The notes beneath the pieces were generated by a model, which saw only the letters and a program-made list of their open reading frames with translations, was not told the origin of the DNA and did not search any database. 64,000 bases of DNA from Candidatus Bathyarchaeota archaeon (GTDB taxonomy: Archaea; Thermoproteota; Bathyarchaeia; Bathyarchaeales; Bathycorpusculaceae), in NCBI GenBank assembly GCA_963720565.1, contig CAVRFW010000009.1, positions 1 through 64,000 of the forward strand. Reading direction: 5' to 3'. Positions 1 through 64,000 of this stretch are shown here, one piece after another; positions within the stretch are counted from its first letter, which is position 1, and each line of letters begins with the position of its first letter. The position numbers and the translations under genes are program-made.

Positions 1-185
1 AACAAAAACAGAAAAAGCAATAAACAACTGCATTTTCAGTTTTTTCCAGATTAGCTAAGTGCGCGTACCCAATTTTCAAATGTTTTACCTATGACGTTTA
101 CAAGGTAGCAAAAGCGGATTAATTAATTTTCCACGCGGTTTTCTTGTGAAATGTTAATTTAGGCAGGTACCACAATAATTTTCAG

Positions 186-868
186 ATGCAGAAAATTAGA
201 GCAATACTGTTCGATTTGGATAACACCCTAAGCGACTTCATGCTTATGAAAGAAGAAGCTTGCAAAGCTGCTGCTCACGCTATGGTAGCTGCTGGGATAA
301 ACATGACTGAAAAAGCGGCATACGACCAGCTTGTTAAGACCTATTTTGACTTGGGCCTTGAGTACGAGACATAGCTTTTACGGAGTTCCTACGCAATACA
401 GGTGAATTCAATCACAAGGTTTTAGCAGCTGCCATAAACGCGTACTTGAAAACGAAATCTGACTTCATAAAACCGTATCCCCGTGTAAAGTCAACTCTTC
501 GAAAACTGCAGAACCAGTTCATTGTTCTGGGGGTCATAACTGATGCTCCCAAGACAAAAGCATACCAGCGATTCCTAGAAATGGGAATCGAACCCTACTT
601 CAAATTTGTCGTAGGGTTTGAGGACACTGCAAGCAAGAAGCAAGCAGGTTTGCCTTTCACTAGCTCTATCCGAGCTCAAAAAAGAACTTCCAGACATTAA
701 AGAGTCCGAGATACTCATGGTTGGAGATTCAATCGAAAGGGACATCCAACCTGCAAAACAACTTGGAATGAAGACAGCTCTTGCAAAGTATGGCCAAGAA
801 GCAAAGAAATGATGACGGCGGACTATGAACTGAAAGGCATTAAAGACCTTGAAAACATCGTTAAATAG
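186..868 (+). CDS. HAD-superfamily hydrolase (subfamily IA), split by about 3 indels
   Basis: Motif I FDLDNT (186..374), motif II ITD (446..700) and motif IV MVGDSIERDI (618..812) lie in successive frames; tail ADYELKGIKDLENIVK ends at 868. Confidence 0.85.
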
Positions 869-944
869 CTTTGGCAAGCGCACGCCAGTAGCATGTCTTC
901 AAGGAATCATTTATTGATTCACGGTTCATAAGGCTAATGGCGTT

Positions 945-1582
945 TTGAGCAGATTCGGTTATCTGCAGGTTAAACCTCGGTTGAAAACATCGGTGAAAAT
1001 CGCCATAGGCGTCATGGCAACGCTTATTTTCTCAGGTGTCATTGTTCTTGTTCCTAACTTGCTTCAGGAATCGCCAAATTTGCTTAATCCCAAGCCAACT
1101 CCGACGCCCACGCCAGCTGCCACGATCACTCCTGCTCCATGCTGCAACGCAGTCTCCAACGGTTACTCCAACACCTGTTCCCACAGGACTCAGTGAAACT
1201 GAGCAAACAGAAGCTTACATATTCCAATTCATCAACGAAGAGAGAGCAGGTCGAGATTTGCCAATTCTGGGCACTGATGCAAATCTATCCGGCGTCTCTA
1301 AAGAGTGGAGCGAGTACCTTGCATCAATCAACGATTTAACCCATGGCGACTTTGCGAGTAGAATGGAAAGCATCGGTTACTCTTCGTATTCATGCGGAGA
1401 AATTATAGCGTATACAAGTGGAGGCACACCTTCGGAGGTGGCAAGAAAAATTCGTTGACGTGTGGCTTGAGTCACCACCGCACCGTGAGATTATGCTGAC
1501 CTCATCAAACGGGTATATGGGCGTAGGAGTAAGCAAATCGGTATCTGCATTTTACGGTGTTGTCGATTTTAGATTTGGATAG
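945..1582 (+). CDS. CAP/SCP-domain protein with N-terminal membrane anchor and Pro/Thr linker, frameshifted at ~1140 and ~1450
   Basis: TM segment, PTPTP linker, then INEERAGRDLP..L, LTHG, CGEIIA and in the next frame WLESPPHREIML (CAP signature). Confidence 0.8.
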
Positions 1583-1656
1583 CTGCTAGTGCGTGGTTGC
1601 TTACCAAAGTCCATATTAAGCTTGGCCAACGTCCAGTCTATCTGAGGCGCAAGGTC

Positions 1657-2327
1657 ATGACCGAGATCTTCCTGTCATTACGTTTGAAGTTGGCAGGCGG
1701 CGGATTCCTCCAGGCGACAAGAGACTGGCTCACGAAGAAAAGAGACTATCTTTCCAAGACATGGGTCAAGAAAGGACCAACCACGTTACGTCGTATCCAG
1801 AGGCAATGCGGCTTGGATTTTCCCGCCAGAACAATTGCAGAGGGAATGACCGTTTACTTGCACAAACGACAAAACAGTGACAACCTCGGAGGAATGGAAG
1901 AAACCAAGCCTCTTGAATGCGAAGTATACATTCGAAAAAGCGATACCTGGAGAGACATAAAGCCGACTCTGGTTCATGAACTGATTCACTGTTTGATGTG
2001 GCGGAAGTCCTATTTTGACCTAAGAACAGGCAAGGCAACCTTCTTTGCAGACGTGTTTGCGGATGAACTGGTAACCTCTGTTGTGGAAAGTCTGGTGATG
2101 GGTCGAAAACCCGGCTATGGCACGTGCAACGACGCCATTGACTACGCATTAGAAGAAACAGTAGCCCGACTTCAGGACGGGATAGACGCGAGAAACTGGT
2201 CAAGGCACTAATGGCTTTCTTTGAGGACTTCCGACTCAAGATGAAACGCAAAAAATCCAACATTCTCAAGGAAAGAGAAAGAGTGTTGGGAAGACTGCCA
2301 AGTCTCCTTCCAGAAACAATTGAATAA
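1657..2327 (+). CDS. Hypothetical protein with HExxH zincin-like motif, probable frameshift near 2180
   Basis: TLVHELIHCL followed by ADELVT; coding-like continuation DRREKLVKALM... stops at 2327. Confidence 0.55.
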
Positions 2328-2649
2328 GAACAGGCATTGCCCAATCAAGCTTCGACACAAGAGCGAGTGATGAAGTGACCGAGTTATAGCTGAGTGACGT
2401 AAGAGTTATTGGTTGACTAAAATCTAGTCCAACCCAACCACCCATGACTAATGCAGGCAAGCAAGTAATGCATTTTCGGTAGCGCGTATTTTTCAAAACT
2501 TCAGAATGCTAGGCTTTAAATGCGCGCGTAGCTATCAAGCTAGAGGTCTCTCTTCAACAAGAGGAAAATCCACTATATGAATGGGAAAAAATGCGACCCA
2601 CTATTCTTTCAGATAGCCAAGAGCGCAAGACGAAACTAAAGGAATTGTT

Positions 2650-4629
2650 ATGACAGATCCGCTCTTATTTGCCTTCGGGGTTGGGATGATTGCCATTTTG
2701 GCAGCGTCTTTTATTACGCGTTGGATACTCAAACGAGATTCTGGTACGACTCGCATGCGAGAAGTGAACAGGTACATCGTGACAGGAACTAACGCTTACC
2801 TAAAGAGGCAATTAAGGACTATCCTTCTTGTCATACCATGGTTAGCTGTGGCAATTCTCTTTTTCTTCAATTGGACTACTTCCGTAGCTTTCGTTTGCGG
2901 GGTCCTTCTCTCCCTACTGGCAGGGTACATTGGCATGAACGTCGCAGTAAGAGCCAACATAAGAACCACAAGCGCCGCTACGCGTTCACCGGGAGAAGCT
3001 TTGAGAACGGGTTTTTTGGGAGGTTCGGTTATGGGCCTAGCGGTTCCAGGGATAAGTCTAATTTCGTTATTCCTATTGCGAACAGCCTTGAATGATATTT
3101 CGGCGCTTGTTGGATTCGGATTTGGAGCAAGCCTAGCGGCACTTTTTGCGCAGATCGGAGGTGGCATATATACCAAAGCAGCTGACATTGGGGCAGATTT
3201 GGTTGGCAAGATCGAAATGGAGATTCCTGAGGACGACCCGAGAAATCCGGCTGTGATTGCCGATTTGGTTGGAGACAATGTGGGTGATTGCGCTGGAAGA
3301 GGTTCAGATTTATTCCAGACTTTCAGTGGTGACATCATAACTGGCATGTTGATGGGCGTCCTCTTCATTTCGAGATATGGCGCCAACGGAGTAGTGTTTC
3401 CATTCATGCTCGAAGCAGTTGGTGTTCTGGCGTCCATGTTTGGGATGTCACTGGTTAGAAGGTGGAGACGGATAGGCTCAACAGGGTCTTTGGTTATCGG
3501 TCTCCTGGTTACAGCAATTCTCAGCTCGATTGGCTTGTTCTTTCTGTCCACGTTGTTCTTAAATGATGTGTCGCTATTCTTTGCAGGTCTTCTTGGGGTT
3601 TCAGCAGTACTCGTTTGTGTCCTAATTACACTTTACTACACTGGTCTAGGACGTGGGCCCGTACATCATGTTGCCGAGGCCTCGCAAGCAGGTCCTGCTA
3701 TAAACTTGATAACTGGCATATCGACCGGACTGGCAACTCCATTATTTCCGATGATTGCAGTCTTAGTTGCTGTAGTAGTTTCATTCATAATCACTGGCCA
3801 ATCTCTCTACGGATTAGTCATAACAAACATTGGCACGGACTTTGCCATTGCATTCATCATGGCTTCTGACACGTTCGGTCCAATAACCGACAATGCTGCA
3901 GGAATAGCTGAAATGTCTGGAATCTCAGGTCAAGCCTCTGAGACTTTGAATTCTCTAGACGCTGTGGGGAACACTATGAAGGCATCAACTAAGGGCTATG
4001 CCATGGCGTCAGGCACAGTTACCTCCTTCTTGATCTTTGCAACCTATTTTGCAACGGCTAATATTTCCCTAATCTCGCTTGCATCACCATATCCCATTGC
4101 GGCACTGTTTCTAGGTATAGTCTTGCCTTTGCCACTAGCTTCACTGACGATAAGGGCGACCTCCGACGGCGCTTTCAAAATGGTTGATGAAGCACGCCGC
4201 CAGTTCAAGGAGATCATAGGGCTCAGAGAGGGCAAGGTCACTCCTGATTATGCAAAGTGCATAGATATAGCTACCAAAAATGCGCTCAGCAGAATGGTGG
4301 CACCAGGACTAATTTCAATAGCAACGCCCATAGCTGTGGGCTTGCTATTTGGTCCAACCGAGCTGGGAATGCTACTCATAGGGGCTACAGGTTCCGCAGC
4401 CATGCTAGGCTTCTTCTTTAACAATACAGGCGCTTTACTGGACAATGCCAAAAAACTAGTTGAAAGTGGACTATACGGAGGAAAGAAATCAGAAACGCAC
4501 AAGGCTACAATAATCGGAGACACAGTAGGAGACCCGCTGAAGGACGTCGCAGGCCCTTCTGTTCTCATATTCATGAAACTCATAGGCATGACAGCCCTAC
4601 TTATGCTCCCGATATTGACAAGTGTCTAA
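2650..4629 (+). CDS. hppA: Membrane-bound ion-translocating pyrophosphatase, K+-independent type
   Basis: GGGIYTKAADIGADLVGKIE, IPEDDPRNPAVIADLVGDNVGD, DTFGPITDNA, GNTMKA, GDTVGDPLKD; multiple TM helices. Confidence 0.97.
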   Translation: MTDPLLFAFGVGMIAILAASFITRWILKRDSGTTRMREVNRYIVTGTNAYLKRQLRTILLVIPWLAVAILFFFNWTTSVAFVCGVLLSLLAGYIGMNVAVRANIRTTSAATRSPGEALRTGFLGGSVMGLAVPGISLISLFLLRTALNDISALVGFGFGASLAALFAQIGGGIYTKAADIGADLVGKIEMEIPEDDPRNPAVIADLVGDNVGDCAGRGSDLFQTFSGDIITGMLMGVLFISRYGANGVVFPFMLEAVGVLASMFGMSLVRRWRRIGSTGSLVIGLLVTAILSSIGLFFLSTLFLNDVSLFFAGLLGVSAVLVCVLITLYYTGLGRGPVHHVAEASQAGPAINLITGISTGLATPLFPMIAVLVAVVVSFIITGQSLYGLVITNIGTDFAIAFIMASDTFGPITDNAAGIAEMSGISGQASETLNSLDAVGNTMKASTKGYAMASGTVTSFLIFATYFATANISLISLASPYPIAALFLGIVLPLPLASLTIRATSDGAFKMVDEARRQFKEIIGLREGKVTPDYAKCIDIATKNALSRMVAPGLISIATPIAVGLLFGPTELGMLLIGATGSAAMLGFFFNNTGALLDNAKKLVESGLYGGKKSETHKATIIGDTVGDPLKDVAGPSVLIFMKLIGMTALLMLPILTSV

Positions 4630-4807
4630 CCGAAGCTTCATTTCCCCTATTTCAGCAGTTGCCTCTCTTCACTCCAGCGAACAAGCCCCGTCTTCCTTTG
4701 CACGCTCCTCTCATAAGGCGCGGACTATGCTTTTGGAGCCACAGGTGAGAATTGGTTTTTGCCGTTGAGGATGCACTGTAGTTATTGGCGTTAGGGTAAG
4801 GCTTCTG

Positions 4808-5254
4808 CTATTTTTCGAAGGCTTCGGGAATGGGGTAGTGACTTCGTCCCATTGCTTCGAGAATGTAATCGGAGAAGGTTTTCTTGCCTAGAAACCTTGC
4901 AAAGTCGGTGACGGTGATTATTCCAACTAGCTGATTATCCTTTATTACAGCAAGTCGTCGAATACCTTTGCTGACCATTCTTCGAGCAGCTTCTTTGATT
5001 GGAGCTTCTGGGTCGATTACTCTGAGGGGGGTACTCATAACCTCTGAAACTCTGGTGCTAGTCGATTTTCCCACCGCCAATACTCTCCGTACAACATCCC
5101 TTTCGGTCATGATCCCGACAGGCGTATTGTTTTCCATGACCACCAAGTCGCCTACGTCATTCTGCGACATTAAAACTGCGGCTTCAATAACAGTCCTGTT
5201 AACATCGATGGTTAGAACGTCTTTTGTCATTAAGTCCTTGACTGTTGGCATCAC
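4808..5254 (-). CDS. CBS domain pair protein
   Basis: Two CBS repeats (VKDLMTKDV..VGIMTERDVV; VSEVMSTPL..LVGIITVTDF). Confidence 0.92.
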   Translation of the reverse strand: MMPTVKDLMTKDVLTIDVNRTVIEAAVLMSQNDVGDLVVMENNTPVGIMTERDVVRRVLAVGKSTSTRVSEVMSTPLRVIDPEAPIKEAARRMVSKGIRRLAVIKDNQLVGIITVTDFARFLGKKTFSDYILEAMGRSHYPIPEAFEK

Positions 5255-5505
5255 TTTTAAGAGTGCATGATCGCATAAAAGCCTTTTTCCAGTTTTGGAT
5301 TCGGTCCCCAGTATTGAAGGTTGTAGGGCAATTTTCGCGTGGGGTTGTTCAGACTAATGACTGCCAATTGATGTTAGGAGTTGCAGCGGTGACCGTTAGC
5401 ACGCGCTTTAATCGTGCGCTAACAACCTTTTGCGTCTGCAGTTTTTTTGGCGAAGAGAAACTAATAACGGAGTCCTCATTGTCAATGTGTAATTGTTGAA
5501 GAAAG

Positions 5506-6665
5506 TTGGTGGCGAGAAAGTCTGTAATAGTAATCTTTCTGATAGTGGTTCTTTCAATTTCGATATTTGCAGCGAAAGAATTGCTTAGCAGAAGCGGCTC
5601 TGATTCAGACGTCTTTGTTGGCGTTGAATTCGCCTATAGTGACAAAGTGTCTGACTTGAAGGAGTTGGTTGACAAAGTAAAGGGTTACACGAGTCTTTTC
5701 GTAATAGGTTCACTGCCGATAACTTTCAATCAGACTGGATTGGACGAGGCTTGCGATTATGTTGTTGATGCTGGCTTACGCTTGATTGTTTTGTTTACAG
5801 ACAGCACAATGTACAATTTCACAATTGTCAAGGCAGGTCAGGTTCATAATTACACCGTTTTTGACTGGATGAATGACGCTAGGCTAAAGTATGGTGACAG
5901 TTTGCTGGGCATCTATAGGTATGACGAGCCGGGAGGAAACCAGCTAGACCAGGGTGCTGCCATGATGATTAAGAACGCTACAGACTACGCCGACGCCGCA
6001 TCACTCTTTACTTTAAATCTGGGGATAATAGTTAATTACTATTTGGATTATACGACGAGGCTCTTTACGGCGGACTATGGTCTTTACTGGTTTGACTACG
6101 AAGCTGGCTACAGTGCCGTGTTTGCAGAGTTCGGGTGGAACCACAGCAGAAACTTGAACATAGCACTTTGTAGAGGCGCTGCAAAAGCCTATAACAAGGA
6201 TTGGGGTGCCATAGTCACTTGGGAGTACACCAACCCTCCCTACATTGGGTCAGGAGACAGCTTTACGAGGACATGGTTCTGGCTTACAAGAATGGGGCAA
6301 AATACATCATAATTTTTGACTACCCGCAAATTGAACAATACGGAATTTTGACAGACGCTCATTTTGATGCAATCAAAAAATTCTGGAATTATGTCCAGAG
6401 TAACCCGCACGGTTATGGAGAATACGTGGGGGAGGTGGCGTATGTTCTGCCCGAGGATTACGGCTTTGGTTTTAGGAGTCCGGAAGACAAGATTTGGGGA
6501 CTGTGGGGTCCAGATGTTTTGTCACAGAAGGTTTGGGAAGACGCAGACACCCTGATAGCAAGGTATGGTTCCAGTTTGGATATTGTCTACGACGACTCGG
6601 AAGTTTTTGACGCTGTACGCGGCCGCTATAGAAACATATTCTTCTGGAATGGCACAATTAAATAG
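5506..6665 (+). CDS. Exported hypothetical protein (possibly glycoside-hydrolase-like barrel), frameshift at ~6259
   Basis: Signal/anchor peptide and YRYDEPGG motif; ORFs 5506..6312 and 6201..6665 join with one inserted base. Confidence 0.65.
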
Positions 6666-6983
6666 TACACTGTAGCACGATTGAAGCGTCAGTTTGGCTA
6701 TTTCCATCTGAAAATTCTTGCTGATATCAGAATCCCTGCACTAGAATGCCGAGCATGATAGCGATTTCTGTTACGTGTTGAGCCAAGCTTTCCTATCCAT
6801 AGGCTTTGCAGGAGAGTTGTTACGTGGGTCATTGGAAGGATTTGTGCAACCTGCCATTATGAGCAAGAAATGGCGTGAAATCTACCTTAGCGCGGACAGA
6901 CTGCACGCTATTTTCTTGAATCGGGTGTTCTTTTTCACATCTGCATTTAGTATTTTCCACTGTTACCTTTCTTTTGAAAAATA

Positions 6984-7051
6984 TTAAATACGAGTTGATC
7001 CCATGAGAGTATCTGCCTTGCAAAAGGCATATACTGAAAGGAGAAAAGAAA
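6984..7051 (+). promoter_or_regulatory. TATA box, GCCTT-GCAA-AAGGC hairpin and RBS of beta-propeller paralog 1
   Basis: TTAAATA 6984-6990; TGCCTT/AAGGCA inverted repeat 7014-7029; GAAAGGAGAA before ATG 7052. Confidence 0.75.
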
Positions 7052-9628
7052 ATGACTAGAAACAAAACTGCTATAGCGATTGCTATACTTCTGACATTTG
7101 CCATGACATTTTCACTTATTGCTTTACCTACTGTTAACGCACAAGGTTACAAAGAGAAAACAACATACTCTTACGTTATCGCTACACCTAACCCAGTGGG
7201 CATTGGTCAACCAGCGCACATCATCTGCGGAACTACAGACTATCTTCTACAGTATCCCGACGGATGGACCGGGATAACTGTAACGGTCACCAAACCTGAC
7301 GGTACAACCGAAACCCTTGGACCCTTCAAGACAGACGCCACAGGCTCAACAGGCACGACATACGTACCTGCCACGGCTGGCACCTACAAATTCCAATCCC
7401 ACTTCCCCGCACAATGGTACAACTGGACATCCCCTGCACTTTTTGATCCCACATTCTTTGGTCCTGTATGGTATTTAGCCAGCGACAGTCCGGAATTCGT
7501 GCTCACTGTACAAACAGAACCGCTTCCAAGCTATCCAGGAGTTCCACTGCCAACAGAATACTGGACCCGTCCCATAGACGCACAGCAACGAGAATGGGCA
7601 ATGATTGCTGGAAACTGGGTTGACGCGCCTTTCAACATGTACACTGAAAACAACGAAGGACCCGAAACAGCTCACGTACTATGGGCAGAACCACTCATAG
7701 AAGGAGCGTTTAGCCCACTCGGCGGAGGCATAGCTGGAGGATTTACTACAGGAGGACCGGCTTACGACCTTGGATTCGAAACTGGCGACGCCTACGAAGG
7801 ATTCTTCATGAGCTCAAGTCTACTCGGCAGCCGCTGGCCAGTGATTATCGGTGGCGTGCTCTATTTCAACGTAGAAAAAGCTGACGGTGCTACAAGAATT
7901 GAGAGGGAGATTGTTGCTGTGGACTTACGTACTGGCGAAGAACTATGGAAGAGAAACTGGAACAACACAAGACTAGATTTCGGCCAATTATTCTACTGGG
8001 ACTCTTACAACTACCACGGAGTCTACGCATATCTGTATTCAGTGGTTGGCACAACCTACAACGTGTACGAAGCCTCTAACGGACGCTGGGTATTCAGCAT
8101 CAATAATGTTCCGTCAGGCACGAGGTTGTATGGACCCAATGGGGAACTGCTCATATACACGATCAACCAGGCAGCAGGCTGGATGACACTATGGAACTCG
8201 ACTCACGTTGAAAGACAACAAAAGATCAGGGATTATGGTCCATCAGGATCATTCCACGGAAGTTGGCTGAATCAAGGTTCAGGCTACATGGGAACAACAC
8301 TCAACGGCAGCCTCGGCTACATGTGGAACAAGACTATACCATTAGGTCTGCCAGGATCAGTCTGGGCTGTTTACCCAGACGATATGGTAGTCGGTAACCA
8401 ATTGTACGGTGGCTGGATGGTTGTAGGCGAAGACCCCGCTGTATTCTGGGCAGTCAGCCTCAAAGCAGGGACAAGAAGGACAACTGCTATACAATAGAAC
8501 TTGGGCTAGACCACAAGGCGACATAGCCATGATTAGAGCTGCTGTAAGCAGAGACAGTCGTGTTTTCACTTTGCGTGCCAAAGAAAAGATGCAGATGTAC
8601 GGTTTCAACCTTGACACAGGTGCCAAATGTGGGGTCCAACTGAACCGTTTGACATCCGCTCCATATACGGCGCAACTGCTTACATCGCATACGACAAATT
8701 GTTCTTCACAGCCGACTTTGCCGGAATAGTATACTGCTACGATGTGAAAACAGGCGAGCTCGAATGGACATACGAGGTTAGAGATCCCTACGGAAGCAGC
8801 GAGATGTACCAAAAAGAGTTCGGAGGCGAGATGTGGCCTATCACTCCGTTGTTCATAACCGACGGAAAAATCTACATAGGCCAGAGCGAACACTCACCAG
8901 AGAACCCCTTGCCACGCGGTGCACCATTCATCTGCATTGACGTAGAAACAGGCGGAGAAGTTTTCCGAGTAAACGGCATGTTCCGTCAAACCCGCTGGGG
9001 TGGACGTGCAATCATAGGCGACAGCATAATTGCAACCATGGACACATATGACCAGCGCATATACGGAATAGGCAAGGGACCAAGCGCTACCACAGTCACG
9101 ATACAAGACGACATCGTCACTCACGGAGACAGCGTTCTAGTGAAAGGCATGGTGACTGACATTTCAGCCGGCACGAAGGATGACTCTTTGGCGTCTCGTT
9201 TTCCACACGGTGTTCCCGCAGTCTCTGATGCAAGCATGAGCGACTGGATGCTATACGTGTACAAAGAATTCCCATGCCCAGCAAACGCCACCGGCGTTGA
9301 AGTAATAGTTGAGGTATTTGATCCGAACAACAACTACTACGAAGTCGGCAGAGCTACAAGCGACGGCGCTGGATTCTTCAGCTTGGCTTTCACTCCGGAA
9401 GTTCCGGGCAAATACACTGTCATAACTAGATTCGCAGGCACCAAGTCCTACTGGCCATCGTACACAGAAACCGCAATCAACGTCGAGCAAGCACCCGAGG
9501 CCACTCCAGAACCAACACAAGCTCCAGCGACAATGGCTGAACAGTACTTCCTGCCCTCAGTAGCAGGCATAATCGCAGCAATCGCAGTAGTCGGCGCAGT
9601 AATAGTGCTGATGCTCAGAAAACGGTAA
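7052..9628 (+). CDS. Surface-anchored PQQ-like beta-propeller repeat protein, paralog 1 (frameshifts at ~8468 and ~8625)
   Basis: Signal peptide, PNPVGIGQ, LPTEYWTRPI, DLRTGEELW and DVKTGELEW blade repeats, C-terminal TM+LRKR; colinear with paralogs 2 and 3. Confidence 0.85.
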
Positions 9629-9654
9629 AAAACCCGAAAATACAAATTTCAATC

Positions 9655-9666
9655 TCCCCTTTTTTT
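9655..9666 (+). terminator. C-run/oligo-T archaeal terminator
   Basis: TCCCCTTTTTTT about 27 nt after the stop; same pattern after paralogs 2 and 3. Confidence 0.6.
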
Positions 9667-9906
9667 ATAAAAACGTTTTCATGGCACTTCAATGAACGCT
9701 TGCGATAAGTTTTAGTGGGATAATCTCTATCAGACTTGATGGAGAAAGATGTAGAAGCCAATTAAGGGCGAAATTTGCTCTCTGAACTGGAATCAGCGAT
9801 AGCTGGGTAGCTATTGGGATTTGAAATCTGCTGTTCTTCCCTGCTTGGTCTCCGGTTTCGTTCTCAGCTCTCTTTTTCCTTGCTGTTTCTCGATTTGGAA
9901 AATTGC

Positions 9907-9974
9907 TTAAATAGGAGGCATACTAGAAGAATAGTAGCTTTGAAAAAAGGCTTATAATGAAAGGAGAATAGAAA
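9907..9974 (+). promoter_or_regulatory. TATA box, AGCTTT-GAAAA-AAGGCT hairpin and RBS of paralog 2
   Basis: TTAAATA 9907-9913; inverted repeat with one G-U pair at 9936-9952; GAAAGGAGAA before ATG 9975. Confidence 0.72.
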
Positions 9975-12470
9975 ATGACTAAAAGTAAGACAGCTATAGC
10001 GATTGCTATCTTAGTGTTTGCAATGGCTTTTTCACTTTTCGCTCTACCAACTAACGCACAACCAGGAGTTACACTGAAAACCTATCCCTTCGTCGATGCC
10101 ATCCCCAACCCGGTAGGCGTTGGCGAAGACCTGTTGATTCGCTTCGGTATTCTACAGCAGACGCCAAACGTAGCGTTCGGATATTCGGGGCTGACGGTAA
10201 CCATCACTCGACCAGACGGAACAACTGAAACGCGCGGACCATTCACGACAGACTCAACAGGAGGAACCTACACGTTATACCCAGCCACACAAGTTGGCAC
10301 ATACAAGATTAAGGCCAATTTCCCAGAACAGACTTGGACCTTCGGAGCCTTCTTCAACCTTGAAGGGGGTAACATGATTTTCGATGGAACGACGATGGCA
10401 GCCAGCACCAGCGAGACTATTGATGTTGTTGTTCAGGCAGATCCCCTACCGGCTTATCCAGGCAATCCTCTGCCCTCGGAATATTGGACTCGTCCGATAG
10501 ATCCGCAGCTTAGAGAATGGGCATCAATCGCAGGCAACTGGGTCCAACGACCTGATAATTCGTTGGCGCTTTACAACGACGATGCACCAGAGACTGCTCA
10601 CGCACTGTGGAGCACACCATTAACCACCGGAGGCTTAATCGGAGGCCTATGGGGAGAAGGATTAACTCCATCGTCAGCTGAAACAGGAGACGCGTACGAA
10701 GGCAAATTCCCCAGCGCAGTAGTAATCAGCGGAATCGTCTATTATACAAGAACAGATACCAGAGCAGAAAGAGCACCGGCTATCATCGGAATAGACTTGC
10801 ACACTGGAGAACAAGTTTTCTTCAAGAACAACACTTCACTATCATTTGGTCAAGTCTTGTACTTCAACAGTTGGAACTATGACGGCACATACACTTACCT
10901 CTGGGACAACAATTGGAACGCATACGACCCCTTCACGGGCAATTTCCAGTATGGTTTCAACTACGTACCTTCAGGCGTTAGGGCTTACGGACCAAGCGGC
11001 GAAATACTCATCTACCAAATCGACTATGCTAATAATTGGATGGCTCTTTGGAACTCAACTGCTGCTGGACACGCTCACTTAGGAGCAATGGGTCCTGACT
11101 ATGGCAGTTGGGGCAACTCAGTGCACGGATCCAAATGGGACGCAAACGTCTCAAGAGCCTACTCTTGGAACGTATCAATCCCCGCAGGACTACAAGCTGG
11201 AACATCATTCTTTGCACCAGTACTCAAGATTTATCCTGACAGAGTAATGACTGCATGGTGGAACTATACGCATGTAAGGACATGGGCATTGAGTACAGCA
11301 GCAAACAATAGAGGACAATTGCTGTTCGACAAATGGTGGAATGCACCTGCCGAATGGAATGACGGAAAGAACACAATACAATACGCCAGCGCGACTAACC
11401 AGGTTGAACACGGCGTCTTCACATTATGGAACAAAGAACTCAGAAAGCACTATGGTTTCAGCGTGGAAACTGGAAACTTCATGTGGGAAACAGACAGCGA
11501 ACACTTCTTGGACGCTTACGGCTGGGGCAATGCTGAGCACACATGGTACTTTGCTTACGGCAAATACTTCTCAACAGGCGTTGGCGGCATAGTATATGCC
11601 TATGACGATCAGACAGGAGACGTAGCATGGATGTACAAACTAGATGATGCGTACAATGAACCAGTGACTGGTGATCGTTGGTGGGGCTGGATAGACCTCA
11701 TTACCGACGGAAAAGTCTACGTAGGCCATATTGAGCACTCTGCAGAACAACCTATGCCACGCGGCGCACCATACGTGTGCCTCGACGCTGAAACAGGCGA
11801 TGAAGTGTGGAGAGTAAACGGAATGTACCGTCAGACTCGATGGGGTGGCTGCGGAGTAATCGGCGACAGCATAATAGCGACAATGGACACATACGACCAG
11901 CAAGTATGGGCTATAGGAAAAGGCCCAAGCGCAACAACAGTCATGGCTTCACCGAAGGTTTCAAACACGGGCAGCATACTCATTGAAGGCTACGTAACGG
12001 ACACATCCCCTGGAACAGAGGAATATGCTAGAACCGCTCGTTTTCCAAACGGAGTTCCAGCAGTTTCTGACGAAAGCCAGAGCGAATGGATGCTATACGT
12101 ATACAAACAGTTCGGTCGTCCAATGAACGCGACAGGTGTAGACGTACAGATAGACGTTCTGGACGCAAATGGCAACTTCCGAAACATTGGAACAGCCAAG
12201 AGCGATGCCAACGGATTCTACAGCTTCAAATGGTCCCCTGACATCGAAGGCAAATTCACCGTATACGCCAGTTTCGTTGGCTCCAAAGCCTACTATCCAT
12301 CAAGCGCACAGACAGCCTTCATCGTTGACCCCGCACCTGCAGCTACTCCAGAACCTACACAAGCACCAGCATCACTAGCAGACCAGTATCTGCTACCCGC
12401 AACAGGCGGCATAATCGCAGCTATAGCAGTCGTCGGTGTAGTGCTCGCACTACTACTCAGGAAAAAATAA
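9975..12470 (+). CDS. Surface-anchored PQQ-like beta-propeller repeat protein, paralog 2
   Basis: 831 aa; signal peptide, LPSEYWTRPI, DLHTGEQ and DAETGDEVW repeats, C-terminal Ig-like region, TM+LRKK. Confidence 0.9.
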   Translation: MTKSKTAIAIAILVFAMAFSLFALPTNAQPGVTLKTYPFVDAIPNPVGVGEDLLIRFGILQQTPNVAFGYSGLTVTITRPDGTTETRGPFTTDSTGGTYTLYPATQVGTYKIKANFPEQTWTFGAFFNLEGGNMIFDGTTMAASTSETIDVVVQADPLPAYPGNPLPSEYWTRPIDPQLREWASIAGNWVQRPDNSLALYNDDAPETAHALWSTPLTTGGLIGGLWGEGLTPSSAETGDAYEGKFPSAVVISGIVYYTRTDTRAERAPAIIGIDLHTGEQVFFKNNTSLSFGQVLYFNSWNYDGTYTYLWDNNWNAYDPFTGNFQYGFNYVPSGVRAYGPSGEILIYQIDYANNWMALWNSTAAGHAHLGAMGPDYGSWGNSVHGSKWDANVSRAYSWNVSIPAGLQAGTSFFAPVLKIYPDRVMTAWWNYTHVRTWALSTAANNRGQLLFDKWWNAPAEWNDGKNTIQYASATNQVEHGVFTLWNKELRKHYGFSVETGNFMWETDSEHFLDAYGWGNAEHTWYFAYGKYFSTGVGGIVYAYDDQTGDVAWMYKLDDAYNEPVTGDRWWGWIDLITDGKVYVGHIEHSAEQPMPRGAPYVCLDAETGDEVWRVNGMYRQTRWGGCGVIGDSIIATMDTYDQQVWAIGKGPSATTVMASPKVSNTGSILIEGYVTDTSPGTEEYARTARFPNGVPAVSDESQSEWMLYVYKQFGRPMNATGVDVQIDVLDANGNFRNIGTAKSDANGFYSFKWSPDIEGKFTVYASFVGSKAYYPSSAQTAFIVDPAPAATPEPTQAPASLADQYLLPATGGIIAAIAVVGVVLALLLRKK

Positions 12471-12493
12471 ACTTCCAAAACCCAAAACAATTT

Positions 12494-12508
12494 CCCCCCT
12501 TTTCTTTT
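12494..12508 (+). terminator. C-run/oligo-T archaeal terminator
   Basis: CCCCCCTTTTCTTTT after stop 12470. Confidence 0.55.
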
Positions 12509-12637
12509 GTTCAAAAAAAGTCTTCTAAACAAACAAAAACAAGGCAAAAGAATTCAGTTTTTCAGAAGAGAAAGCCTGTAGGACAGATTGTATCTATATT
12601 ATTTTTTTCCATTCTTTCTAGTCCCTCGGAGCAAATG

Positions 12638-12706
12638 ATAAATACGCAGTGCTCTGAAAGGAATCATAGCCTTGAAAAAGGCATAAACTGAAAGGAGAAA
12701 AAAACA
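12638..12706 (+). promoter_or_regulatory. TATA box, GCCTT-GAAA-AAGGC hairpin and RBS of paralog 3
   Basis: ATAAATA 12638-12644; inverted repeat 12669-12682; GAAAGGAGAA before ATG 12707. Confidence 0.75.
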
Positions 12707-15349
12707 ATGCAAAAAAGCAAGATTGCTATAGCAACTACTGTTTTTCTGATGCTAACCATTACACTCGGTGCTATGCCCTCAGCTTTTGCTCACACTCCAG
12801 CATGGCAAGTACCAACATATTCTTTCTGCAGTGTCTCGCCCAATCCAATTGGTGTAGGGCAACAGGTGAACGTAAACTTCTGGGTAAACATACCACCACC
12901 TACGGCAAGTGCACAGTATGGCGACAGATGGGGCGGTTTAACAGTGAAGGTTACAAAGCCTGATGGAACCACTCAGACACTGGGACCATTCACATCCGAT
13001 GCGACTGGAGGAACATACACCACATACACGCCCACGACGGTTGGCGAATATACTTTCCAGATGTTCTTTGCAGGACAAACATTGGCAGGCGCCAATCTCC
13101 CTCCGGGAACTCCGCCTGGCGCGATGGTTGGAGACTATTTCAAGCCTAGCAGCAGCAACATATTCAAGCTGACTGTTCAAGATGAGCAACTAACATATCC
13201 CTCGGCTGTGCCGCTTCCGACACAATACTGGACTCGCCCAATTTACGGTGAAAACAATGAATGGTATCAAATCGGCGGTAACTGGCTCGGTCTTGGCCAA
13301 TCAACATTCGCTGCAACTGGAATGTACAGAACCACCGGAAACTTTAATCCATACACAAAAGCACCCGACTCTGCTCACATCTTATGGACTAAACCTGAAG
13401 CCTTCGGCGGAATTATTGGAGGGGAATATGGCAATACTCAAACATCTAACTACTATTCAACTTCGCAGTACGAACCAAAGTTTGCGCCAATAATAATGCA
13501 AGGCATACTCTACTACACTCTTTATCCAGGGTCTTCCACTCATCCAGAAGGATGGGTAGCAGTTGACCTTCATACCGGACAAACAATCTGGACAAAGACT
13601 GACGAAGAAGTCAACGGTGAAGTACTGAGATGTGGTCAAATACTTAACGAGATCACGCCAAACCAGTATGGAGCCCTCGCTTACCTATGGTCAATCCCCG
13701 CAAGCGGCGCTGGGTTCGGAGGATCACCTTCATACATGTCAATGTATGACGCAATGACAGGCGAATGGATACTAAACGTTACGGGCTCTTTGGGGATGAC
13801 GATTGTAACAGACGAATACGGAGGCTTGATCGGCTACTACGTCAACACTACCACGAACTTCATGACAGGCGAAGTCACAGCGTCTCTAACTATGTGGAAC
13901 TCTACCAGATGCATCAATCTCAACGTAGCCAACTACGGCGGCGGCGAACCGGTTCCTGATCAGTGGATGTGGAGACCCCCACACGGCGCGCAACTCGACT
14001 TTTCATTGGGAAACCAGTGGTCTGCGCCATTACCCGCTACGGACACTGCAGGAAATTCATTGACTGTAATGATGAGCTATTTCGGCTTTTCATTCCCTGG
14101 CTATTTGCTGTCGATTTCCGCTGTACAAAGCGATGTTGTGCTGTTGACTGGAACAACTAATGAAGGTGCATTCCTCTACCAGCCAGGCTGGCAGGAAGAA
14201 GCAGGCTTCAGTGCAAAAGATGGCCATCTGCTATGGGGTCCATTAAACCGAACACAAACGCCATTCTCAATTATATACATGGGCAGTGTCTGGTCTGGAA
14301 GCGGGGCTTACGTAGAACTAGATGAATCAGCATTGGCAGTCACAGGTTACAGTCTCAGTACCGGTCAGAAGCTATGGGGACCAACTGCGCTTCCTAACGC
14401 GAGTCCATTTAGCTCACTCGGCGCAAACGCTATCGTGGCTGACGATTTCATCTACATATGGCTCTACGGAGGAGACGTCTATTCCTTCAACATCCTAACT
14501 GGCGCATTGAAGTGGGAATATCACACGCCCACTGCTGGATACGAGTCTCCATACGGTCGCAATTCCATATGGACTTTCACTGTGGGAACGATTGCCGACG
14601 GCAAACTGTTCGTCCCTGAAGGTCACATGTACAGTCCACCACTATTCCACGATGCACAGCAACTAGCTTTGGACCTAGAAACTGGCGAAGAAGTCTGGAG
14701 CATAGACGCTTTTGACGTTACCAGTGGACCAGCCATATCAGACGGCGTAATGGTAACATTAAACGCCTATGACAACCAGATATATGCATACGGCAAAGGA
14801 CCAACCAAAGTAACTGTTTCGGGACCAGATACTGGCTCAACCATGGACATACCCGTAATGATAAAGGGTACAGTAACTGACATCTCAGCAGGCTCACTGC
14901 AACAAGCAGTAGCAGCAAACTTCCCCAACGGTCTTCCATGCGTCTCTGACGAAAGCATGAGCGACTGGATGGAATTCGTTTACATGCAGCAACCATGCCC
15001 AGCCACAATTACCGGTGTTCCAATCACAATCGACGTCATAGACGACAACGGCAACTACAGAAACATAGGCACAACAACATCTGACTCAAGCGGCACATTC
15101 AGATTCACATGGGTTCCTGACATTCCAGGCGACTTCACCATCATCGCTACCTTTGAAGGTTCAGACTCGTTCTACTCATCATACGCAAGAGACGGTTTCA
15201 CAGTGATGCCAGCTCCAGAACCAACAGCTGAACCAACAGCCGCACCCGCATCTATTGCTGACCAATACATGCTGCCGGGAATAGGCATAATTGTCGCTGC
15301 AATAGCAGTAGTCGGCGCAGTACTCGCACTAATGCTTAGAAAACGGTAA
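12707..15349 (+). CDS. Surface-anchored PQQ-like beta-propeller repeat protein, paralog 3
   Basis: 880 aa; same architecture (LPTQYWTRPI, DLHTGQTIW, DLETGEEVW, TM+LRKR). Confidence 0.9.
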   Translation: MQKSKIAIATTVFLMLTITLGAMPSAFAHTPAWQVPTYSFCSVSPNPIGVGQQVNVNFWVNIPPPTASAQYGDRWGGLTVKVTKPDGTTQTLGPFTSDATGGTYTTYTPTTVGEYTFQMFFAGQTLAGANLPPGTPPGAMVGDYFKPSSSNIFKLTVQDEQLTYPSAVPLPTQYWTRPIYGENNEWYQIGGNWLGLGQSTFAATGMYRTTGNFNPYTKAPDSAHILWTKPEAFGGIIGGEYGNTQTSNYYSTSQYEPKFAPIIMQGILYYTLYPGSSTHPEGWVAVDLHTGQTIWTKTDEEVNGEVLRCGQILNEITPNQYGALAYLWSIPASGAGFGGSPSYMSMYDAMTGEWILNVTGSLGMTIVTDEYGGLIGYYVNTTTNFMTGEVTASLTMWNSTRCINLNVANYGGGEPVPDQWMWRPPHGAQLDFSLGNQWSAPLPATDTAGNSLTVMMSYFGFSFPGYLLSISAVQSDVVLLTGTTNEGAFLYQPGWQEEAGFSAKDGHLLWGPLNRTQTPFSIIYMGSVWSGSGAYVELDESALAVTGYSLSTGQKLWGPTALPNASPFSSLGANAIVADDFIYIWLYGGDVYSFNILTGALKWEYHTPTAGYESPYGRNSIWTFTVGTIADGKLFVPEGHMYSPPLFHDAQQLALDLETGEEVWSIDAFDVTSGPAISDGVMVTLNAYDNQIYAYGKGPTKVTVSGPDTGSTMDIPVMIKGTVTDISAGSLQQAVAANFPNGLPCVSDESMSDWMEFVYMQQPCPATITGVPITIDVIDDNGNYRNIGTTTSDSSGTFRFTWVPDIPGDFTIIATFEGSDSFYSSYARDGFTVMPAPEPTAEPTAAPASIADQYMLPGIGIIVAAIAVVGAVLALMLRKR

Positions 15350-15374
15350 GCAAGTCGGAAGGTCAATCCTTCAC

Positions 15375-15385
15375 TCCCCTTTTTT
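15375..15385 (+). terminator. C-run/oligo-T archaeal terminator
   Basis: TCCCCTTTTTT after stop 15349. Confidence 0.55.
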
Positions 15386-15584
15386 AGTGAGTTAGTGATT
15401 TTCGGCAAGAAGCTAAACGGACAGACAAGTTTATTGAAAGGAATCGAGACCCTCACCACGCATAACGAACCAAAAAAACTCGGGGAATCTGCAATGCACT
15501 TGATATATTAGGACAAGAAGAACTCTCGCTCAGGTTCCTGCGGCTCGCTTTTTGTCTTCTTATGACAACTTTATTTAAAAAGCC

Positions 15585-16061
15585 TTATGTCTCCGCTGAA
15601 TTTTCACAAGCGTCAAACTGATTTGTTCTGAGAGGGAACTGTCTGATTCCAGGCACCGCGAAAAACACATCTACTTTTCGTATGTTGGGCAGCGCTTTAA
15701 TTTTGGATACGTTTCTAAAAAGATCGTTAATATCCCTGAATGCCAGAACTGCATACGCTTCGTAGCTTCCAGTCGTTCGAGTGGCGATTATTACGTTTTG
15801 AGTTTTCTTCAGTTGTTCAACAATCTCAGCCGAGTCTGCCTCCAGCTTAATGTTTATCAACATATGTGCCGTGCCATGGTATCCTATCTTTTCGAGATCT
15901 ATGGTGATTGCAGAAAGGCCAATTGTCCCGTTTGCTTTCATTTCGTTGTATCTTCTTATAACCGTCTGCGTTGAAGTGCCCAGTTTCTTGGCGATAGCCA
16001 TGAACGGTTTTCGAGCGTCTTCGGAAAGCTCTTGAATTATCTTTCGGTCTAGGTTATCCAT
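15585..16061 (-). CDS. Lrp/AsnC family transcriptional regulator
   Basis: MDNLDRKIIQELSEDARKPFMAIAKKLG HTH followed by a RAM-like domain. Confidence 0.92.
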   Translation of the reverse strand: MDNLDRKIIQELSEDARKPFMAIAKKLGTSTQTVIRRYNEMKANGTIGLSAITIDLEKIGYHGTAHMLINIKLEADSAEIVEQLKKTQNVIIATRTTGSYEAYAVLAFRDINDLFRNVSKIKALPNIRKVDVFFAVPGIRQFPLRTNQFDACENSAET

Positions 16062-16074
16062 TCTCTTTTGCCTT

Positions 16075-16548
16075 CTATTCTGAAGATGTTTTCAGGATGT
16101 TCTCTGGATAAAAGTCGAGTTTGTCTGTGCATCCAGTCAATTCGATTTTTAGCACACCTTTTACTTTTTTGAGAGCGTTGCTGACGTTGTCTATTTGTTC
16201 AAGAGAGCCAACTCTTATCGCGGCATGGATGTCATATTTGCCGATTACTCTACAGCAATTGAGGACTCCTGGAAGTTTTTTCAATGCTTTAATAATAGCG
16301 TTTTCACAGTCAGCCTCAGCTATTATGTCTACTACCAGGGTACCGTTGCCTCTGGGGTTTTCCAGATTAGCTATTAAGGTTGTTCCTGTGATTACACCTG
16401 CTTTTTTCATTTTTTTGTATCTTTGGGCGATGGCGGTTATTGAGAGGTTACAGTTTTTCGCAATTTCTGCGAAGTTGCAGCGGGCGTCTCTGAGGAGTGC
16501 TTCTAAGATTTTGATGTCAATTTCGTCGATTTTTGGTTGAGGATTCAC
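16075..16548 (-). CDS. Lrp/AsnC family transcriptional regulator
   Basis: IDEIDIKILEALLRDARCNFAEIAK HTH; VIGKYDI RAM motif. Confidence 0.92.
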   Translation of the reverse strand: MNPQPKIDEIDIKILEALLRDARCNFAEIAKNCNLSITAIAQRYKKMKKAGVITGTTLIANLENPRGNGTLVVDIIAEADCENAIIKALKKLPGVLNCCRVIGKYDIHAAIRVGSLEQIDNVSNALKKVKGVLKIELTGCTDKLDFYPENILKTSSE

Positions 16549-16920
16549 GTTTTGCCAACTCGGCTTGGAACTATTCTGTTATCTCTGTTTATAAGCTCTT
16601 CTTAATTGTAGAAACATCGGTTAATATTTTAAATACTTTTGTAATCTATGATTATGGTTTTCTTGGATTGTTCTATTCTGTGGAAAATGTTAAATATGTA
16701 GCTACCGAAAAGAGTAAAATCCAAAGAATAACTTCAAAAAATGAATAGAAGGAGAAAAAAAATTAGGGGCTGAGAGAGCTCTGGACTAAGATCCTGATAG
16801 CGATGTAGCTGTCGAGATTTGCATTCTCCTTTTTCTCCCATCTTTCTGTTCCAGGGCTCCAGCAAACCCATTTGTCAAGACGACACTGCAACTTTGGGTT
16901 CTCTTGCAGCGATCCCGTCT

Positions 16921-17775
16921 TTATCTTGGATTTGGTTCGTTTGCTTGCTTTCTCCTTCTCCAGCAGCAAACAAACAAAACAATCCAAGCCAAAATTAACG
17001 AAACCGCAACTGCAATGAGAATAGTCCACAGTGAGAACGGAGGAGTTTCGTTCTCGACTTCATTGAACATTACTACTAAGTCGCCCAAAAGCGGTTCCGA
17101 GTATTCAGATTGAATCAGGACATTTACTATTTCAGTCTCGTTCTCAACGTTCTGCGTGTAGTTTATTGGATTCCATTCTGTATCCGTTTTTATGGTGTAA
17201 ACTTCTAACCCGCGGACATCTTCTTCGAAGCTAATTACAAAGTAGGCTGTCGAGCTTGGGCTTTCCGGTGACAGGTAGGGGCTTATGTTGAGGTCATACA
17301 GGAAGAGGTAACTACCGTTTATTGATGCAAGTGGATGCTCGTAATGGATTTTCAACATAAAAAAGTCGCTGAGCGGAGCAATCGTGCAGTTAATCATTGG
17401 CCAATCGCCTATTGCTGTGTGATGTAAAGCCGCAGGGTAAGTCTGGGTGTAGTTACTCCAGGCCAATTCTGTTTCATTCAACAATACGCGAATGTTCACG
17501 GTGCCGGGAGGAGTAGGATAGACCATCATCAGGCTTCGCTGGGAGGCACACGAAGAATCAGTCGAGAGATATATGGGGTATGTTCCATCTATCTTCGCCC
17601 ACAGCGTCCCGTTAACACGCGTGATAGTGTAGTTAACATGTTCTACAGGCATGGACAAAAGCGGACTAGCTGCCTGGTTGGGATTTGCAAACGCAGACAT
17701 AACAAACTCGGAGGCAACAAGGCCAGAAAGCAGCAACGCGATGAATACCAGAAGCGACAGTTTAGTCTGTCTCAT
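16921..17775 (-). CDS. Exported hypothetical protein with C-terminal TM anchor
   Basis: Signal peptide ending AFA-NP; many NxT/S sequons; C-terminal TM+RRRK. Confidence 0.75.
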   Translation of the reverse strand: MRQTKLSLLVFIALLLSGLVASEFVMSAFANPNQAASPLLSMPVEHVNYTITRVNGTLWAKIDGTYPIYLSTDSSCASQRSLMMVYPTPPGTVNIRVLLNETELAWSNYTQTYPAALHHTAIGDWPMINCTIAPLSDFFMLKIHYEHPLASINGSYLFLYDLNISPYLSPESPSSTAYFVISFEEDVRGLEVYTIKTDTEWNPINYTQNVENETEIVNVLIQSEYSEPLLGDLVVMFNEVENETPPFSLWTILIAVAVSLILAWIVLFVCCWRRRKQANEPNPR

Positions 17776-17951
17776 TTAACGCGCGCTGTCTCCACAATAG
17801 AACTCTGCACTATTATTCATATAGTTTGCTACAGGCTTATTGCTTTTCTCAGAGAACAGCCTATTGCCTGAGAAAGAGTACCGCGCATGGGGTTGGCAAA
17901 ATTAATATTCGCTGAGCACGAGATTAACGGTTTATCCGGTGAGGCTCAAGA

Positions 17952-18422
17952 GTGACGGATGCACACAGCGAAGAAATCGAGGGAATCACCCTCAGCGTGT
18001 ACTTGTATGTCGTCAACAAAGGCCAACCTGTGGGTCCCAGAGACGTAATGAAGGGAGCTAACCTAAGCAGCCCAAGTGTTTCCTACAGGCACCTTGAGAA
18101 GCTTGAAGATCTCGGTTTGCTTGAAAAAAACGAGTACGGCATGTACATAAAGAAAGGCAAGGCTCGAGTGCGCGGCTACGTATGGATCGGCAATCGGATG
18201 ATGCCCAAGATGACAGCTTACTCAATCCTTTTCCTATGCGTCTTCATCGTTGAACTCATAGTCTTCCTGCTGCACTACCCGGTTGAAGACTTCAAATTCA
18301 TGGTGTTCTTCACCCTGATTCTTCTAATAACAGGCTCGGCGATGACCGTTTTCTTCATAGAGGGGCTGATGCAGAGCAAACGAACCAGACTTAGCCTCAA
18401 AACCGAGAAACCACAAACATAG
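17952..18422 (+). CDS. Winged-HTH protein with two C-terminal TM helices (membrane-tethered regulator)
   Basis: VGPRDVMKGANLSSPSVSYRHLEKLEDLGLL wHTH followed by two hydrophobic segments. Confidence 0.75.
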   Translation: MTDAHSEEIEGITLSVYLYVVNKGQPVGPRDVMKGANLSSPSVSYRHLEKLEDLGLLEKNEYGMYIKKGKARVRGYVWIGNRMMPKMTAYSILFLCVFIVELIVFLLHYPVEDFKFMVFFTLILLITGSAMTVFFIEGLMQSKRTRLSLKTEKPQT

Positions 18423-18493
18423 AAAGGAACGCACGAAAACTGACCACTTCCCGAAGCTAATCAGGTTTGCGGGTTGAACACAAGCGCTACCTA

Positions 18494-18817
18494 CTACGGG
18501 CTGCTAGGTATCTTGACATAGATTTTACCGTTTTCGATTTTGCATTCGTAGCATGTCAGCGCCGTTTCCTTTGTGATCTGATGTTGGCCGTCTCGTACAT
18601 CAAAGATTTGACCGTGGCAAGGACACACGACGAAATATTCTTTCAGTTTTCCCATGGCGAGTGAACATCCCATATGCGGGCACCGATTTGAGACGCCATA
18701 GACTCTGCCATCAACTTTAGCCAACAGAACTCTTTTGCCGGCAACGCTAACAAGCTTCATTCTATCTTCTTTTACCTCGCTTTCATCTGTCGCGAACACA
18801 AAATCCTCTTGAACCAA
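18494..18817 (-). CDS. Rieske [2Fe-2S] ferredoxin
   Basis: CPH..CPCH Rieske motifs. Confidence 0.92.
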   Translation of the reverse strand: MVQEDFVFATDESEVKEDRMKLVSVAGKRVLLAKVDGRVYGVSNRCPHMGCSLAMGKLKEYFVVCPCHGQIFDVRDGQHQITKETALTCYECKIENGKIYVKIPSSP

Positions 18818-18963
18818 ACTCTACTCCTCAACTTCTTTAGACCATAGATTTCGTTCTTATTTCTTCCTATACAGCGAAGATGCATACGTAAAAACCACCC
18901 TATCGCCCGATTATTTCTTGCAAACAAGTTGTTTCTTAAAAACCAAGATTGCCATTCTACTTC

Positions 18964-19028
18964 ATTGCATAATGTTGCATAATATTGCATAAAATTTACT
19001 TTATTGCATAAAATTTACTTTATGCAAT
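18964..19028. repeat. TTGCATAA repeat array ending in a 10-6-10 palindrome
   Basis: Four direct TTGCATAA copies (10,10,19,19-bp units) and perfect inverted repeat ATTGCATAAA-ATTTAC-TTTATGCAAT at 19003-19028. Confidence 0.85.
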
Positions 19029-19379
19029 TAAGCTTAAATTATGGGTTATTATTGTGTTTTAAGCGTGAACTAAGCTTGAAAAGCTTGAAAACCGTCGTTT
19101 TGGAGAGTTCAGTTTCAACTTTTGCACCTCAACATCATGAAATAGAGTGTCGGCTAACATGCGTTAATAGCGAATCTAAACTCATATCGACAAAACTGTC
19201 GCTGAGAGGCAACAATCCTGTTGATGCAATAACGTCAAAATTTAACTTGAGTGTTGCGGACACTAAGAAACTATTTCGTCCTAATGCGGCTGATTTGCTA
19301 TTATATGCCGAAAATAATTTGTTCAATCCGACACTATCGGAAAATTATTGTCGTATTACATGTAGGAGGATGGCGAAAA

Positions 19380-19841
19380 TTGAAGGGTAAGGAGTGGACT
19401 GTTGATGAGGAAAGACAGCTCCGAAAGAACTTTGAGGATGGGCGCTCTCTCCGAGAAATCTCAACTATGCTCGAGAAGAGCCCTGAGGCTGTAAGGGCAA
19501 AACTGAAGCGACTGGGAATAGAAGTTGATAAACACCCGTCGACTGTAATTCGGTTATCAACCTCCAACGTTATTTTGCCCGAGGAACTCATTAGCCTCGA
19601 GGACGCGTTGAAGACGCTTGTAGCCACTCTAAAGATGTCTTGCTCATCTGGGTTGACAAAACTGGAGATTCATCGTCTGCAGGTTGTGGCGATGTTGGTA
19701 AGGACTTACTGCGAAAAATTACCCGTGTACTTGAACTTGAGGGGTTTGGAGCAGCGGTTATTTGAGTTGGAGAGTAAATATAGTGATTTGGCTAAGAAAA
19801 CGCTATCGAAAAAGGTTGAGAGCGACCCGTCTTCCGCGTGA
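19380..19841 (+). CDS. HTH/helical protein, putative terminase small-subunit-like partner
   Basis: N-terminal HTH-like WTVDEERQL..RSLREISTMLEKSPEAVRAKLKRLG and C-terminal coiled coil; AGGAGG at 19364; directly upstream of terL. Confidence 0.6.
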   Translation: MKGKEWTVDEERQLRKNFEDGRSLREISTMLEKSPEAVRAKLKRLGIEVDKHPSTVIRLSTSNVILPEELISLEDALKTLVATLKMSCSSGLTKLEIHRLQVVAMLVRTYCEKLPVYLNLRGLEQRLFELESKYSDLAKKTLSKKVESDPSSA

Positions 19842-19882
19842 ATTTGTCCAGAAAAGAGATTCGTTAGAAGAGTCTTTGGTCG

Positions 19883-21244
19883 TTGTTGAGGCTGAAAAAC
19901 AGCATAAAATCGAACGTCGCGAAAAGAAAGCCGGAAGAATTTTTCGAGCAGATCTTGGGTTTTAAACCTACTGCCTATCAACGCAACCTGATTAAGCTCT
20001 TCGAGGAGAGACAGTTTTTGGCTGCGCGCTGGTGCCGTCAAAGCGGCAAGAGCTGGACAATTAGCGCTTTGCTGTTGAACTACGCCCTAAACCACGATGA
20101 TAGTTACATCGCGGTTGTGGGTCCAAGCTGGCGTCAGACAAAACTGAATGTTCGCCGAATAAGCTTCTTCCTAAGAAAATTGGATGACCCAAGGGTGAAG
20201 GCTCAGAAGACCCGGATTAACTTTCCAAATGGCAGTGTGATCGAGGCTTTTCCGAACAATCCCGATACTATCCGAGGACCAACACTTAACGTTGTTTGGT
20301 GGGATGAGACGAATTTTACTCCCAACGATGAGGACCTGTACGATTCAATCTTGTTTACATTGGGCACGACAAACGGAAAGCTTGTTTGCACGAGTACACC
20401 ATGGAATACAGATTCACTTTTCTGGAAGATGTGCAATCACAGGAACTACGAGGATTTTGCAAGGGATCACGTTACGTGTGAGCAGGCAAAGGAGCCTAAC
20501 GGTCCCTTGAAGGAGGCAATTTTGGACAAGATCAGGCGTCAGTTTGGAGAGGATCCAGCACGGTGGCGAAGGGAAATGGAGGCTGAATGGGCTGAAGACG
20601 AGGACGTTTGGCTGCCGCAATCGCTGATTGCCAGTTGTATTGGAACGGTGAAGAATTGCGGTGAAGACCTTCAACCATGGAACCCGGATGTTGGCTACTC
20701 GGGAGACTTTTTCGCTGGTTTGGATCTAGCTCAGGTGAGAGATTACTGTGTTCTCTCGATTTTTGACAGGGTTAACGACGTGTTGTTTTTGAGGCACTTG
20801 AAGATTTTTCAGCAGCCAACCAAGTACGCTAACGTGCTCGGTTACGTTAAGGCGTTGCAGGATAGGTGGGGCGGGTTCCAGAAGATCCGCGTGGACTTCA
20901 CCAAAGAAGGGCCTTCAATCATAAGCGACATGGAAAACGCTGGCATAAACAATGTTGAAGGTGTTAACTTTAGCGTGCCCAGGAAGAGCGAGATGGCTGG
21001 TTTGCTTAAACAGAGGATGATGAGTCAGCAACTCTTTTTTCCACATTTGACCTGGGAGAAACCATACCGGAGCGACTTGTGCAGCGAGCTAAACGTAGAG
21101 CGTTTCGAGTTGCGGAAGGATGGCGCGATTGGCTTGTCTCATCCAAACGGGACGCATGATGACGTGTTCTGGGCTTGCTCCTTGGGCGTTTACGCGACCG
21201 TAGACATGAAACCCTTTGACATTGAAGCCCTCAAGTTTGGCTGA
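19883..21244 (+). CDS. terL: Terminase large subunit (packaging ATPase plus RNase H-like nuclease); true start may be TTG 19816 with a frameshift near 19925
   Basis: Q-motif PTAYQ, Walker A RQSGKS, Walker B VVWWDE, coupling motif STP, nuclease acids GLDLA, VDFT, HDD. Confidence 0.9.
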   Translation: MLRLKNSIKSNVAKRKPEEFFEQILGFKPTAYQRNLIKLFEERQFLAARWCRQSGKSWTISALLLNYALNHDDSYIAVVGPSWRQTKLNVRRISFFLRKLDDPRVKAQKTRINFPNGSVIEAFPNNPDTIRGPTLNVVWWDETNFTPNDEDLYDSILFTLGTTNGKLVCTSTPWNTDSLFWKMCNHRNYEDFARDHVTCEQAKEPNGPLKEAILDKIRRQFGEDPARWRREMEAEWAEDEDVWLPQSLIASCIGTVKNCGEDLQPWNPDVGYSGDFFAGLDLAQVRDYCVLSIFDRVNDVLFLRHLKIFQQPTKYANVLGYVKALQDRWGGFQKIRVDFTKEGPSIISDMENAGINNVEGVNFSVPRKSEMAGLLKQRMMSQQLFFPHLTWEKPYRSDLCSELNVERFELRKDGAIGLSHPNGTHDDVFWACSLGVYATVDMKPFDIEALKFG

Positions 21245-21325
21245 ATCAGCGTGCAACTTTAATAATACCCTCTAAATCATAACAGCGCGCTATTGACAGC
21301 AAGTCAACCGGTGGAATGACATTCA

Positions 21326-21901
21326 TTGAAGTTGAAAATTGCTGAAAATGAAGTAAAACGTCTGCGGCTTTGCGTTGAGTTTAAGTCGGTTAGCGTCCGG
21401 TTTGAGTTTTTGGGGTACGAGGTGGATTTGGAATCAGGAGAAATATCTGATACGTTGAGGGCCAACTGCCAGCTTGCGAGGGGAGAGTTTGATGTGTTGC
21501 AGACACTGCTTACTCATTACTGCAAAGCTGACCCAGTCGAAAGAACAGGAAGACTTGTAAAGTTCGCGAGTTTGCCAGGAGGGCAAGCATACGAAAAAGC
21601 TTTCTTGAAAAGAGCAGTCGAACCAATAGCTGACACATTCGGCGAAAAACCCGAAAAATTATCAGAATGCGCAAAAACACTCGGAGGATTCTCCAAGACG
21701 TACGGCGATGCCTCAGCTGAGATATCTGCACTGCCCAGCATACCCTTAACCATCATTTTATGGGAAACGAACGAGTTTCCCGCTCAGGCAAGCATACTCT
21801 TCGACGAATCAGCCAGTCATTACCTGCCAACGGAAGACCTAGCCGTGCTGGGCGAACTTACAACATCCAGGCTGTTGAAAATTCAGTCTGTGGTCCGTTG
21901 A
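21326..21901 (+). CDS. DUF3786-like protein
   Basis: KFASLPGGQAYEKAF, YGDAS, ALPSIPL..ILWE..EFPAQASILFD..LPTEDL. Confidence 0.75.
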   Translation: MKLKIAENEVKRLRLCVEFKSVSVRFEFLGYEVDLESGEISDTLRANCQLARGEFDVLQTLLTHYCKADPVERTGRLVKFASLPGGQAYEKAFLKRAVEPIADTFGEKPEKLSECAKTLGGFSKTYGDASAEISALPSIPLTIILWETNEFPAQASILFDESASHYLPTEDLAVLGELTTSRLLKIQSVVR

Positions 21902-22059
21902 TGACCTGAAAAGCGCGTTCTTTTCTCTAAATTACACTTCCTGCATCGTGAGAACAGTCTTTGTGATAGGCCAGTGCAAGAAGGCTTAAAAACTAAACGA
22001 ACAACGGTTTAAAACAGTCACCAGAAACATGTTAGTCCACAAGACAGAAGAACAGAAAC

Positions 22060-22716
22060 ATGAAGCCCACTCGAGTAATATCTTTTGATATGGACGGAAC
22101 TCTCACTGACCTATCCTTTGTAGATTCAGTGTGGTTGGAGGGAATACCCAAACTCTTCGCGCAAAATAACCAGATTTCGCTTGAAGAAGCGCGGAAAAGG
22201 GTGAAAAGCGAGTACGACAGAGTTGGCAATGAGAAACTGGAATGGTATGACCTCAACTACTGGTTAGACAAGTTTAGCATCGACGCTTCACCACAACAGG
22301 TTCTAAAATCTTTTAGAGAGAAAATACGCGTTTTTCAAGACGTACCTACAGTGCTAGAGAACCTGAAAAATCGAGGGTACAGGCTAATTGTAATCACTAA
22401 CGCCCGAAGAGAGTTTGTAGACATAGAAATGCAGCAAACCGGAATACAGGGCTTTTTCGAACGAATCTTCTCTTCGCCTTCGGATTTTCGCCTAACTAAG
22501 AACGCAACGCGCGTCTACGAGAAAGTCTGCATTGCCTGCGAGATTTCACCTTGCGAAATGATTCATGTAGGGGATGACCAAGATTTCGATTTCGAAGTCC
22601 CAAAAAAACTTGGCATAAATGCTTTTCTACTCGACAGAACCGGGACAAAAACGGGCACACATACCATCTCCAGCCTTGAAGAGTTTGAAAGAAAAATCAT
22701 AAAGCGATTCACATAA
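22060..22716 (+). CDS. HAD-superfamily hydrolase
   Basis: FDMDGTL, ITNA, HVGDD motifs. Confidence 0.9.
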   Translation: MKPTRVISFDMDGTLTDLSFVDSVWLEGIPKLFAQNNQISLEEARKRVKSEYDRVGNEKLEWYDLNYWLDKFSIDASPQQVLKSFREKIRVFQDVPTVLENLKNRGYRLIVITNARREFVDIEMQQTGIQGFFERIFSSPSDFRLTKNATRVYEKVCIACEISPCEMIHVGDDQDFDFEVPKKLGINAFLLDRTGTKTGTHTISSLEEFERKIIKRFT

Positions 22717-22844
22717 TCACCTCGGGCAGTCGAGTTTGGCCCCTCTCCTCAGGCTTTCCTTCTTGCGGTCGCACAATTTAAAAAGAGATATACACAGATT
22801 ATTCGAACTATCGCACAGAACAATAATTGCAGGGAGGTGACAGA

Positions 22845-23659
22845 ATGAATTACAGAGAGAGACAGGAAATAATAGCTAAATCGCCTATTTCTTTCGGTTA
22901 CCTTAAGCGATTCAACCTCGGCGCTGGGATTCTACACCTCTCACAGGGAATTCTCATGCTAGCTCTGGGTACCCTCTTGTCATGGGAACGAGACATTTAC
23001 ACGTTCTACTTGAAATTCAGTATTGGACCACCCATCTCCGTTGCTCCAAATCCCCAAATCTTCTACACACTTGGTTACATCGGCGTTATCGTTGCATCTT
23101 TCCCTCTGCTATCCGCTATAGCCCATTTCTTAATTGCTTTCCCCAAGAACAAAGACTACAACTGAAAATTTGAAGAAAGGCATGAATCCATACCGCTGGT
23201 ACGAATATTCCATTTCAAGTTCAATAATGATCGTGCTAATCTCAACTTTCGTAGGCGTCTGGGAACTCTGGTCGACTAGTAATGATTTTCGCCTTGAATG
23301 CAATGATGATCATGTTCGGATACTACATGGAGGTAGTCAACCAAAAAACAGAGAAAACATCATGGTCAGCGTTCATCGTCGGCTGCATATCCGGAGGAAT
23401 TCCCTGGGTTGTCATTTTCGCCTATTTCATAGCCGCCATAACATCCACAGGAACGAATCCGCCTACCTTCGTCTACTTGATTTGCCTAATCTACTTCGCT
23501 GTGTTCAATGTCTTCGCGCTGAACATGGTGCTCCAGTACAAAGGAGTCGGACGCTGGAAAGACTACTTGTACGGCGAACGGGTGTACATAATCCTGAGCT
23601 TCGTAGCTAAAACAGCCTTGGCCTGGCTTGTCTTCGTCGGAATATTCGCACCATTCTAG
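22845..23659 (+). CDS. heR: Heliorhodopsin (frameshifts at ~23163 and ~23275)
   Basis: ILHLSQG (TM1 His), AIAHF (TM2 His), NPYRWYEYS (TM3 Arg and counterion Glu), GERVYIILSFVAK (retinal-binding Lys); GGAGGTGA RBS. Confidence 0.92.
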
Positions 23660-23760
23660 GCCTTGGTAAACTTTCCATTTTTCTTTTCTTGTTATTTATT
23701 CCACAACAAATTCTCGTCACAGGTTCTGTTTTTTTTGATGAATTCATATAGTCTATTTCA

Positions 23761-24745
23761 CTATTTCCAGTAGTCTTTTCCACCGCCCTCGCCGAACACA
23801 CTCTCCAACTCAGCCAACTGCTCTGGATAAGGCTCAAGCAGAGACTGAGCAGACAAATAGTTTTGTTTGAATCTGATAATCCAGGCTCTCAGAATGCTCA
23901 AATTCGCGCTTAGTGGAAGTCGCCCGCTCTTGTACTTCTCGACTGAATCAAGGAAGAATGATTTTTCATCCTTTGAGAGCTGATTCGAGAAATAGCCCAT
24001 AATCTTAAGCATAGACGTTAACGTATGAACCAACACTCGGCGTTCGATCCAAAGCAAGATGCAAGTGAGCTTCATAATCTTTCAGCATATCCTCCAAAGA
24101 TTTTTCCTCTTGGTTTGCCACAATCTTGCCCAAAATCCCGAGTTCTTTCTGGCTGTACGCCGTGAACAGATACTTGTTTTCTGATTGAAATCTCACCAAT
24201 TCTCTTATTTTACCCGATTCCTTTACACCTCTGAAGGATGCGAAAGCAAAAAGCTTTGTTAGAAAATGCTCTCTTATTCTGAGATTAATCAAACGGAGTT
24301 CGTCCTCTATAGCTAGGTGGGGAAACTTTTTAAGAACTGCCCCTCCGAAAAACCCAGGACCCTTGCCAACTGGCGCTGACTTCTCCGTTTTAGCATATAT
24401 CTTGACGTTCTTGAATCCGCTCGACGGAGAACCCCTCTTGAGTATGAAACCGTCGACTTTTTCTAAAGAATTCAGAAAAGACTCAGCGAACTGTTCCATT
24501 TTTTCCGTGAAGTCATAACCTGTTGCCGGCTGGATTAGTCTACGTTCCCCATTTACAAGCACTATTCTAACAGGGTCACGAGGAACCCCTAATCCAATTT
24601 CAACTTCAGGGCACACGGGAATAAAGTTAACATAGGACTTAAGCTTCTCCACAAAATCGCTTGCAACTATTTGGGCATCATAACGTACCGGTGCAAAAGT
24701 TATGCACTTTGAAATTACAACATTGGGTTTAGCAAAATCTCTCAT
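23761..24745 (-). CDS. DUF523 (TudS)-DUF1722 (YbgA) fusion, frameshift at ~24013
   Basis: ISKCI..VRYD, PVCPEVEIGLGVPR, SPSSG, REHFLTKLF, then KIMGYFS..YLSAQSLLEPYP. Confidence 0.85.
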
Positions 24746-24911
24746 TCGAATCCCTCAAGAAACAGATTGAAACATCAACATTTAGTCTGCTGCATTTGTC
24801 TCATAAGTCTTTCTTCATGCGCAACTAAAGAGCACAATACCGCAAGTTTCACAATCAGACAGATAAATGGTTTTATATATCTCCAATAACAGAAAAGAAT
24901 CGGGGAGGATT

Positions 24912-25688
24912 ATGGCGTCCGAAAATTCTGGTCTGACAAGATGGGCTAACATTATCGCATTTGTCTTAATGGTCATCATTAATGGCTTAGCCGGCAGCAC
25001 AACAACTATCGGAGGAAAAAACACGGCGCAGATTTCCGATGCAAACCCGACTCTCATAACCCCTGCAGGTTACGTGTTCTCCATCTGGGGCATCATCTAT
25101 GTTTTGCTCGGAGTTTTCGTAGTCTATCAAGCACTTCCAAGCCAACGAGGAAAGGATTTTCATAAGAAGATTGGCTGGTTCTTTGTCTTAAGCTGCGCAG
25201 CAAACATAATCTGGCTCTTTCTTTGGCAATTTGAGTATCTCAGCCTTTCAGTAGTTCTCATGTTCTTGCTTCTGGCAAGTCTTATACTAATTTATCTGCG
25301 CCTAAACATAGGCAAATCAAAAGCTGACACGCGTGAAAGACTCGCGGTTCATCTTCCTTTCAGTGTCTACTTAGGTTGGATTACAATAGCTACAATAGCA
25401 AACATAAGCGCCACTTTGGTATCAATGAACTGGGATAGCGTGTTTTTAGGAGTAAACGCTGAAACATGGGCGATACTAGTCATTATAGTGGCTGTTGCTA
25501 TTACTGTTCTTGTACTCGCCACTAGAAAGGATGTGGCTTATGCTTTGGTTGTAATCTGGGCTTTGGTCGGCATTTCTGTAAAGCAGAGTGGAAACCAAAC
25601 AATAGTTTTACTAACGGAAATAAGTGCTATTGTCGTGGCAGTTGCGGTGCTCGCCACAATCCTCCTCACCGTGCTAAGACGAAGATAG
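24912..25688 (+). CDS. TspO/MBR-like tryptophan-rich sensory membrane protein
   Basis: TLITPAGYVFSIWGIIY, NIIWLFLWQ, PFSVYLGWITIATIAN, YALVVIWALVGI. Confidence 0.8.
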   Translation: MASENSGLTRWANIIAFVLMVIINGLAGSTTTIGGKNTAQISDANPTLITPAGYVFSIWGIIYVLLGVFVVYQALPSQRGKDFHKKIGWFFVLSCAANIIWLFLWQFEYLSLSVVLMFLLLASLILIYLRLNIGKSKADTRERLAVHLPFSVYLGWITIATIANISATLVSMNWDSVFLGVNAETWAILVIIVAVAITVLVLATRKDVAYALVVIWALVGISVKQSGNQTIVLLTEISAIVVAVAVLATILLTVLRRR

Positions 25689-25696
25689 CTATAACA

Positions 25697-26254
25697 TTGA
25701 GTTTAGGGATTGGTTATCGCTTGGTTAATAATAGAAGTGTTTTTGCCACAGAAATGATCGGAACAGTATTCATAATATTTTTAGGTAGTGCCCTTCACTT
25801 CACCTACGCATTGTCAGGCAACAATCCTGCAGTTGGCTCCCTTTCTCCCGTTAACGAATCTGTATGGGAACACTTGAAAATGGTTTTTTGGCCATCTCTT
25901 TTTTGGATCTTAATAGCAATGTTTCCCCTTCGAAGGGCAGTCAGTAACTTCTTTTCTGCCAAAGCAATCGGCACCTTCGTAATGGTGTTTACTATTCCAG
26001 CAGTTTTCTACTCTTACACTGCTCTCGTTGGAGAAAGCATTCTTGCTATAGACATCGCCACATTCATTATCGCTGTGATTATCGGCCAGTTCGTAAGCTA
26101 CAAGCTCTTCAAGCAAAATACGATTGGAGGGTCAACAGAAAGGATTGCCCTCATTGCTCTGCTTCTGCTCGCGCTCGTCTTCGTTGTGTTCACATTCTAC
26201 CCACCTCACCTGCCAATTTTCCAAGACTCGATCACCGGTCAATACGGCGGTTAG
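25697..26254 (+). CDS. Conserved membrane protein (DUF6512-like)
   Basis: LHFTY, PVNESVWEHLKM.FWP, FTFYPP..PIFQD motifs; about 5 TM. Confidence 0.65.
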   Translation: MSLGIGYRLVNNRSVFATEMIGTVFIIFLGSALHFTYALSGNNPAVGSLSPVNESVWEHLKMVFWPSLFWILIAMFPLRRAVSNFFSAKAIGTFVMVFTIPAVFYSYTALVGESILAIDIATFIIAVIIGQFVSYKLFKQNTIGGSTERIALIALLLLALVFVVFTFYPPHLPIFQDSITGQYGG

Positions 26255-26366
26255 TCGCGCTGGAATAGAGGAGACTGGACTCTGCAAGAGTTTTTTAAGA
26301 TGGAACAGCGAATCAATTATCAGTTTATGAATGAGTTGCTAAACCCGTAACTTTGGATGGGATTAC

Positions 26367-26843
26367 TTGAGACCTGAAAAAATGCCGAGAATGAATGAAA
26401 CAGAAATAGTCCAACTGTTAGAAGATCAAATTCTATGTCGCATCGCTTTCTGCGGCAAGCAGGCTCCATTTATTGCACTTTTCCAGTACGCCTTAGTTGG
26501 AGATCAACTCTATTTTCACTTCACAAATTATGGGAAAAAAATTGAACTCCTCAGCGAAGACAAAACCGTATGCGTCGAAATCGAAAAATACGCTCCGGAT
26601 TTGAGTGAATACAAGTTTGTTACACTGACAGGAAAACTGAGACTCGTTACAGACCCTGCAGAAAGAGCTCTCGCTATTGAAAAAATCGTTGACACTGCGA
26701 GGAAGAGACTCTTATCAGAAAACTTCATCTTGGCGCACGGATTTCCTAAGGAAAAAGGTTGGGATTTCTTGACGCCTGAAAAACCCCTGCTAATAGTAAA
26801 ACTCGACAGCGTAACCGAAAAAATCGGACTCAAGTCTTCATAA
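26367..26843 (+). CDS. Pyridoxamine 5'-phosphate oxidase-like flavin-binding protein
   Basis: CRIAF, LYFH..GKK..L....VCVEI split-barrel pattern. Confidence 0.8.
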   Translation: MRPEKMPRMNETEIVQLLEDQILCRIAFCGKQAPFIALFQYALVGDQLYFHFTNYGKKIELLSEDKTVCVEIEKYAPDLSEYKFVTLTGKLRLVTDPAERALAIEKIVDTARKRLLSENFILAHGFPKEKGWDFLTPEKPLLIVKLDSVTEKIGLKSS

Positions 26844-26866
26844 ACTATATCAGCAATCTGGACGAG

Positions 26867-28235
26867 ATGGAAATTCTGATTCCTGAACAGCGCGTTAGAA
26901 ATCTCAACAAAAACAAGACCAGAAACAGGCGATACGTTCTATACTGGATGCAATCTTCACAGAGAATAGAATACAACCTTGCCTTGGAATACGCCATTTC
27001 AGAAGCTAACAAATTAAACAAACCCCTTGTCGCTTTCTTCGGACTTACAACTGCATTTCCAGAAGCGAATTTACGACACTATCATTTCATGCTGGAAGGT
27101 CTTCGGGAAACAAGTACACTCCTACAAGAAATCGGAGTAAAACTGGCGGTAGCAGCCAAGTCACCTGAAGAAGGCGTGATTGAACTTGCAGAGGCTTCCT
27201 GTTTAACAGTAGTGGACAAAGGTTACCTTAAACCGCTAAAGCAATGGTACAAACTTGTGGCTGAAAACATAGATTGCCCTTTAATCCAGGTTGAAGACAA
27301 TGTTGTTATTCCACTGCACGAAGCTTCCGGAAAAGAAGAGTATTCTGCCGCGACACTTAGACCAAAGATAGCCAATAAAAGATCGCTATTCCTATCAAAA
27401 CCAACGAAGACTAACCCTGCCAGAGACTCGTTGAGCCTAAAACTTGAATCTCTAGATCTAAAAGATATCGCCAAAATCACTTCGAACCTAGAAATCGACC
27501 ACTCGGTGGACAAAACCGCGCATTTCAAGGGCGGAGCCGGCGAAGCAACAAAACATCTTGAGAATTTCACAGAAAACAAACTGCAAGATTATCCTAAACT
27601 GAGAAACGATCCAACCGTAGACTGTCAGTCAAACCTAAGTCCGTACTTGCATTTCGGACAAATTTCGCCCATCCTAATCGCTTCTGAAATCCTAAGCGCA
27701 AATGCTGCTACTGAAGCAAAAGAGGCATATCTCGAAGAGTTGATACTCCGACGCGAACTAGGCAGCTAACTATGTCGAATACAATAGCGACTATGATGCT
27801 TTCAAAGGGTTGCCTGAATGGGCAAAACACTCTCTCCGCAATCATACGAAAGACCCCCGGAAGTACTTGTACAACTTGGAGGAACTTGAGAACGCACAAA
27901 CTCACGACCCCTATTGGAATGCTGCTCAAAACGAAATGCGCTTAACAGGAAAGATGCATGGTTACATGAGAATGTACTGGGGAAAGAAAATTATTGAATG
28001 GACTGCAACGCCCGAAATAGCCTTCAAAACTGCCCTGCAACTAAACAACAAATATGAGCTGGATGGAAGAGACCCAAACGGGTTTGCAGGAGTATCATGG
28101 TGTTTCGGAAAGCATGACCGTCCTTGGGGAGAGAGACCTATATTTGGTAACGTACGTTATATGAACGATAATGGGTTGCGAAGGAAATTCGATGCTGACA
28201 AGTACGTTGAGAACGTAAAACATCTGCATCATTAA
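26867..28235 (+). CDS. phr: Class II CPD DNA photolyase (frameshift at ~27762)
   Basis: [53 protein letters not shown]. Confidence 0.93.
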
Positions 28236-28287
28236 GAAGCAACTTGCCAGATACGATAGCAAAGGTTATCTTCGTATGTTATTTTTT

Positions 28288-29046
28288 TCAAAACAGGCTG
28301 AACAAGGTTACAACGCCCAGTACAACCGTCACTATTGCTATGGCCGTTCTCAGCTTTCTACTCTCAAACTTGTGAACTACAAAAGCAGCTAGCGGAGTTG
28401 ACAAAACAACACCTATAGATAAAGGCAAAAGGAGATTCCATGCAATCTGGCTTCCTGCCAATACGAAAGTGAGAAAACCGGCTATGCTGACAAACAGTTC
28501 TGAGAAGGTCTGTATAGAGACAGCGACTTTCTCGTCTACTCCCATTACTATCATGCCCGTTGTAGTTATCGGTCCAAAACCGCTTCCGCTAATACCCTTA
28601 TTAAACGAGCCAAAAAGACTCAAGAACGCCAATTTAAGCCATGAAAAGCTTGCTCTCAGTTTCTTATTCAGCAAAAGAAACAACCCTAGCGCAGTTATTA
28701 GAAGCCCTATGTACAGGCTCAAATAGAAATCCGATATGCCAATTGAGACTGAGGCACCAACAAAGCTCCCTACAACACCGAGAATTCCAATCAACACCGA
28801 CATGTTGAAGTGACGGCTGCATAAACTGAAATCAACATTCTTAAACTTGTGATGAAAGAACGGGCTAACCAAATTGCCAAGCATAGAGCTGAACAACAAA
28901 GCAGGAACAATCTGATGCGGAGCATAACCCAAAAGCAGAAGAATCGGCGTCATCGTAAGCCCAAATCCCATTCCGAAAACTATGTCAACAACTGCAGTAA
29001 GAAAGGCAGGGATAATCAAGAAAAGGGAGGCTACTTCAAGGCTCAT
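28288..29046 (-). CDS. TauE/SafE sulfite exporter family protein
   Basis: GMGFGLTMTPILL and GISGSGFGP repeats; about 8 TM. Confidence 0.85.
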   Translation of the reverse strand: MSLEVASLFLIIPAFLTAVVDIVFGMGFGLTMTPILLLLGYAPHQIVPALLFSSMLGNLVSPFFHHKFKNVDFSLCSRHFNMSVLIGILGVVGSFVGASVSIGISDFYLSLYIGLLITALGLFLLLNKKLRASFSWLKLAFLSLFGSFNKGISGSGFGPITTTGMIVMGVDEKVAVSIQTFSELFVSIAGFLTFVLAGSQIAWNLLLPLSIGVVLSTPLAAFVVHKFESRKLRTAIAIVTVVLGVVTLFSLF

Positions 29047-29068
29047 GCAAGCTTACCTCTTGGTGATA

Positions 29069-29473
29069 TCAAGAATCCAAGAGTCCCCTTATGTATGCAC
29101 CGATAAACATTGCAGCTATTCCTACCAAGACGGGTATATTACCTGTTCCAAGACTAGCAACAGCGGAACCCGGGCATTGACCTGATAAACCCCATCCTAC
29201 ACCAAAGATTACCGCGCCGACTATAACATTGGGCGAAAACGGCAAGCGTCTAGGCTTGAATTTGCCTCCGAGGATAGGTGTCTTGATGTATTTTGCCGCC
29301 ACGTTAATCGCGAAAAAAGTAATAGCTGCTGCTCCTCCCATGACAAATATTAGTCCGAGGTCTTTCAGTTGAAGAAAGCTTAGGACAATTTCCTGTCGCG
29401 TCATTCCGCTATAAGCCAGCCCGAAACCAAATAAGATGCCCCCAACAAGGACCACCACGTTCTGTTTGTTCAT
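29069..29473 (-). CDS. YeeE/YedE sulfur transporter subunit
   Basis: FGFGLAYSGM, FGVGWGLSGQCPG. Confidence 0.88.
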   Translation of the reverse strand: MNKQNVVVLVGGILFGFGLAYSGMTRQEIVLSFLQLKDLGLIFVMGGAAAITFFAINVAAKYIKTPILGGKFKPRRLPFSPNVIVGAVIFGVGWGLSGQCPGSAVASLGTGNIPVLVGIAAMFIGAYIRGLLDS

Positions 29474-29931
29474 GGTATAATCCCCAGCATTTGAACTATG
29501 TTGGCCGTGACCACGGCTACCCCCATGAAAACAATGACTGCGTACAAAGAAGTTTTAGAAAGAGAAGCCAAACCGCTTATTCCATGTCCAGAAGTGCAAC
29601 CACTAGAAAGTCTCGTTCCGAAACCAACCAGCAGGCCGCCCAAGGCTAACCTCCATAACTGCACTGAGGTTGTCCAAAAACCCGCTGGTGACAGCGTCAG
29701 AGTATGCACAAGAGCCCCAATTATCAGGCCTATCGCCAGAACCAGTCTCCAGTTTCTCTCCTGTATGTTACTTTCCTTCTGGAAGTGCTTTCGTTTTGAA
29801 AACCACGATAGAGTGGTTGTGAAAAAACTGCTCTGCGTTGCATGCAACCCAGTCATCAGATATACCAGACTGACGCCAATGCCGATTATTACCCCGCCTA
29901 CTAAGTACGGTTCTATTCCAAGAGGAAACAT
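29470..29931 (-). CDS. YeeE/YedE sulfur transporter subunit
   Basis: LVGFGTRLSSGCTSGHGISG. Confidence 0.88.
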   Translation of the reverse strand: MFPLGIEPYLVGGVIIGIGVSLVYLMTGLHATQSSFFTTTLSWFSKRKHFQKESNIQERNWRLVLAIGLIIGALVHTLTLSPAGFWTTSVQLWRLALGGLLVGFGTRLSSGCTSGHGISGLASLSKTSLYAVIVFMGVAVVTANIVQMLGIIP

Positions 29932-29990
29932 GTGAAAAGCTGAACCCCGGAAAAATTTAAACTTTTTCGAACAGAATTCTCTGCCCAATC

Positions 29991-31352
29991 CTATTTGGCT
30001 AGCGGGAAACCAGATTTGATCCAAGCATCAGTCCCACCGAGACAATTGTAAACGCATCCAAATCCTGCCCTCAATAGTATGCTTGCTCCGAAACTTGATC
30101 GGTTTCCTGTTTTGCAAACGACCACTATTGGAACGTTTCTTGGAAGCTGGTCTGTTTTCTTTTCAAGTTGACCCAGATAGATGTGCTTTGAACCTTCAAT
30201 GTGACCTTCGTCCCATTCGCTCTGACGACGAACGTCGACTATGATCACTTCATCTTTTGCCTCAGTCATTCTTCGAAGTTCCTGGACGGTTATTAAGCCA
30301 GCTTTGGATATTGGAAATCCCTGTTTGTACCATTCTTCCAAACCGCCTGTGAGATAGCCTTCTATTTTGTCGTAGCCTAAACGGAATAGATTACGGACTG
30401 CAAAATCGAGTGCTTCAAGGTTTTCGACAACAAGCAAAATATTTTTTTCATAGTCTACAACCCAACCTGCATTAGAAAGCCTGCTGGGCGTTAGACTGTA
30501 GGATCCCTTTATGTGTGCCCCTCCAAAAGCAGCTGGGCTCCTCGTGTCGATAACATAAGCCTTCTCTGACATCTCTGCAAACTCCACAGGTGTCAAAGCG
30601 CGGGGATTTGGTATGGTTCCCAATACTGGTGGCCCGTTTAGATTGTAGTTCTCCATTTTCTTAAAATAGGGTGGAGTTTGGTGTTTTTCAGCGCTTTTGT
30701 GTGCCACAAAATCTTTTTTGCGGAGTTTCAGCATCGGATTTGTCTTCTTTTCAACTCCGAGTGTGCTAATTTCTCTCTGCCTTATCTTGCCGCCGCAAAC
30801 CGAGCCTGCACCATGTGCGGGGTACACTATCACGCCTTCACCAAGAGGCATAAGCCGTTCCATTATGCTTTCATACATCTTCTCTGCCATTACTGGGGTC
30901 AATTCAGCTCCTAGAAAATCGGTTCTTCCCACATCTCCCACAAAGAGTGTGTCACCCGTAAATACTATCACAGCCTGATCTCCAGATTCGGAATCATACA
31001 CCACATAGCTCATACTCTCAGGAGAGTGACCTGGAGTGTGCAAGGCCTTAATTCTTAGCAATCCTACCGAGAACTCCTGGTTGTCTTCAGCAGTCTTTCC
31101 ATATTTCCAAGGCAGTCCAGGACCATGGAACACTGTTGCCTTGGTAAAATTGGCTATCTCTTGAGAACCAGTAACGTAATCTTCGTTTCTGTGAGTTTCA
31201 AAAACGTATTTTATCCTGGTACCCCATTTGGCAGCGATGTCCAGATAAACTTGGCAGTCCCTTCTCGGATCGATAACAGCAGCTTCATTTTTTGATCCTA
31301 TGATATACGAAATGTGAGAGACTATTTCGGATTTCAAAGCTTGGAGCAACAT
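29991..31352 (-). CDS. MBL-fold hydrolase (persulfide dioxygenase-like) fused to two rhodanese domains
   Basis: ETHRNEDY, HTPGHS, TGDTLFVGDVGR, PAHGAGSVCG; rhodanese GAHIKGS and CKTGNRS. Confidence 0.9.
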   Translation of the reverse strand: MLLQALKSEIVSHISYIIGSKNEAAVIDPRRDCQVYLDIAAKWGTRIKYVFETHRNEDYVTGSQEIANFTKATVFHGPGLPWKYGKTAEDNQEFSVGLLRIKALHTPGHSPESMSYVVYDSESGDQAVIVFTGDTLFVGDVGRTDFLGAELTPVMAEKMYESIMERLMPLGEGVIVYPAHGAGSVCGGKIRQREISTLGVEKKTNPMLKLRKKDFVAHKSAEKHQTPPYFKKMENYNLNGPPVLGTIPNPRALTPVEFAEMSEKAYVIDTRSPAAFGGAHIKGSYSLTPSRLSNAGWVVDYEKNILLVVENLEALDFAVRNLFRLGYDKIEGYLTGGLEEWYKQGFPISKAGLITVQELRRMTEAKDEVIIVDVRRQSEWDEGHIEGSKHIYLGQLEKKTDQLPRNVPIVVVCKTGNRSSFGASILLRAGFGCVYNCLGGTDAWIKSGFPLAK

Positions 31353-31682
31353 TCTTCAAAGCCCTCCCATGGTTAACAAAAAAGGACATAGTTAAAGTTT
31401 ATCGCACACCCCCTTCCCAAGTCTCTGCATAACATTGAAAACGCCCTTAGTCGTCTAGTTTGGGTATTAACACTTGGATTCAAAGCGGGGCAGCAAAACT
31501 CTCAGCAGAGCGAAATCCGAGGTCATCTTGGAACACGATGTCTTTTTGTTATGACTACAACCACACGAGACTCAATTGAGCTTTCAAAATCACACAGAAC
31601 AGAAGACGCGACATTTCCCTCGCGTTATCCTATCCAATCCTATCCAGGTTCACATTTTGGCGAGAATGCCGAGTCTTTGCCT

Positions 31683-32249
31683 TTAGGTTTTGGCAAGATA
31701 GATTACTCGACAAAGGAACAGTGTTGCTGTTGCGATTACTATTCCCGCGGTCACTACTTCGTGAATAAGTTGCCCTGAAAAGAGCAGTGTTAGACCTACT
31801 GCACCGTAGAGTAGACTTCCATAATACTTGCCCACTGGATCATAGATTTTTCTTGAGAAAAGGCTGCTAAACAGAAACTGAGCAAATGCGACGCCAATCA
31901 GTAACAAAAGCCAGGCAGAGTAGAAGCCTTGACTGACAAAGTTCACAAACATGCAGAAAACAAAGGCGAAGTCGATTGCTGCATCAAGGCGTGCTCCTGA
32001 CTTTGAGGAAACCTCCAATTTCCTCGCCACGTAACCATCTGCAAAATCCGTGCCTACCACGAATAGAAACAAACTATCCGCAACAAAAACAAACCCGTTG
32101 TGAAGTGAAAGAATTAGAAAAGGCAAGACCAAAAGACGCTGGACGCTGATAACCAACGGAAAATAGCTGCTCTTCCTGTGCTTCCCACTACGTTGGGATT
32201 TCTCTTCCTGCTTGCTCAGCGAGTTCTGTTGCACTCTTATTTCCTTCAT
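31683..32249 (-). CDS. CDP-alcohol phosphatidyltransferase family protein (start probably downstream)
   Basis: TDFADGYVAR..GARLDAAID signature. Confidence 0.85.
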   Translation of the reverse strand: MKEIRVQQNSLSKQEEKSQRSGKHRKSSYFPLVISVQRLLVLPFLILSLHNGFVFVADSLFLFVVGTDFADGYVARKLEVSSKSGARLDAAIDFAFVFCMFVNFVSQGFYSAWLLLLIGVAFAQFLFSSLFSRKIYDPVGKYYGSLLYGAVGLTLLFSGQLIHEVVTAGIVIATATLFLCRVIYLAKT

Positions 32250-32838
32250 TCGGCGCCATGCTAGTCAGAGCTATTTCGCCTATAATGTTACCGTTTGCAG
32301 CAAGCACCAATTCCGAGACTTTTGCTTTGCTGCCCGCCGCATCTCCAGCAGCAAGACCCACCAGCACAACATCAATTCCTTCAAGGTCCCCCATTCTCTC
32401 GATTTGCCGCGTTGTCGGTGAATCTGGCTCCCCACCGTAGGTTGAAAAGCAAAGTACCAGCAAGTCGTACTCCGAGGGTTCACTCGGAGCCTGAGTGCTT
32501 GGTGTGGCAATCTCCACTCGCCAACCATTTGACACAAGACCTACCGTGAACGCATAGGCTACATCGTGCGCAAAAGAAGACAGACCAGGATGATACAATA
32601 CAAGCGCTGTTACGCCACCTCCTGGGTTTTCAACAACTACCTCGGTGACTACATCAGTGCTGATTGCATATGCCATGTACGCCAACAAAGAGGCCGAAAC
32701 TACAAACACGACCAGTAACGAAATCAACAGAATTCTCTTCCATCTTTTTCGGGGCCAAAGTTTCAAAGGTAAACACCAACTACTTGTTGTTCTCCAATTG
32801 GCTATAAATTTTGCGAGCTCAATTCCCTGGTGCATCAT
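32188..32838 (-). CDS. Membrane-anchored flavodoxin-like protein
   Basis: N-terminal TM, ALVLYHPG, YDLLVLCFSTYGG. Confidence 0.6.
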   Translation of the reverse strand: MMHQGIELAKFIANWRTTSSWCLPLKLWPRKRWKRILLISLLVVFVVSASLLAYMAYAISTDVVTEVVVENPGGGVTALVLYHPGLSSFAHDVAYAFTVGLVSNGWRVEIATPSTQAPSEPSEYDLLVLCFSTYGGEPDSPTTRQIERMGDLEGIDVVLVGLAAGDAAGSKAKVSELVLAANGNIIGEIALTSMAPNEGNKSATELAEQAGREIPT

Positions 32839-33077
32839 TGAAGACTTATGATTTCGCTGAACTCAGAGAAATCAGAACCTCAGTATTAGCAGAATTTGGG
32901 GTTTTCGAACAAGGCTCCACAAATTGTAATTTTGGGAAAGCCCGCTAGAATCTCGCTATCAAACGAATTTTAGCCTGCACTATCAAGGACGCTGGTCAAA
33001 ATGTGTGGTAGCCATAAATAACAAAGCAACAAGAGAATACTAAAATAGTAAAAAAACAATAAAATGCCGAGCAGGTT

Positions 33078-33575
33078 TTGAGTGTGAAAACAGAAAAGGA
33101 ATTTTGGCTAGTAACCATGCTTATTGTTGCAGCAGCAGTTTTTGCAGTCGTCGCATATTTTCGTTGGCTCAATTTCGGTTTCTTGCTGGGTCCATACCGT
33201 ATGAATCACTGGGTATCTTGGATAGCATCATTCTACATTGCGTTGGCAGTGCCAGTTTTTTCCGCGTTAAGACGGCGATCACCTCTCAAGACGAGGGCTC
33301 TCCTAAGAATTCATGTGTACGGCAATCTGATTGCCTTTCTACTAATATCGATTCACTTCGCAAGCCAAGTTTCCAGACAACCCATTCCCGACTTGGGAAC
33401 AGGTATAGCATTATATGTCGTCATGCTTATTCTCACTATCACAGGTTTCTTTAACAGATTTCGAATTTCAGCACTCCTTAAGCCTCAAAACAATAGGTTC
33501 CTTCATGTCAGCGTAGCGATATCCTTCTTTATCATTATAGGAATACACATTCTCCACGGCATTGGAATAATCTAG
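33078..33575 (+). CDS. Multi-TM His-rich membrane protein (cytochrome b-like)
   Basis: His residues within helices: NHW, RIHV, SIHF, FLHV, GIHILHG. Confidence 0.55.
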   Translation: MSVKTEKEFWLVTMLIVAAAVFAVVAYFRWLNFGFLLGPYRMNHWVSWIASFYIALAVPVFSALRRRSPLKTRALLRIHVYGNLIAFLLISIHFASQVSRQPIPDLGTGIALYVVMLILTITGFFNRFRISALLKPQNNRFLHVSVAISFFIIIGIHILHGIGII

Positions 33576-33688
33576 CGCTGAGTCTATTTCCTTCTCTTTC
33601 TTTGCGCTTCAGATCTGCATTACTAGCAATCGATAAAAATTGGAGAGTTATAAAAGACTGATCACTGAAAATACCGGCTGATCAGTGC

Positions 33689-34318
33689 ATGTCAATAATC
33701 GGTTTAGATCTGGCAGGATCCGAAACTCGACCCACAGGTTTCTGCCTCCTTTCTGGCATGAAAGCAGAAACAACTATGCTATACACTAACGACGAGGTCC
33801 TCAGAAAAACACAGGAAAACAACCCACGAGTAATCGCCATTGACGCCCCCTTGAGCCTTCCAGCAGGAAGAAAATCATTGGATGATAGACAAGGTGATCA
33901 TCTCAGAGAAAGCGAACGAGAACTTCTAAAACATGGCATAAAGCTTTTTCCTGTTACGCTTGGACCGATGAGAAAACTCGCCAAACGAGGAATCTACATC
34001 AGAGGCATCTTCGAAAGCAAACATTACACTGTAATAGAAGCTTACCCTGGAGGCGCGCAAGACATCCTGCGGATTCCCAGAAAAAAGTATGGTACCGACA
34101 AGTTGAAGGCTGGCTTGGAGCGGCTTGGAATTGAAGGGTTGAAGGATGGGCTTAGTGATCACGAGCTAGACGCCGCAACTTGCGCTTTCGTTGGGAAACT
34201 CTTCTTGGAAGGCAAAAGCATAACCTACGGAGCACCCGGACAGGGCATCGTAATGCCAAAAGGGGAAAAAGCAGTATCAAACCAAATCAAGAGGAAACAT
34301 ACTTGCAGACAGAGGTAG
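33689..34318 (+). CDS. DUF429 RNase H-like predicted nuclease
   Basis: IIGLDLAG, IAIDAPLS, IEAYP, DHELDAATCA. Confidence 0.85.
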   Translation: MSIIGLDLAGSETRPTGFCLLSGMKAETTMLYTNDEVLRKTQENNPRVIAIDAPLSLPAGRKSLDDRQGDHLRESERELLKHGIKLFPVTLGPMRKLAKRGIYIRGIFESKHYTVIEAYPGGAQDILRIPRKKYGTDKLKAGLERLGIEGLKDGLSDHELDAATCAFVGKLFLEGKSITYGAPGQGIVMPKGEKAVSNQIKRKHTCRQR

Positions 34319-34333
34319 TCTTCAAACTGAAAG

Positions 34334-35041
34334 TTAGCTTAGCTTAAAATAGATGCGTCTGTTGTTCTTGCCTTTATTCTCTGTTTTGACAAGCTCGACC
34401 TTTCCTATCTCACGCAGGTTTCTAATATGGGTTCCACCGTCAGCTTGCTTGTCTAACCCAACGATTTCAACAATTCTCAGAACTGGCAGGTTAGGGGGAA
34501 ACGCCTCAGCCATCTTAACCACGCCGGGAATTTTCAAGGCTTCTTCCCGAGGCAACTCGTACCATCTCACCTCGATATCCTCTTCGAACAACTCATTCGC
34601 CCTAACAAGATACTCTTCCAGGATTGTTCTGTCAAACTTTTCGAGGCTGAAATCGAAGCGCACGTGGTCTTCTTCAAGCTGATTGCCCGTTATGAGCGCT
34701 CCCGTGCCCTTGTTTAGTAGAGCCGCAAGAACATGAGCAGCGGTGTGACTGCGCATAAGCTTGTATCTTCTTTCCCAGTTCAAGACGCAGCAGACATCGT
34801 CGCCAGGCTGCAAGCCAACATGGTCAACTTCATGGCTAATTTCGCCTGAGAACTTTCCAACATAAACCACATTGAAAACCTCGCCCTGTCTGATTATCCT
34901 GCCAGTATCATGCGGTTGACCTCCGCCTTTGGCATAGAAAATCGTCTTATCCAAAGTCACGTATTTTCCGTCTTTGACAGAAATCACAGTCGCGCGCACT
35001 TCCTTCAGGTAACTATCAACCAAGAACAACTCTTTGAGCAT
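34334..35041 (-). CDS. alaX: Alanyl-tRNA editing protein AlaX
   Basis: FYAKGGGQPHD, MRSHTAAH, ADGGTH. Confidence 0.92.
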   Translation of the reverse strand: MLKELFLVDSYLKEVRATVISVKDGKYVTLDKTIFYAKGGGQPHDTGRIIRQGEVFNVVYVGKFSGEISHEVDHVGLQPGDDVCCVLNWERRYKLMRSHTAAHVLAALLNKGTGALITGNQLEEDHVRFDFSLEKFDRTILEEYLVRANELFEEDIEVRWYELPREEALKIPGVVKMAEAFPPNLPVLRIVEIVGLDKQADGGTHIRNLREIGKVELVKTENKGKNNRRIYFKLS

Positions 35042-35168
35042 GATGTATCCCGCTAAGATTGTAAGTATTCATTCGCTGAAAACTCTATATCAACTTTTGC
35101 GTCTGCATTCCATGCCTAAATTGACAGTCGATCCAGAAAGGCGACCTCTGCAGAACTCGTGTCAGATG

Positions 35169-36092
35169 TCAATTCCTCAAAGTTGCGTTTCTTTTCCTAA
35201 ACAAAACGATTGCGATAAGTATGATTACAATAAAAAGAACGGCTGCAACTACTATTTCAACCGGCATTTTTGCAGTTGAGACTGGAGGAACCGCAACACT
35301 TTCCATTAGGGGATACCGGTCTCGGTTTTGAACGTCGATTATGTATGGTGTGTCACCAATTCCGTCGTCATCGGCATCTGTACCGTTATAGTTGCTCCAG
35401 TAGTTGCCTTGCTCGCCATAATCCCAATTGTGTATCGGTTCACTCGGGTTGTACTCCTCGCAGAAACAACCGCTGAAATGGACAACGTTGTCTATGAAAC
35501 TGTTACGCGAAAGAATTATGCTAAGAGGTGTATTTCCGGGCGTGTTGACACCGAAAAAAACACCTTCCTCATTACGAGCTACATGATTCTCGAGGATAGT
35601 GTTGAAGTCTCCTGAGAGCAATATTCCCACTATGTTATCTGACACCGAACATCCTGCAACCGTGTTGTTCGCCGTCCAAATGTACATGCCAATGTAGAAA
35701 TTTCTGATGTTCAAGTTCTTAATTGTCAAGTTATGCCTGTTTTCATTCGCTAAGTCTATTCCTATCGTCCAAGGTACTGCCGTTTCATTGAATTCTTGGT
35801 ATGGTCCATCCCCCACTACCCATTGGTCTGTCCTTGTTCCGTTGTAGGTTCCTTGAAGAGCGTAGCCAGCACCGTCAATTACGATGTTATCTTTGTCTAC
35901 AACAATCTGGGCGCAAAGGTTGTCGGTAAACTTGTATACATCACCGTTGCGCTGTATCGGTACGTTGGAAGGCTCGATGCTGCCGTCGGATAGAATGCGA
36001 ACTGTCATTAAAGACAATGAAGGACTCGCATTTGCCCCAATCAAAAACGCGGAAAGAAACAATAGCGTCAAAGTAGTTGTCAGGATCTTCAT
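35169..36092 (-). CDS. NosD/CASH parallel beta-helix surface protein with C-terminal TM
   Basis: IDGAGYAL, NNTV..N repeats, GNYWSNY.G.D..DGIGDTPY, DRYPL, TM+RKR. Confidence 0.85.
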   Translation of the reverse strand: MKILTTTLTLLFLSAFLIGANASPSLSLMTVRILSDGSIEPSNVPIQRNGDVYKFTDNLCAQIVVDKDNIVIDGAGYALQGTYNGTRTDQWVVGDGPYQEFNETAVPWTIGIDLANENRHNLTIKNLNIRNFYIGMYIWTANNTVAGCSVSDNIVGILLSGDFNTILENHVARNEEGVFFGVNTPGNTPLSIILSRNSFIDNVVHFSGCFCEEYNPSEPIHNWDYGEQGNYWSNYNGTDADDDGIGDTPYIIDVQNRDRYPLMESVAVPPVSTAKMPVEIVVAAVLFIVIILIAIVLFRKRNATLRN

Positions 36093-37720
36093 GCCTTTTC
36101 CGCCGTGTTGTTTTTGTTTTCTGTTTCTTGTACTAGCCAGTTTCGCGATTTGAACACCGTTTTTCCAGCTACTTTCACTCTTAGAGTATCTTCATACGGG
36201 CACATTTCGACGCAACGCATGCAAAGCAGACACTCAGAAGTGGTCACGTCGCCGCCCTTTTTCTCGTAAACTTCGGTTACTTGAGTGGGACAGACTCTCT
36301 TGCAGACACCACATTTGGTGCATTTCTCCTCCACCTTATCCAGTCGGATACCGGCAAATCGTTTGAACGGTGGAAAACGATTGAATAGGGCAATCAAAGC
36401 GCCCATGGGGCAGATTCTGCACCAGGCACGTCGGAAGAAGAAAGCTGTTACCGTCACCAAGCCCAACACAAACAGGTTCAGCGATGTCAAGTAGAAACCC
36501 ACCTCGTAGAAACTGCCCGTTGTCGCCTCCGTAAGCCACTCTGGTCTCATAAGCCCCACAGAAGTCTGCAGCATCACGCATAATGGCTTCATCGGACAGA
36601 CTTGACAGAAAGGGGCTGCAAAATAGGTATAGATGAAACCGCCTTTTTCTGTTCCAGGAACGAGCTGGGCGTCAGCTATAGCTTGCAAGCCAAAGATGGC
36701 ACTCAAAACTATGATGAGGGCTAGAATAACGTAGCCAAGCTGATGGAACTTCTTGTTGAAATGGTCAGACAGACTCCGGTGTTCTATCTTCAACGCCTTT
36801 CTGAGACGCGTGATTAAGTCCATGTACAAGCCGAATGGGCATATCCACCCGCAGAAGAACTTCCCCACAAGCATAGATAGCAGGATTACGGATCCCAAAA
36901 CAACTGCTAATCTCATCAAGCCCGAAGAGACGTAGTCTACTCCCCAGCCGCGCCCAGCATCCCAGAATGGATACAAGTACACTTGAAGCTCCCAAAGCGC
37001 GCAAGTCACAGTTTTCCCGCAGGGATAATAGCAGCCAAGAAACGGAACTGGAAAACCGTCAGGCATCGATATGCCCAACACGTTTGTCGCAATCAAGTAT
37101 TCATGCGGGGTAATCTGTTCAGCAGGCACCGGCACGACTCGGTGATCGATAAACATCCCAAAGAAAATGAGAAACACCAAACCTATCTGAACAAGCAGCC
37201 GCAAAGAACTGACGCTTCTTGTCTTATTCTTCCTGCCCGTAGCTATCGCTACCACTCCAACGCCCATCGAGATTGCAGCTGCAGATATCAGAGAATAATT
37301 AGGCTTGTAAGGAGGCAACGAAGGCATCGGCAGCGGAGCTAACGGATCAGCAGGATTAGTCACGTTCGCGTACAGCCTGTCACATATGTGACCATAGATC
37401 GGAAAAATATTCCAGTATCCAGCCATGTCCAAGGTCTGAGTAACCGAGAACTCACCCGTCTCAGCATCAGCAACGACAAACTGATCTATCCAAGTGTAAT
37501 CCGGCCGGGTAAACGTCACTCTTACCGTCACGTTCGGTTCTACTGGGCAGATTTGACCCGTCACGGTAACGTTTTCGTTTATGTTAACTTCCGTTTCACT
37601 TATTTCTGCAGTAATGTGTGGGCCGTAACAGCCAGTGGCAAGCGAAAAATCGTAGACACTAACAATATATAGAGATAATGTGATTGCGAGAGCAAAGCAG
37701 AGAACAGTTCGCTGTTTCAT
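36089..37720 (-). CDS. NapH/MauN-type membrane polyferredoxin with N-terminal exported domain
   Basis: FCGWICPFG, CQVCP, WCRICP, CTKCGVCKRVCP, CLLCMRCVEMCP. Confidence 0.85.
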   Translation of the reverse strand: MKQRTVLCFALAITLSLYIVSVYDFSLATGCYGPHITAEISETEVNINENVTVTGQICPVEPNVTVRVTFTRPDYTWIDQFVVADAETGEFSVTQTLDMAGYWNIFPIYGHICDRLYANVTNPADPLAPLPMPSLPPYKPNYSLISAAAISMGVGVVAIATGRKNKTRSVSSLRLLVQIGLVFLIFFGMFIDHRVVPVPAEQITPHEYLIATNVLGISMPDGFPVPFLGCYYPCGKTVTCALWELQVYLYPFWDAGRGWGVDYVSSGLMRLAVVLGSVILLSMLVGKFFCGWICPFGLYMDLITRLRKALKIEHRSLSDHFNKKFHQLGYVILALIIVLSAIFGLQAIADAQLVPGTEKGGFIYTYFAAPFCQVCPMKPLCVMLQTSVGLMRPEWLTEATTGSFYEVGFYLTSLNLFVLGLVTVTAFFFRRAWCRICPMGALIALFNRFPPFKRFAGIRLDKVEEKCTKCGVCKRVCPTQVTEVYEKKGGDVTTSECLLCMRCVEMCPYEDTLRVKVAGKTVFKSRNWLVQETENKNNTAEKA

Positions 37721-37941
37721 ACCTACCCTCACTATTGCATGTATAGTTTTGCCATGTTCATATAAGTTATGCATTCTCCATCCAATCACTGGTATTTACA
37801 TTTCATGCAGATTAGAAAAGAGACGATAAAAGGAAGAGCGTCTAGCTAAGTCTATGTCGACTTTCTCTTTCTATTGTCCGCCCGTTTGCCTTTGCTTCTC
37901 GAACGGCAGAATTTTCTGCTGGAATAATGAGATTGTGCTGT

Positions 37942-38691
37942 TTAGGCGCGCATTCGTTTGAAAGCTTGGATTCCGATGATGTTTGCAATTAAAGTGAAGC
38001 TGACTATGATGATTATGTTTTGAAGGGTTCCAAAATACTGCAATCCAATTAGTATGCTCCTTAACACGTCTACAATGTAGGTTAAGGGGTTAATACCGCT
38101 CAACGTTGCAAGGTAGATGTTCAAATCTCCAAGTGGGTACAAGGCACCAGACAAGAAGAAAAGCGGAAATATTACAAAGGTGGTTATCAACTGGAAACCT
38201 TCTGGAGAAGTCATGAAACTGCCTATTGTGAGGCCGACAGCGGTTAAACCTGCCGCAGCAACGGCCACCATCAACAAAGTCAAAAAGACAGATAAAACTG
38301 TATAGTGTATGCCAATTACCACACCGAAGACAAGGATTATCACGGCTTCTACAAGAGAAAAGGTCACTCCCCCTAACACCTTGCCCAGGAAAATTGAGGA
38401 TCTACTCAAAGGGGTTACGAGTATCGCTTTTAGCAGATCGATTCTCCTATCCCAGACTAAGTAAGCGCCGTAGAAAATGGATGAAAACAAAAACGTCTGC
38501 ATGAGTATCCCTGCGAAAATGTATTGCGAATAGTTCTCCACACCTGGAATAATAACCGAAGACCCTAAACCACCACCGAAGGCCAATAGCCAGAGTATAG
38601 GATTGGCAACGGCAGACACAATTCTAGGTTTTTCCCTGAAAAACGTGAGCATCTCTCTTTGCCAAATAGCATACACACCTGCCCAATTCAT
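37942..38691 (-). CDS. ABC-2 type exporter permease
   Basis: FPLFFLSGALYP, NPLTYIVD; about 6 TM. Confidence 0.9.
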   Translation of the reverse strand: MNWAGVYAIWQREMLTFFREKPRIVSAVANPILWLLAFGGGLGSSVIIPGVENYSQYIFAGILMQTFLFSSIFYGAYLVWDRRIDLLKAILVTPLSRSSIFLGKVLGGVTFSLVEAVIILVFGVVIGIHYTVLSVFLTLLMVAVAAAGLTAVGLTIGSFMTSPEGFQLITTFVIFPLFFLSGALYPLGDLNIYLATLSGINPLTYIVDVLRSILIGLQYFGTLQNIIIIVSFTLIANIIGIQAFKRMRA

Positions 38692-39659
38692 GCTTTCTCC
38701 ACGCTCTCTTGAACTATCTTCTCAAACCATCCACTCTCGCCTTCATCTCCAATAGTTCTGCCAACCCAGCGCAGAAAAACATCATTCAGAGTCGTGGTCC
38801 TCACTTCCACGGACTCAATCTTGCCAACGACTTTCAGAATCAGCTGCAGATTCTCTCCAACATCTTCAACCGAAATCTTTGTTTCCGAACCGTCCTGTTT
38901 GATGTTTCTCACAAAACCTAGTTTTCGCAGCTCATCCACACGTGAAGTTTCAACTCCCCTAATTGTCACAAGATCCCCTCCCAAAGACTTCTTCAGTGCC
39001 CTCGGTGAATCTAGAACGACGATTTTACCTCGGTCAATTATTCCAATGCGGTTCGCAAGAGAATCCGCCTCTTCCATGTAGTGCGTCGTCAGCAGCACCG
39101 TCATCTTCAACTCTTTCACGAGGCGGATTATGTAGTTCCACATTTTCTCCCTACCTCGCGGATCCAATCCCAAGGTTGGCTCATCAAGAAACAGCACCTT
39201 AGGCTTGTGGATGAGGCTTCTCGCGATCTCCAACCTTCTCCTCATTCCACCAGAATAATGCTTCACAAGATCATCTTTCCTATCTGAGAGCTCAACGAGT
39301 TCAAGCGCCTCCTCAATTCCTATGCTAATCTGCGCTTTAGGTATGCCATACATCATAGCGTACAGCTTGATGTTCTCGTAGCCCGTTAAGAGCTCGTCGC
39401 TGCTGGGCTCCTGAAAAATTATCCCAATAGACTCTCTAACCTTCTCTGGTTGCGCTAAAACATCAAAGCCATTCACCTTTGCAGTGCCCGACGTGGGTTC
39501 CAACAACGTGGCAAGCATCTTAATTATCGTTGTCTTGCCAGCGCCATTCGGCCCTAGAAGGCCGAAGACTTCACCTTCGTCAATGCTAATGTTGAGGTTT
39601 TCAACCGCGGTCAACTTTCCGTACTTTTTAGTCAGGTTGAAGGTTTCAACGACAGGCAT
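38688..39659 (-). CDS. ABC exporter ATP-binding protein (DrrA-like)
   Basis: GPNGAGKT, YSGGMRRR, LFLDEPT, TTHYM. Confidence 0.95.
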   Translation of the reverse strand: MPVVETFNLTKKYGKLTAVENLNISIDEGEVFGLLGPNGAGKTTIIKMLATLLEPTSGTAKVNGFDVLAQPEKVRESIGIIFQEPSSDELLTGYENIKLYAMMYGIPKAQISIGIEEALELVELSDRKDDLVKHYSGGMRRRLEIARSLIHKPKVLFLDEPTLGLDPRGREKMWNYIIRLVKELKMTVLLTTHYMEEADSLANRIGIIDRGKIVVLDSPRALKKSLGGDLVTIRGVETSRVDELRKLGFVRNIKQDGSETKISVEDVGENLQLILKVVGKIESVEVRTTTLNDVFLRWVGRTIGDEGESGWFEKIVQESVEKA

Positions 39660-39823
39660 GACTATGAAAATAAAACATGCCTTTAAAAAACGTATGTGCT
39701 CGTATTTTCAAAGAATTGTAACAGGCAACCGCTACCCTGGACTATGGCAAATCTGCCAGACTGAGGAATTGCAAAGACTTTTGACAAATATTCATATTAA
39801 AGGGAGAAGCCCCAGATTGCATA

Positions 39824-40726
39824 ATGAAACATACGCACAGACCGAAACAAGATTCAATTTCAAACATGCATGAATACAGAGGTGTCTCCAAAAATAGGCT
39901 TGTTCTTGCCATGTTAGTAACTGGGTCTGTAATGGTCATCGAGGTTTTGGGAAGCCTCATAACAGGTAGCTTAGCCCTAGGCAGCGATGCTAGTCACATG
40001 TTCACCCACCTTTTCGCCCTGGCAATCAGCTTTGCGGCAGTAATCATAGCCTGCAAGGAGCCTTGCCATCATAGAACATACGGTTTCTATCGAGCAGAAA
40101 TCCTCGCAGCACTTTTCAACAGCATTTTTCTTTTCGTCGTTACAGCCTACATTTTCCTACAAGGAATAGAACGTTTACTCCATCCTCAACCAGTACTAGG
40201 CTTGGACATGCTTATCGTTGCACTGTTTGGTTTGGCTGCAAACGGGTTAAGCATACTTATTCTAAGAGGAAGCGTAAGAACTGACCTAAACGTCAAAGGC
40301 GCTTTTCTTCATATGTTCGCCGACGCAGTCTCCTCAGTGGTTATAATACTTGGGGCAATTGCGGTTTCCTTAACAAATTGGTACATCATCGACCCACTCC
40401 TGGCAATAGGCATTTCCATTCTAATCCTATCTTGGGCTTGGGGCCTGTTCAAAGACTCTGTTAACATCCTACTGGAAACTGCGCCAAAGGGTATGAACAT
40501 CAACGAAATAAGTCATGAACTGAAGAAAGCGCTGCCTGAAATTGAAGAGATTACTGATATGCACGTTTGGGAGATTACTTCCAACATGTATTCTTTAACA
40601 GCACATGTCAGCATTAATGCAAGCGACTACAGAAAGAGCCGGGAAGTTCTGGACAAAATAAATGATTTGCTGAGCCAGAAATACAGCATCGAACACACAA
40701 CAATCCAGTTTGAGCTCATGAACTAA
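39824..40726 (+). CDS. Cation diffusion facilitator (CzcD/ZitB-like)
   Basis: SLALGSDASHMFTH, TYGFYRAE, AFLHMFAD, DMHVW, HTTIQFE. Confidence 0.93.
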   Translation: MKHTHRPKQDSISNMHEYRGVSKNRLVLAMLVTGSVMVIEVLGSLITGSLALGSDASHMFTHLFALAISFAAVIIACKEPCHHRTYGFYRAEILAALFNSIFLFVVTAYIFLQGIERLLHPQPVLGLDMLIVALFGLAANGLSILILRGSVRTDLNVKGAFLHMFADAVSSVVIILGAIAVSLTNWYIIDPLLAIGISILILSWAWGLFKDSVNILLETAPKGMNINEISHELKKALPEIEEITDMHVWEITSNMYSLTAHVSINASDYRKSREVLDKINDLLSQKYSIEHTTIQFELMN

Positions 40727-40871
40727 AAAACAAACTACCCTTCCTATCCTATGCCAAGTGTTTTCGTGCTGACTCAAGAGAATTCAGAGATTAGTTTCAC
40801 TACTGGTAGGTACTCTTTATGTAATGCGGTAACCCTGAACCCTTCTGATCGCTAGTGGCGGTGCAACGAAA

Positions 40872-41138
40872 ATGATTCAAATTTCCCCCTTCGTAATTCT
40901 GCTCGCAGTCGTCAACATAGGTTCACTTATGTTCTTCGGATTCGATAAGCTAAAGAGTAAGAGTGGAGGCTGGAGGATTCCGGAATCAAGACTTCTTCTA
41001 GTAGCCCTCGTAGGACCTTTCGGCGCGTACATCGGTATGCTGCTCTTCAGACACAAGACTCGCAAGACCAAGTTCCTTCTCGTCCCGCTTTTCGTGTTCA
41101 TACAAATAGGGTTGATAGTATATTTACGCCTCATATAG
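40872..41138 (+). CDS. DUF1294 membrane protein
   Basis: DK.K....WRIPE..L, FRHKTRK. Confidence 0.88.
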   Translation: MIQISPFVILLAVVNIGSLMFFGFDKLKSKSGGWRIPESRLLLVALVGPFGAYIGMLLFRHKTRKTKFLLVPLFVFIQIGLIVYLRLI

Positions 41139-41436
41139 CTTCATGCGCACAATGCTGAAATCTTTCCAGCCCCAAAACCGCCGGAAAATCCTCTGCCTCC
41201 GAAAACTTTGATTTTCAATTGAATTCCGACTGTAAAGATCCCCATTAATGATGAAAACAAATCGAATCCAAACGGTCTCTTTAATTCAAGCCCTTTCTTC
41301 AGAGCTTCCATTCCGTCACGACATCAGGCACTGAGCCCTCGCAATAGTGTTATGTATGACGTGCTCTTCCAGCAACAAGCTTAAATTTTCCAACATTCTT
41401 ATTTCAAACTACAATATTTGACATGGAGATACTGTT

Positions 41437-42336
41437 ATGAATCTGCTTTATCGAGGAAAAACAAAAGATGTTTTCACCAGACCGGACGGGAATCTAGAAT
41501 TTCACTTCAAAGACGATGCCACAGGCTACATGGCGGACGGGAAACCAGTGTTTAATTCTGGTTACGATCAAGTTGTTGGGCAAATTCCTGGGAAGGGAAA
41601 GATTTCATGCAAGTTTACGGAGTATTTTTTTGACTTGTTTCGAGAAAAAGGAATTCCCACAGATTTTGTAGAAATGGGATCCGAGCCAAACGTTATGGTT
41701 GTGAAACCAGCCAAACTCTTAGGCTTAGCAAACCAGGCAAAAGACTTCAAAGGTTCAGACGAAATATACGGTCTTGAAACCGTTTTCAGAAACGAAGTTA
41801 TGGGAAGCTGGTGGAGAAGATACCCATCTCAAACTCCTGGAAACAAACTGGAAGTCGTGGAATTCTACGCAAAAGGGAAAGCAGGCGAACCAGACATTCT
41901 GATGGTTGACGACGCTCTGGTTCAACTGGGAATGATGAATCAAAAGGAAATGGAAACAACAAAAAGTAGGACAAAACAAATCGGCAAAATACTGTATGAA
42001 GAATTCCTGAGAAGAGGTTTTCACATGGTCGATGGAAAAATGGAATGGGGAAGAGACGTAAAAACAGGCGAAATAATCCTGATTGATGACTTGTCGCCTG
42101 ACACTTTCCGCGTCTGTGAAGGCTACAACCTTGACAAAAACGGAAACTGCCAAGTAAACAAACAGTGCATAATGACTGACTACCGCCAAACATCAAGATT
42201 TGTGCGATGCTCAAACTGCAACGAATTCGTGGAAGTCCCAGGAGACTTCAAAAGATTCATAGAAGCCAAAAACATCTTAAGCGCTGATCCAGCAGGCTTA
42301 AAGAAATTGGCAGAGGCCTTCAAGCTAAAGCTCTGA
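41437..42336 (+). CDS. purC: SAICAR synthetase, divergent, with Cys-rich C-terminal region
   Basis: YRGKTKDV, KDDAT, IPGKG, E..RN..GSW.RRY, VDGKMEWG, DDLSPDTFR. Confidence 0.85.
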   Translation: MNLLYRGKTKDVFTRPDGNLEFHFKDDATGYMADGKPVFNSGYDQVVGQIPGKGKISCKFTEYFFDLFREKGIPTDFVEMGSEPNVMVVKPAKLLGLANQAKDFKGSDEIYGLETVFRNEVMGSWWRRYPSQTPGNKLEVVEFYAKGKAGEPDILMVDDALVQLGMMNQKEMETTKSRTKQIGKILYEEFLRRGFHMVDGKMEWGRDVKTGEIILIDDLSPDTFRVCEGYNLDKNGNCQVNKQCIMTDYRQTSRFVRCSNCNEFVEVPGDFKRFIEAKNILSADPAGLKKLAEAFKLKL

Positions 42337-42779
42337 CACAAAAAACTCAAATGCCGAAGACTGGTTGTAGACGCCATCCTCATTTATACACTTTAAAGTA
42401 AATCCTGTTCAGCTAAGGTAAAATAACTGTAAAAATGTGCATGTGGACCGAATTTGGCCCAAGATTGCAGGTGACTATTTCTTTCCTTTCGAAAGTTTTG
42501 TTGGAAGCGAAACCTGCTTTTTCTGTTTCCTCTTTTGGTCTTTTTCTCGCTGCAATTTCTTATGTTGTTCCAAACCTGCAGCTTTCTTGTCTCTTCTTGA
42601 CAAATTCGTCCACCTCGGCAGGCAGTAGAAGTATTACGCATTCTAAAATGTTGTCCCTATTGTGGCCTAATTTCCCCTAATTATGGGGTTCGATAATTAT
42701 CTCAACAAAATTTCAAACGGAGAATTTCCAGCGAGGTTGAAATAATGTTAATGTACCGTTGCTTTTCTTAACGATAGCT

Positions 42780-43028
42780 ATGACTGGAAAGACTAAAGTG
42801 GAAGGGCGAAAGAGAAGAGAGAAAATTCAAAATCACTTCTGGAACATAGTTAACTGTGACGAACACATTTCACTGCCCATGCTAAAGGACGCAGTTAGAA
42901 AGGAATTCAATTACAAGGACGACAGATTAGTCCACGCCCAAATCAAACTTCTGCAGACAGAGGCGAGAATAAGAATTCAAAGCAGAGTCAAAGTCTGGAT
43001 TAAGAAACCACAGGATAATCAAATGTGA
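42780..43028 (+). CDS. Small basic hypothetical protein (possible winged helix)
   Basis: About 82 aa with a helix/beta-hairpin pattern; no diagnostic motif. Confidence 0.5.
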   Translation: MTGKTKVEGRKRREKIQNHFWNIVNCDEHISLPMLKDAVRKEFNYKDDRLVHAQIKLLQTEARIRIQSRVKVWIKKPQDNQM

Positions 43029-43102
43029 CAGAATCATTAAACAACCGAAAATCTCCTATCATGTTAAAATTAGACCATGTCGTCATGGTTTAGAAAAAGG
43101 GT

Positions 43103-44293
43103 TTGAAATTGCAGTATCGTAGAATGGGTTCATTGGATTGGAAAGTGTCGGCTTTGGGGTTCGGTTGCATGAGGCTGCCACCCAGAAAAATCAACAGATT
43201 ACGAGCCCAAACTGAAAAATCAATCGAACTAATCCGTTACGGAATTGACTTAGGCATCAACTACATAGACACTGCCTGGCCATATCATCTGGGCGACAGC
43301 GAAAGAATTGTTGGAAAAGCATTGAAAGGCGGTTACAGAGACAAAGTCTACCTTGTCACCAAACTGCCGCTGTTTATAGTCACAAACACCAAGCATTTCG
43401 ACAGCTATCTGAAAACCCAGATGAAAAGACTCCAGACAGACCACTTAGACGCTTACCTATTTCACGCAGTAAACCAAGGTCAATTCGACAAAATAAAAAG
43501 GCTGGGACTAATCAAGAAAATGGAAAATGCAAAGAGAGAAGGGTTAATCCACAACATAGGCTTCTCGTTTCATGACACACTTCCAGTGTACAAGGAAATA
43601 ATCGACTACTACCCTTGGGACATCACCCAAATCCAATACAATTACATGGACACTGGGATTCAAGCAACAACAGAAGGACTATCATACGCACATAGCAAAG
43701 GAATTGCAGTAGTGGTTATGGAACCATTGAAAGGAGGAACTCTAGTAAATCCTCCACAAGAAGCACTAAACATAATCAATTCAGCAGAGAAGAAACGAAC
43801 CCCTGCAGACTGGGCCTTGCAGTTTCTCTGGAACAAGCCCGAAATCTCAGTAGTACTCAGTGGAATGAACACCGCGAAAATGATACGAGAAAACTGCGCA
43901 AGTGCTGACAACTCTGGGATAAACTCACTATCCCCCAAAGAGCAACAGGTAATTCAAAAACTCACAGAGGTGTTCAGAAAAAAGACAGCAGTTCCATGCA
44001 CAGCCTGTGGCTATTGTATGCCTTGCCCTCAAGGAGTCAACATACCTCAAAACTTCGCCTGCCTAAACAATTTAACCCTTGAGAGAAGCCGTTTTCGACG
44101 AATGCAGTCGCGGGGAGCTTACAAAAAACTGAGAAACAAAAAAACAGAAGTTAACCATGAAAATCCAAACGGCAACGCCACGCTTTGTGACAAATGCGGA
44201 GTTTGCGAGCAGAAATGTCCCCAAAAAATCCATATTCGCCAGGAACTTGAAAAAGTAAAACAGGAACTGGGCAGACGCAGCTCACTCTTCTAG
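43103..44293 (+). CDS. Aldo/keto reductase with C-terminal 4Fe-4S domain
   Basis: LGFGCMRLP, YIDTAWPY, MEPLKGG, CTACGYCMPCP, CDKCGVCEQKCP. Confidence 0.93.
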   Translation: MKLQYRRMGSLDWKVSALGFGCMRLPPRKINRLRAQTEKSIELIRYGIDLGINYIDTAWPYHLGDSERIVGKALKGGYRDKVYLVTKLPLFIVTNTKHFDSYLKTQMKRLQTDHLDAYLFHAVNQGQFDKIKRLGLIKKMENAKREGLIHNIGFSFHDTLPVYKEIIDYYPWDITQIQYNYMDTGIQATTEGLSYAHSKGIAVVVMEPLKGGTLVNPPQEALNIINSAEKKRTPADWALQFLWNKPEISVVLSGMNTAKMIRENCASADNSGINSLSPKEQQVIQKLTEVFRKKTAVPCTACGYCMPCPQGVNIPQNFACLNNLTLERSRFRRMQSRGAYKKLRNKKTEVNHENPNGNATLCDKCGVCEQKCPQKIHIRQELEKVKQELGRRSSLF

Positions 44294-44302
44294 TAAGGCT
44301 AA

Positions 44303-44764
44303 TTAACCTTGAGTTAGTCTTCCGGCGAGTTTAGCGCCAAAATCTCGGCAACTTCGTATCAGTTCATCTTCTTTTTCGTCTTCATCGCTAATTATCCCAG
44401 GAACCAACTTCATTTTATGATGAAAACCAAAAGATAATTCCAATAGTCTAAGGCATTCTATTCCGTCAGTTTGGCACCCAGCAGAGGTGAAGCATCCACC
44501 TACTTTTCCTTCAAGCGAAGATGTTGCCCCGTAGAAGCATATTGACTCATCAACTAACTTCTTAATTGGCCAAGCCATATTGCTGAAGTAAGTTGGGGAA
44601 CCAATAGCGATTCCGTCGAACTTGACTAGGTCGGCAACGTTAAAATTCTCCACTCCTTTCAGGACAGCTTGCACCTTGAGCGCATTAACGGCTTCGCAAA
44701 TGTTCTCTGCCATTCTCTTCGTTTTACCTGCTTTAGAATAGTAAACGACTAGTAATGATTTCAC
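44303..44764 (-). CDS. Flavodoxin/WrbA-like protein
   Basis: YYSKAGKTKRMA, GSPTYF, GCFTSAG. Confidence 0.88.
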   Translation of the reverse strand: MKSLLVVYYSKAGKTKRMAENICEAVNALKVQAVLKGVENFNVADLVKFDGIAIGSPTYFSNMAWPIKKLVDESICFYGATSSLEGKVGGCFTSAGCQTDGIECLRLLELSFGFHHKMKLVPGIISDEDEKEDELIRSCRDFGAKLAGRLTQG

Positions 44765-44841
44765 CCTAATTCATCCTCAACCATTAGAGTAAGACGTTTG
44801 GGCTTGAAATATCTTCTGCAGTGTCCATAGAAAAATGGGTT

Positions 44842-45291
44842 CTAGGTTTTCTTAGGTTTTCTTTTTAGCGGCAGCAGCTTCTTAACGTCTTCTGCATCTC
44901 TTGCCGAGTACAGTCTAATCCATAGCCAACGTCCGTCATGTAACTGTTTGGTGTCTTCGATTAGCTTGTGCATCTTAGGGCTCAGTTCGTTTTGCATTGA
45001 GAGAGCTTTCGCTGATTCTTCTCTGCCCAGTATAAGGAGAATTCTGACAGATCCCTTTTCAGGGGTGAGTGTCACAAGAGTCTTGCCACTCTTGCGATAT
45101 CGAACGTCCCATCCCTGTTTCTTGTCAAAAATCATTTCAGGTGTCATGTCATAGCTATCGCGCAGAAATGTTCTAAGCTCTTTCCAAGCTTCCACTGCTC
45201 CAGAATCTTGTATGAAATCTGAGATTTCTTTTTCATCAGGGCTACGAGTTCCATCAAGCATCCTTTGATGCTCTGCTGCCACGATTTCCAC
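44842..45291 (-). CDS. DUF3788-like protein
   Basis: GW.VRYRKSGKTL, HDGRWLWI, K.K tail. Confidence 0.75.
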   Translation of the reverse strand: MEIVAAEHQRMLDGTRSPDEKEISDFIQDSGAVEAWKELRTFLRDSYDMTPEMIFDKKQGWDVRYRKSGKTLVTLTPEKGSVRILLILGREESAKALSMQNELSPKMHKLIEDTKQLHDGRWLWIRLYSARDAEDVKKLLPLKRKPKKT

Positions 45292-45428
45292 TCAACCTTC
45301 AACTACTCCAGTTTCTGTGCATTATTATAGCTTTTTCGTAGACGCAGAAGCCAGAGCAGCAGCACGCGCTACGCCCTTCACGGTCAAAAACTCGCCAGTT
45401 ACCTGAATCTGACGCAATGAAGATGGAC

Positions 45429-46178
45429 TCACTTCTTCTGTTTCTTAAGGGCTACTAAGGTTATGCCTATGATGGATGCCGTTCCTATGGCTGCTGTGGA
45501 GTAAAAGCCTTCTGGTGGGACGATCATTGATGTGTTTGTCGGCCAAGGTGATAGGGTGGGTAACACTGTGGGCGAGGGTGCTTGCGTGGTTGAGGGTGTT
45601 GGCGTTGGGGTTGATGTTGGATTAGGCGTAGTTGTGGAGGTTGGAGTTGGTGAGGTTGTTGGTGTTGGCGTTGCCGTAGGTGTCGGTGTCTGGGTTGGAT
45701 TTGGTGTTGGTGTGGGTGTCGGAATAGGAGTGGGTGCAATCCGGGAAACGTAAAGAACCCACGAGGAAGGATTGAACTCGTTTTCGTCGTCATTGATCGT
45801 TGCGTATTTCCCGTCAACAACTGCTTTGTTTACATTCAGAAAATGGGTTTCATTGAAAGCCAAATATGCTACACAGACAAGCCACTCTTGGTCGCTGTCT
45901 GTCTCACTTTCATCACTAACGTCCAAGTAAACTGTCTTGCCGTCAAGTAAGCTTGTCAAATAGCTTTTGGATTTCGAATAACCTATTTGGCGATAATCCG
46001 GAGCGTTAATATCAGCAAGTCTAACCGTCTCTCCGGTGGCAATTTCAAATGTGTCTCCATTAACCACATTTTCCACTACAGCTTCATAGTCAATTTCTCC
46101 GTTAACATTGAAAACGTAAATGCTGGATACAAAAAGAGATAGGGCTAAAACGAAGAATAACCCTAATCTACCTTTCAT
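45429..46178 (-). CDS. Surface-anchored thermonuclease (SNase)-like protein with Pro/Thr linker
   Basis: Signal peptide, VVNGDTF, VRLADINAP, NVNKAVV.G.A, (PT)n linker, TM+KKQKK. Confidence 0.8.
   Translation of the reverse strand: MKGRLGLFFVLALSLFVSSIYVFNVNGEIDYEAVVENVVNGDTFEIATGETVRLADINAPDYRQIGYSKSKSYLTSLLDGKTVYLDVSDESETDSDQEWLVCVAYLAFNETHFLNVNKAVVDGKYATINDDENEFNPSSWVLYVSRIAPTPIPTPTPTPNPTQTPTPTATPTPTTSPTPTSTTTPNPTSTPTPTPSTTQAPSPTVLPTLSPWPTNTSMIVPPEGFYSTAAIGTASIIGITLVALKKQKK
45590..45735 (-). repeat. Low-complexity Pro/Thr linker repeat (coding)
   Basis: (CCA/ACA)n-type codons encoding PTPTPT. Confidence 0.8.
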
Positions 46179-46336
46179 TATCCTACCCCAAACCGAGTTG
46201 GGTCCCAATGTTTATAGCACTTATTTCGATTTCCAGAATAAAGAGAGTCCAAGCCTATTTCTAGACGGTTACTATTACGTAGATAAATAGTGCATAAGAA
46301 AAAAAGGGCTAAGCACGAATTCACAACTACTTCGTG

Positions 46337-46402
46337 CTATTTCCCCGTCTTTTCGTCGTGTTTCTTCTTTTTCTGTTTATTCTTTTTTGCTAGCGAAGGC
46401 AT
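46337..46402 (-). CDS. Putative 21-aa Lys-rich small protein MPSLAKKNKQKKKKHDEKTGK
   Basis: ATG with upstream GGAG and a TTTAATA box about 55 nt upstream; downstream hairpin and CCCTTTTTTT. Confidence 0.4.
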   Translation of the reverse strand: MPSLAKKNKQKKKKHDEKTGK

Positions 46403-46624
46403 ACATACGACTCCGTGAACTAAACCTGCAATCTACCATAGTACTGAAGATGCCTATTAAAGTTGACCGCTAAGACGAAAAGCCGGAGCCATTAAATAAC
46501 TTAAAAGTCCAAGTTTTGTTGAGTTTAGTTCCCTCAGGGAGGCATCTAAAACCATCTAAAGCACATGCTGATCATTAAACTCTTAAATAAGTGGGTTTTC
46601 AAATCATATGGATGGGCGTCACTT

Positions 46625-47023
46625 ATGAAAGGTTTTAAGTCCAATATTGAGAAAGCCACTTTGAAAAACAAAGATTTTAGACATGTGCTCTACACGGGCA
46701 AATACAGTCAGCTAGTGCTGATGACTCTTAAGCCAGGTGAAGAAATAGGCGAAGAGGTTCATAAGACCGTCGATCAATTCTTCAGGTTCGAAGAAGGTGT
46801 AGGCTCAGTCTCAATAGACGGTGTTAGGCAGAAAGTCACTGATGGAGATGCCGTCATAGTACCCTCCGGAGCGAAACACAACGTTATCAATACGTCAAAA
46901 ACGGTGGAGCTCAAACTGTACACTATATACTCGCCGCCAGAACATCAAGACGGCACGGTGCGCAAAACAAAAGCAGACGCACTTGCTAAGCCAGAGGAAT
47001 TTGACGGCAAAACAACGGAATAG
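46625..47023 (+). CDS. Cupin domain protein
   Basis: EIGEEVH..DQFF..EEG, VPSGAKHNV, LYTIYSPPEH. Confidence 0.9.
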   Translation: MKGFKSNIEKATLKNKDFRHVLYTGKYSQLVLMTLKPGEEIGEEVHKTVDQFFRFEEGVGSVSIDGVRQKVTDGDAVIVPSGAKHNVINTSKTVELKLYTIYSPPEHQDGTVRKTKADALAKPEEFDGKTTE

Positions 47024-47149
47024 CCCTCCGCCTTCTTTATGCGACGCACACACGCGCTGTGGTTACCTCGTAGATGGGCTTGTTGTTAGATTAGGTTTCA
47101 GGCCTTGGCAGGCTTGGCAGTGCCTGCTTTTTTACTGATTCCAAACTTG

Positions 47150-47341
47150 TCATTTTTTGCTTGTTGCACCTATCAGAATGCCGATGGCAACGGCAAAAGA
47201 TGCTATGGCAAAAGTCTCGTGATGCAGGTCTGTAAACTGAAACCAAACTCCTATTGTTTGGAATTGGTCGCGCATAATGAAAAACCCTGTAGCTATGAAG
47301 AATAGCACTTCAAGAAGAATAGTGATTCTGCCCCAGTTCAT
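47150..47341 (-). CDS. Small two-TM hypothetical protein
   Basis: Two hydrophobic helices flanking DLHHE. Confidence 0.55.
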   Translation of the reverse strand: MNWGRITILLEVLFFIATGFFIMRDQFQTIGVWFQFTDLHHETFAIASFAVAIGILIGATSKK

Positions 47342-47421
47342 TGTATATCAACCTGCCAACTTCAACAAAGGTTCAAAATAGAAAAGGGTTTTCCTGTTTT
47401 CATCAGAAATTAATGTTACTC

Positions 47422-47661
47422 TTATAGAGAGCAATAGTCTGCTTTGTGAAGAAACAGCGACTCCAATAACAAGAAATAGAAATAGCAGTCAAAGATGGAG
47501 CGTAAGAGCTCAACGTAAAGTTCATCATTCGTAGAGCTTTGCGCAGTTACTGGCGGCTTTGTGTTCTTTAGAAGCTTCTTCAGAAGTTTTTTCTTGGGAA
47601 GCTTTGGCTTCTTAACTCTCACATCTGTTGTCAAGTCGTTTCCCAGTACTTCTATACTCAA
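47422..47661 (-). CDS. Hypothetical protein
   Basis: 79-aa ORF, basic N-terminus and hydrophobic C-terminus; co-oriented with neighbours. Confidence 0.3.
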   Translation of the reverse strand: MSIEVLGNDLTTDVRVKKPKLPKKKLLKKLLKNTKPPVTAQSSTNDELYVELLRSIFDCYFYFLLLESLFLHKADYCSL

Positions 47662-47730
47662 TTTTGTCTCTTAGTTCTAATCACGCCTGCAAGATGAATA
47701 AGAAAACAAGTTCGTTTCCGATTTCTCGTG

Positions 47731-47937
47731 TTACTCTGGGCTTTCCACGCGTGAAGGGTCTTTGGTGACTTTCAGGGTCTTCCATCCTCCAAAGAAGTCC
47801 TTCTTGTAGAAATGGAATAATCCACATACGGGGCACCTCAAGATTCTTGTTCCCTTTTCCATGTCTATTTCATACAATTCTAAATCATTACCACAGTCAT
47901 AGCACCCGCGAGTATGTGTTTTCGCATTTGACCCCAA
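47731..47937 (-). CDS. Small zinc-ribbon protein
   Basis: CYDCG...CPVCG. Confidence 0.7.
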   Translation of the reverse strand: MGSNAKTHTRGCYDCGNDLELYEIDMEKGTRILRCPVCGLFHFYKKDFFGGWKTLKVTKDPSRVESPE

Positions 47938-48019
47938 GTTTGCCTACTCCTTGCCGAACGATAATGTAGACTCACTGTATAAAATCTTACTCGAGACGCT
48001 TCCTAAGAAACGTTGAATT

Positions 48020-48400
48020 TTATGGAAGTCTGCTTTCCGCTTCTGAATCTATTTTCTGCAGAAGTTTAAGCACTTTCCACCCTCTTTTCGCAACGCGGCT
48101 TCCCTCAAGTTTCTCTTTTGCGCAGCAATCCTCGTCCACAACGATCCCTTTTTCCTCATCGAAAACTACGGGATAAAGGCGACAACCCAAGGGTCTGGAA
48201 CGATAAACTTTGCATCGTTTATTCTCAACATTGTAGAAAAAGCAGTGATCATGTAGGTTTCGCAGTTTAGGATAGCCTTCCTCGTCAAACGCAACAAAAG
48301 AGTCCTTGCTGTAGCCTTTTTGTTCCAAACGCTCAATATCGTTTTCAGAAAGTAGCATTTCGGTTTTTATGCAGCAAGCTCCACATCGCAGACAATGCAT
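48020..48400 (-). CDS. YkgJ/CxxCxxCC cysteine-cluster protein
   Basis: CLRCGACC, C.FY, CKVY..RPLGCRLYP. Confidence 0.88.
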   Translation of the reverse strand: MHCLRCGACCIKTEMLLSENDIERLEQKGYSKDSFVAFDEEGYPKLRNLHDHCFFYNVENKRCKVYRSRPLGCRLYPVVFDEEKGIVVDEDCCAKEKLEGSRVAKRGWKVLKLLQKIDSEAESRLP

Positions 48401-48515
48401 AAACGTATCTTATTCTGCATGTATTTCAGCTTTTATCAGGCAAACTCCATAGGGCTTCAACCTTGAACGCGAAAAAGCTTTTAGGCGTATTATCTTAAGT
48501 CTCATTTTGGTTTAA

Positions 48516-48926
48516 ATGACGAAAATAACGAGAGTTGGAGTAACGTTTCCCCCGGACCTCCTCAGAGACTTTGACGAAATAACAGGCAAAATGGGGTATG
48601 AGAGCCGCTCCAAAGCTATCCAAGACGCAGTTACCCTTTTTGTATCGGAAAGAAAATGGATTCGGGAAGACGAAAACACCCTTCAAACAGGGATTCTGCT
48701 CATGGTCTACGATCATGACGTCAGAGGTTTAGAAGCCAAACTAACTGAAGCCCAACACGAATATTCCAAGCTAATATCTTCAACTCTGCACATTCACGTA
48801 AGCGAACACGACTGCCTCGAAGCAATCGCCGTAAGGGGCAAAGCCTCTGATATCCGAAAACTCGGAGACGAACTTGCCACAAAGAAAGGCGTAAAAATAC
48901 TCAAGACAATGATTGCGACCGTCTGA
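48516..48926 (+). CDS. nikR: Nickel-responsive regulator NikR
   Basis: RHH RVGVTF..SRSKAIQDA; YDH, QH, TLHIH..HDCLE nickel ligands. Confidence 0.95.
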   Translation: MTKITRVGVTFPPDLLRDFDEITGKMGYESRSKAIQDAVTLFVSERKWIREDENTLQTGILLMVYDHDVRGLEAKLTEAQHEYSKLISSTLHIHVSEHDCLEAIAVRGKASDIRKLGDELATKKGVKILKTMIATV

Positions 48927-48994
48927 GCCGGAATAAAACATTAACTTAGCCGTTCTTTCTTCAGGAGGCCGCTCAGTTCCCGTACGTGCATCAC

Positions 48995-49786
48995 TTATCG
49001 TGACGGGAGTGTCCTTGACCAATCCTGCAGTTTTTTAGCTCCGAGAAAAGCTTGGCAATCGCGGGCGGTTCCAGACCAGCTAGATCCTAGGAGCTTCATA
49101 TCCTGTAGAACCTCAGAAGTTTTTCCTTCGCCAAGCATAGATCCTTGGCTGATTACGACCACTCTGTCCGCTAGTTCTGGAAGTGCTTCCACATCATGGG
49201 TCGACACCAACAATGTTGCTCCTTCTTTATTCAACTCGTTAAGCATACCGATGAGGCCTCTCCTGGAAATGAGATCTAAGTTTGCGGTAGGTTCATCGAG
49301 AATTAGAAGCTCAGGCTTCAAAACTAGGGCAGTCGCCAAAGAAGCCTTCTTCTTCTCTCCGAAGCTTAATCTGTGCGGTGGGCGATTTTTCAGATGGTTA
49401 ATGCCGATCTTTGTAAGGACCTCCTCGCTTCTTTGTTTTATTTCAGCTTCGGGAAGTCCAAGGTTTTTCGGTCCATACTCAACATCTTCAGTTACGCTTT
49501 GAGTGAACAACTGATCATCTGGATCCTGAAAGACCACGCCTATTCTTCGCCTCAGTTTCGGGAACTCTTTTGATGATGTACTCTTCCCGAAAACATTTAT
49601 TGCCCCTTTCTGAGGGGTCAGAAGCCCAGCCATCAAGAGCATGAGCGTGGATTTTCCGGAGCCGTTGGGACCTAGCAGTGCAACTCGTTCTCCTTTGAAG
49701 ATTTTGAGAGATACTCCTTCTATGACATTGACTCCCGAGGGATAGCTGAATTGGACATCTTCGACTTCAATAATAGAATCGCTCAC
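48995..49786 (-). CDS. cbiO: ECF transporter ATPase (CbiO/NikO); C-terminus frameshifted at ~49085
   Basis: GPNGSGKS, VFQDPDDQLF, LSFGEKK, LDEPT. Confidence 0.93.
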   Translation of the reverse strand: MSDSIIEVEDVQFSYPSGVNVIEGVSLKIFKGERVALLGPNGSGKSTLMLLMAGLLTPQKGAINVFGKSTSSKEFPKLRRRIGVVFQDPDDQLFTQSVTEDVEYGPKNLGLPEAEIKQRSEEVLTKIGINHLKNRPPHRLSFGEKKKASLATALVLKPELLILDEPTANLDLISRRGLIGMLNELNKEGATLLVSTHDVEALPELADRVVVISQGSMLGEGKTSEVLQDMKLLGSSWSGTARDCQAFLGAKKLQDWSRTLPSR

Positions 49787-49798
49787 GGAAATGGTCTC

Positions 49799-50611
49799 CT
49801 ATAGAAACACAAGTAACCCCAGAAAAAGACTTGCTGCTGTGCCGAATAGGAAATCGCGTAGTCTGAATGTGGGAATAGGAGATTTGACAATGTGATCCAC
49901 TCCAAATCCCCTCGACTTCATCGCCAAATAAACTCTTTCTGACCTTTCATAAGTTCGAATGAACAGAGTCGCAAGCAACGCGCCAGAACGTTTGAGGCTT
50001 TCCAGACTTGCCGTGCGTCTATTCACGTAGGTTCGAGCTTCCTTGGCTAGCAGAACCTTTTGAAGTTCATGAATCGACACAAAGAAGTAACGGTAGGTCA
50101 AGCTAAACAGCTGAATCACAATTGAAGGAACCCTGATAGTAGCAAGTAATCTCAGTATCGCGTTAAAGCCTGTTGAAAGTGTAAACAAAGTTAAAGATGT
50201 CACACAGAACCAAACGCGAACGGAAAAAACCAGACATCTCTGCAATCCCTCAAACGTGATTGACAATGTGAACAATCCTATGTCAGCGCTGAGAACAGGA
50301 CTGCCCGAAGTTACAAACAGCATTGGCAGCGAGATTACAACAGCAAACACGGGAATCAAAAAAGCCCTCGTCAGAAAGCTCCTCAAGGGAATCTTGGAAA
50401 CTAGAGCTAAAACTACCGGAATAATGCAGAGAATAACCAAGTAAGGAAGCCACACTATAAACAGTGCCATGACTATCATAAAAACTGTCACAACCAGTTT
50501 AACCAGAGGATTGAGAGACTGCAAAAAGCCCTTGTTGCTGCTTAGGTCTTCAACGCAAACTAATGTTTCAGCAGATGACACAAGGTCTTTTAATGAGGTT
50601 GACAATTTCAT
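49799..50611 (-). CDS. cbiQ: ECF transporter T component (CbiQ/NikQ)
   Basis: LTYRYF, EAR and RSERVYLAMKSRG motifs. Confidence 0.9.
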   Translation of the reverse strand: MKLSTSLKDLVSSAETLVCVEDLSSNKGFLQSLNPLVKLVVTVFMIVMALFIVWLPYLVILCIIPVVLALVSKIPLRSFLTRAFLIPVFAVVISLPMLFVTSGSPVLSADIGLFTLSITFEGLQRCLVFSVRVWFCVTSLTLFTLSTGFNAILRLLATIRVPSIVIQLFSLTYRYFFVSIHELQKVLLAKEARTYVNRRTASLESLKRSGALLATLFIRTYERSERVYLAMKSRGFGVDHIVKSPIPTFRLRDFLFGTAASLFLGLLVFL

Positions 50612-50615
50612 CCTG

Positions 50616-50927
50616 TCAACTGTCCTGTCCTTTCTTCTTAAGCAGATTAGCAACAACTAGCGTGACCGTGAAGATCAATAACATCGAAGCAATACCCAGG
50701 AGAACGCTACCCCACACGCTGTCAAATCCTGGAATCGTGTATTCGGGGAACGGCGCCTCCAAAATGCTCTCTCCAGAGACTCCGAGTCTTTCAGCTTGAA
50801 CATCCAGAGTTTCTAACGCATAAGAAAATACAAAGTTGCCGATAACAACAAACACTGCTGCCACTGCAAGGCCTACAGCCACTGTTTTTCGATTAAGACT
50901 TTTTACGAAATCCCCCTTAGCTTTCAT
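50616..50927 (-). CDS. ECF accessory protein (NikN/PDGLE-like)
   Basis: Two TM, ETLDVQAE, APFPEYTIPG. Confidence 0.8.
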   Translation of the reverse strand: MKAKGDFVKSLNRKTVAVGLAVAAVFVVIGNFVFSYALETLDVQAERLGVSGESILEAPFPEYTIPGFDSVWGSVLLGIASMLLIFTVTLVVANLLKKKGQDS

Positions 50928-50930
50928 GAT

Positions 50931-51626
50931 TTACACACTCCATTGTTCAACTCTTTTAGAAACCTTAAAAAACGGAAGGTCTTTCAAGATAGGACTTTTG
51001 CTCAAGACATCAGGTCTCAATTTCAGGAGCGTTGCTATCAAAACCACGGTTACTATGCCTTCAATCACACCAATTACAGAATGATTAATCGCCATGGCGG
51101 AAACTGCAATGTTTAGTCCGTAATGAAAAGTCGGAACTGAAAAACCAAGCTCCACACCAGCAAACATAGCGCTGAGAACATCAGATGCAAAAGCTGAGAC
51201 AAAAATCCACGCGAATAGTCCTCTGCCTTTTGTGACCTTGTTGAAGGCTAGAATCAAGAGGGCGGGTACGAAAACGCCGACTACGCCCATGTTAAAGACG
51301 TTGGCGCCTAACGCGGTTATTCCTCCATCGCCGAACAGGAAGCATTGAAGAACGAGAATAATGCTCATTGAAACGCATCCTGCATATGGACCAAGAATTA
51401 TTCCCAGTGACGCGCCCCCCAATAGATGGGCAGTGGTTCCGCCTAATATTGGGTAGTTAATCATCTGCGCGGCGAAGAAGAGAGCAGTAAGCAGACCCAT
51501 TATTGGCACTTGACGCTCATCCAGACTGTTCTTAACTTTCCTGAAGGAGATTATCCAGAAAACAATGGTTGTCGCGAATGCCGCGATGGCGATTGGAAGG
51601 CTCAAGAAGCCGTCTGGTATGTGCAT
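50931..51626 (-). CDS. cbiM: ECF Ni/Co S component (CbiM/NikM)
   Basis: N-terminal MHIPDGFL, GTTAHLLG, GDGGITALGAN. Confidence 0.95.
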   Translation of the reverse strand: MHIPDGFLSLPIAIAAFATTIVFWIISFRKVKNSLDERQVPIMGLLTALFFAAQMINYPILGGTTAHLLGGASLGIILGPYAGCVSMSIILVLQCFLFGDGGITALGANVFNMGVVGVFVPALLILAFNKVTKGRGLFAWIFVSAFASDVLSAMFAGVELGFSVPTFHYGLNIAVSAMAINHSVIGVIEGIVTVVLIATLLKLRPDVLSKSPILKDLPFFKVSKRVEQWSV

Positions 51627-51656
51627 TTCGTTATCGATATCTCCTGCGTTGTTCCG

Positions 51657-51688
51657 AGGTAATACTTTTTTTCAGTATAGTATTACCT
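51657..51688. promoter_or_regulatory. Putative NikR operator
   Basis: Perfect inverted repeat AGGTAATAC-N14-GTATTACCT between the minus-strand TATA (TTTAATA, ~51690-51696) and the cbiM start. Confidence 0.8.
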
Positions 51689-51879
51689 TTATTAAAATCT
51701 TGTTGTCTTGCTCGGCTCTTTTACCCATTAGCGCCCCTTTTTTCCGATTAATCGCAAGGAAAGCGCTCCAGCAGCGACGTCAAATAATTGAAGGTATTAC
51801 GAAGAAGAGAAACGTGTTACTGCACAGCTGAAATAACATAATGCTACGGTGGCAGGACGAGGATCATTTGAACATGTGT

Positions 51880-52665
51880 TTATGTTTTTCTAAATTTTGC
51901 AGCTCGGTTCGCGATCAATGTAGCCATGGCACCTGCAGCTACTCCGCCATCTATGTTAACAACAGCCAGCCCCAATGAACACGATTGAAGCATAGCCATT
52001 AGTGTACTTAATCCTTTTTCTCCGAAACCGTAGCTGTTTGAGGTGGGAACCGCAATTACAGGAACATCAACCATGCCCGCCACAACAGAGGGTAGTGCAC
52101 CTTCTCTTCCGGCGACTGTTACAACTATGTCGACATCTTTCATGATCATTTCTTTTAGAGGTTGCATTAGTCGGTGAATTCCAGCCACGCCCAGATCGTA
52201 TGCTGAATAGACTTCGCAGCCCATCTCTTCCGCAATCACCCGCACTTCTTCAGCAACAGGAATATCCGAAGTTCCCGCGGTCAAGAGCCCAATCCGGCCG
52301 CCGGTTTTCTTAATGACAAAGCCTTTCTTCTTGACAACAGCCATTTTTGCTTTGTCATATACTTTTATTACTGCGTCCTTTGGAACCGCGCTTTTAATGG
52401 CACGCATTTTCCTCCCGTCGCATCGACTAATTATCACTCTTCCGTTCTCTTCCAGCATCTTTAGAGAGATTCCGACAAGATCACTCGTCGATTTACCCTC
52501 AGCGAGAATAATTTCAGGGATGCCCTTTCTGCACTCTCGGTTAGCATCGATCCTCGCCAACTCCCCTACCTCTGCAACCGCGAGCACTCGCACAAGTTTC
52601 TCAGCTTCAGCGAGGGATAGCTCCTTTTTCGCAACCTTTTCCAATATCTCTTTTAGCGTGTACAT
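51880..52665 (-). CDS. larB: Nickel-pincer cofactor biosynthesis protein LarB
   Basis: R..RKGIPE, AGTSDIPVAEE, DLGVAGIHRL, AGREGAL, SCSLG..VVNID. Confidence 0.93.
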   Translation of the reverse strand: MYTLKEILEKVAKKELSLAEAEKLVRVLAVAEVGELARIDANRECRKGIPEIILAEGKSTSDLVGISLKMLEENGRVIISRCDGRKMRAIKSAVPKDAVIKVYDKAKMAVVKKKGFVIKKTGGRIGLLTAGTSDIPVAEEVRVIAEEMGCEVYSAYDLGVAGIHRLMQPLKEMIMKDVDIVVTVAGREGALPSVVAGMVDVPVIAVPTSNSYGFGEKGLSTLMAMLQSCSLGLAVVNIDGGVAAGAMATLIANRAAKFRKT

Positions 52666-52746
52666 TTTCAATTTACTTCTTGAAGACCGCAATTAATATA
52701 TCATTTACGCTTAATTTTTCATATCAAGCGTTTACGTGGAATCTAG

Positions 52747-53997
52747 ATGTCAGAAACTGGTAAAATAGTTTTTATTGATTGCCAAGTAGCCGGGATTTCT
52801 GGAGATATGTTTCTAGGCGCCCTAATAGATTTGGGAGCTGACGTTGGGAAGATCGTTTCTGCCATAAAATCCTTGGAATCTGGGGGCTACGGCTACAAAG
52901 ACATCAAAGTCGACATCAAACATGTCATGAGAAAAGGATTCAAGGCCACCAGAATTGATGTTACAGCGGAAAGCACATCGGAAAAAAATGCAAGGGAACT
53001 CATAGACATCGTAGAAAACACTGCAAAGAAGCTTAAGCTTTCTGAAAAGGCAAGCAAGTTCGCTTCAGATGTTATTCACACACTTGTCGAGTCGGAGACA
53101 AGTCTTCATCGCAAGAATCTGGAGGACGCCCATCTTCACGAAGTAGGTCTAGTCGATACAATCGCAGAAATAATCGGTTCTGCAGTCGCCATGGAAACTC
53201 TGGGACTGATCAACTCCAAAATTTACGCGTCACCTGTTTCTGTGGGCGGAGGTCTTTTCAAGTTTTCACATGGCACAATGTCCAGTCCAGCACCTGCAAC
53301 TCTATCGATATTCGCATCAAAGAATTTTCCGATAAAAGGCGGACCTGTAGAATCAGAACTAGCAACACCAACAGGAGCATCACTTCTGGTGAACTTGACG
53401 CAAGAAGTCAGTCGTTTCTATCCAGAGATGACTCCAAAAAAGGTGGGTTACGGTGCAGGATGCAAGGATTTTGAGGAAATGCCAAACATTCTCCGCATTA
53501 CCGTGGGTGAACCCTTAGATCACTGGCTATTGAAAGATGAGATAGCTATTCTCGAAACCAACCTTGACGATGTTACTGGTGAAATCGTCGGAAACTCGGT
53601 AGACACGTTGCTCCGTGAAGGCGCAAAGGACGTGAGCATAATCCCAATGTTCACAAAGAAGAATAGGCCTGGTCAAATTCTCAAGGTTGTGGCTGACCGA
53701 AAAGACGTTAAACACCTTTCAAGAGTTATTATGGAAGAAACAGGAACGCTGGGTGTAAGGGTGTACCCATGCGAAAGACACATTGTTAATAGAGAAAAAC
53801 TTCTGGTAAACGTGCAAATCGATGAAACCAAAGAGCGCGTCGCAGTGAAAGTTGCCAAAGATAATAGCGGCAAGATTATCCACATCAAACCCGAATACGA
53901 AGATGCAAAGAGAATAGCTGACAGAACAGGCAAACCCCTCAGAGAAATCATCGAGCTGGTGACAATGAAAGCCAGAGAAGTTCTGCTGAAAAAGTGA
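52747..53997 (+). CDS. larC: Nickel-pincer cofactor Ni insertase LarC
   Basis: GISGDMFLGAL, HLHEVG, ELATPTGA, ETNLDD, KKNRPG, ETGTLG, KPEYED. Confidence 0.95.
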   Translation: MSETGKIVFIDCQVAGISGDMFLGALIDLGADVGKIVSAIKSLESGGYGYKDIKVDIKHVMRKGFKATRIDVTAESTSEKNARELIDIVENTAKKLKLSEKASKFASDVIHTLVESETSLHRKNLEDAHLHEVGLVDTIAEIIGSAVAMETLGLINSKIYASPVSVGGGLFKFSHGTMSSPAPATLSIFASKNFPIKGGPVESELATPTGASLLVNLTQEVSRFYPEMTPKKVGYGAGCKDFEEMPNILRITVGEPLDHWLLKDEIAILETNLDDVTGEIVGNSVDTLLREGAKDVSIIPMFTKKNRPGQILKVVADRKDVKHLSRVIMEETGTLGVRVYPCERHIVNREKLLVNVQIDETKERVAVKVAKDNSGKIIHIKPEYEDAKRIADRTGKPLREIIELVTMKAREVLLKK

Positions 53998-54823
53998 TTC
54001 TGATGAAGGTTCAAAACAGGAAACTTGGGGAACTAAAACGCTACATCAGAGAGAAAGGAAAAAACGGCGTTGTAGTAGCCTTCTCAGGAGGAGTCGACAG
54101 TTCAACACTGGCAGCCGTAAGTCACAGTATTCTAGGGGAGAAAGCAGTAGCTGTAACCGCAAAATCCCCAACATACACGCCTGAAGAGCTAACGGAAGCA
54201 AAGAAATTGGCAAAAGAAATTGGAATCCGACTGTATATCGTACACACCGACGAACTTTCAATTGAGAGTTTTTGTGCGAATCCCGAAAATCGTTGCTACT
54301 ACTGCAAACAAGAGCTCTTAAAACGCATTAAAGCAGTGGCGAACGAGCTCGGGTTCGAGACAGTCTTCGAAGGCACAAACTTCAGCGATTTAGCAGACCA
54401 CAGACCAGGCTTCAAAGCTGTTCAGGAAATGAAAAGTGTGCTCAGTCCTTGGGTAGATAACGAGTTCACAAAAGAGGAAATACGCGCACTTGCTGGAAAA
54501 ATAGGGCTCTCTGTCCAAAACAAACCGGCCTTGGCATGTTTGGCATCAAGGATACCTTACAACGAACGAATCACAGTTGTGAAACTGAGAGAATCGCAAG
54601 AGCAGAACGAACAATAAGAAGACTAACAGGTGTAAGGCAAATCAGAGTTAGAGATCACAATGGGCTAGCTAGAATTGAAGTTGGGAAAGACGAGAGAAAA
54701 CTGCTCACATCCGTTGAAATGATGAACAAAATAGTCGCGGGTTTGAAAAGACTCGGCTTCAAATACGTAACCATCGACCTAGAGGGTTACAGAACAGGGA
54801 GTCTACTCCACGCGTTGGAATAA
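53994..54823 (+). CDS. larE: Sulfur transferase LarE (frameshift at ~54586)
   Basis: PP-loop AFSGGVDS, RCYYCK, DHRPG, ACLASR, RVRDH, DLEGYRTGS. Confidence 0.93.
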
Positions 54824-55146
54824 CCAATCTGGATCAAGTATGGACAATATATGGTTGGATTCAGCCAATTAGTTTGGTCATTATTATTTCGTTTATGTAT
54901 TTGCCCAATCTGAAACTTTTTTTTTGGAATTCTGCTACTCAGAATAACACTTCTACCGTATTTGATATTGAACTTCCTTGTAACTTTCCCCTTTTTCGTG
55001 TTAGAACCTCGCCTACTACTGTCAAGGATCCGCAAGCGCGCTCGAAACCTGAGGTTGGGCTAGTCAAAGAATAACTCGAGGAACTGACCGAAAAACCGTA
55101 GTTTCATATCTTTCTTTTTTCGGATTGCAGGTGTCTCAGAATACTT

Positions 55147-56406
55147 CTAATATCCTCCCTCTCTCTTAGGTTCAGCTATTCTGAAAACTGTGATAAGCAG
55201 CATCGGAATAGCCAGCGCCATTGTCAGGTAGAATGGTAACTGAGGGGTCAAGTTATAGAACAGGTTTCCCAACAGCATACCTGTTCCAGTAAGTATGTAA
55301 CCGACGAAGTTGACTCCCCCATTGATTTTTCCTCGTTTTTGGGGCTCAACTAGGCATGCAGAAATAGCCATGGCTGAAGACATCATGAGAAGATGCACTA
55401 TGCCCATTAATGCCATTGAAACCATAACGGTGTATATGTTGCCCACGACGAACAGCAGCAACGAAACAACAAGCAGTAATGGCCCAATGGCTAGCGGAAG
55501 TTTCATGCTTACTCTGTCAACTATTTTTCCAATAGGATAAGAAGCCACAATCATAGTTAGAAGCATTGGAATGTAAGCTAGGAACCACTGATCCTGCGCG
55601 ATTCCCAACACATCTCTAGCATACAACGCGTTTATGACGTTTGTCAACGCAAAGGAGAACATGGTTATCACTTGAACTACAAACAGCCAGGAAACGGTTC
55701 GTGGAACGGCCTTCCACACACCCAAGCTTTCTTTGATAGCTTGTGGATAGTATGAGACAAAGTACTTGAACCGCATCTTCTCCGTATTCACGATAGTTTC
55801 CTTAAGTTTCATCCGCCAAAAAGCCGCTGCAATGAACAAGACCATTACGACCATGTAGACAGCTTGCATGCCTCCAATCAAACCGAGGGTAACAACCAGA
55901 ATTCCTCCGATTACAGTTCCAGGTGTGTTGAAGGTGCCGTGAATCATTTGAATAATCGAAGACCCTACTCCCCTATTTTCTGGCGGAAGAGAGTCCTGCA
56001 CCATCGCAAACAGTGCTGGCTGATAAATCAGACAGAGACTCTGTATTATTGTGCCAATTAATATCAGGTGCCACGGTGACGTGAAAGTCCAAAAAGGCGC
56101 AATTGCGAAAAATAGGTAAGACACTGCTAATCCGAAGGTCATTGTCGTGATAAGCCAACGTCGACCGAACTTGTCGGCAAGGAAGCCGCCTGGAACAGCC
56201 ACAAATGCCATGGCAAAATAGTTGGCGAAACCAATTATTCCTAAAGCCAATGGAAACGCGTTTCCGCCCAAAGCATCAACATATTGCTGATAGTAAGGAA
56301 CAGGCATCTCCATTCCTATGTCCATCAGTATCCAACTCACAACGAGAATTAGGTAGTTACCTCCTACGAAAGAAAACTCGCGTTTGAGAAGGCTCCGTAG
56401 TCCCAT
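55147..56406 (-). CDS. MFS transporter
   Basis: GGFLADKFGRR motif A; about 12 TM. Confidence 0.9.
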   Translation of the reverse strand: MGLRSLLKREFSFVGGNYLILVVSWILMDIGMEMPVPYYQQYVDALGGNAFPLALGIIGFANYFAMAFVAVPGGFLADKFGRRWLITTMTFGLAVSYLFFAIAPFWTFTSPWHLILIGTIIQSLCLIYQPALFAMVQDSLPPENRGVGSSIIQMIHGTFNTPGTVIGGILVVTLGLIGGMQAVYMVVMVLFIAAAFWRMKLKETIVNTEKMRFKYFVSYYPQAIKESLGVWKAVPRTVSWLFVVQVITMFSFALTNVINALYARDVLGIAQDQWFLAYIPMLLTMIVASYPIGKIVDRVSMKLPLAIGPLLLVVSLLLFVVGNIYTVMVSMALMGIVHLLMMSSAMAISACLVEPQKRGKINGGVNFVGYILTGTGMLLGNLFYNLTPQLPFYLTMALAIPMLLITVFRIAEPKREGGY

Positions 56407-56567
56407 TTTGTTCTCTCTTTTCTGGAGACATGAGGGACGCCAATTTAAGCCTTGAGTCTTGACCTCTAAGACAAGAAACAAGATGTTTAGCCTAACGCAA
56501 CTATGGCGGACGAAAAACAGCGAGATACTGCGCTCGCTGTAAATAGGTGATTCTTCAGTTTCGTTTC

Positions 56568-57050
56568 TCAACCTTTTTGCATGTACTCAAGAGTTTTCTT
56601 GTATAGGTACTCAAAGTGTTCGCCAAAGGTCTTGTCTTTTCTTTCTTTTCTCATAACTATTATCCAAGGTTGGAGTTTTGTCCAATTTGAAATAATATAC
56701 GCCCCTAGTCGGTCAACAATTACGTCAATGTCCACCAACTTCTTGGAAATCAAGAAGCCAACTTCTTCGAAGAAAGCTTCGACCTGGTATAGGTAATCAT
56801 TGGTCTCGAAATTCTCCTCTACCTCGAGCTTGTACTTTTCTAAACTCTCGAACTGAAAGTCCTTTTCAACCCACCTAAAGGCTTTGCGAAGCTCGTCTTT
56901 TTCTGCCCATTCAAATAGCCTCATGGAAATCTCCAAATCCTTGTGTTTGTCCATGTGTCTAAGTTCGATAATAAAGAATACCGCTGCAGTAATACCTGCC
57001 AAAGCAGAAAGAATAGCTGCTCCCTCAATTATTGTTACCAATGAAACCAC
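56568..57050 (-). CDS. Hypothetical protein with N-terminal TM (DUF4760-like)
   Basis: TM, then FFEEVGFLI..K.VD and W..L.P.I...R...FEYL. Confidence 0.6.
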   Translation of the reverse strand: MVSLVTIIEGAAILSALAGITAAVFFIIELRHMDKHKDLEISMRLFEWAEKDELRKAFRWVEKDFQFESLEKYKLEVEENFETNDYLYQVEAFFEEVGFLISKKLVDIDVIVDRLGAYIISNWTKLQPWIIVMRKERKDKTFGEHFEYLYKKTLEYMQKG

Positions 57051-57234
57051 CTGAATTTGCTTGTTTTCTTGGGCAGGCCCGAATATTTTAGCATTACTGC
57101 TATTTGCCTACACTGCGGATGCTAGTTGGAACATGGTGCTAATCCATTTTGTGAGGCAAGAATCATTGGGTGCTACGATCTCCTCGGCTTTATCTCTCTA
57201 ATTATGCAACATTATTGCGGATATTCTGTTCCGG

Positions 57235-58150
57235 TTAGTGCACTTTCAAGTGCGTGCTCCGAACTCGCGGGTCTCTACTTGCTATTTCAAGTGCTTTGAA
57301 TGCGCTTTTTTCTTTGTCTTTTATCTCCAGCATTATATCGAAATCAAAAGGTTCAGTTTGTTTCAGGAACAGCCTAAAATCTTCTTCGTCAATTGTTTCA
57401 GCATGTTGTCTTGGCAATCCGCCCGGTTCTTGAGAACTGTAGTCTACCATTGGAATACCATCTCGTTTTTCGTTCCACGTTTTTTCAGAAAGTTCAAGAG
57501 CCTTTCTCTTCTATTTGCATCGAGTTGTTGATCTTGTGGTGAAAGGCATCAAAAAGAACCGGAATATGTATCTGCGCACTTATGTTGAGACAATCATTCA
57601 GATTATACATTTTGTCATCATTCTCTATTACTAAGCGTTTCTGCGTTGAACTGTCAAGGTCGTGGAATCTGGATACAAACCTTTCGAGGCTTCTTTTTTT
57701 GTCTTCATAGACTCCGCCGACGTGTATTTGAATTTTTGAAGAAGCATCCAGTTTCATCAAGTCAAATATGTCAGCATGGTACTTGAGTTCCTTTTCACTT
57801 CGTTCAAAGATTTCTTCTCTAATGGAGTTGATTAGGGTAAACTGGTCTGGATGCATCGATACTCGCATTCTGTTTCTGACAATGAATTCGCCGATTCTCT
57901 CAAAATCACCTTTGAAATGTTCTTGCCAGTCAAAATTGTTAATTGGATGCGAAGCAAAGGGAACTATGTCTGAGGTTATTCTAAAGAAAAGTAGATCATG
58001 CTCAACGTTAAATTTGAGTATTCTTTGCAGGCAGATCAAATTGTTCTTAACGGTTTGTTTAATCCGGCTCTCAGAATAGGATTTCAGCCGGAAAGTCCTG
58101 CCTGAGCTGCAACCAACCGTCAGATTGATGCAGGGATAGCCAATTCTCAT
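57235..58150 (-). CDS. uvsE: UV DNA damage endonuclease UvsE/UVDE (frameshift at ~57501)
   Basis: MRIGYPC, FFRITSD, SMHPDQF, IHVGG, IENDD, FDAFHH, HAE, DIMLEIKDKE. Confidence 0.93.
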
Positions 58151-58276
58151 TTTTCCATCGTGCCTCTAACTCGTCTTCATCTACTTTGCTAGTCGCTTCT
58201 ATTGAAGGTTTTAGAAGAAACTGAATTAGTAACTTCTTTCTCCGCCTACCAAAAAAAGATGGGGCTTGATTGCCCC

Positions 58277-58525
58277 TCAGTTTTTCTTTGCTGGTTTTTT
58301 ATAGTTCTTGTAGGCTTCTGCAGCCTTTGCGTCAAGTGGGGTGAGTTCAACAATAACCCATCGCCTTATGAGGACAGTCGTCGTACCGGACTTCACCTTG
58401 CCTGCGATTTTGCCGGCGACCTTTTCTGCATGTTCCTCTTTAGCTCCAGCCTTCTTGACAGAAGCCTTCAGTTTTTCTTTGTCAAAATCTTCAGAGCGCT
58501 TCTTCACTTTCACCAAAGAAATCAC
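58277..58525 (-). CDS. Stand-alone ATP-cone domain protein
   Basis: VKKR..EDFDKEKL..SV.KAG. Confidence 0.75.
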   Translation of the reverse strand: MISLVKVKKRSEDFDKEKLKASVKKAGAKEEHAEKVAGKIAGKVKSGTTTVLIRRWVIVELTPLDAKAAEAYKNYKKPAKKN

Positions 58526-58680
58526 TGTAACTATGTATCTTTCAAGCTAATTTAAGACTTTTCACATGCAACAGTCTGTCCTGCTTTTGCTATCATGAAA
58601 AGAAGACAGGTTGCGTAATCTATTCAAGCTTACCAGAATGACAACGCTTCAAAAAAAGGAAGGAGGAAAGAGCTAAGGGT

Positions 58681-59343
58681 TTACGATTGTCTGTCTTGCG
58701 CTTTGAGGCTTGAGGCGTTTGTTGCGAATCCAGAGGGCAATTCTGGAAAGTTCGCAGTTACTTTTTGTTCAGCTACCGCCGCTGCCTCTGCGAGTATTTT
58801 GGCTGTGTCTTCATTGACATTGTTGAAGTTCATTGTCATTCCAGCTCCTGATCCTGCGTCAAACATTATTCCACTGAGCATGTTGCCGATTTCGCCGAGT
58901 TCACTCTCTGCCTCGGGAATTACTCCCGGGATGCATGAACCAACGGACCTAAGAACGCCTATGGCTGGCGCTAGGTTCGCTACCAAATCGCCGAATTCAG
59001 TGCATGTTCTAAGTCTCAGCATAACTTGATCAAGGGCAAGTCTTGCGTTCATTGTTAGCTTCGCCATTTTGCGTACTTCAGCGAGCTCGTTTGCGTAGAT
59101 GTTTGCGTGGGCTGTGTCATGTTTGGTGTAGGCGTCCACAAGTTTTGAAAAAAGCACTTTGTCTTTCTGGTTGAAGCGTTCGGATGCGCGGTCCATGCTG
59201 GCTAACTGAATCTCCAAGCGCTTAGTTGCGTAGTCCAAGCGAGGTTTTAGAGCTGGGGCTGGACTAATCGACCCCTTCAAGCTATCTGTGAACGAAGTCT
59301 TTTCTTTTTTGCTTTCCCATTTCTTAGCAAAACGTTCAGACAA
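58681..59343 (-). CDS. ESCRT-III/Snf7 (CdvB-like) protein
   Basis: YANELAEVRKM, ALDQVMLRL.T, IPEAESEL, ILAEA..AE, C-terminal FPELP. Confidence 0.85.
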   Translation of the reverse strand: MSERFAKKWESKKEKTSFTDSLKGSISPAPALKPRLDYATKRLEIQLASMDRASERFNQKDKVLFSKLVDAYTKHDTAHANIYANELAEVRKMAKLTMNARLALDQVMLRLRTCTEFGDLVANLAPAIGVLRSVGSCIPGVIPEAESELGEIGNMLSGIMFDAGSGAGMTMNFNNVNEDTAKILAEAAAVAEQKVTANFPELPSGFATNASSLKAQDRQS

Positions 59344-59774
59344 GTTAACATCCTCACGAACGAAAAACTACACACGATGTACTTATGCATTATTAACATG
59401 AGTCAAATACGCAGGTATATACGTTTGAATCTCAGGCTCGAAATTTACCTCAAAAATCATTTTCGTTGGACTTTGCGCACGATTTCATAAACACCTGAAT
59501 GAGCACGCAGCTGTCAGCAAGATTAATGAACGTCGAGATCAAGGTTGAGTTGAGCTGGAAAGGCACAACCTGTCCCAGACACTCAGCCTGCTTCGCCCAT
59601 TACTCCCAGAATGAAGTCGTTGCTCTTGGCGAAAACAGACTATTTTGAGAACAAGGAAGATTGTATGTCTAAAAACGAGCTTGAAACCTTCATCGTACTC
59701 TTGCACATCTATTCATGGCGCTGCAAAGCAAAAGTAGTGAGTACGACAGTGGCAAACTTCGAGTGTAGCTTCTC

Positions 59775-61661
59775 TTAGGTCTTTTCAAGCTTCCCACGTA
59801 TCTTGTCTATGGCGTTGTCGACTTCGCCCAGTCCTAGCTCCCAAAGAGTTTCCGATTTGGGTATGCCTGTTTCGTCCCAACCGGCTTGTTTGTAGTATTC
59901 GCGCACGTTCTTGTGTACTCTGTCTCTATTGGTGGTTTTCCCCTTGTAAGGTCCTGAGGGCAAGGGCTCATAGAATCTGCTCGGATTGTCGTCATCAAAT
60001 TTTGGGTTCCACGTCAAGTCTGGTCCTCCCAAAAGCAGTAGTGCTCTTTGTATCTGCAGAGTTTTTAGTCCCCCTCTGTTGCCCATTTTTTGCGATTCAA
60101 ACTGAGCCCTGTGACTGCGTTGTAGAATTCGAACTTGAAATCCTTAGCCAAACCAAACGTGTTAAAATTGCATATGACAGCTGAATCATTGAAAATTTCC
60201 CATATTTCGCTGTCAACTCCTTCAAAAGGCAGACCAGCCAATGAAGTGTGATCACCACACTGCACAGAACACGCATAGCCAATGTCTGTTACAAAACTTT
60301 TGCCGCTTCGAATTCCATGAGCCCCAAGTCCTATTCCTTTGCTTTGTATTGCATACTGCAACACTTCTCTATTTTTCATCTTTCCTATACGCAGAGCTGC
60401 CCGATAGGTCCCCTCAGCCAACAAATCACCTATTCCATCTCTTGCCGCAATTTTTCTCGTTAGAGCCGCAAAAGCCTCAGTGTCGCCCCATTTCAATTCT
60501 ATTCCATCCAAGTCTTCCTTGGATAGAATACCTCTCTGGAACAGTTCAGCGGCAAAACCCAAGACGTTACCAGTTTGGATGCCACACAAGCCCAGGTCAT
60601 CAACAAGCGAAGACAAGAACACGTTCTCTTCAGGAACAAACACGCCCAAATTGGGGCCAAGATATGCCTGCAATTCATAATCCGGATTATCAGTAATTGC
60701 GCCTTTGAATCTTCCCACTTTTACGTAGGCTATTTTCAGGCAGTTTGTGGGACAGCCAAAATCGCTCCAGGCTTGCTTCACCCAAACTCGGTTTTCAAAC
60801 TGGTCTACACCATAACCCTTGTTGTTATGCCATTCCTCCTGCCAGTTCCGGACCGGCTCAGAGCTCGTTTTTGCACCGAAAGTGTAGCCGCCTCCGCCAG
60901 TGCCCCACCTCCGCCACAACACTTTGTCGTAGGCATTTCTGTTCACAAGGTTAATCATCTCTTTGACCCTTTCTTAGGTCAGCTATCTCGGGCAAAGGAC
61001 CAGTTCCCTTAACTGCAATCGCCTTGAGCCTTTTTGAGCCCATGACAGCCCCGTAGCCGCCGTAGCCGGCTGCATGTGTCCATTTGGCTACCACTATGGC
61101 CGTTCGGACTTTGTTCTCCCCTGCGGGTCCGATATAAAGCGACGCCGGTTCTTTCCAAGCCCCGTAAGGCTTGTATCGTTGATCCAGCAGGCGCCTGCAT
61201 TCCTTGACAAGTCGTGTGTTCGTTTCTTTGCCATCTTTTCCCCACATATTTTCCGCGTTTCTGATCTCCACGTCCGAGTCCTTTATGAAAAGGTAGACGG
61301 GTCTTTCTGCCTGCCCCGTTACGATTATGCCATCGTAGCCGGCGCATCGCAACTCGACCCCGAATTCTCCCGCAACTGTAGAACCGACAACTCCATTGCT
61401 CTGCGGAGACTTGGCTGAGACGCAGACTCTTCCTCCCGGGAAAAAACCAGTTAGCGGTCCAGCTAGAAAAACAAGTACATTATCTGCCCCTAGGGGGTCT
61501 GTTTCCTCCCACTTGTCGATTAACCTGTCGCAGAGAATTTTTGCAGCCAGTCCTCTTCCTCCTAAATAGTCCTTTAGCAGTGCTTCATCAAATCTGGTTT
61601 CCTTCATGTTGCCGCTTGAAAGATCAACTTCCAAGAATTTCCCTGTGTAACCTAGAATCAG
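59775..61661 (-). CDS. Tungsten-dependent aldehyde:ferredoxin oxidoreductase family protein (frameshifts at ~60975 and ~60072)
   Basis: GYTGKFLEVDLS, YLGGRG, KSPQS, GPAGE, GAVMGSK.LKAI, GCPTNC, DYE, DDLGL, LLAEG, YY..GWD..G.P. Confidence 0.9.
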
Positions 61662-62197
61662 AGGAATTCCTCCGCTTTTTCACCATAGAGTTTCGTGGCA
61701 AGGTTTGCAGTTGTCTCTTCCGGAGTGCGCGCATAGAGCTTGTACGCATGGCCTTCTCTTTCAACGGTTTTGAGAACTTCCCATCCCCCTTCTTGACAGA
61801 CTTTGGTGCATTCTGGATCACCCTCACAAAGGTCACAGATAACTGCTTTCTTCTTGGTGGGGTGAATGTGGGGAATTCTTCCCGGACAAGCTGCTATGCA
61901 TTTTCCGCAACCAGTGCATTTTTCTTCGTTGACCAAAACGGCGCTGGTTTTCCTGCTTACTGATAAAGCCTCGAAGGGGCAGTCTTTGACACAAGGGTAA
62001 TCTTCGCATTGTGTACATAGGTGAGGAAAATCCGATCCCGGAACTAGCATAAATACTCGTACACGAGATGCCTCAGGCCAAATCCTGTTCTCATGATGAA
62101 GCGAACATGCAATCTCACATTTTCTGCACCCACTGCATTTGGAAAGGTCCCGAGCTATCCAAATAGGCTTAGTTTTTGTTTCTGCCAACTCCGCCAT
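61658..62197 (-). CDS. 4Fe-4S dicluster electron-transfer subunit of the AOR
   Basis: CSGCRKCEIAC, CTQC..CVKDCP, CTGCGKCIAACP, CDLC..C..C. Confidence 0.92.
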   Translation of the reverse strand: MAELAETKTKPIWIARDLSKCSGCRKCEIACSLHHENRIWPEASRVRVFMLVPGSDFPHLCTQCEDYPCVKDCPFEALSVSRKTSAVLVNEEKCTGCGKCIAACPGRIPHIHPTKKKAVICDLCEGDPECTKVCQEGGWEVLKTVEREGHAYKLYARTPEETTANLATKLYGEKAEEFL

Positions 62198-62304
62198 CCT
62201 CTTGTGCTAAGAACATTCGCCCTCACCAATTATTTAGAATTTCTCCGTAAATTAAACTTCCAATTAAGCAAGAAGGTAAAGAACCCAAAGTGAGGATTTG
62301 CTGA

Positions 62305-63328
62305 TTATGTTGACTGTGTTTTTTGTCTTTCTTTTTGTTTTTTGAGGGTTACTATGATAGTGGCAGCGACAACTGGTACTCCTAGTGCGACTGCAGCGTA
62401 GACAGCTTCCGGAAGTATGGTATTTGTTTGTGTTCCCGTGGGTTCAGGTGTTGGAGTAGATTCAGTGTTTGACGTGGGTGCGTTTGTTGGTGTAGACATC
62501 GGGGAGACCGTAGAGGCGGGCGTTAGGGTAGGTATGGGAGTAGGTTTAGTAGAAGGAGTTGGAGAGGGCGTTTGAAGCTCTTGGTTCTGCGCGTAGAGGT
62601 TTAGTGCGTAGGCGGAACCGTAGAGTGTTCCGTTTCCGTAGACAAGTATTCTCTTATTCACCAGTGCTTCTTTCACGGCTGCTTCAGTCCGATTTTCAGC
62701 TAGTAGGTATGTCCAGTAGTTTGATATCCCTTGCAACCAGGTTTCATTGTGGAAGTCATGGCCTAACATGTAAATGTAGCCTGACTCCAAGGTCCATGCC
62801 ATAGATTGATCTATTTCCCATCCATCTATGTAGCTTTCATCCTTGTAGTTTTGCCAGTTATTCCATGAAAACCAAGCATGAGCAACTATGCCAATGCCGT
62901 TTTGCGCATGAATTGAATCAAAGATAACCGGGATTTCTACATCAGAGTCTTCAGCAAAACCGACGGACTGGTTGGTGAAAAGAGCTATGACGTGTTTGTA
63001 AGACCCGTCTGGCCATGAGCAGGTCACTTCTTCTCCGCAAACCACAGTCAACCCAACTTTCTCGCCTTCAGAGGCGGCTTCTGCATAACCTGCAACCGTG
63101 GAGTGATCAGTTACGGCTAAAACATCGTAACCCGCGTCTTTGTAAATGTTCACCAATTGCGCCGGAGTGTAAGTTCCGTCGCTGTAGGTGGTGTGAGCGT
63201 GAAGGTTCACTTTCAAAACTTGATAAACATCCGTTTGATTTGCGACGTTCTGGGCTGTGACTGCAAAACAGACTGAGAAGAATGAGAGCGTCAAAAGAAC
63301 AACCAGAACAACTCGTGTTCTTTTTCAT
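62305..63328 (-). CDS. Surface-anchored PHP-family phosphoesterase with Pro/Thr linker (A-run frameshift after ATG 63328)
   Basis: NLHAHTTYSDG, VTDH, GEE, KHV, AHA, GHDFH; C-terminal TM+KKQK. Confidence 0.85.
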
Positions 63329-63509
63329 CCAACCACAGCCTGACCGTACTGCGCCATGAAATTATTCATCTGACTTTGATGTCAGCCTTCTATGTTGCAG
63401 AAATAGCTCTTAATGCTTATGGAACTGTCTTCTATCGCGCAACCTGAAGACTGCTCTGCGTAAGCAAAAACTAAAAGGAAACTGAGACAACAATTATTGT
63501 TGAGTAACA

Positions 63510-63866
63510 TTGACTACTACGGAGATTGGTTGCTGTGGTGCATACTGCAAAACTTGTATTGACCAGCAGAAGCGGAAATATCCCAACGAAAGAACCTGTC
63601 GCGGTTGCAAGTTGGGATATGATTCCGGAGAGAGGGATCTAAGCAAGGTCAAATGCGGGATCAAAATCTGCTGTTTCAAGGAAAGACGGTTGGAAACTTG
63701 CGCCGATTGTCAAGTTTATCCATGCATGATTCTGACCGAGTTTTGGAGCAAAAAAGGATGGAAATACAAACAGTACAAGAAGCAACTCGAATTCATCAGA
63801 AAGAATGGCTATGAGACATTTCTGAAGAGAGCAAATGAATGGAAAGGTCCATATGGAAATATCTGA
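63510..63866 (+). CDS. DUF3795 Cys-rich protein
   Basis: CCGAYCKTC, CRGC, C.IKICC, CADC..YPC. Confidence 0.85.
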   Translation: MTTTEIGCCGAYCKTCIDQQKRKYPNERTCRGCKLGYDSGERDLSKVKCGIKICCFKERRLETCADCQVYPCMILTEFWSKKGWKYKQYKKQLEFIRKNGYETFLKRANEWKGPYGNI

Positions 63867-64000
63867 ATCGGATAGTTTGCGCATCTTTTCAAGACCATTC
63901 ACACTGGGAACTGGGAATCCAAAGAGACTTCACTGTAATATTGCACGTTACTGTACATTCTGTTAGGGCGGAGTCATGTTGAAGGATATTGTCAAATGGC

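Follow-up and report, generated by a model that had tools for sequence, protein, structure and literature searches.

The window analysed here, a 64,000-nucleotide stretch of Candidatus Bathyarchaeota DNA, carries three paralogous genes for PQQ-type propeller surface proteins, each preceded by a short hairpin between promoter and start codon. Does this hairpin act as RNA or as DNA, and what might it do for its gene? Gene 1 (7052-9628, plus strand) is split by frameshifts in the present assembly into two ORFs (7052-8497 and 8627-9628). Gene 2 (9975-12470, plus strand) encodes 831 aa with a PQQ_2 match under the Pfam cut-off and weak Ig-like matches, and gene 3 (12707-15349, plus strand) encodes 880 aa with PQQ_2 over the cut-off; the gene 3 structure predicted from its sequence alone is too uncertain for use (pLDDT 35.7). 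Two tandem Lrp/AsnC genes (15585-16061 and 16075-16548, minus strand, together 15585-16548) are convergent with gene 3 and divergent from the promoter of a bulge-helix-bulge (BHB) RNA. Four RNA runs out of 22 listed (X2, X4, X5 and X8, from four studies) were compared with the DNA and consist of assembled contigs only. Pieces from relatives cover all three propeller genes and carry no start, strand or level information; their absence at 15444-16800 is uninformative, and the stretch compared reaches only a small part of the BHB RNA. The main text of a Bathyarchaeia preprint (10.1101/2024.09.16.613360) places propeller proteins among the most expanded families of the group and proposes that they act on lignin; a search of that main text for words beginning RNA, antisense, non-coding or transcript came up empty.

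Three leaders with a common architecture

All three leaders consist of a BRE-TATA promoter, a type A hairpin and an open A-rich spacer with a Shine-Dalgarno (SD) sequence, on the plus strand. In gene 1, the promoter (6975-6990, TATA-like box 6984-6990, matrix score 13.1) is followed by GCCTT-GCAA-AAGGC at 7015-7028, which an extra T-A pair extends to 7014-7029 (inferred +1 at 7013-7015), and by spacer and SD at 7030-7044 (GGAGA 7040-7044). The gene 2 promoter (9898-9913, TATA-like box 9907-9913) scores 5.8, slightly short of the matrix threshold of 6 that the main count applied; its hairpin, AGCTTT-GAAAA-AAGGCT at 9936-9952 (inferred +1 at 9936-9938), has one U-G and a 5-nt loop, and its spacer and SD occupy 9953-9967 (GGAGA 9963-9967). 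Gene 3 has its promoter at 12629-12644 (TATA-like box 12638-12644), the GAAA-loop hairpin GCCTT-GAAA-AAGGC at 12669-12682 (inferred +1 at 12667-12669), and spacer and SD at 12683-12698 (GGAGA 12694-12698). A sigma-70 promoter and terminator scan, unsuited to archaea, gave background level.

The hairpins, including the single U-G in gene 2, had been noticed in a sequence-only reading and are real when re-read from the sequence. The same reading put them 30-31 nt behind the TATA box, which holds for genes 1 and 3 (31 nt from TATA start), while gene 2 has 29-30; its proposed common tail, ATA-N2-TGAAAGGAGAA, does not match the DNA, where TGAAAGGAGAA is preceded by ATATAC, TTATAA and ATAAAC in genes 1, 2 and 3, respectively. 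Taken singly the leaders fold only modestly (z-scores -1.78, -0.20 and -2.16), and the gene 2 hairpin is weak, at about -4 to -5 kcal/mol. Its loop lies within an A6 run and that of a metagenome ortholog has 4 nt, so the fifth loop nucleotide may be an indel error.

The position of the transcript start was calibrated on leaderless genes of the same genome, whose in-frame ATG counts peak 23-25 nt past the TATA end (8, 12 and 8, against 1-5 at neighbouring offsets and 0-2 out of frame); tRNA promoters, also tried, did not calibrate. The relevant part of a study of T. kodakarensis gives a TATA-start offset of ~23 bp (PMC4247193). From the leaderless-ATG offset we infer that the three hairpins, themselves 23-25 nt past the TATA end, begin at the first transcribed base, as the sequence-only reading had supposed in placing them near the transcript 5' end.

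Position and fold recur across the family

Across the PQQ-propeller family of these sediment archaea, the Bathyarchaeia, the TATA-to-SD distance is bimodal, at ~33-36 and 49-54 nt. A hairpin opens 88 of 94 long leaders; in shuffles the figure is 660 of 3760, and in control windows at other offsets it is 4-22 of 94. The bare palindrome is present at least dozens of times in the genome and by itself means little; it is the fixed position that exceeds chance. The first paired base falls at offset 24-25 in 53 of the 88 hairpin leaders (allowed range 22-30), and 83 of the 94 leaders have 0-2 unpaired bases ahead of the stem when counted from offset 24, the inferred +1. From stem end to SD there are 9-12 nt in 66 of 88, and the ribosome-binding site is predicted to stay unpaired behind the stem (median SD pairing 0.10 over 94 leaders, above 0.5 in 7).

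At least five unrelated stem sequence types, with loops of 3-14 nt, occur at this one position, and the sequence comparison indicates that position and fold, not GCCTT/AAGGC, are the family-wide constant. Many paralogs have no hairpin at all: 75 of the 169 scored leaders are short. The genome itself has 16 family 5' ends rather than three, five of them with a type A hairpin. In a further set of 50 leaders, drawn from genomes at a greater distance, 5 of the 30 scored were long, and 3 of these 5 carry a hairpin. A genome-wide rule of +1 hairpins was not supported, at low power: outside the family, 6 of 23 long leaders have one, compared with 128 of 920 shuffles and with 0-6 of 23 in control windows, and a second count gave a similar result. 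Rfam at gathering score, a comparison the sequence-only reading had proposed, matched no family: the window at 6500-17000 gave two chance-level matches only, and there were none in 12 loci or in a further search of 7.

An RNA fold is favoured over a DNA palindrome

Several features point to a sense-strand RNA fold rather than a DNA element, namely an excess of G-U over A-C, GNRA loops in the sense but not the reversed direction, two-sided pair changes and variable loop length. With a finder that forbids mismatches, 84 distinct stems contain 21 G-U against 6 A-C (shuffles, 210 against 264), whereas an earlier symmetric finder that let stems run through mismatches shows no bias (40 against 32, p 0.41). 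Type B outer pairs show 13 G-U and no A-C in 30 stems, 8 of the 13 being one and the same terminal G-U, and p-values overstate because the sequences are related. The small out-of-sample set from more distant genomes has 1 G-U and 2 A-C. The sense strand is the more stable in 62 leaders and the antisense strand in 27 of 94 (shuffles, 371 against 451), and GNRA makes up 14 of 35 tetraloops, with 2.8-4.1 expected and 0 in reversed form.

Covariation was counted on the type A stems: the alignment has 93.4% of its cells paired and two-sided changes at 5 of 6 pairs, a result reached by 0 of 500 shuffles. U-G intermediates are visible in type A stems, and in two copies the loop is closed by C-A. The case that the sequence-only reading made for an RNA structure, built on GNRA loops and a G-U, is thus upheld by position, strand asymmetry, covariation and variable loops. 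A riboswitch was rejected, since leaders of 37-40 nt are too short to hold a second, competing fold.

A candidate 5'-terminal stabilising stem-loop

In bacteria, the stabilisation of mRNAs by stem-loops at the 5' end is textbook knowledge. By analogy with these stem-loops, we consider that the hairpin probably serves as a bacterial-style 5'-terminal stabilising stem-loop. The mRNA would open with a stem-loop of 14-20 nt in which pairing starts at transcribed base one or two, which places the 5' end within a helix, followed by 9-12 unpaired A-rich bases and the SD. Decay enzymes that depend on the 5' end, here probably aCPSF2 and aCPSF1, would find no single strand to enter, and the mRNA would live longer with ribosome loading still free.

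Genes for aCPSF1 and for a 418-aa beta-CASP protein lacking KH domains are present in the genome, so the nuclease set is probably aCPSF1 plus a putative aCPSF2; RNase J models gave nothing over cut-off in 21 genomes. Relevant passages of two papers describe aCPSF2 as a 5'-3' exoribonuclease and TACK archaea as having aCPSF1 plus aCPSF2 (PMC3553952, PMC3792030), and one of them reports that in Sulfolobus aIF2-gamma, bound at the triphosphate, protects 5' ends against aCPSF2 (PMC3792030). The threat of 5'-3' decay by aCPSF2 would be the same in this member of the same superphylum, but there the protection is a protein on the triphosphate, whereas here it would be part of the RNA itself. For bacteria, a section of PMC3997798 describes mRNA stabilisation by a 5'-terminal or 5'-proximal hairpin, with E. 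coli ompA and papA and the B. subtilis aprE leaders among the examples named, and a requirement of BsRppH for at least 2 unpaired 5' bases. The present leaders resemble ompA, papA and aprE in having a stem-loop, predicted to lie at the extreme 5' end, before a ribosome-binding site predicted to be open. They differ in their archaeal TATA/BRE promoters, in facing aCPSF1 and a probable aCPSF2 with no RNase J over cut-off, and in sequence types that are interchangeable across a paralog family, and stabilisation is here proposed by analogy only.

Antisense RNAs that mirror the leaders

Behind the Lrp/AsnC genes, a BRE-TATA-like box (16681-16696, plus strand; read from the sequence, unscored) with an inferred start near 16720 precedes the BHB RNA at 16766-16869 (plus strand). 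Its outer helix (16766-16768/16867-16869), central 4-bp helix (16769-16772/16860-16863) and two bulges (16773-16775 and 16864-16866) give the BHB geometry of a 4-bp helix, 3-nt bulges on both strands and flanking helices, which is also the minimum-energy fold of the window copy; the predicted excised piece is 16775-16865. Of 69 distinct matches, 53 copies are anchored at both ends and 38 of these show the BHB geometry; 36 copies, mostly from these 38, show two-sided changes at 11 of 16 pairs. Wobbles favour G-U under strict anchoring (39 against 22 A-C, p 0.04), with 57 against 65 under loose anchoring. EndA (2 genes) and RtcB (two pieces in the present assembly) are encoded in the genome, and the RNA may be excised and circularised, as predicted from its fold. 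Known BHB-processed circular RNAs, covered in sections of PMC4731332 and PMC12558985, include tRNA introns, pre-rRNA and the Thermoproteus SRP RNA, and part of PMC3326292 reports that Sulfolobus has circular ncRNAs antisense to IS elements. The RNA at 16766-16869 shares their 3-4-3 geometry and the presence of EndA and RtcB genes; unlike them, its loop is antisense in trans to the start region of a whole family, and its circle is predicted only.

The antisense stretch (~16815-16851, anti-AUG 16822-16824, anti-SD 16834-16838) is complementary to the leader spacer and SD and mirrors the spacer directly behind the stem, as in the C12 copy against gene 1, where 7030-7044 is complementary to BHB RNAs. 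A model built solely from BHB RNAs matches, next after its own copy, the minus strands of exactly the three window leaders. When targets were ranked by local alignment (ranking by duplex energy was dropped, being dominated by G+C content), family start regions came top among 453 for 6 of 6 BHB copies tested (Mann-Whitney p <1e-7), and the antisense sequence follows the start regions of its own lineage in 14 of 14 and 20 of 20 cases. Pairing is thus likely to take place over the unpaired spacer, the SD and the initial codons, which would explain the conserved spacer/SD tail, and the RNAs could turn these surface-protein genes down. Two other ideas were rejected. One had each RNA act on its own gene, but in 14 copies that gene ranks only 4-15 of 15; the other placed a small protein opposite the element, where frames are not conserved and some copies have no start codon. 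Viral contigs yielded no match to the BHB pattern.

These relationships also allow the hairpin to be part of an antisense-control module, keeping the spacer and SD open for docking, or stacking on the sRNA-mRNA duplex, and deciding the fate of the silenced mRNA. This would be compatible with a stabilising stem-loop and is suggested by the mirrored spacer, the target ranking, the window matches and the lineage agreement. We nevertheless regard it as unlikely: the f7 family has abundant BHB RNAs and leaders that are nearly all short (20 short, and 2 long that also lack a hairpin), so the hairpin is dispensable for the RNAs, and the predicted end of pairing is scattered from -28 to -3 relative to the stem.

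Alternative readings of the hairpin

The hairpin might instead be a site for an RNA-binding protein that recognises the stem sequence or the GNRA loop and thereby governs how well the mRNA is translated or how stable it is. The GNRA excess would fit such a site, as would type B stems, whose sequence, with its core CAC/GUG, is retained across several genera, more than pairing alone may need. But GNRA loops also simply stabilise short stems, a single protein would face at least five unrelated stem sequences with widely varying loops at one place, and no candidate protein was found adjoining the loci; we judge this quite unlikely.

Archaeal repressor operators, including those of the Lrp/AsnC family, can overlap the start site. 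The sequence-only reading had offered a DNA operator for the neighbouring Lrp proteins as its alternative, and the hairpins could be operators for such dimeric repressors: they are short palindromes near +1, Lrp pairs flank many paralogs, two-sided changes are also seen in dimeric operators, and the centre is 4 nt in most type A copies and 6 nt in 21 of 30 type B. Yet spacing is not fixed as expected of a dimer (4-10 in 9 of 30 type B, loops of 6-12 in type E), whereas these promoters also carry, upstream of the BRE, a control palindrome whose spacing is exactly 11 nt in 6 of its 7 matches. The preference for G-U over A-C and for GNRA over its own reverse complement is strand-specific; the mismatch asymmetry used in this verdict (21 vs 6, 13 vs 0) is not significant in the looser count. 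Nor does the hairpin co-occur with the regulator genes: among eight paralogs with a divergent Lrp pair in five genomes, six have short leaders without a hairpin, two have a +1 palindrome and none has type A. An Lrp operator is therefore very unlikely.

Sequence comparison indicates that promoter-leader cassettes, with or without the hairpin, swap between paralogs: leaders are 82-95% identical where coding DNA is 50-62% identical, and leader types are scattered across the protein tree (a quick version, in which one type E leader is mislabelled B). The three window copies are thus not independent, and their shared hairpin, which the sequence-only reading called conserved, probably reflects recent cassette spread rather than deep conservation of a single motif, conservation across the family being that of fold and position. 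That the hairpin is functionless and merely hitch-hikes on such recombining cassettes is extremely improbable, since it leaves unexplained both the pairing kept through substitutions and the unrelated hairpins at one offset.

Implications for the propeller family

In the literature searched, which included few subscription papers, neither natural +1 hairpins on mRNAs of archaea nor the leaders of the PQQ-propeller family were found described, and the part of PMC7289017 covered holds nothing bearing on the 5'-hairpin question. The link between BHB RNAs and a hairpin leader appears to be new. If the hairpin is a stabilising stem-loop, cassette moves with or without it would change how strongly single members of the family are expressed. 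Matched leaders of both kinds in one family offer a natural experiment on whether 5'-3' decay in archaea depends on an unpaired end. Together, leader cassette and antisense RNA make a testable model for dosing dozens of paralogs. A more speculative extension, which we hold as doubtful though possible, is a family-wide post-transcriptional switchboard: cassettes would set lifetimes, spliced and probably circular antisense RNAs shed behind paralogs would block ribosome sites in trans, and the hairpin would choose which silenced mRNAs are kept and which destroyed. If so, a cell could vary which of its dozens of surface proteins it displays.

Propeller genes and their leaders

The three window genes (7052-9628, 9975-12470 and 12707-15349, all plus strand) encode secreted products of ~830-880 amino acids with a C-terminal anchor, PQQ_2 propeller matches and weak Ig-like matches. 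Their named relatives are nearly all from Bathyarchaeia, and we infer that they belong to the same cluster as proteins described in 10.1101/2024.09.16.613360 as strongly expanded in Bathy-6 genomes. Small corrections apart, the three hairpins (7014-7029, 9936-9952 and 12669-12682), TATA boxes and Shine-Dalgarno (SD) tails lie where the sequence-only reading placed them. At gene 1, five further outward pairs follow a mismatch in the palindrome (7008-7035) and lie in part before the inferred +1; the other copies lack this extension.

Frameshift-split genes are numerous, including gene 1, a neighbouring membrane protein, RtcB and several paralogs (window 7052-9628, 5506-6665 and 22827-23659; source-genome C5:338032-339343), suggesting assembly indel errors; a relative's contig has one extra base near window position 8623. 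A terminase-like ORF (19883-21244; large-subunit motifs by eye) adjoins a small helix-turn-helix ORF, and the region is possibly a provirus remnant.

Position and distribution of the hairpin

Family 5' ends were gathered from the source genome and its relatives using an N-terminal profile, and metagenomes were also scanned with a pattern of SD and start codon that excluded the hairpin (translation identified 17 of 24 loci as family genes). Distinct 5' ends numbered 242, of which 234 had sufficient upstream DNA; six short metagenome loci brought the set to 240. A BRE-TATA matrix trained blind to the hairpin scored 169 leaders at 6 or above. These divide into 75 short and 94 long leaders, and their TATA-to-SD distances peak at ~33-36 and 49-54 nt. 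Of the 16 family 5' ends in the source genome, five carry type A, the window hairpin; others carry unrelated hairpins at the same position, namely type B (RYRCAC...GUGYRY), C, D and E, and several leaders are short and hairpin-free.

Bare palindromes are common across the genome, so only their position can inform. With a finder that weighs G-T and A-C equally, the stem starts 22-30 nt past the TATA end in 88 of 94 long leaders (24-25 nt in 53 of these 88), compared with 660 of 3760 shuffles and 4-22 of 94 in windows at other offsets; with a TATA cut-off of 2, low enough to include window gene 2, the count becomes 102 of 111. In-frame ATGs in the source genome peak 23-25 nt past the matrix end (8, 12 and 8, against 1-5 at neighbouring offsets and 0-2 out of frame). 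This peak is a leaderless-gene signature and agrees with the ~23 bp offset given for T. kodakarensis in PMC4247193. The stem thus appears to begin at about the inferred +1, in line with the earlier proposal of a hairpin near the transcript 5' end. Stem end and SD are 9-12 nt apart in 66 of 88 leaders, a distance close to that spanned by an entire short leader. The hairpin therefore resembles an element added ahead of an unaltered ribosome-loading zone, and the SD is predicted to be open.

The +1 hairpin seems family-specific: non-family long leaders have a stem at the inferred +1 in 6 of 23, near background and at low power. Two non-family genes with such a stem (source-genome C8, minus strand, near 57305, and C9:110880) fall within background numbers. 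Fifty additional leaders from more distant genomes are mostly short (long in 5 of 30 scored; three of these five have a hairpin at offset 24-25, with G-U:A-C at 1:2), and leaders of family f7 are short almost without exception; the +1 hairpin thus occurs mainly within one part of family f1.

Probably an RNA stem rather than an operator

A DNA palindrome should accept G-T and A-C alike, and an RNA stem should not. Among 84 distinct stems counted strictly, G-U exceeds A-C by 21 to 6 (210:264 in shuffles; 40 versus 32 with an earlier, looser finder), although nominal p-values overstate the significance for leaders related by descent; type B stems alone give 13 to 0. Of 35 tetraloops, 14 are GNRA, with 2.8-4.1 expected from composition, and none has the reverse-complement sequence. 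Covariation, the check proposed for an RNA structure, is seen in type A, where 18 copies show two-sided changes at five of six pairs, some through visible U-G steps: at one pair, the window gene 2 hairpin is U-G, its ortholog U-A and most other copies C-G. The closing pair is C-A in two type A copies.

Type B spacing is 6 in 21 of 30 copies and 4-10 in the remainder. Some of the same promoters carry a palindrome upstream of the BRE, TGTAAG-N11-CTTA(C/G)A, that keeps its 11-nt spacing in 6 of 7 matches, which is operator-like behaviour. It ends 11-12 nt before the TATA end (L086, L088, L090, L094 and L100 in G014; L232 in G398, both relatives' genomes) and is likely an activator site. Some promoters in another relative, G002, and in metagenomes are preceded by a different, TGTAGT-N3-ACTACA-like palindrome.

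Tandem or fused Lrp/AsnC pairs recur divergently from propeller genes (window 15585-16548; source-genome C3:35844-36453 and C5:6939-7522; also loci in G001, G006 and G014). The alternative that the hairpin is a DNA operator of these adjacent proteins is unlikely: of eight paralogs divergent from Lrp pairs, in four of five genomes searched, six have short leaders and two type B. A binding site for the propeller-adjacent pairs was not found.

Apparent exchange of leaders between paralogs

Leader type departs from the protein tree, with at least six changes for type A on well-supported branches of a quick tree of 77 rows, and leader and coding identities disagree. In G002, a gene closely related to gene 1 is 80-84% identical to it in coding DNA and has a type B leader (58% identical), whereas a metagenome paralog shares 92-95% of its leader and only 50-58% of its coding DNA with two source-genome paralogs. 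Promoter-leader cassettes therefore seem to be passed from one paralog to another, with assembly chimeras a possible source of such mismatches.

A candidate antisense RNA aimed at family start regions

Following up two non-coding matches to the SD tail revealed a repeated bulge-helix-bulge (BHB) element. The genome and loci together contain 69 distinct matches, of which 53 are anchored at both ends and 38 have exact 3-4-3 geometry. Copies lie at window 16766-16869 (plus strand) and source-genome C3:32904-33017, C5:3962-4073, C13:33284-33402, C13:57765-57876 and C12:131-251. A membrane-anchor-type stop codon stands upstream in 46 of 53, mostly by 50-95 nt, and the inner helix covaries strongly (36 rows, chosen for geometry). 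The tRNA splicing endonuclease cuts BHB motifs and RtcB circularises the intron, according to PMC4731332; both enzymes are encoded in the source genome, and the BHB-flanked RNA may be a circular antisense RNA. The window copy is preceded by a TATA-like box of its own, which is divergent from the Lrp pair, and lacks an upstream propeller gene, as though that gene had been deleted; none of the three window genes is followed by the element. Within 50 nt 5' of many elements lies an SD-like GGAGAA (e.g. window 16750-16756), which might mask the antisense loop by pairing with it in the precursor until excision. Partial elements with one end only (source-genome C5:347086-347185, C6:9219-9315, C3:36796-36834 and C5:347859-347952), some with loops that match no family start region, may be decayed copies or may target other genes.

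The loop is complementary to the spacer, SD, start codon and first codons of the family, and family start regions rank top among 453 for all six BHB copies tested. On the window, the BHB covariance model finds its own copy first (16763-16872), followed by the minus strands of 7020-7101, 12681-12748 and 9933-10039. The antisense tracks its own lineage's start regions (14/14 and 20/20), to which base composition may contribute, and not its own upstream gene, rejected as target at rank 4-15 of 15; this suggests that the RNA acts in trans on the family as a whole. With 26 candidates scored per genome, the model gave matches in 37 of 141 genomes of the order. Among genomes in the propeller listing, 29 of 30 with BHB matches have propeller matches, and six propeller-bearing genomes gave no BHB RNA match. 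The hairpin and the antisense RNA may or may not act together: the RNA also occurs alongside short leaders, and how far pairing extends in the 5' direction is scattered.

A probable role in shielding the 5' end

The hairpin is a real feature, and its most likely role, held with moderate confidence, would be to shield the mRNA 5' end. Bacteria offer a precedent: according to PMC3997798, mRNA is stabilised by a hairpin at or near its 5' end, and the pyrophosphohydrolase requires unpaired 5' bases. PMC3553952 and PMC3792030 give TACK archaea both aCPSF1 and aCPSF2, each with 5'-3' exonuclease activity, which in Pab-aCPSF1 seems to be slowed or hindered by RNA structure. Besides aCPSF1, the source genome encodes a beta-CASP protein of 418 aa that lacks KH domains and has a size consistent with aCPSF2. 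RNase J models gave no match above cut-off in 21 genomes. A third metallo-beta-lactamase/beta-CASP-like protein of the source genome, of 450 aa (C9:427047-428399; L317:548-1900), is its best weak RNase J match (79 bits, cut-off 400) and is conserved across 20 of the 21 genomes searched. The archaeal hairpin may thus work like the bacterial 5'-terminal stabilising stem-loop, as a candidate member of that class. It gains added interest from the apparent exchange of its cassette between paralogs and from antisense RNAs that would be aimed at the stretch just behind it.

Follow-up and report, generated by a model that had tools for sequence, protein, structure and literature searches.

The window (the whole 64-kb stretch of DNA analysed here) carries a gene for the large subunit of a terminase (terL), the only terL copy in the genome, and directly upstream of it a gene for a helix-turn-helix (HTH) protein. 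On the left, the pair has as its neighbour a host gene for a Rieske ferredoxin (18494..18817, reverse strand; PF00355, 62.8 bits), and on the right host genes for a DUF3786 protein and a HAD hydrolase (21326..22716, forward strand). The same right flank and the upstream region are found in a sister locus, L113, which is 95% identical to the window at the nucleotide level over 4.2 kb. Among the profiles of the virion module, only HTH and TerL were matched in the 64 kb at E<0.4; no tRNA was found there in a search without introns, and integrase probes run across the genome gave matches on contig C5 only. The layout is not that of a satellite, as host genes adjoin the pair on both sides and the locus has no long flanking direct repeat.

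The large terminase is encoded by a 453-aa ORF at 19883-21244 (Terminase_6N, 58 bits against a cut-off of 22; phrog_2, E 1e-33; T4 gp17, E 1e-9) that comprises an ATPase and a nuclease domain; counted from its natural start, the frameshift-bearing gene spans 19816..21244 on the forward strand. Residue conservation marks Walker A (R52/G55/K56, 20036..20053) and Walker B (E142, 20297..20308), and it also suggests a catalytic role for the acidic nuclease residues D281, D338 and D426/D427 (20723..21163). R52/G55/K56, E142, S171-T172, D281 and D338 were invariant in all 113 virus-linked and all 60 lone or short-flank TerL copies, D426/D427 being kept in 111 of the former and 58-59 of the latter. 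The predicted structure of P0001, the intact sister protein from L113, matched T4 gp17 (E 5e-20) and the nuclease domains of G20c and P74-26, which have the RNase H fold. The window TerL thus shares with the T4 gp17 type an N-terminal packaging ATPase with Walker A/B and a coupling motif and a C-terminal nuclease, the fold of the latter being predicted by modelling. It differs from a T4-type terminase in that no portal or head was found in the genome and that the HTH protein has no sequence or fold match to known TerS.

The HTH gene (19380..19841, forward strand) encodes, in a structure model with a pLDDT of 76, an N-terminal HTH joined by a disordered linker to a helical hairpin and a long helix, and its family was found at 260 of 270 terL loci. 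An HTH with a modelled helical region directly 5' of terL resembles TerS, described as an HTH plus a helical partner in the accessible text of PMC6854486. From position and architecture, we infer that this gene is the small terminase gene (terS). No TerS was matched at E<=0.001 in fold searches with the protein model; the HTH resembles the GcrA DNA-binding domain (Z 7.4, rmsd 1.3, 47 aligned residues), the protein matched the regulator family phrog_323 (E 3e-10), and its predicted four-copy complex scored 0.31. In the accessible part of the paper on Bathyarchaeia tailed provirus 1 (BATPV1; PMC11705971), the HTH gene is labelled a 'transcriptional regulator', and the table there names no small terminase.

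The earlier note on this DNA had thus correctly described the conserved catalytic motifs (Walker A/B, STP, nuclease Asp), the HTH/coiled-coil gene in front of terL, the ordinary cellular neighbours and the lack of portal, capsid, tail and integrase genes in the 64 kb, but it had called TerL full-length. Compared with the 97%-identical sister copy P0001, whose 475-aa frame is open and starts at the position corresponding to 19816, the window carries a single additional base, at 19916, owing to which translation from 19816 yields only 49 aa. Missing from the 453-aa ORF are some 35 residues of the native N-terminus, which are predicted to form a helix; all motifs lie downstream of this part. Of 68 conserved gene sites in the assembly, 12 have a split frame (two of the 12 overlap), the chance for a gene of terL size being about 19%. 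Since the assembly is prone to indels and three nearby extra bases (23160, 23274 and 24014) are absent from public contigs, the insertion at 19916 is probably an assembly error rather than a recent real mutation. Three public contigs cross 19916 and each has gaps, the alignment rows covering other positions than 19916, and no public sequencing run matched half of the window's sequence words. At 22827-23659, 24005-24745 and 26867-28235, there are a membrane-protein gene in three pieces, which we take to be heliorhodopsin-like, a DUF523-like gene and a split photolyase-like gene; given the same three extra bases, these splits are probably assembly errors too.

Between the Rieske gene and the pair lies a cluster of short repeats (19-nt unit, with a perfect palindrome, 19004-19027, at its end) together with a 61-nt segment (18965..19078), which is likely an operator or promoter. 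Its single other copy in the 2.09-Mb genome heads the neck genes of a defective provirus on contig C5; L113 has extra tandem copies, and the element is skipped in the deletion allele described below. A reading as a viral late promoter was rejected, as neither copy was matched by a profile of protease-upstream regions. No DNA match was found in 200 genomes of the family, and the repeat pattern matched three of these 200, once each. Viral sequences gave 31, 2 and 1 pattern matches, all single; among the 31, L299 has a repeat cluster, and the three from the sets of 2 and 1 stand without module genes. A viral intergenic region (L117:11603-11670) has repeated palindromes of a related kind that are not clearly homologous to the window's element. 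A 104-codon open frame follows (19076..19390, forward strand; dN/dS 0.78, p 0.39); with five matches only, all in close copies, and no Pfam or PHROG match, it is probably not a functional gene. We also observed large secreted proteins beside two Lrp/AsnC-type genes near both viral remnants (window 9975-16548 and G000:C5:4154-7777).

A palindrome within the HTH gene

The linker codons of the HTH gene contain an inverted repeat (19521..19564, arms 19521-19531 and 19554-19564), a candidate pac or TerS-binding site. Its score of 9 is reached or exceeded in 1.3% of 1500 random windows. Across the family, the palindrome scored at least 8 in 87 of 90 viral copies, with a mean of 12.0 against 7.6 for synonymous shuffles in 47 viral copies. 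It was kept in 20 of 21 recent lone or short-flank copies and in none of the 14 copies of one old lone clade, and in a second lone clade it was measurable in two copies only. The arms vary among lineages yet remain complementary. As their mismatches show no G-U bias (G-T 13, A-C 15), we regard the palindrome as a DNA rather than an RNA element, and the RNA hairpin reading was rejected.

In the halovirus phiH1, pac is located inside terS (PMC6210493, accessible text). Together with the conservation of the palindrome, this precedent leads us to interpret the HTH gene as a putative terS, and the repeat as a candidate site of the pac kind, which the HTH protein would bind. Eleven of 36 short contigs begin within 130 nt of the palindrome (p 2e-4, the contigs not being independent), a pile-up that could alternatively reflect assembly breaks. 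A broken terS-like HTH copy lacking terL (L003, G000:C5:347298-347830) still has the linker palindrome.

Provirus origin and recurrence of lone pairs

Among the best 80 IMG/VR relatives of the window TerL (58-82% identity), 76 have a virion-module setting, and 19 have a capsid or portal gene within 10 kb of terL. The gene order in viral loci is protease, capsid, portal, adaptor, tail, two small genes, HTH, terL and ABC/GNAT. One such locus, L202, lies inside BATPV1 (JAAKEZ010000002:240214-273571), its TerL being 73% identical to that of the window; the accessible text on BATPV1 (PMC11705971) gives the same order, from protease, capsid, portal, adaptor and tail to HTH, TerL and ABC, and contains no mention of lone terminase pairs. 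Of this order, the window retains HTH and TerL only.

No capsid, portal, tail or integrase gene is linked to the window's terL, and profiles for capsid, portal, tube and tape measure matched nowhere in the genome, which is 88.8% complete, the control profile PF06074 also matching nowhere in this search. Other remnants of the virus family occur on other contigs. A tRNA-anchored defective provirus with an integrase lies on contig C5 (G000:C5:7930-29427; L293, L294), with a holin-like gene, a frameshifted adaptor, neck genes, cargo and replication-type genes that an intact provirus also has, and an ABC fragment of the virus family is found on contig C10. Stand-alone small secreted proteins of family c13, which is also found in the virion module, were seen at G000:C8:104665-105195 and C2:113755-114234. 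Overall, we are confident that the pair represents the HTH-terL end of the virion operon of a BATPV1-like tailed provirus, left by deletions on both sides, kept under purifying selection in this lineage and optional as a locus.

Such pairs are found again and again. When the 48 genome loci flanked by 5 kb or more at each end were sorted by rule (with loci from different collections overlapping), 23 proved to be lone pairs, 20 virion modules and five partial modules; homologs are thus not confined to intact proviruses. In a tree of 216 TerL sequences, the lone copies are scattered among the viral ones rather than forming one clade, and a single origin was rejected on 34 of the 216 sequences (deltaL 911, p-AU 4e-43; the size of the difference is rough, coming from a fast search with 2000 replicates). 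By this topology, lone pairs arose repeatedly from the BATPV1-like virus family. Transposon-like mobility was rejected, since near-identical lone copies have common flanking synteny and must have been inherited rather than transposed.

Of 200 family genomes, 107 have a terL relative and 70 a capsid match. By hand count, 14 of 70 family genomes with capsid lack terL, and 17 of 53 with a close terL lack capsid; these similar fractions, uninformative where genomes are fragmented, show no preferential retention of terL over capsid.

Several further observations concern the form of the copies. Broken lone copies were found among the loci. The last 130-370 nt of terL recur as extra or lone fragments, sometimes twice (L228, L229, L247, L262, L270, L342 and the X1 allele), and such tail fragments were present at 4 of 28 lone loci against 1 of 74 viral loci with 3 kb downstream. 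Two TerL relatives (P0097, P0098) have intein-type Pfam matches, and in L271 about 9 kb of other genes split terL. The old lone clade mentioned above (L014, L017-L022, L191, L229, L238, L255, L260, L263 and L270) has a shortened HTH linker and no palindrome, and is the best candidate for a changed function.

Selection on the pair and its loss

Between the window and L113, terL shows 39 synonymous and 8 non-synonymous changes (dN/dS 0.049, p 1e-19), so that it is under strong purifying selection at this one shared site. The HTH gene gave a dN/dS of 0.18 (p 0.003), and the flanking genes 0.15 (DUF3786) and 0.46 (HAD); dS is 0.158 in terL against 0.146 and 0.083 in its neighbours. Since the two loci have both junctions in common, the changes in terL arose after the virus was lost, barring gene conversion of terL by a close virus missing from the sample; the nearest virus-linked TerL found is 84% identical to the window's. 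Median dN/dS was 0.077 in 11 lone pairs (synteny being checked for some pairs only) and 0.033 in 19 viral pairs. The old lone clade gave 0.077 and 0.18, which means that the palindrome is not required for retention everywhere.

In a related population, the stretch 19338..20929 is swapped for 32 other bases (a contig of run X1, depth 8), which removes the HTH gene and most of terL. Protein P0125, the upstream open frame fused to the terL tail, represents the same kind of allele and is possibly not independent of X1. With purifying selection in one lineage and deletion in another, the pair appears selected yet dispensable. Purifying selection on defective prophages in bacteria was reportedly described by Bobay, Touchon and Rocha in 2014; as there, genes of a non-functional provirus are under selection here, but the case is archaeal and the provirus has repeatedly been reduced to a terminase pair. 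In incomplete bacterial prophages, according to the accessible text of PMC7744054, terminases are preferentially lost, a trend that the retention of just the HTH-terL pair goes against.

Possible roles of the pair

An intact ATPase, a nuclease, a DNA-binding partner and a site of its own, with no head, fit best with the use of a related virus's heads. Such evidence induces us to propose a helper-dependent diversion of packaging, a reading that, taken as a whole mechanism, we hold to be a little short of evenly likely. The HTH protein, acting as TerS, would bind the palindrome within its own gene. On infection by a related virus, or on induction of one, the resident TerS-TerL would cut at the palindrome, dock onto the virus's empty heads and fill them with host DNA downstream of the palindrome. 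The heads would be wasted, fewer infectious virions would result, and host genes would be moved, as in lateral transduction. Candidate helpers are common, as the capsid match in 70 of the 200 family genomes indicates. SaPI terminases redirect packaging, and SaPI/PICI and lateral transduction use helper heads from their own pac (PMC6687093, accessible text), as proposed here. Unlike SaPI/PICI, the window locus has no integrase, replication genes or att repeats, the pair includes its own TerL, and lone copies remain at syntenic sites.

The pair might instead act against viruses without packaging, the resident TerL/TerS cutting viral or host DNA or jamming an invader's motor by mixing with its subunits. 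The kept nuclease residues, the patchy and deletable locus and the constraint on the old lone clade despite its palindrome loss agree with this, and blocking of terminase is a known route of defence (TerI, 10.1101/2025.02.27.640495, accessible text). However, PADLOC (library of 2023) matched none of four proteins, the neighbours are not defence genes, and jamming a motor would require no intact ATPase; we consider such a role unlikely.

A plain decaying remnant, whose low dN/dS would date from its time in a virus or stem from gene conversion by close viruses outside the sample, seems quite unlikely to us. The frameshift of terL as assembled, the deletion allele, the other broken viral remnants in the genome, the terL tail fragments at other loci and a dN/dS in lone pairs about twice the viral value would all suit decay. 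Against it, the shared junctions date the changes after virus loss, dS of terL is not raised relative to a neighbour's, the nearest virus-linked TerL is only 84% identical, and terminases are what bacterial incomplete prophages tend to lose (PMC7744054, accessible text). The earlier view that the module is not simply decaying is supported for this lineage by the post-loss selection, and has to be qualified by the proviral derivation, the remnants elsewhere and the deletion in a related population.

Selection might also act on a host task, such as ATPase-nuclease DNA processing, or on the HTH protein, if it represses related viruses. The GcrA-like HTH and the phrog_323 match point that way, but TerL is under tighter constraint than the HTH gene, and repeated origins and loss suit a core task poorly, so that we find this decidedly improbable. 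A dispersed gene transfer agent, which the earlier note had named as an example, is most improbable, even with head and tail genes elsewhere or unassembled: the incomplete genome and the upstream element shared only with the C5 neck genes would allow it, but no capsid, tube, tape measure or portal match was found in the genome, the C5 genes sit within the tRNA-anchored element with its integrase, and, of 14 further genomes that have lone pairs, 6 gave no capsid match. RcGTA likewise has virus-derived packaging genes under selection, but it has a head and tail set, and its TerS lacks the HTH (PMC6854486, accessible text) that the window protein retains along with a candidate site.

The terminase proteins and the virus family were already known, and we found no paper on lone terminases in the open-access literature; this analysis adds the repeated origins of lone pairs, the palindrome in the HTH gene, the frameshift in terL, the deletion allele and the upstream element shared with contig C5. 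Returning to the diversion of packaging, it is tempting, if rather doubtful, to suppose that the provirus most common in Bathyarchaeia has repeatedly given its hosts a minimal domesticated TerS-TerL-pac cassette, a chromosomal trap for the heads of incoming relatives, serving both defence and host-gene transfer, with the older, site-less versions acting in trans. If true, such a trap would provide population-level defence and on-demand transfer of the host genes downstream, and abundant sediment archaea would repeatedly have converted a viral packaging motor into a host tool, opposite to the tendency reported for cryptic prophages of bacteria. The covarying palindrome offers a testable packaging site, together with a candidate small terminase, for a widespread family of archaeal viruses.
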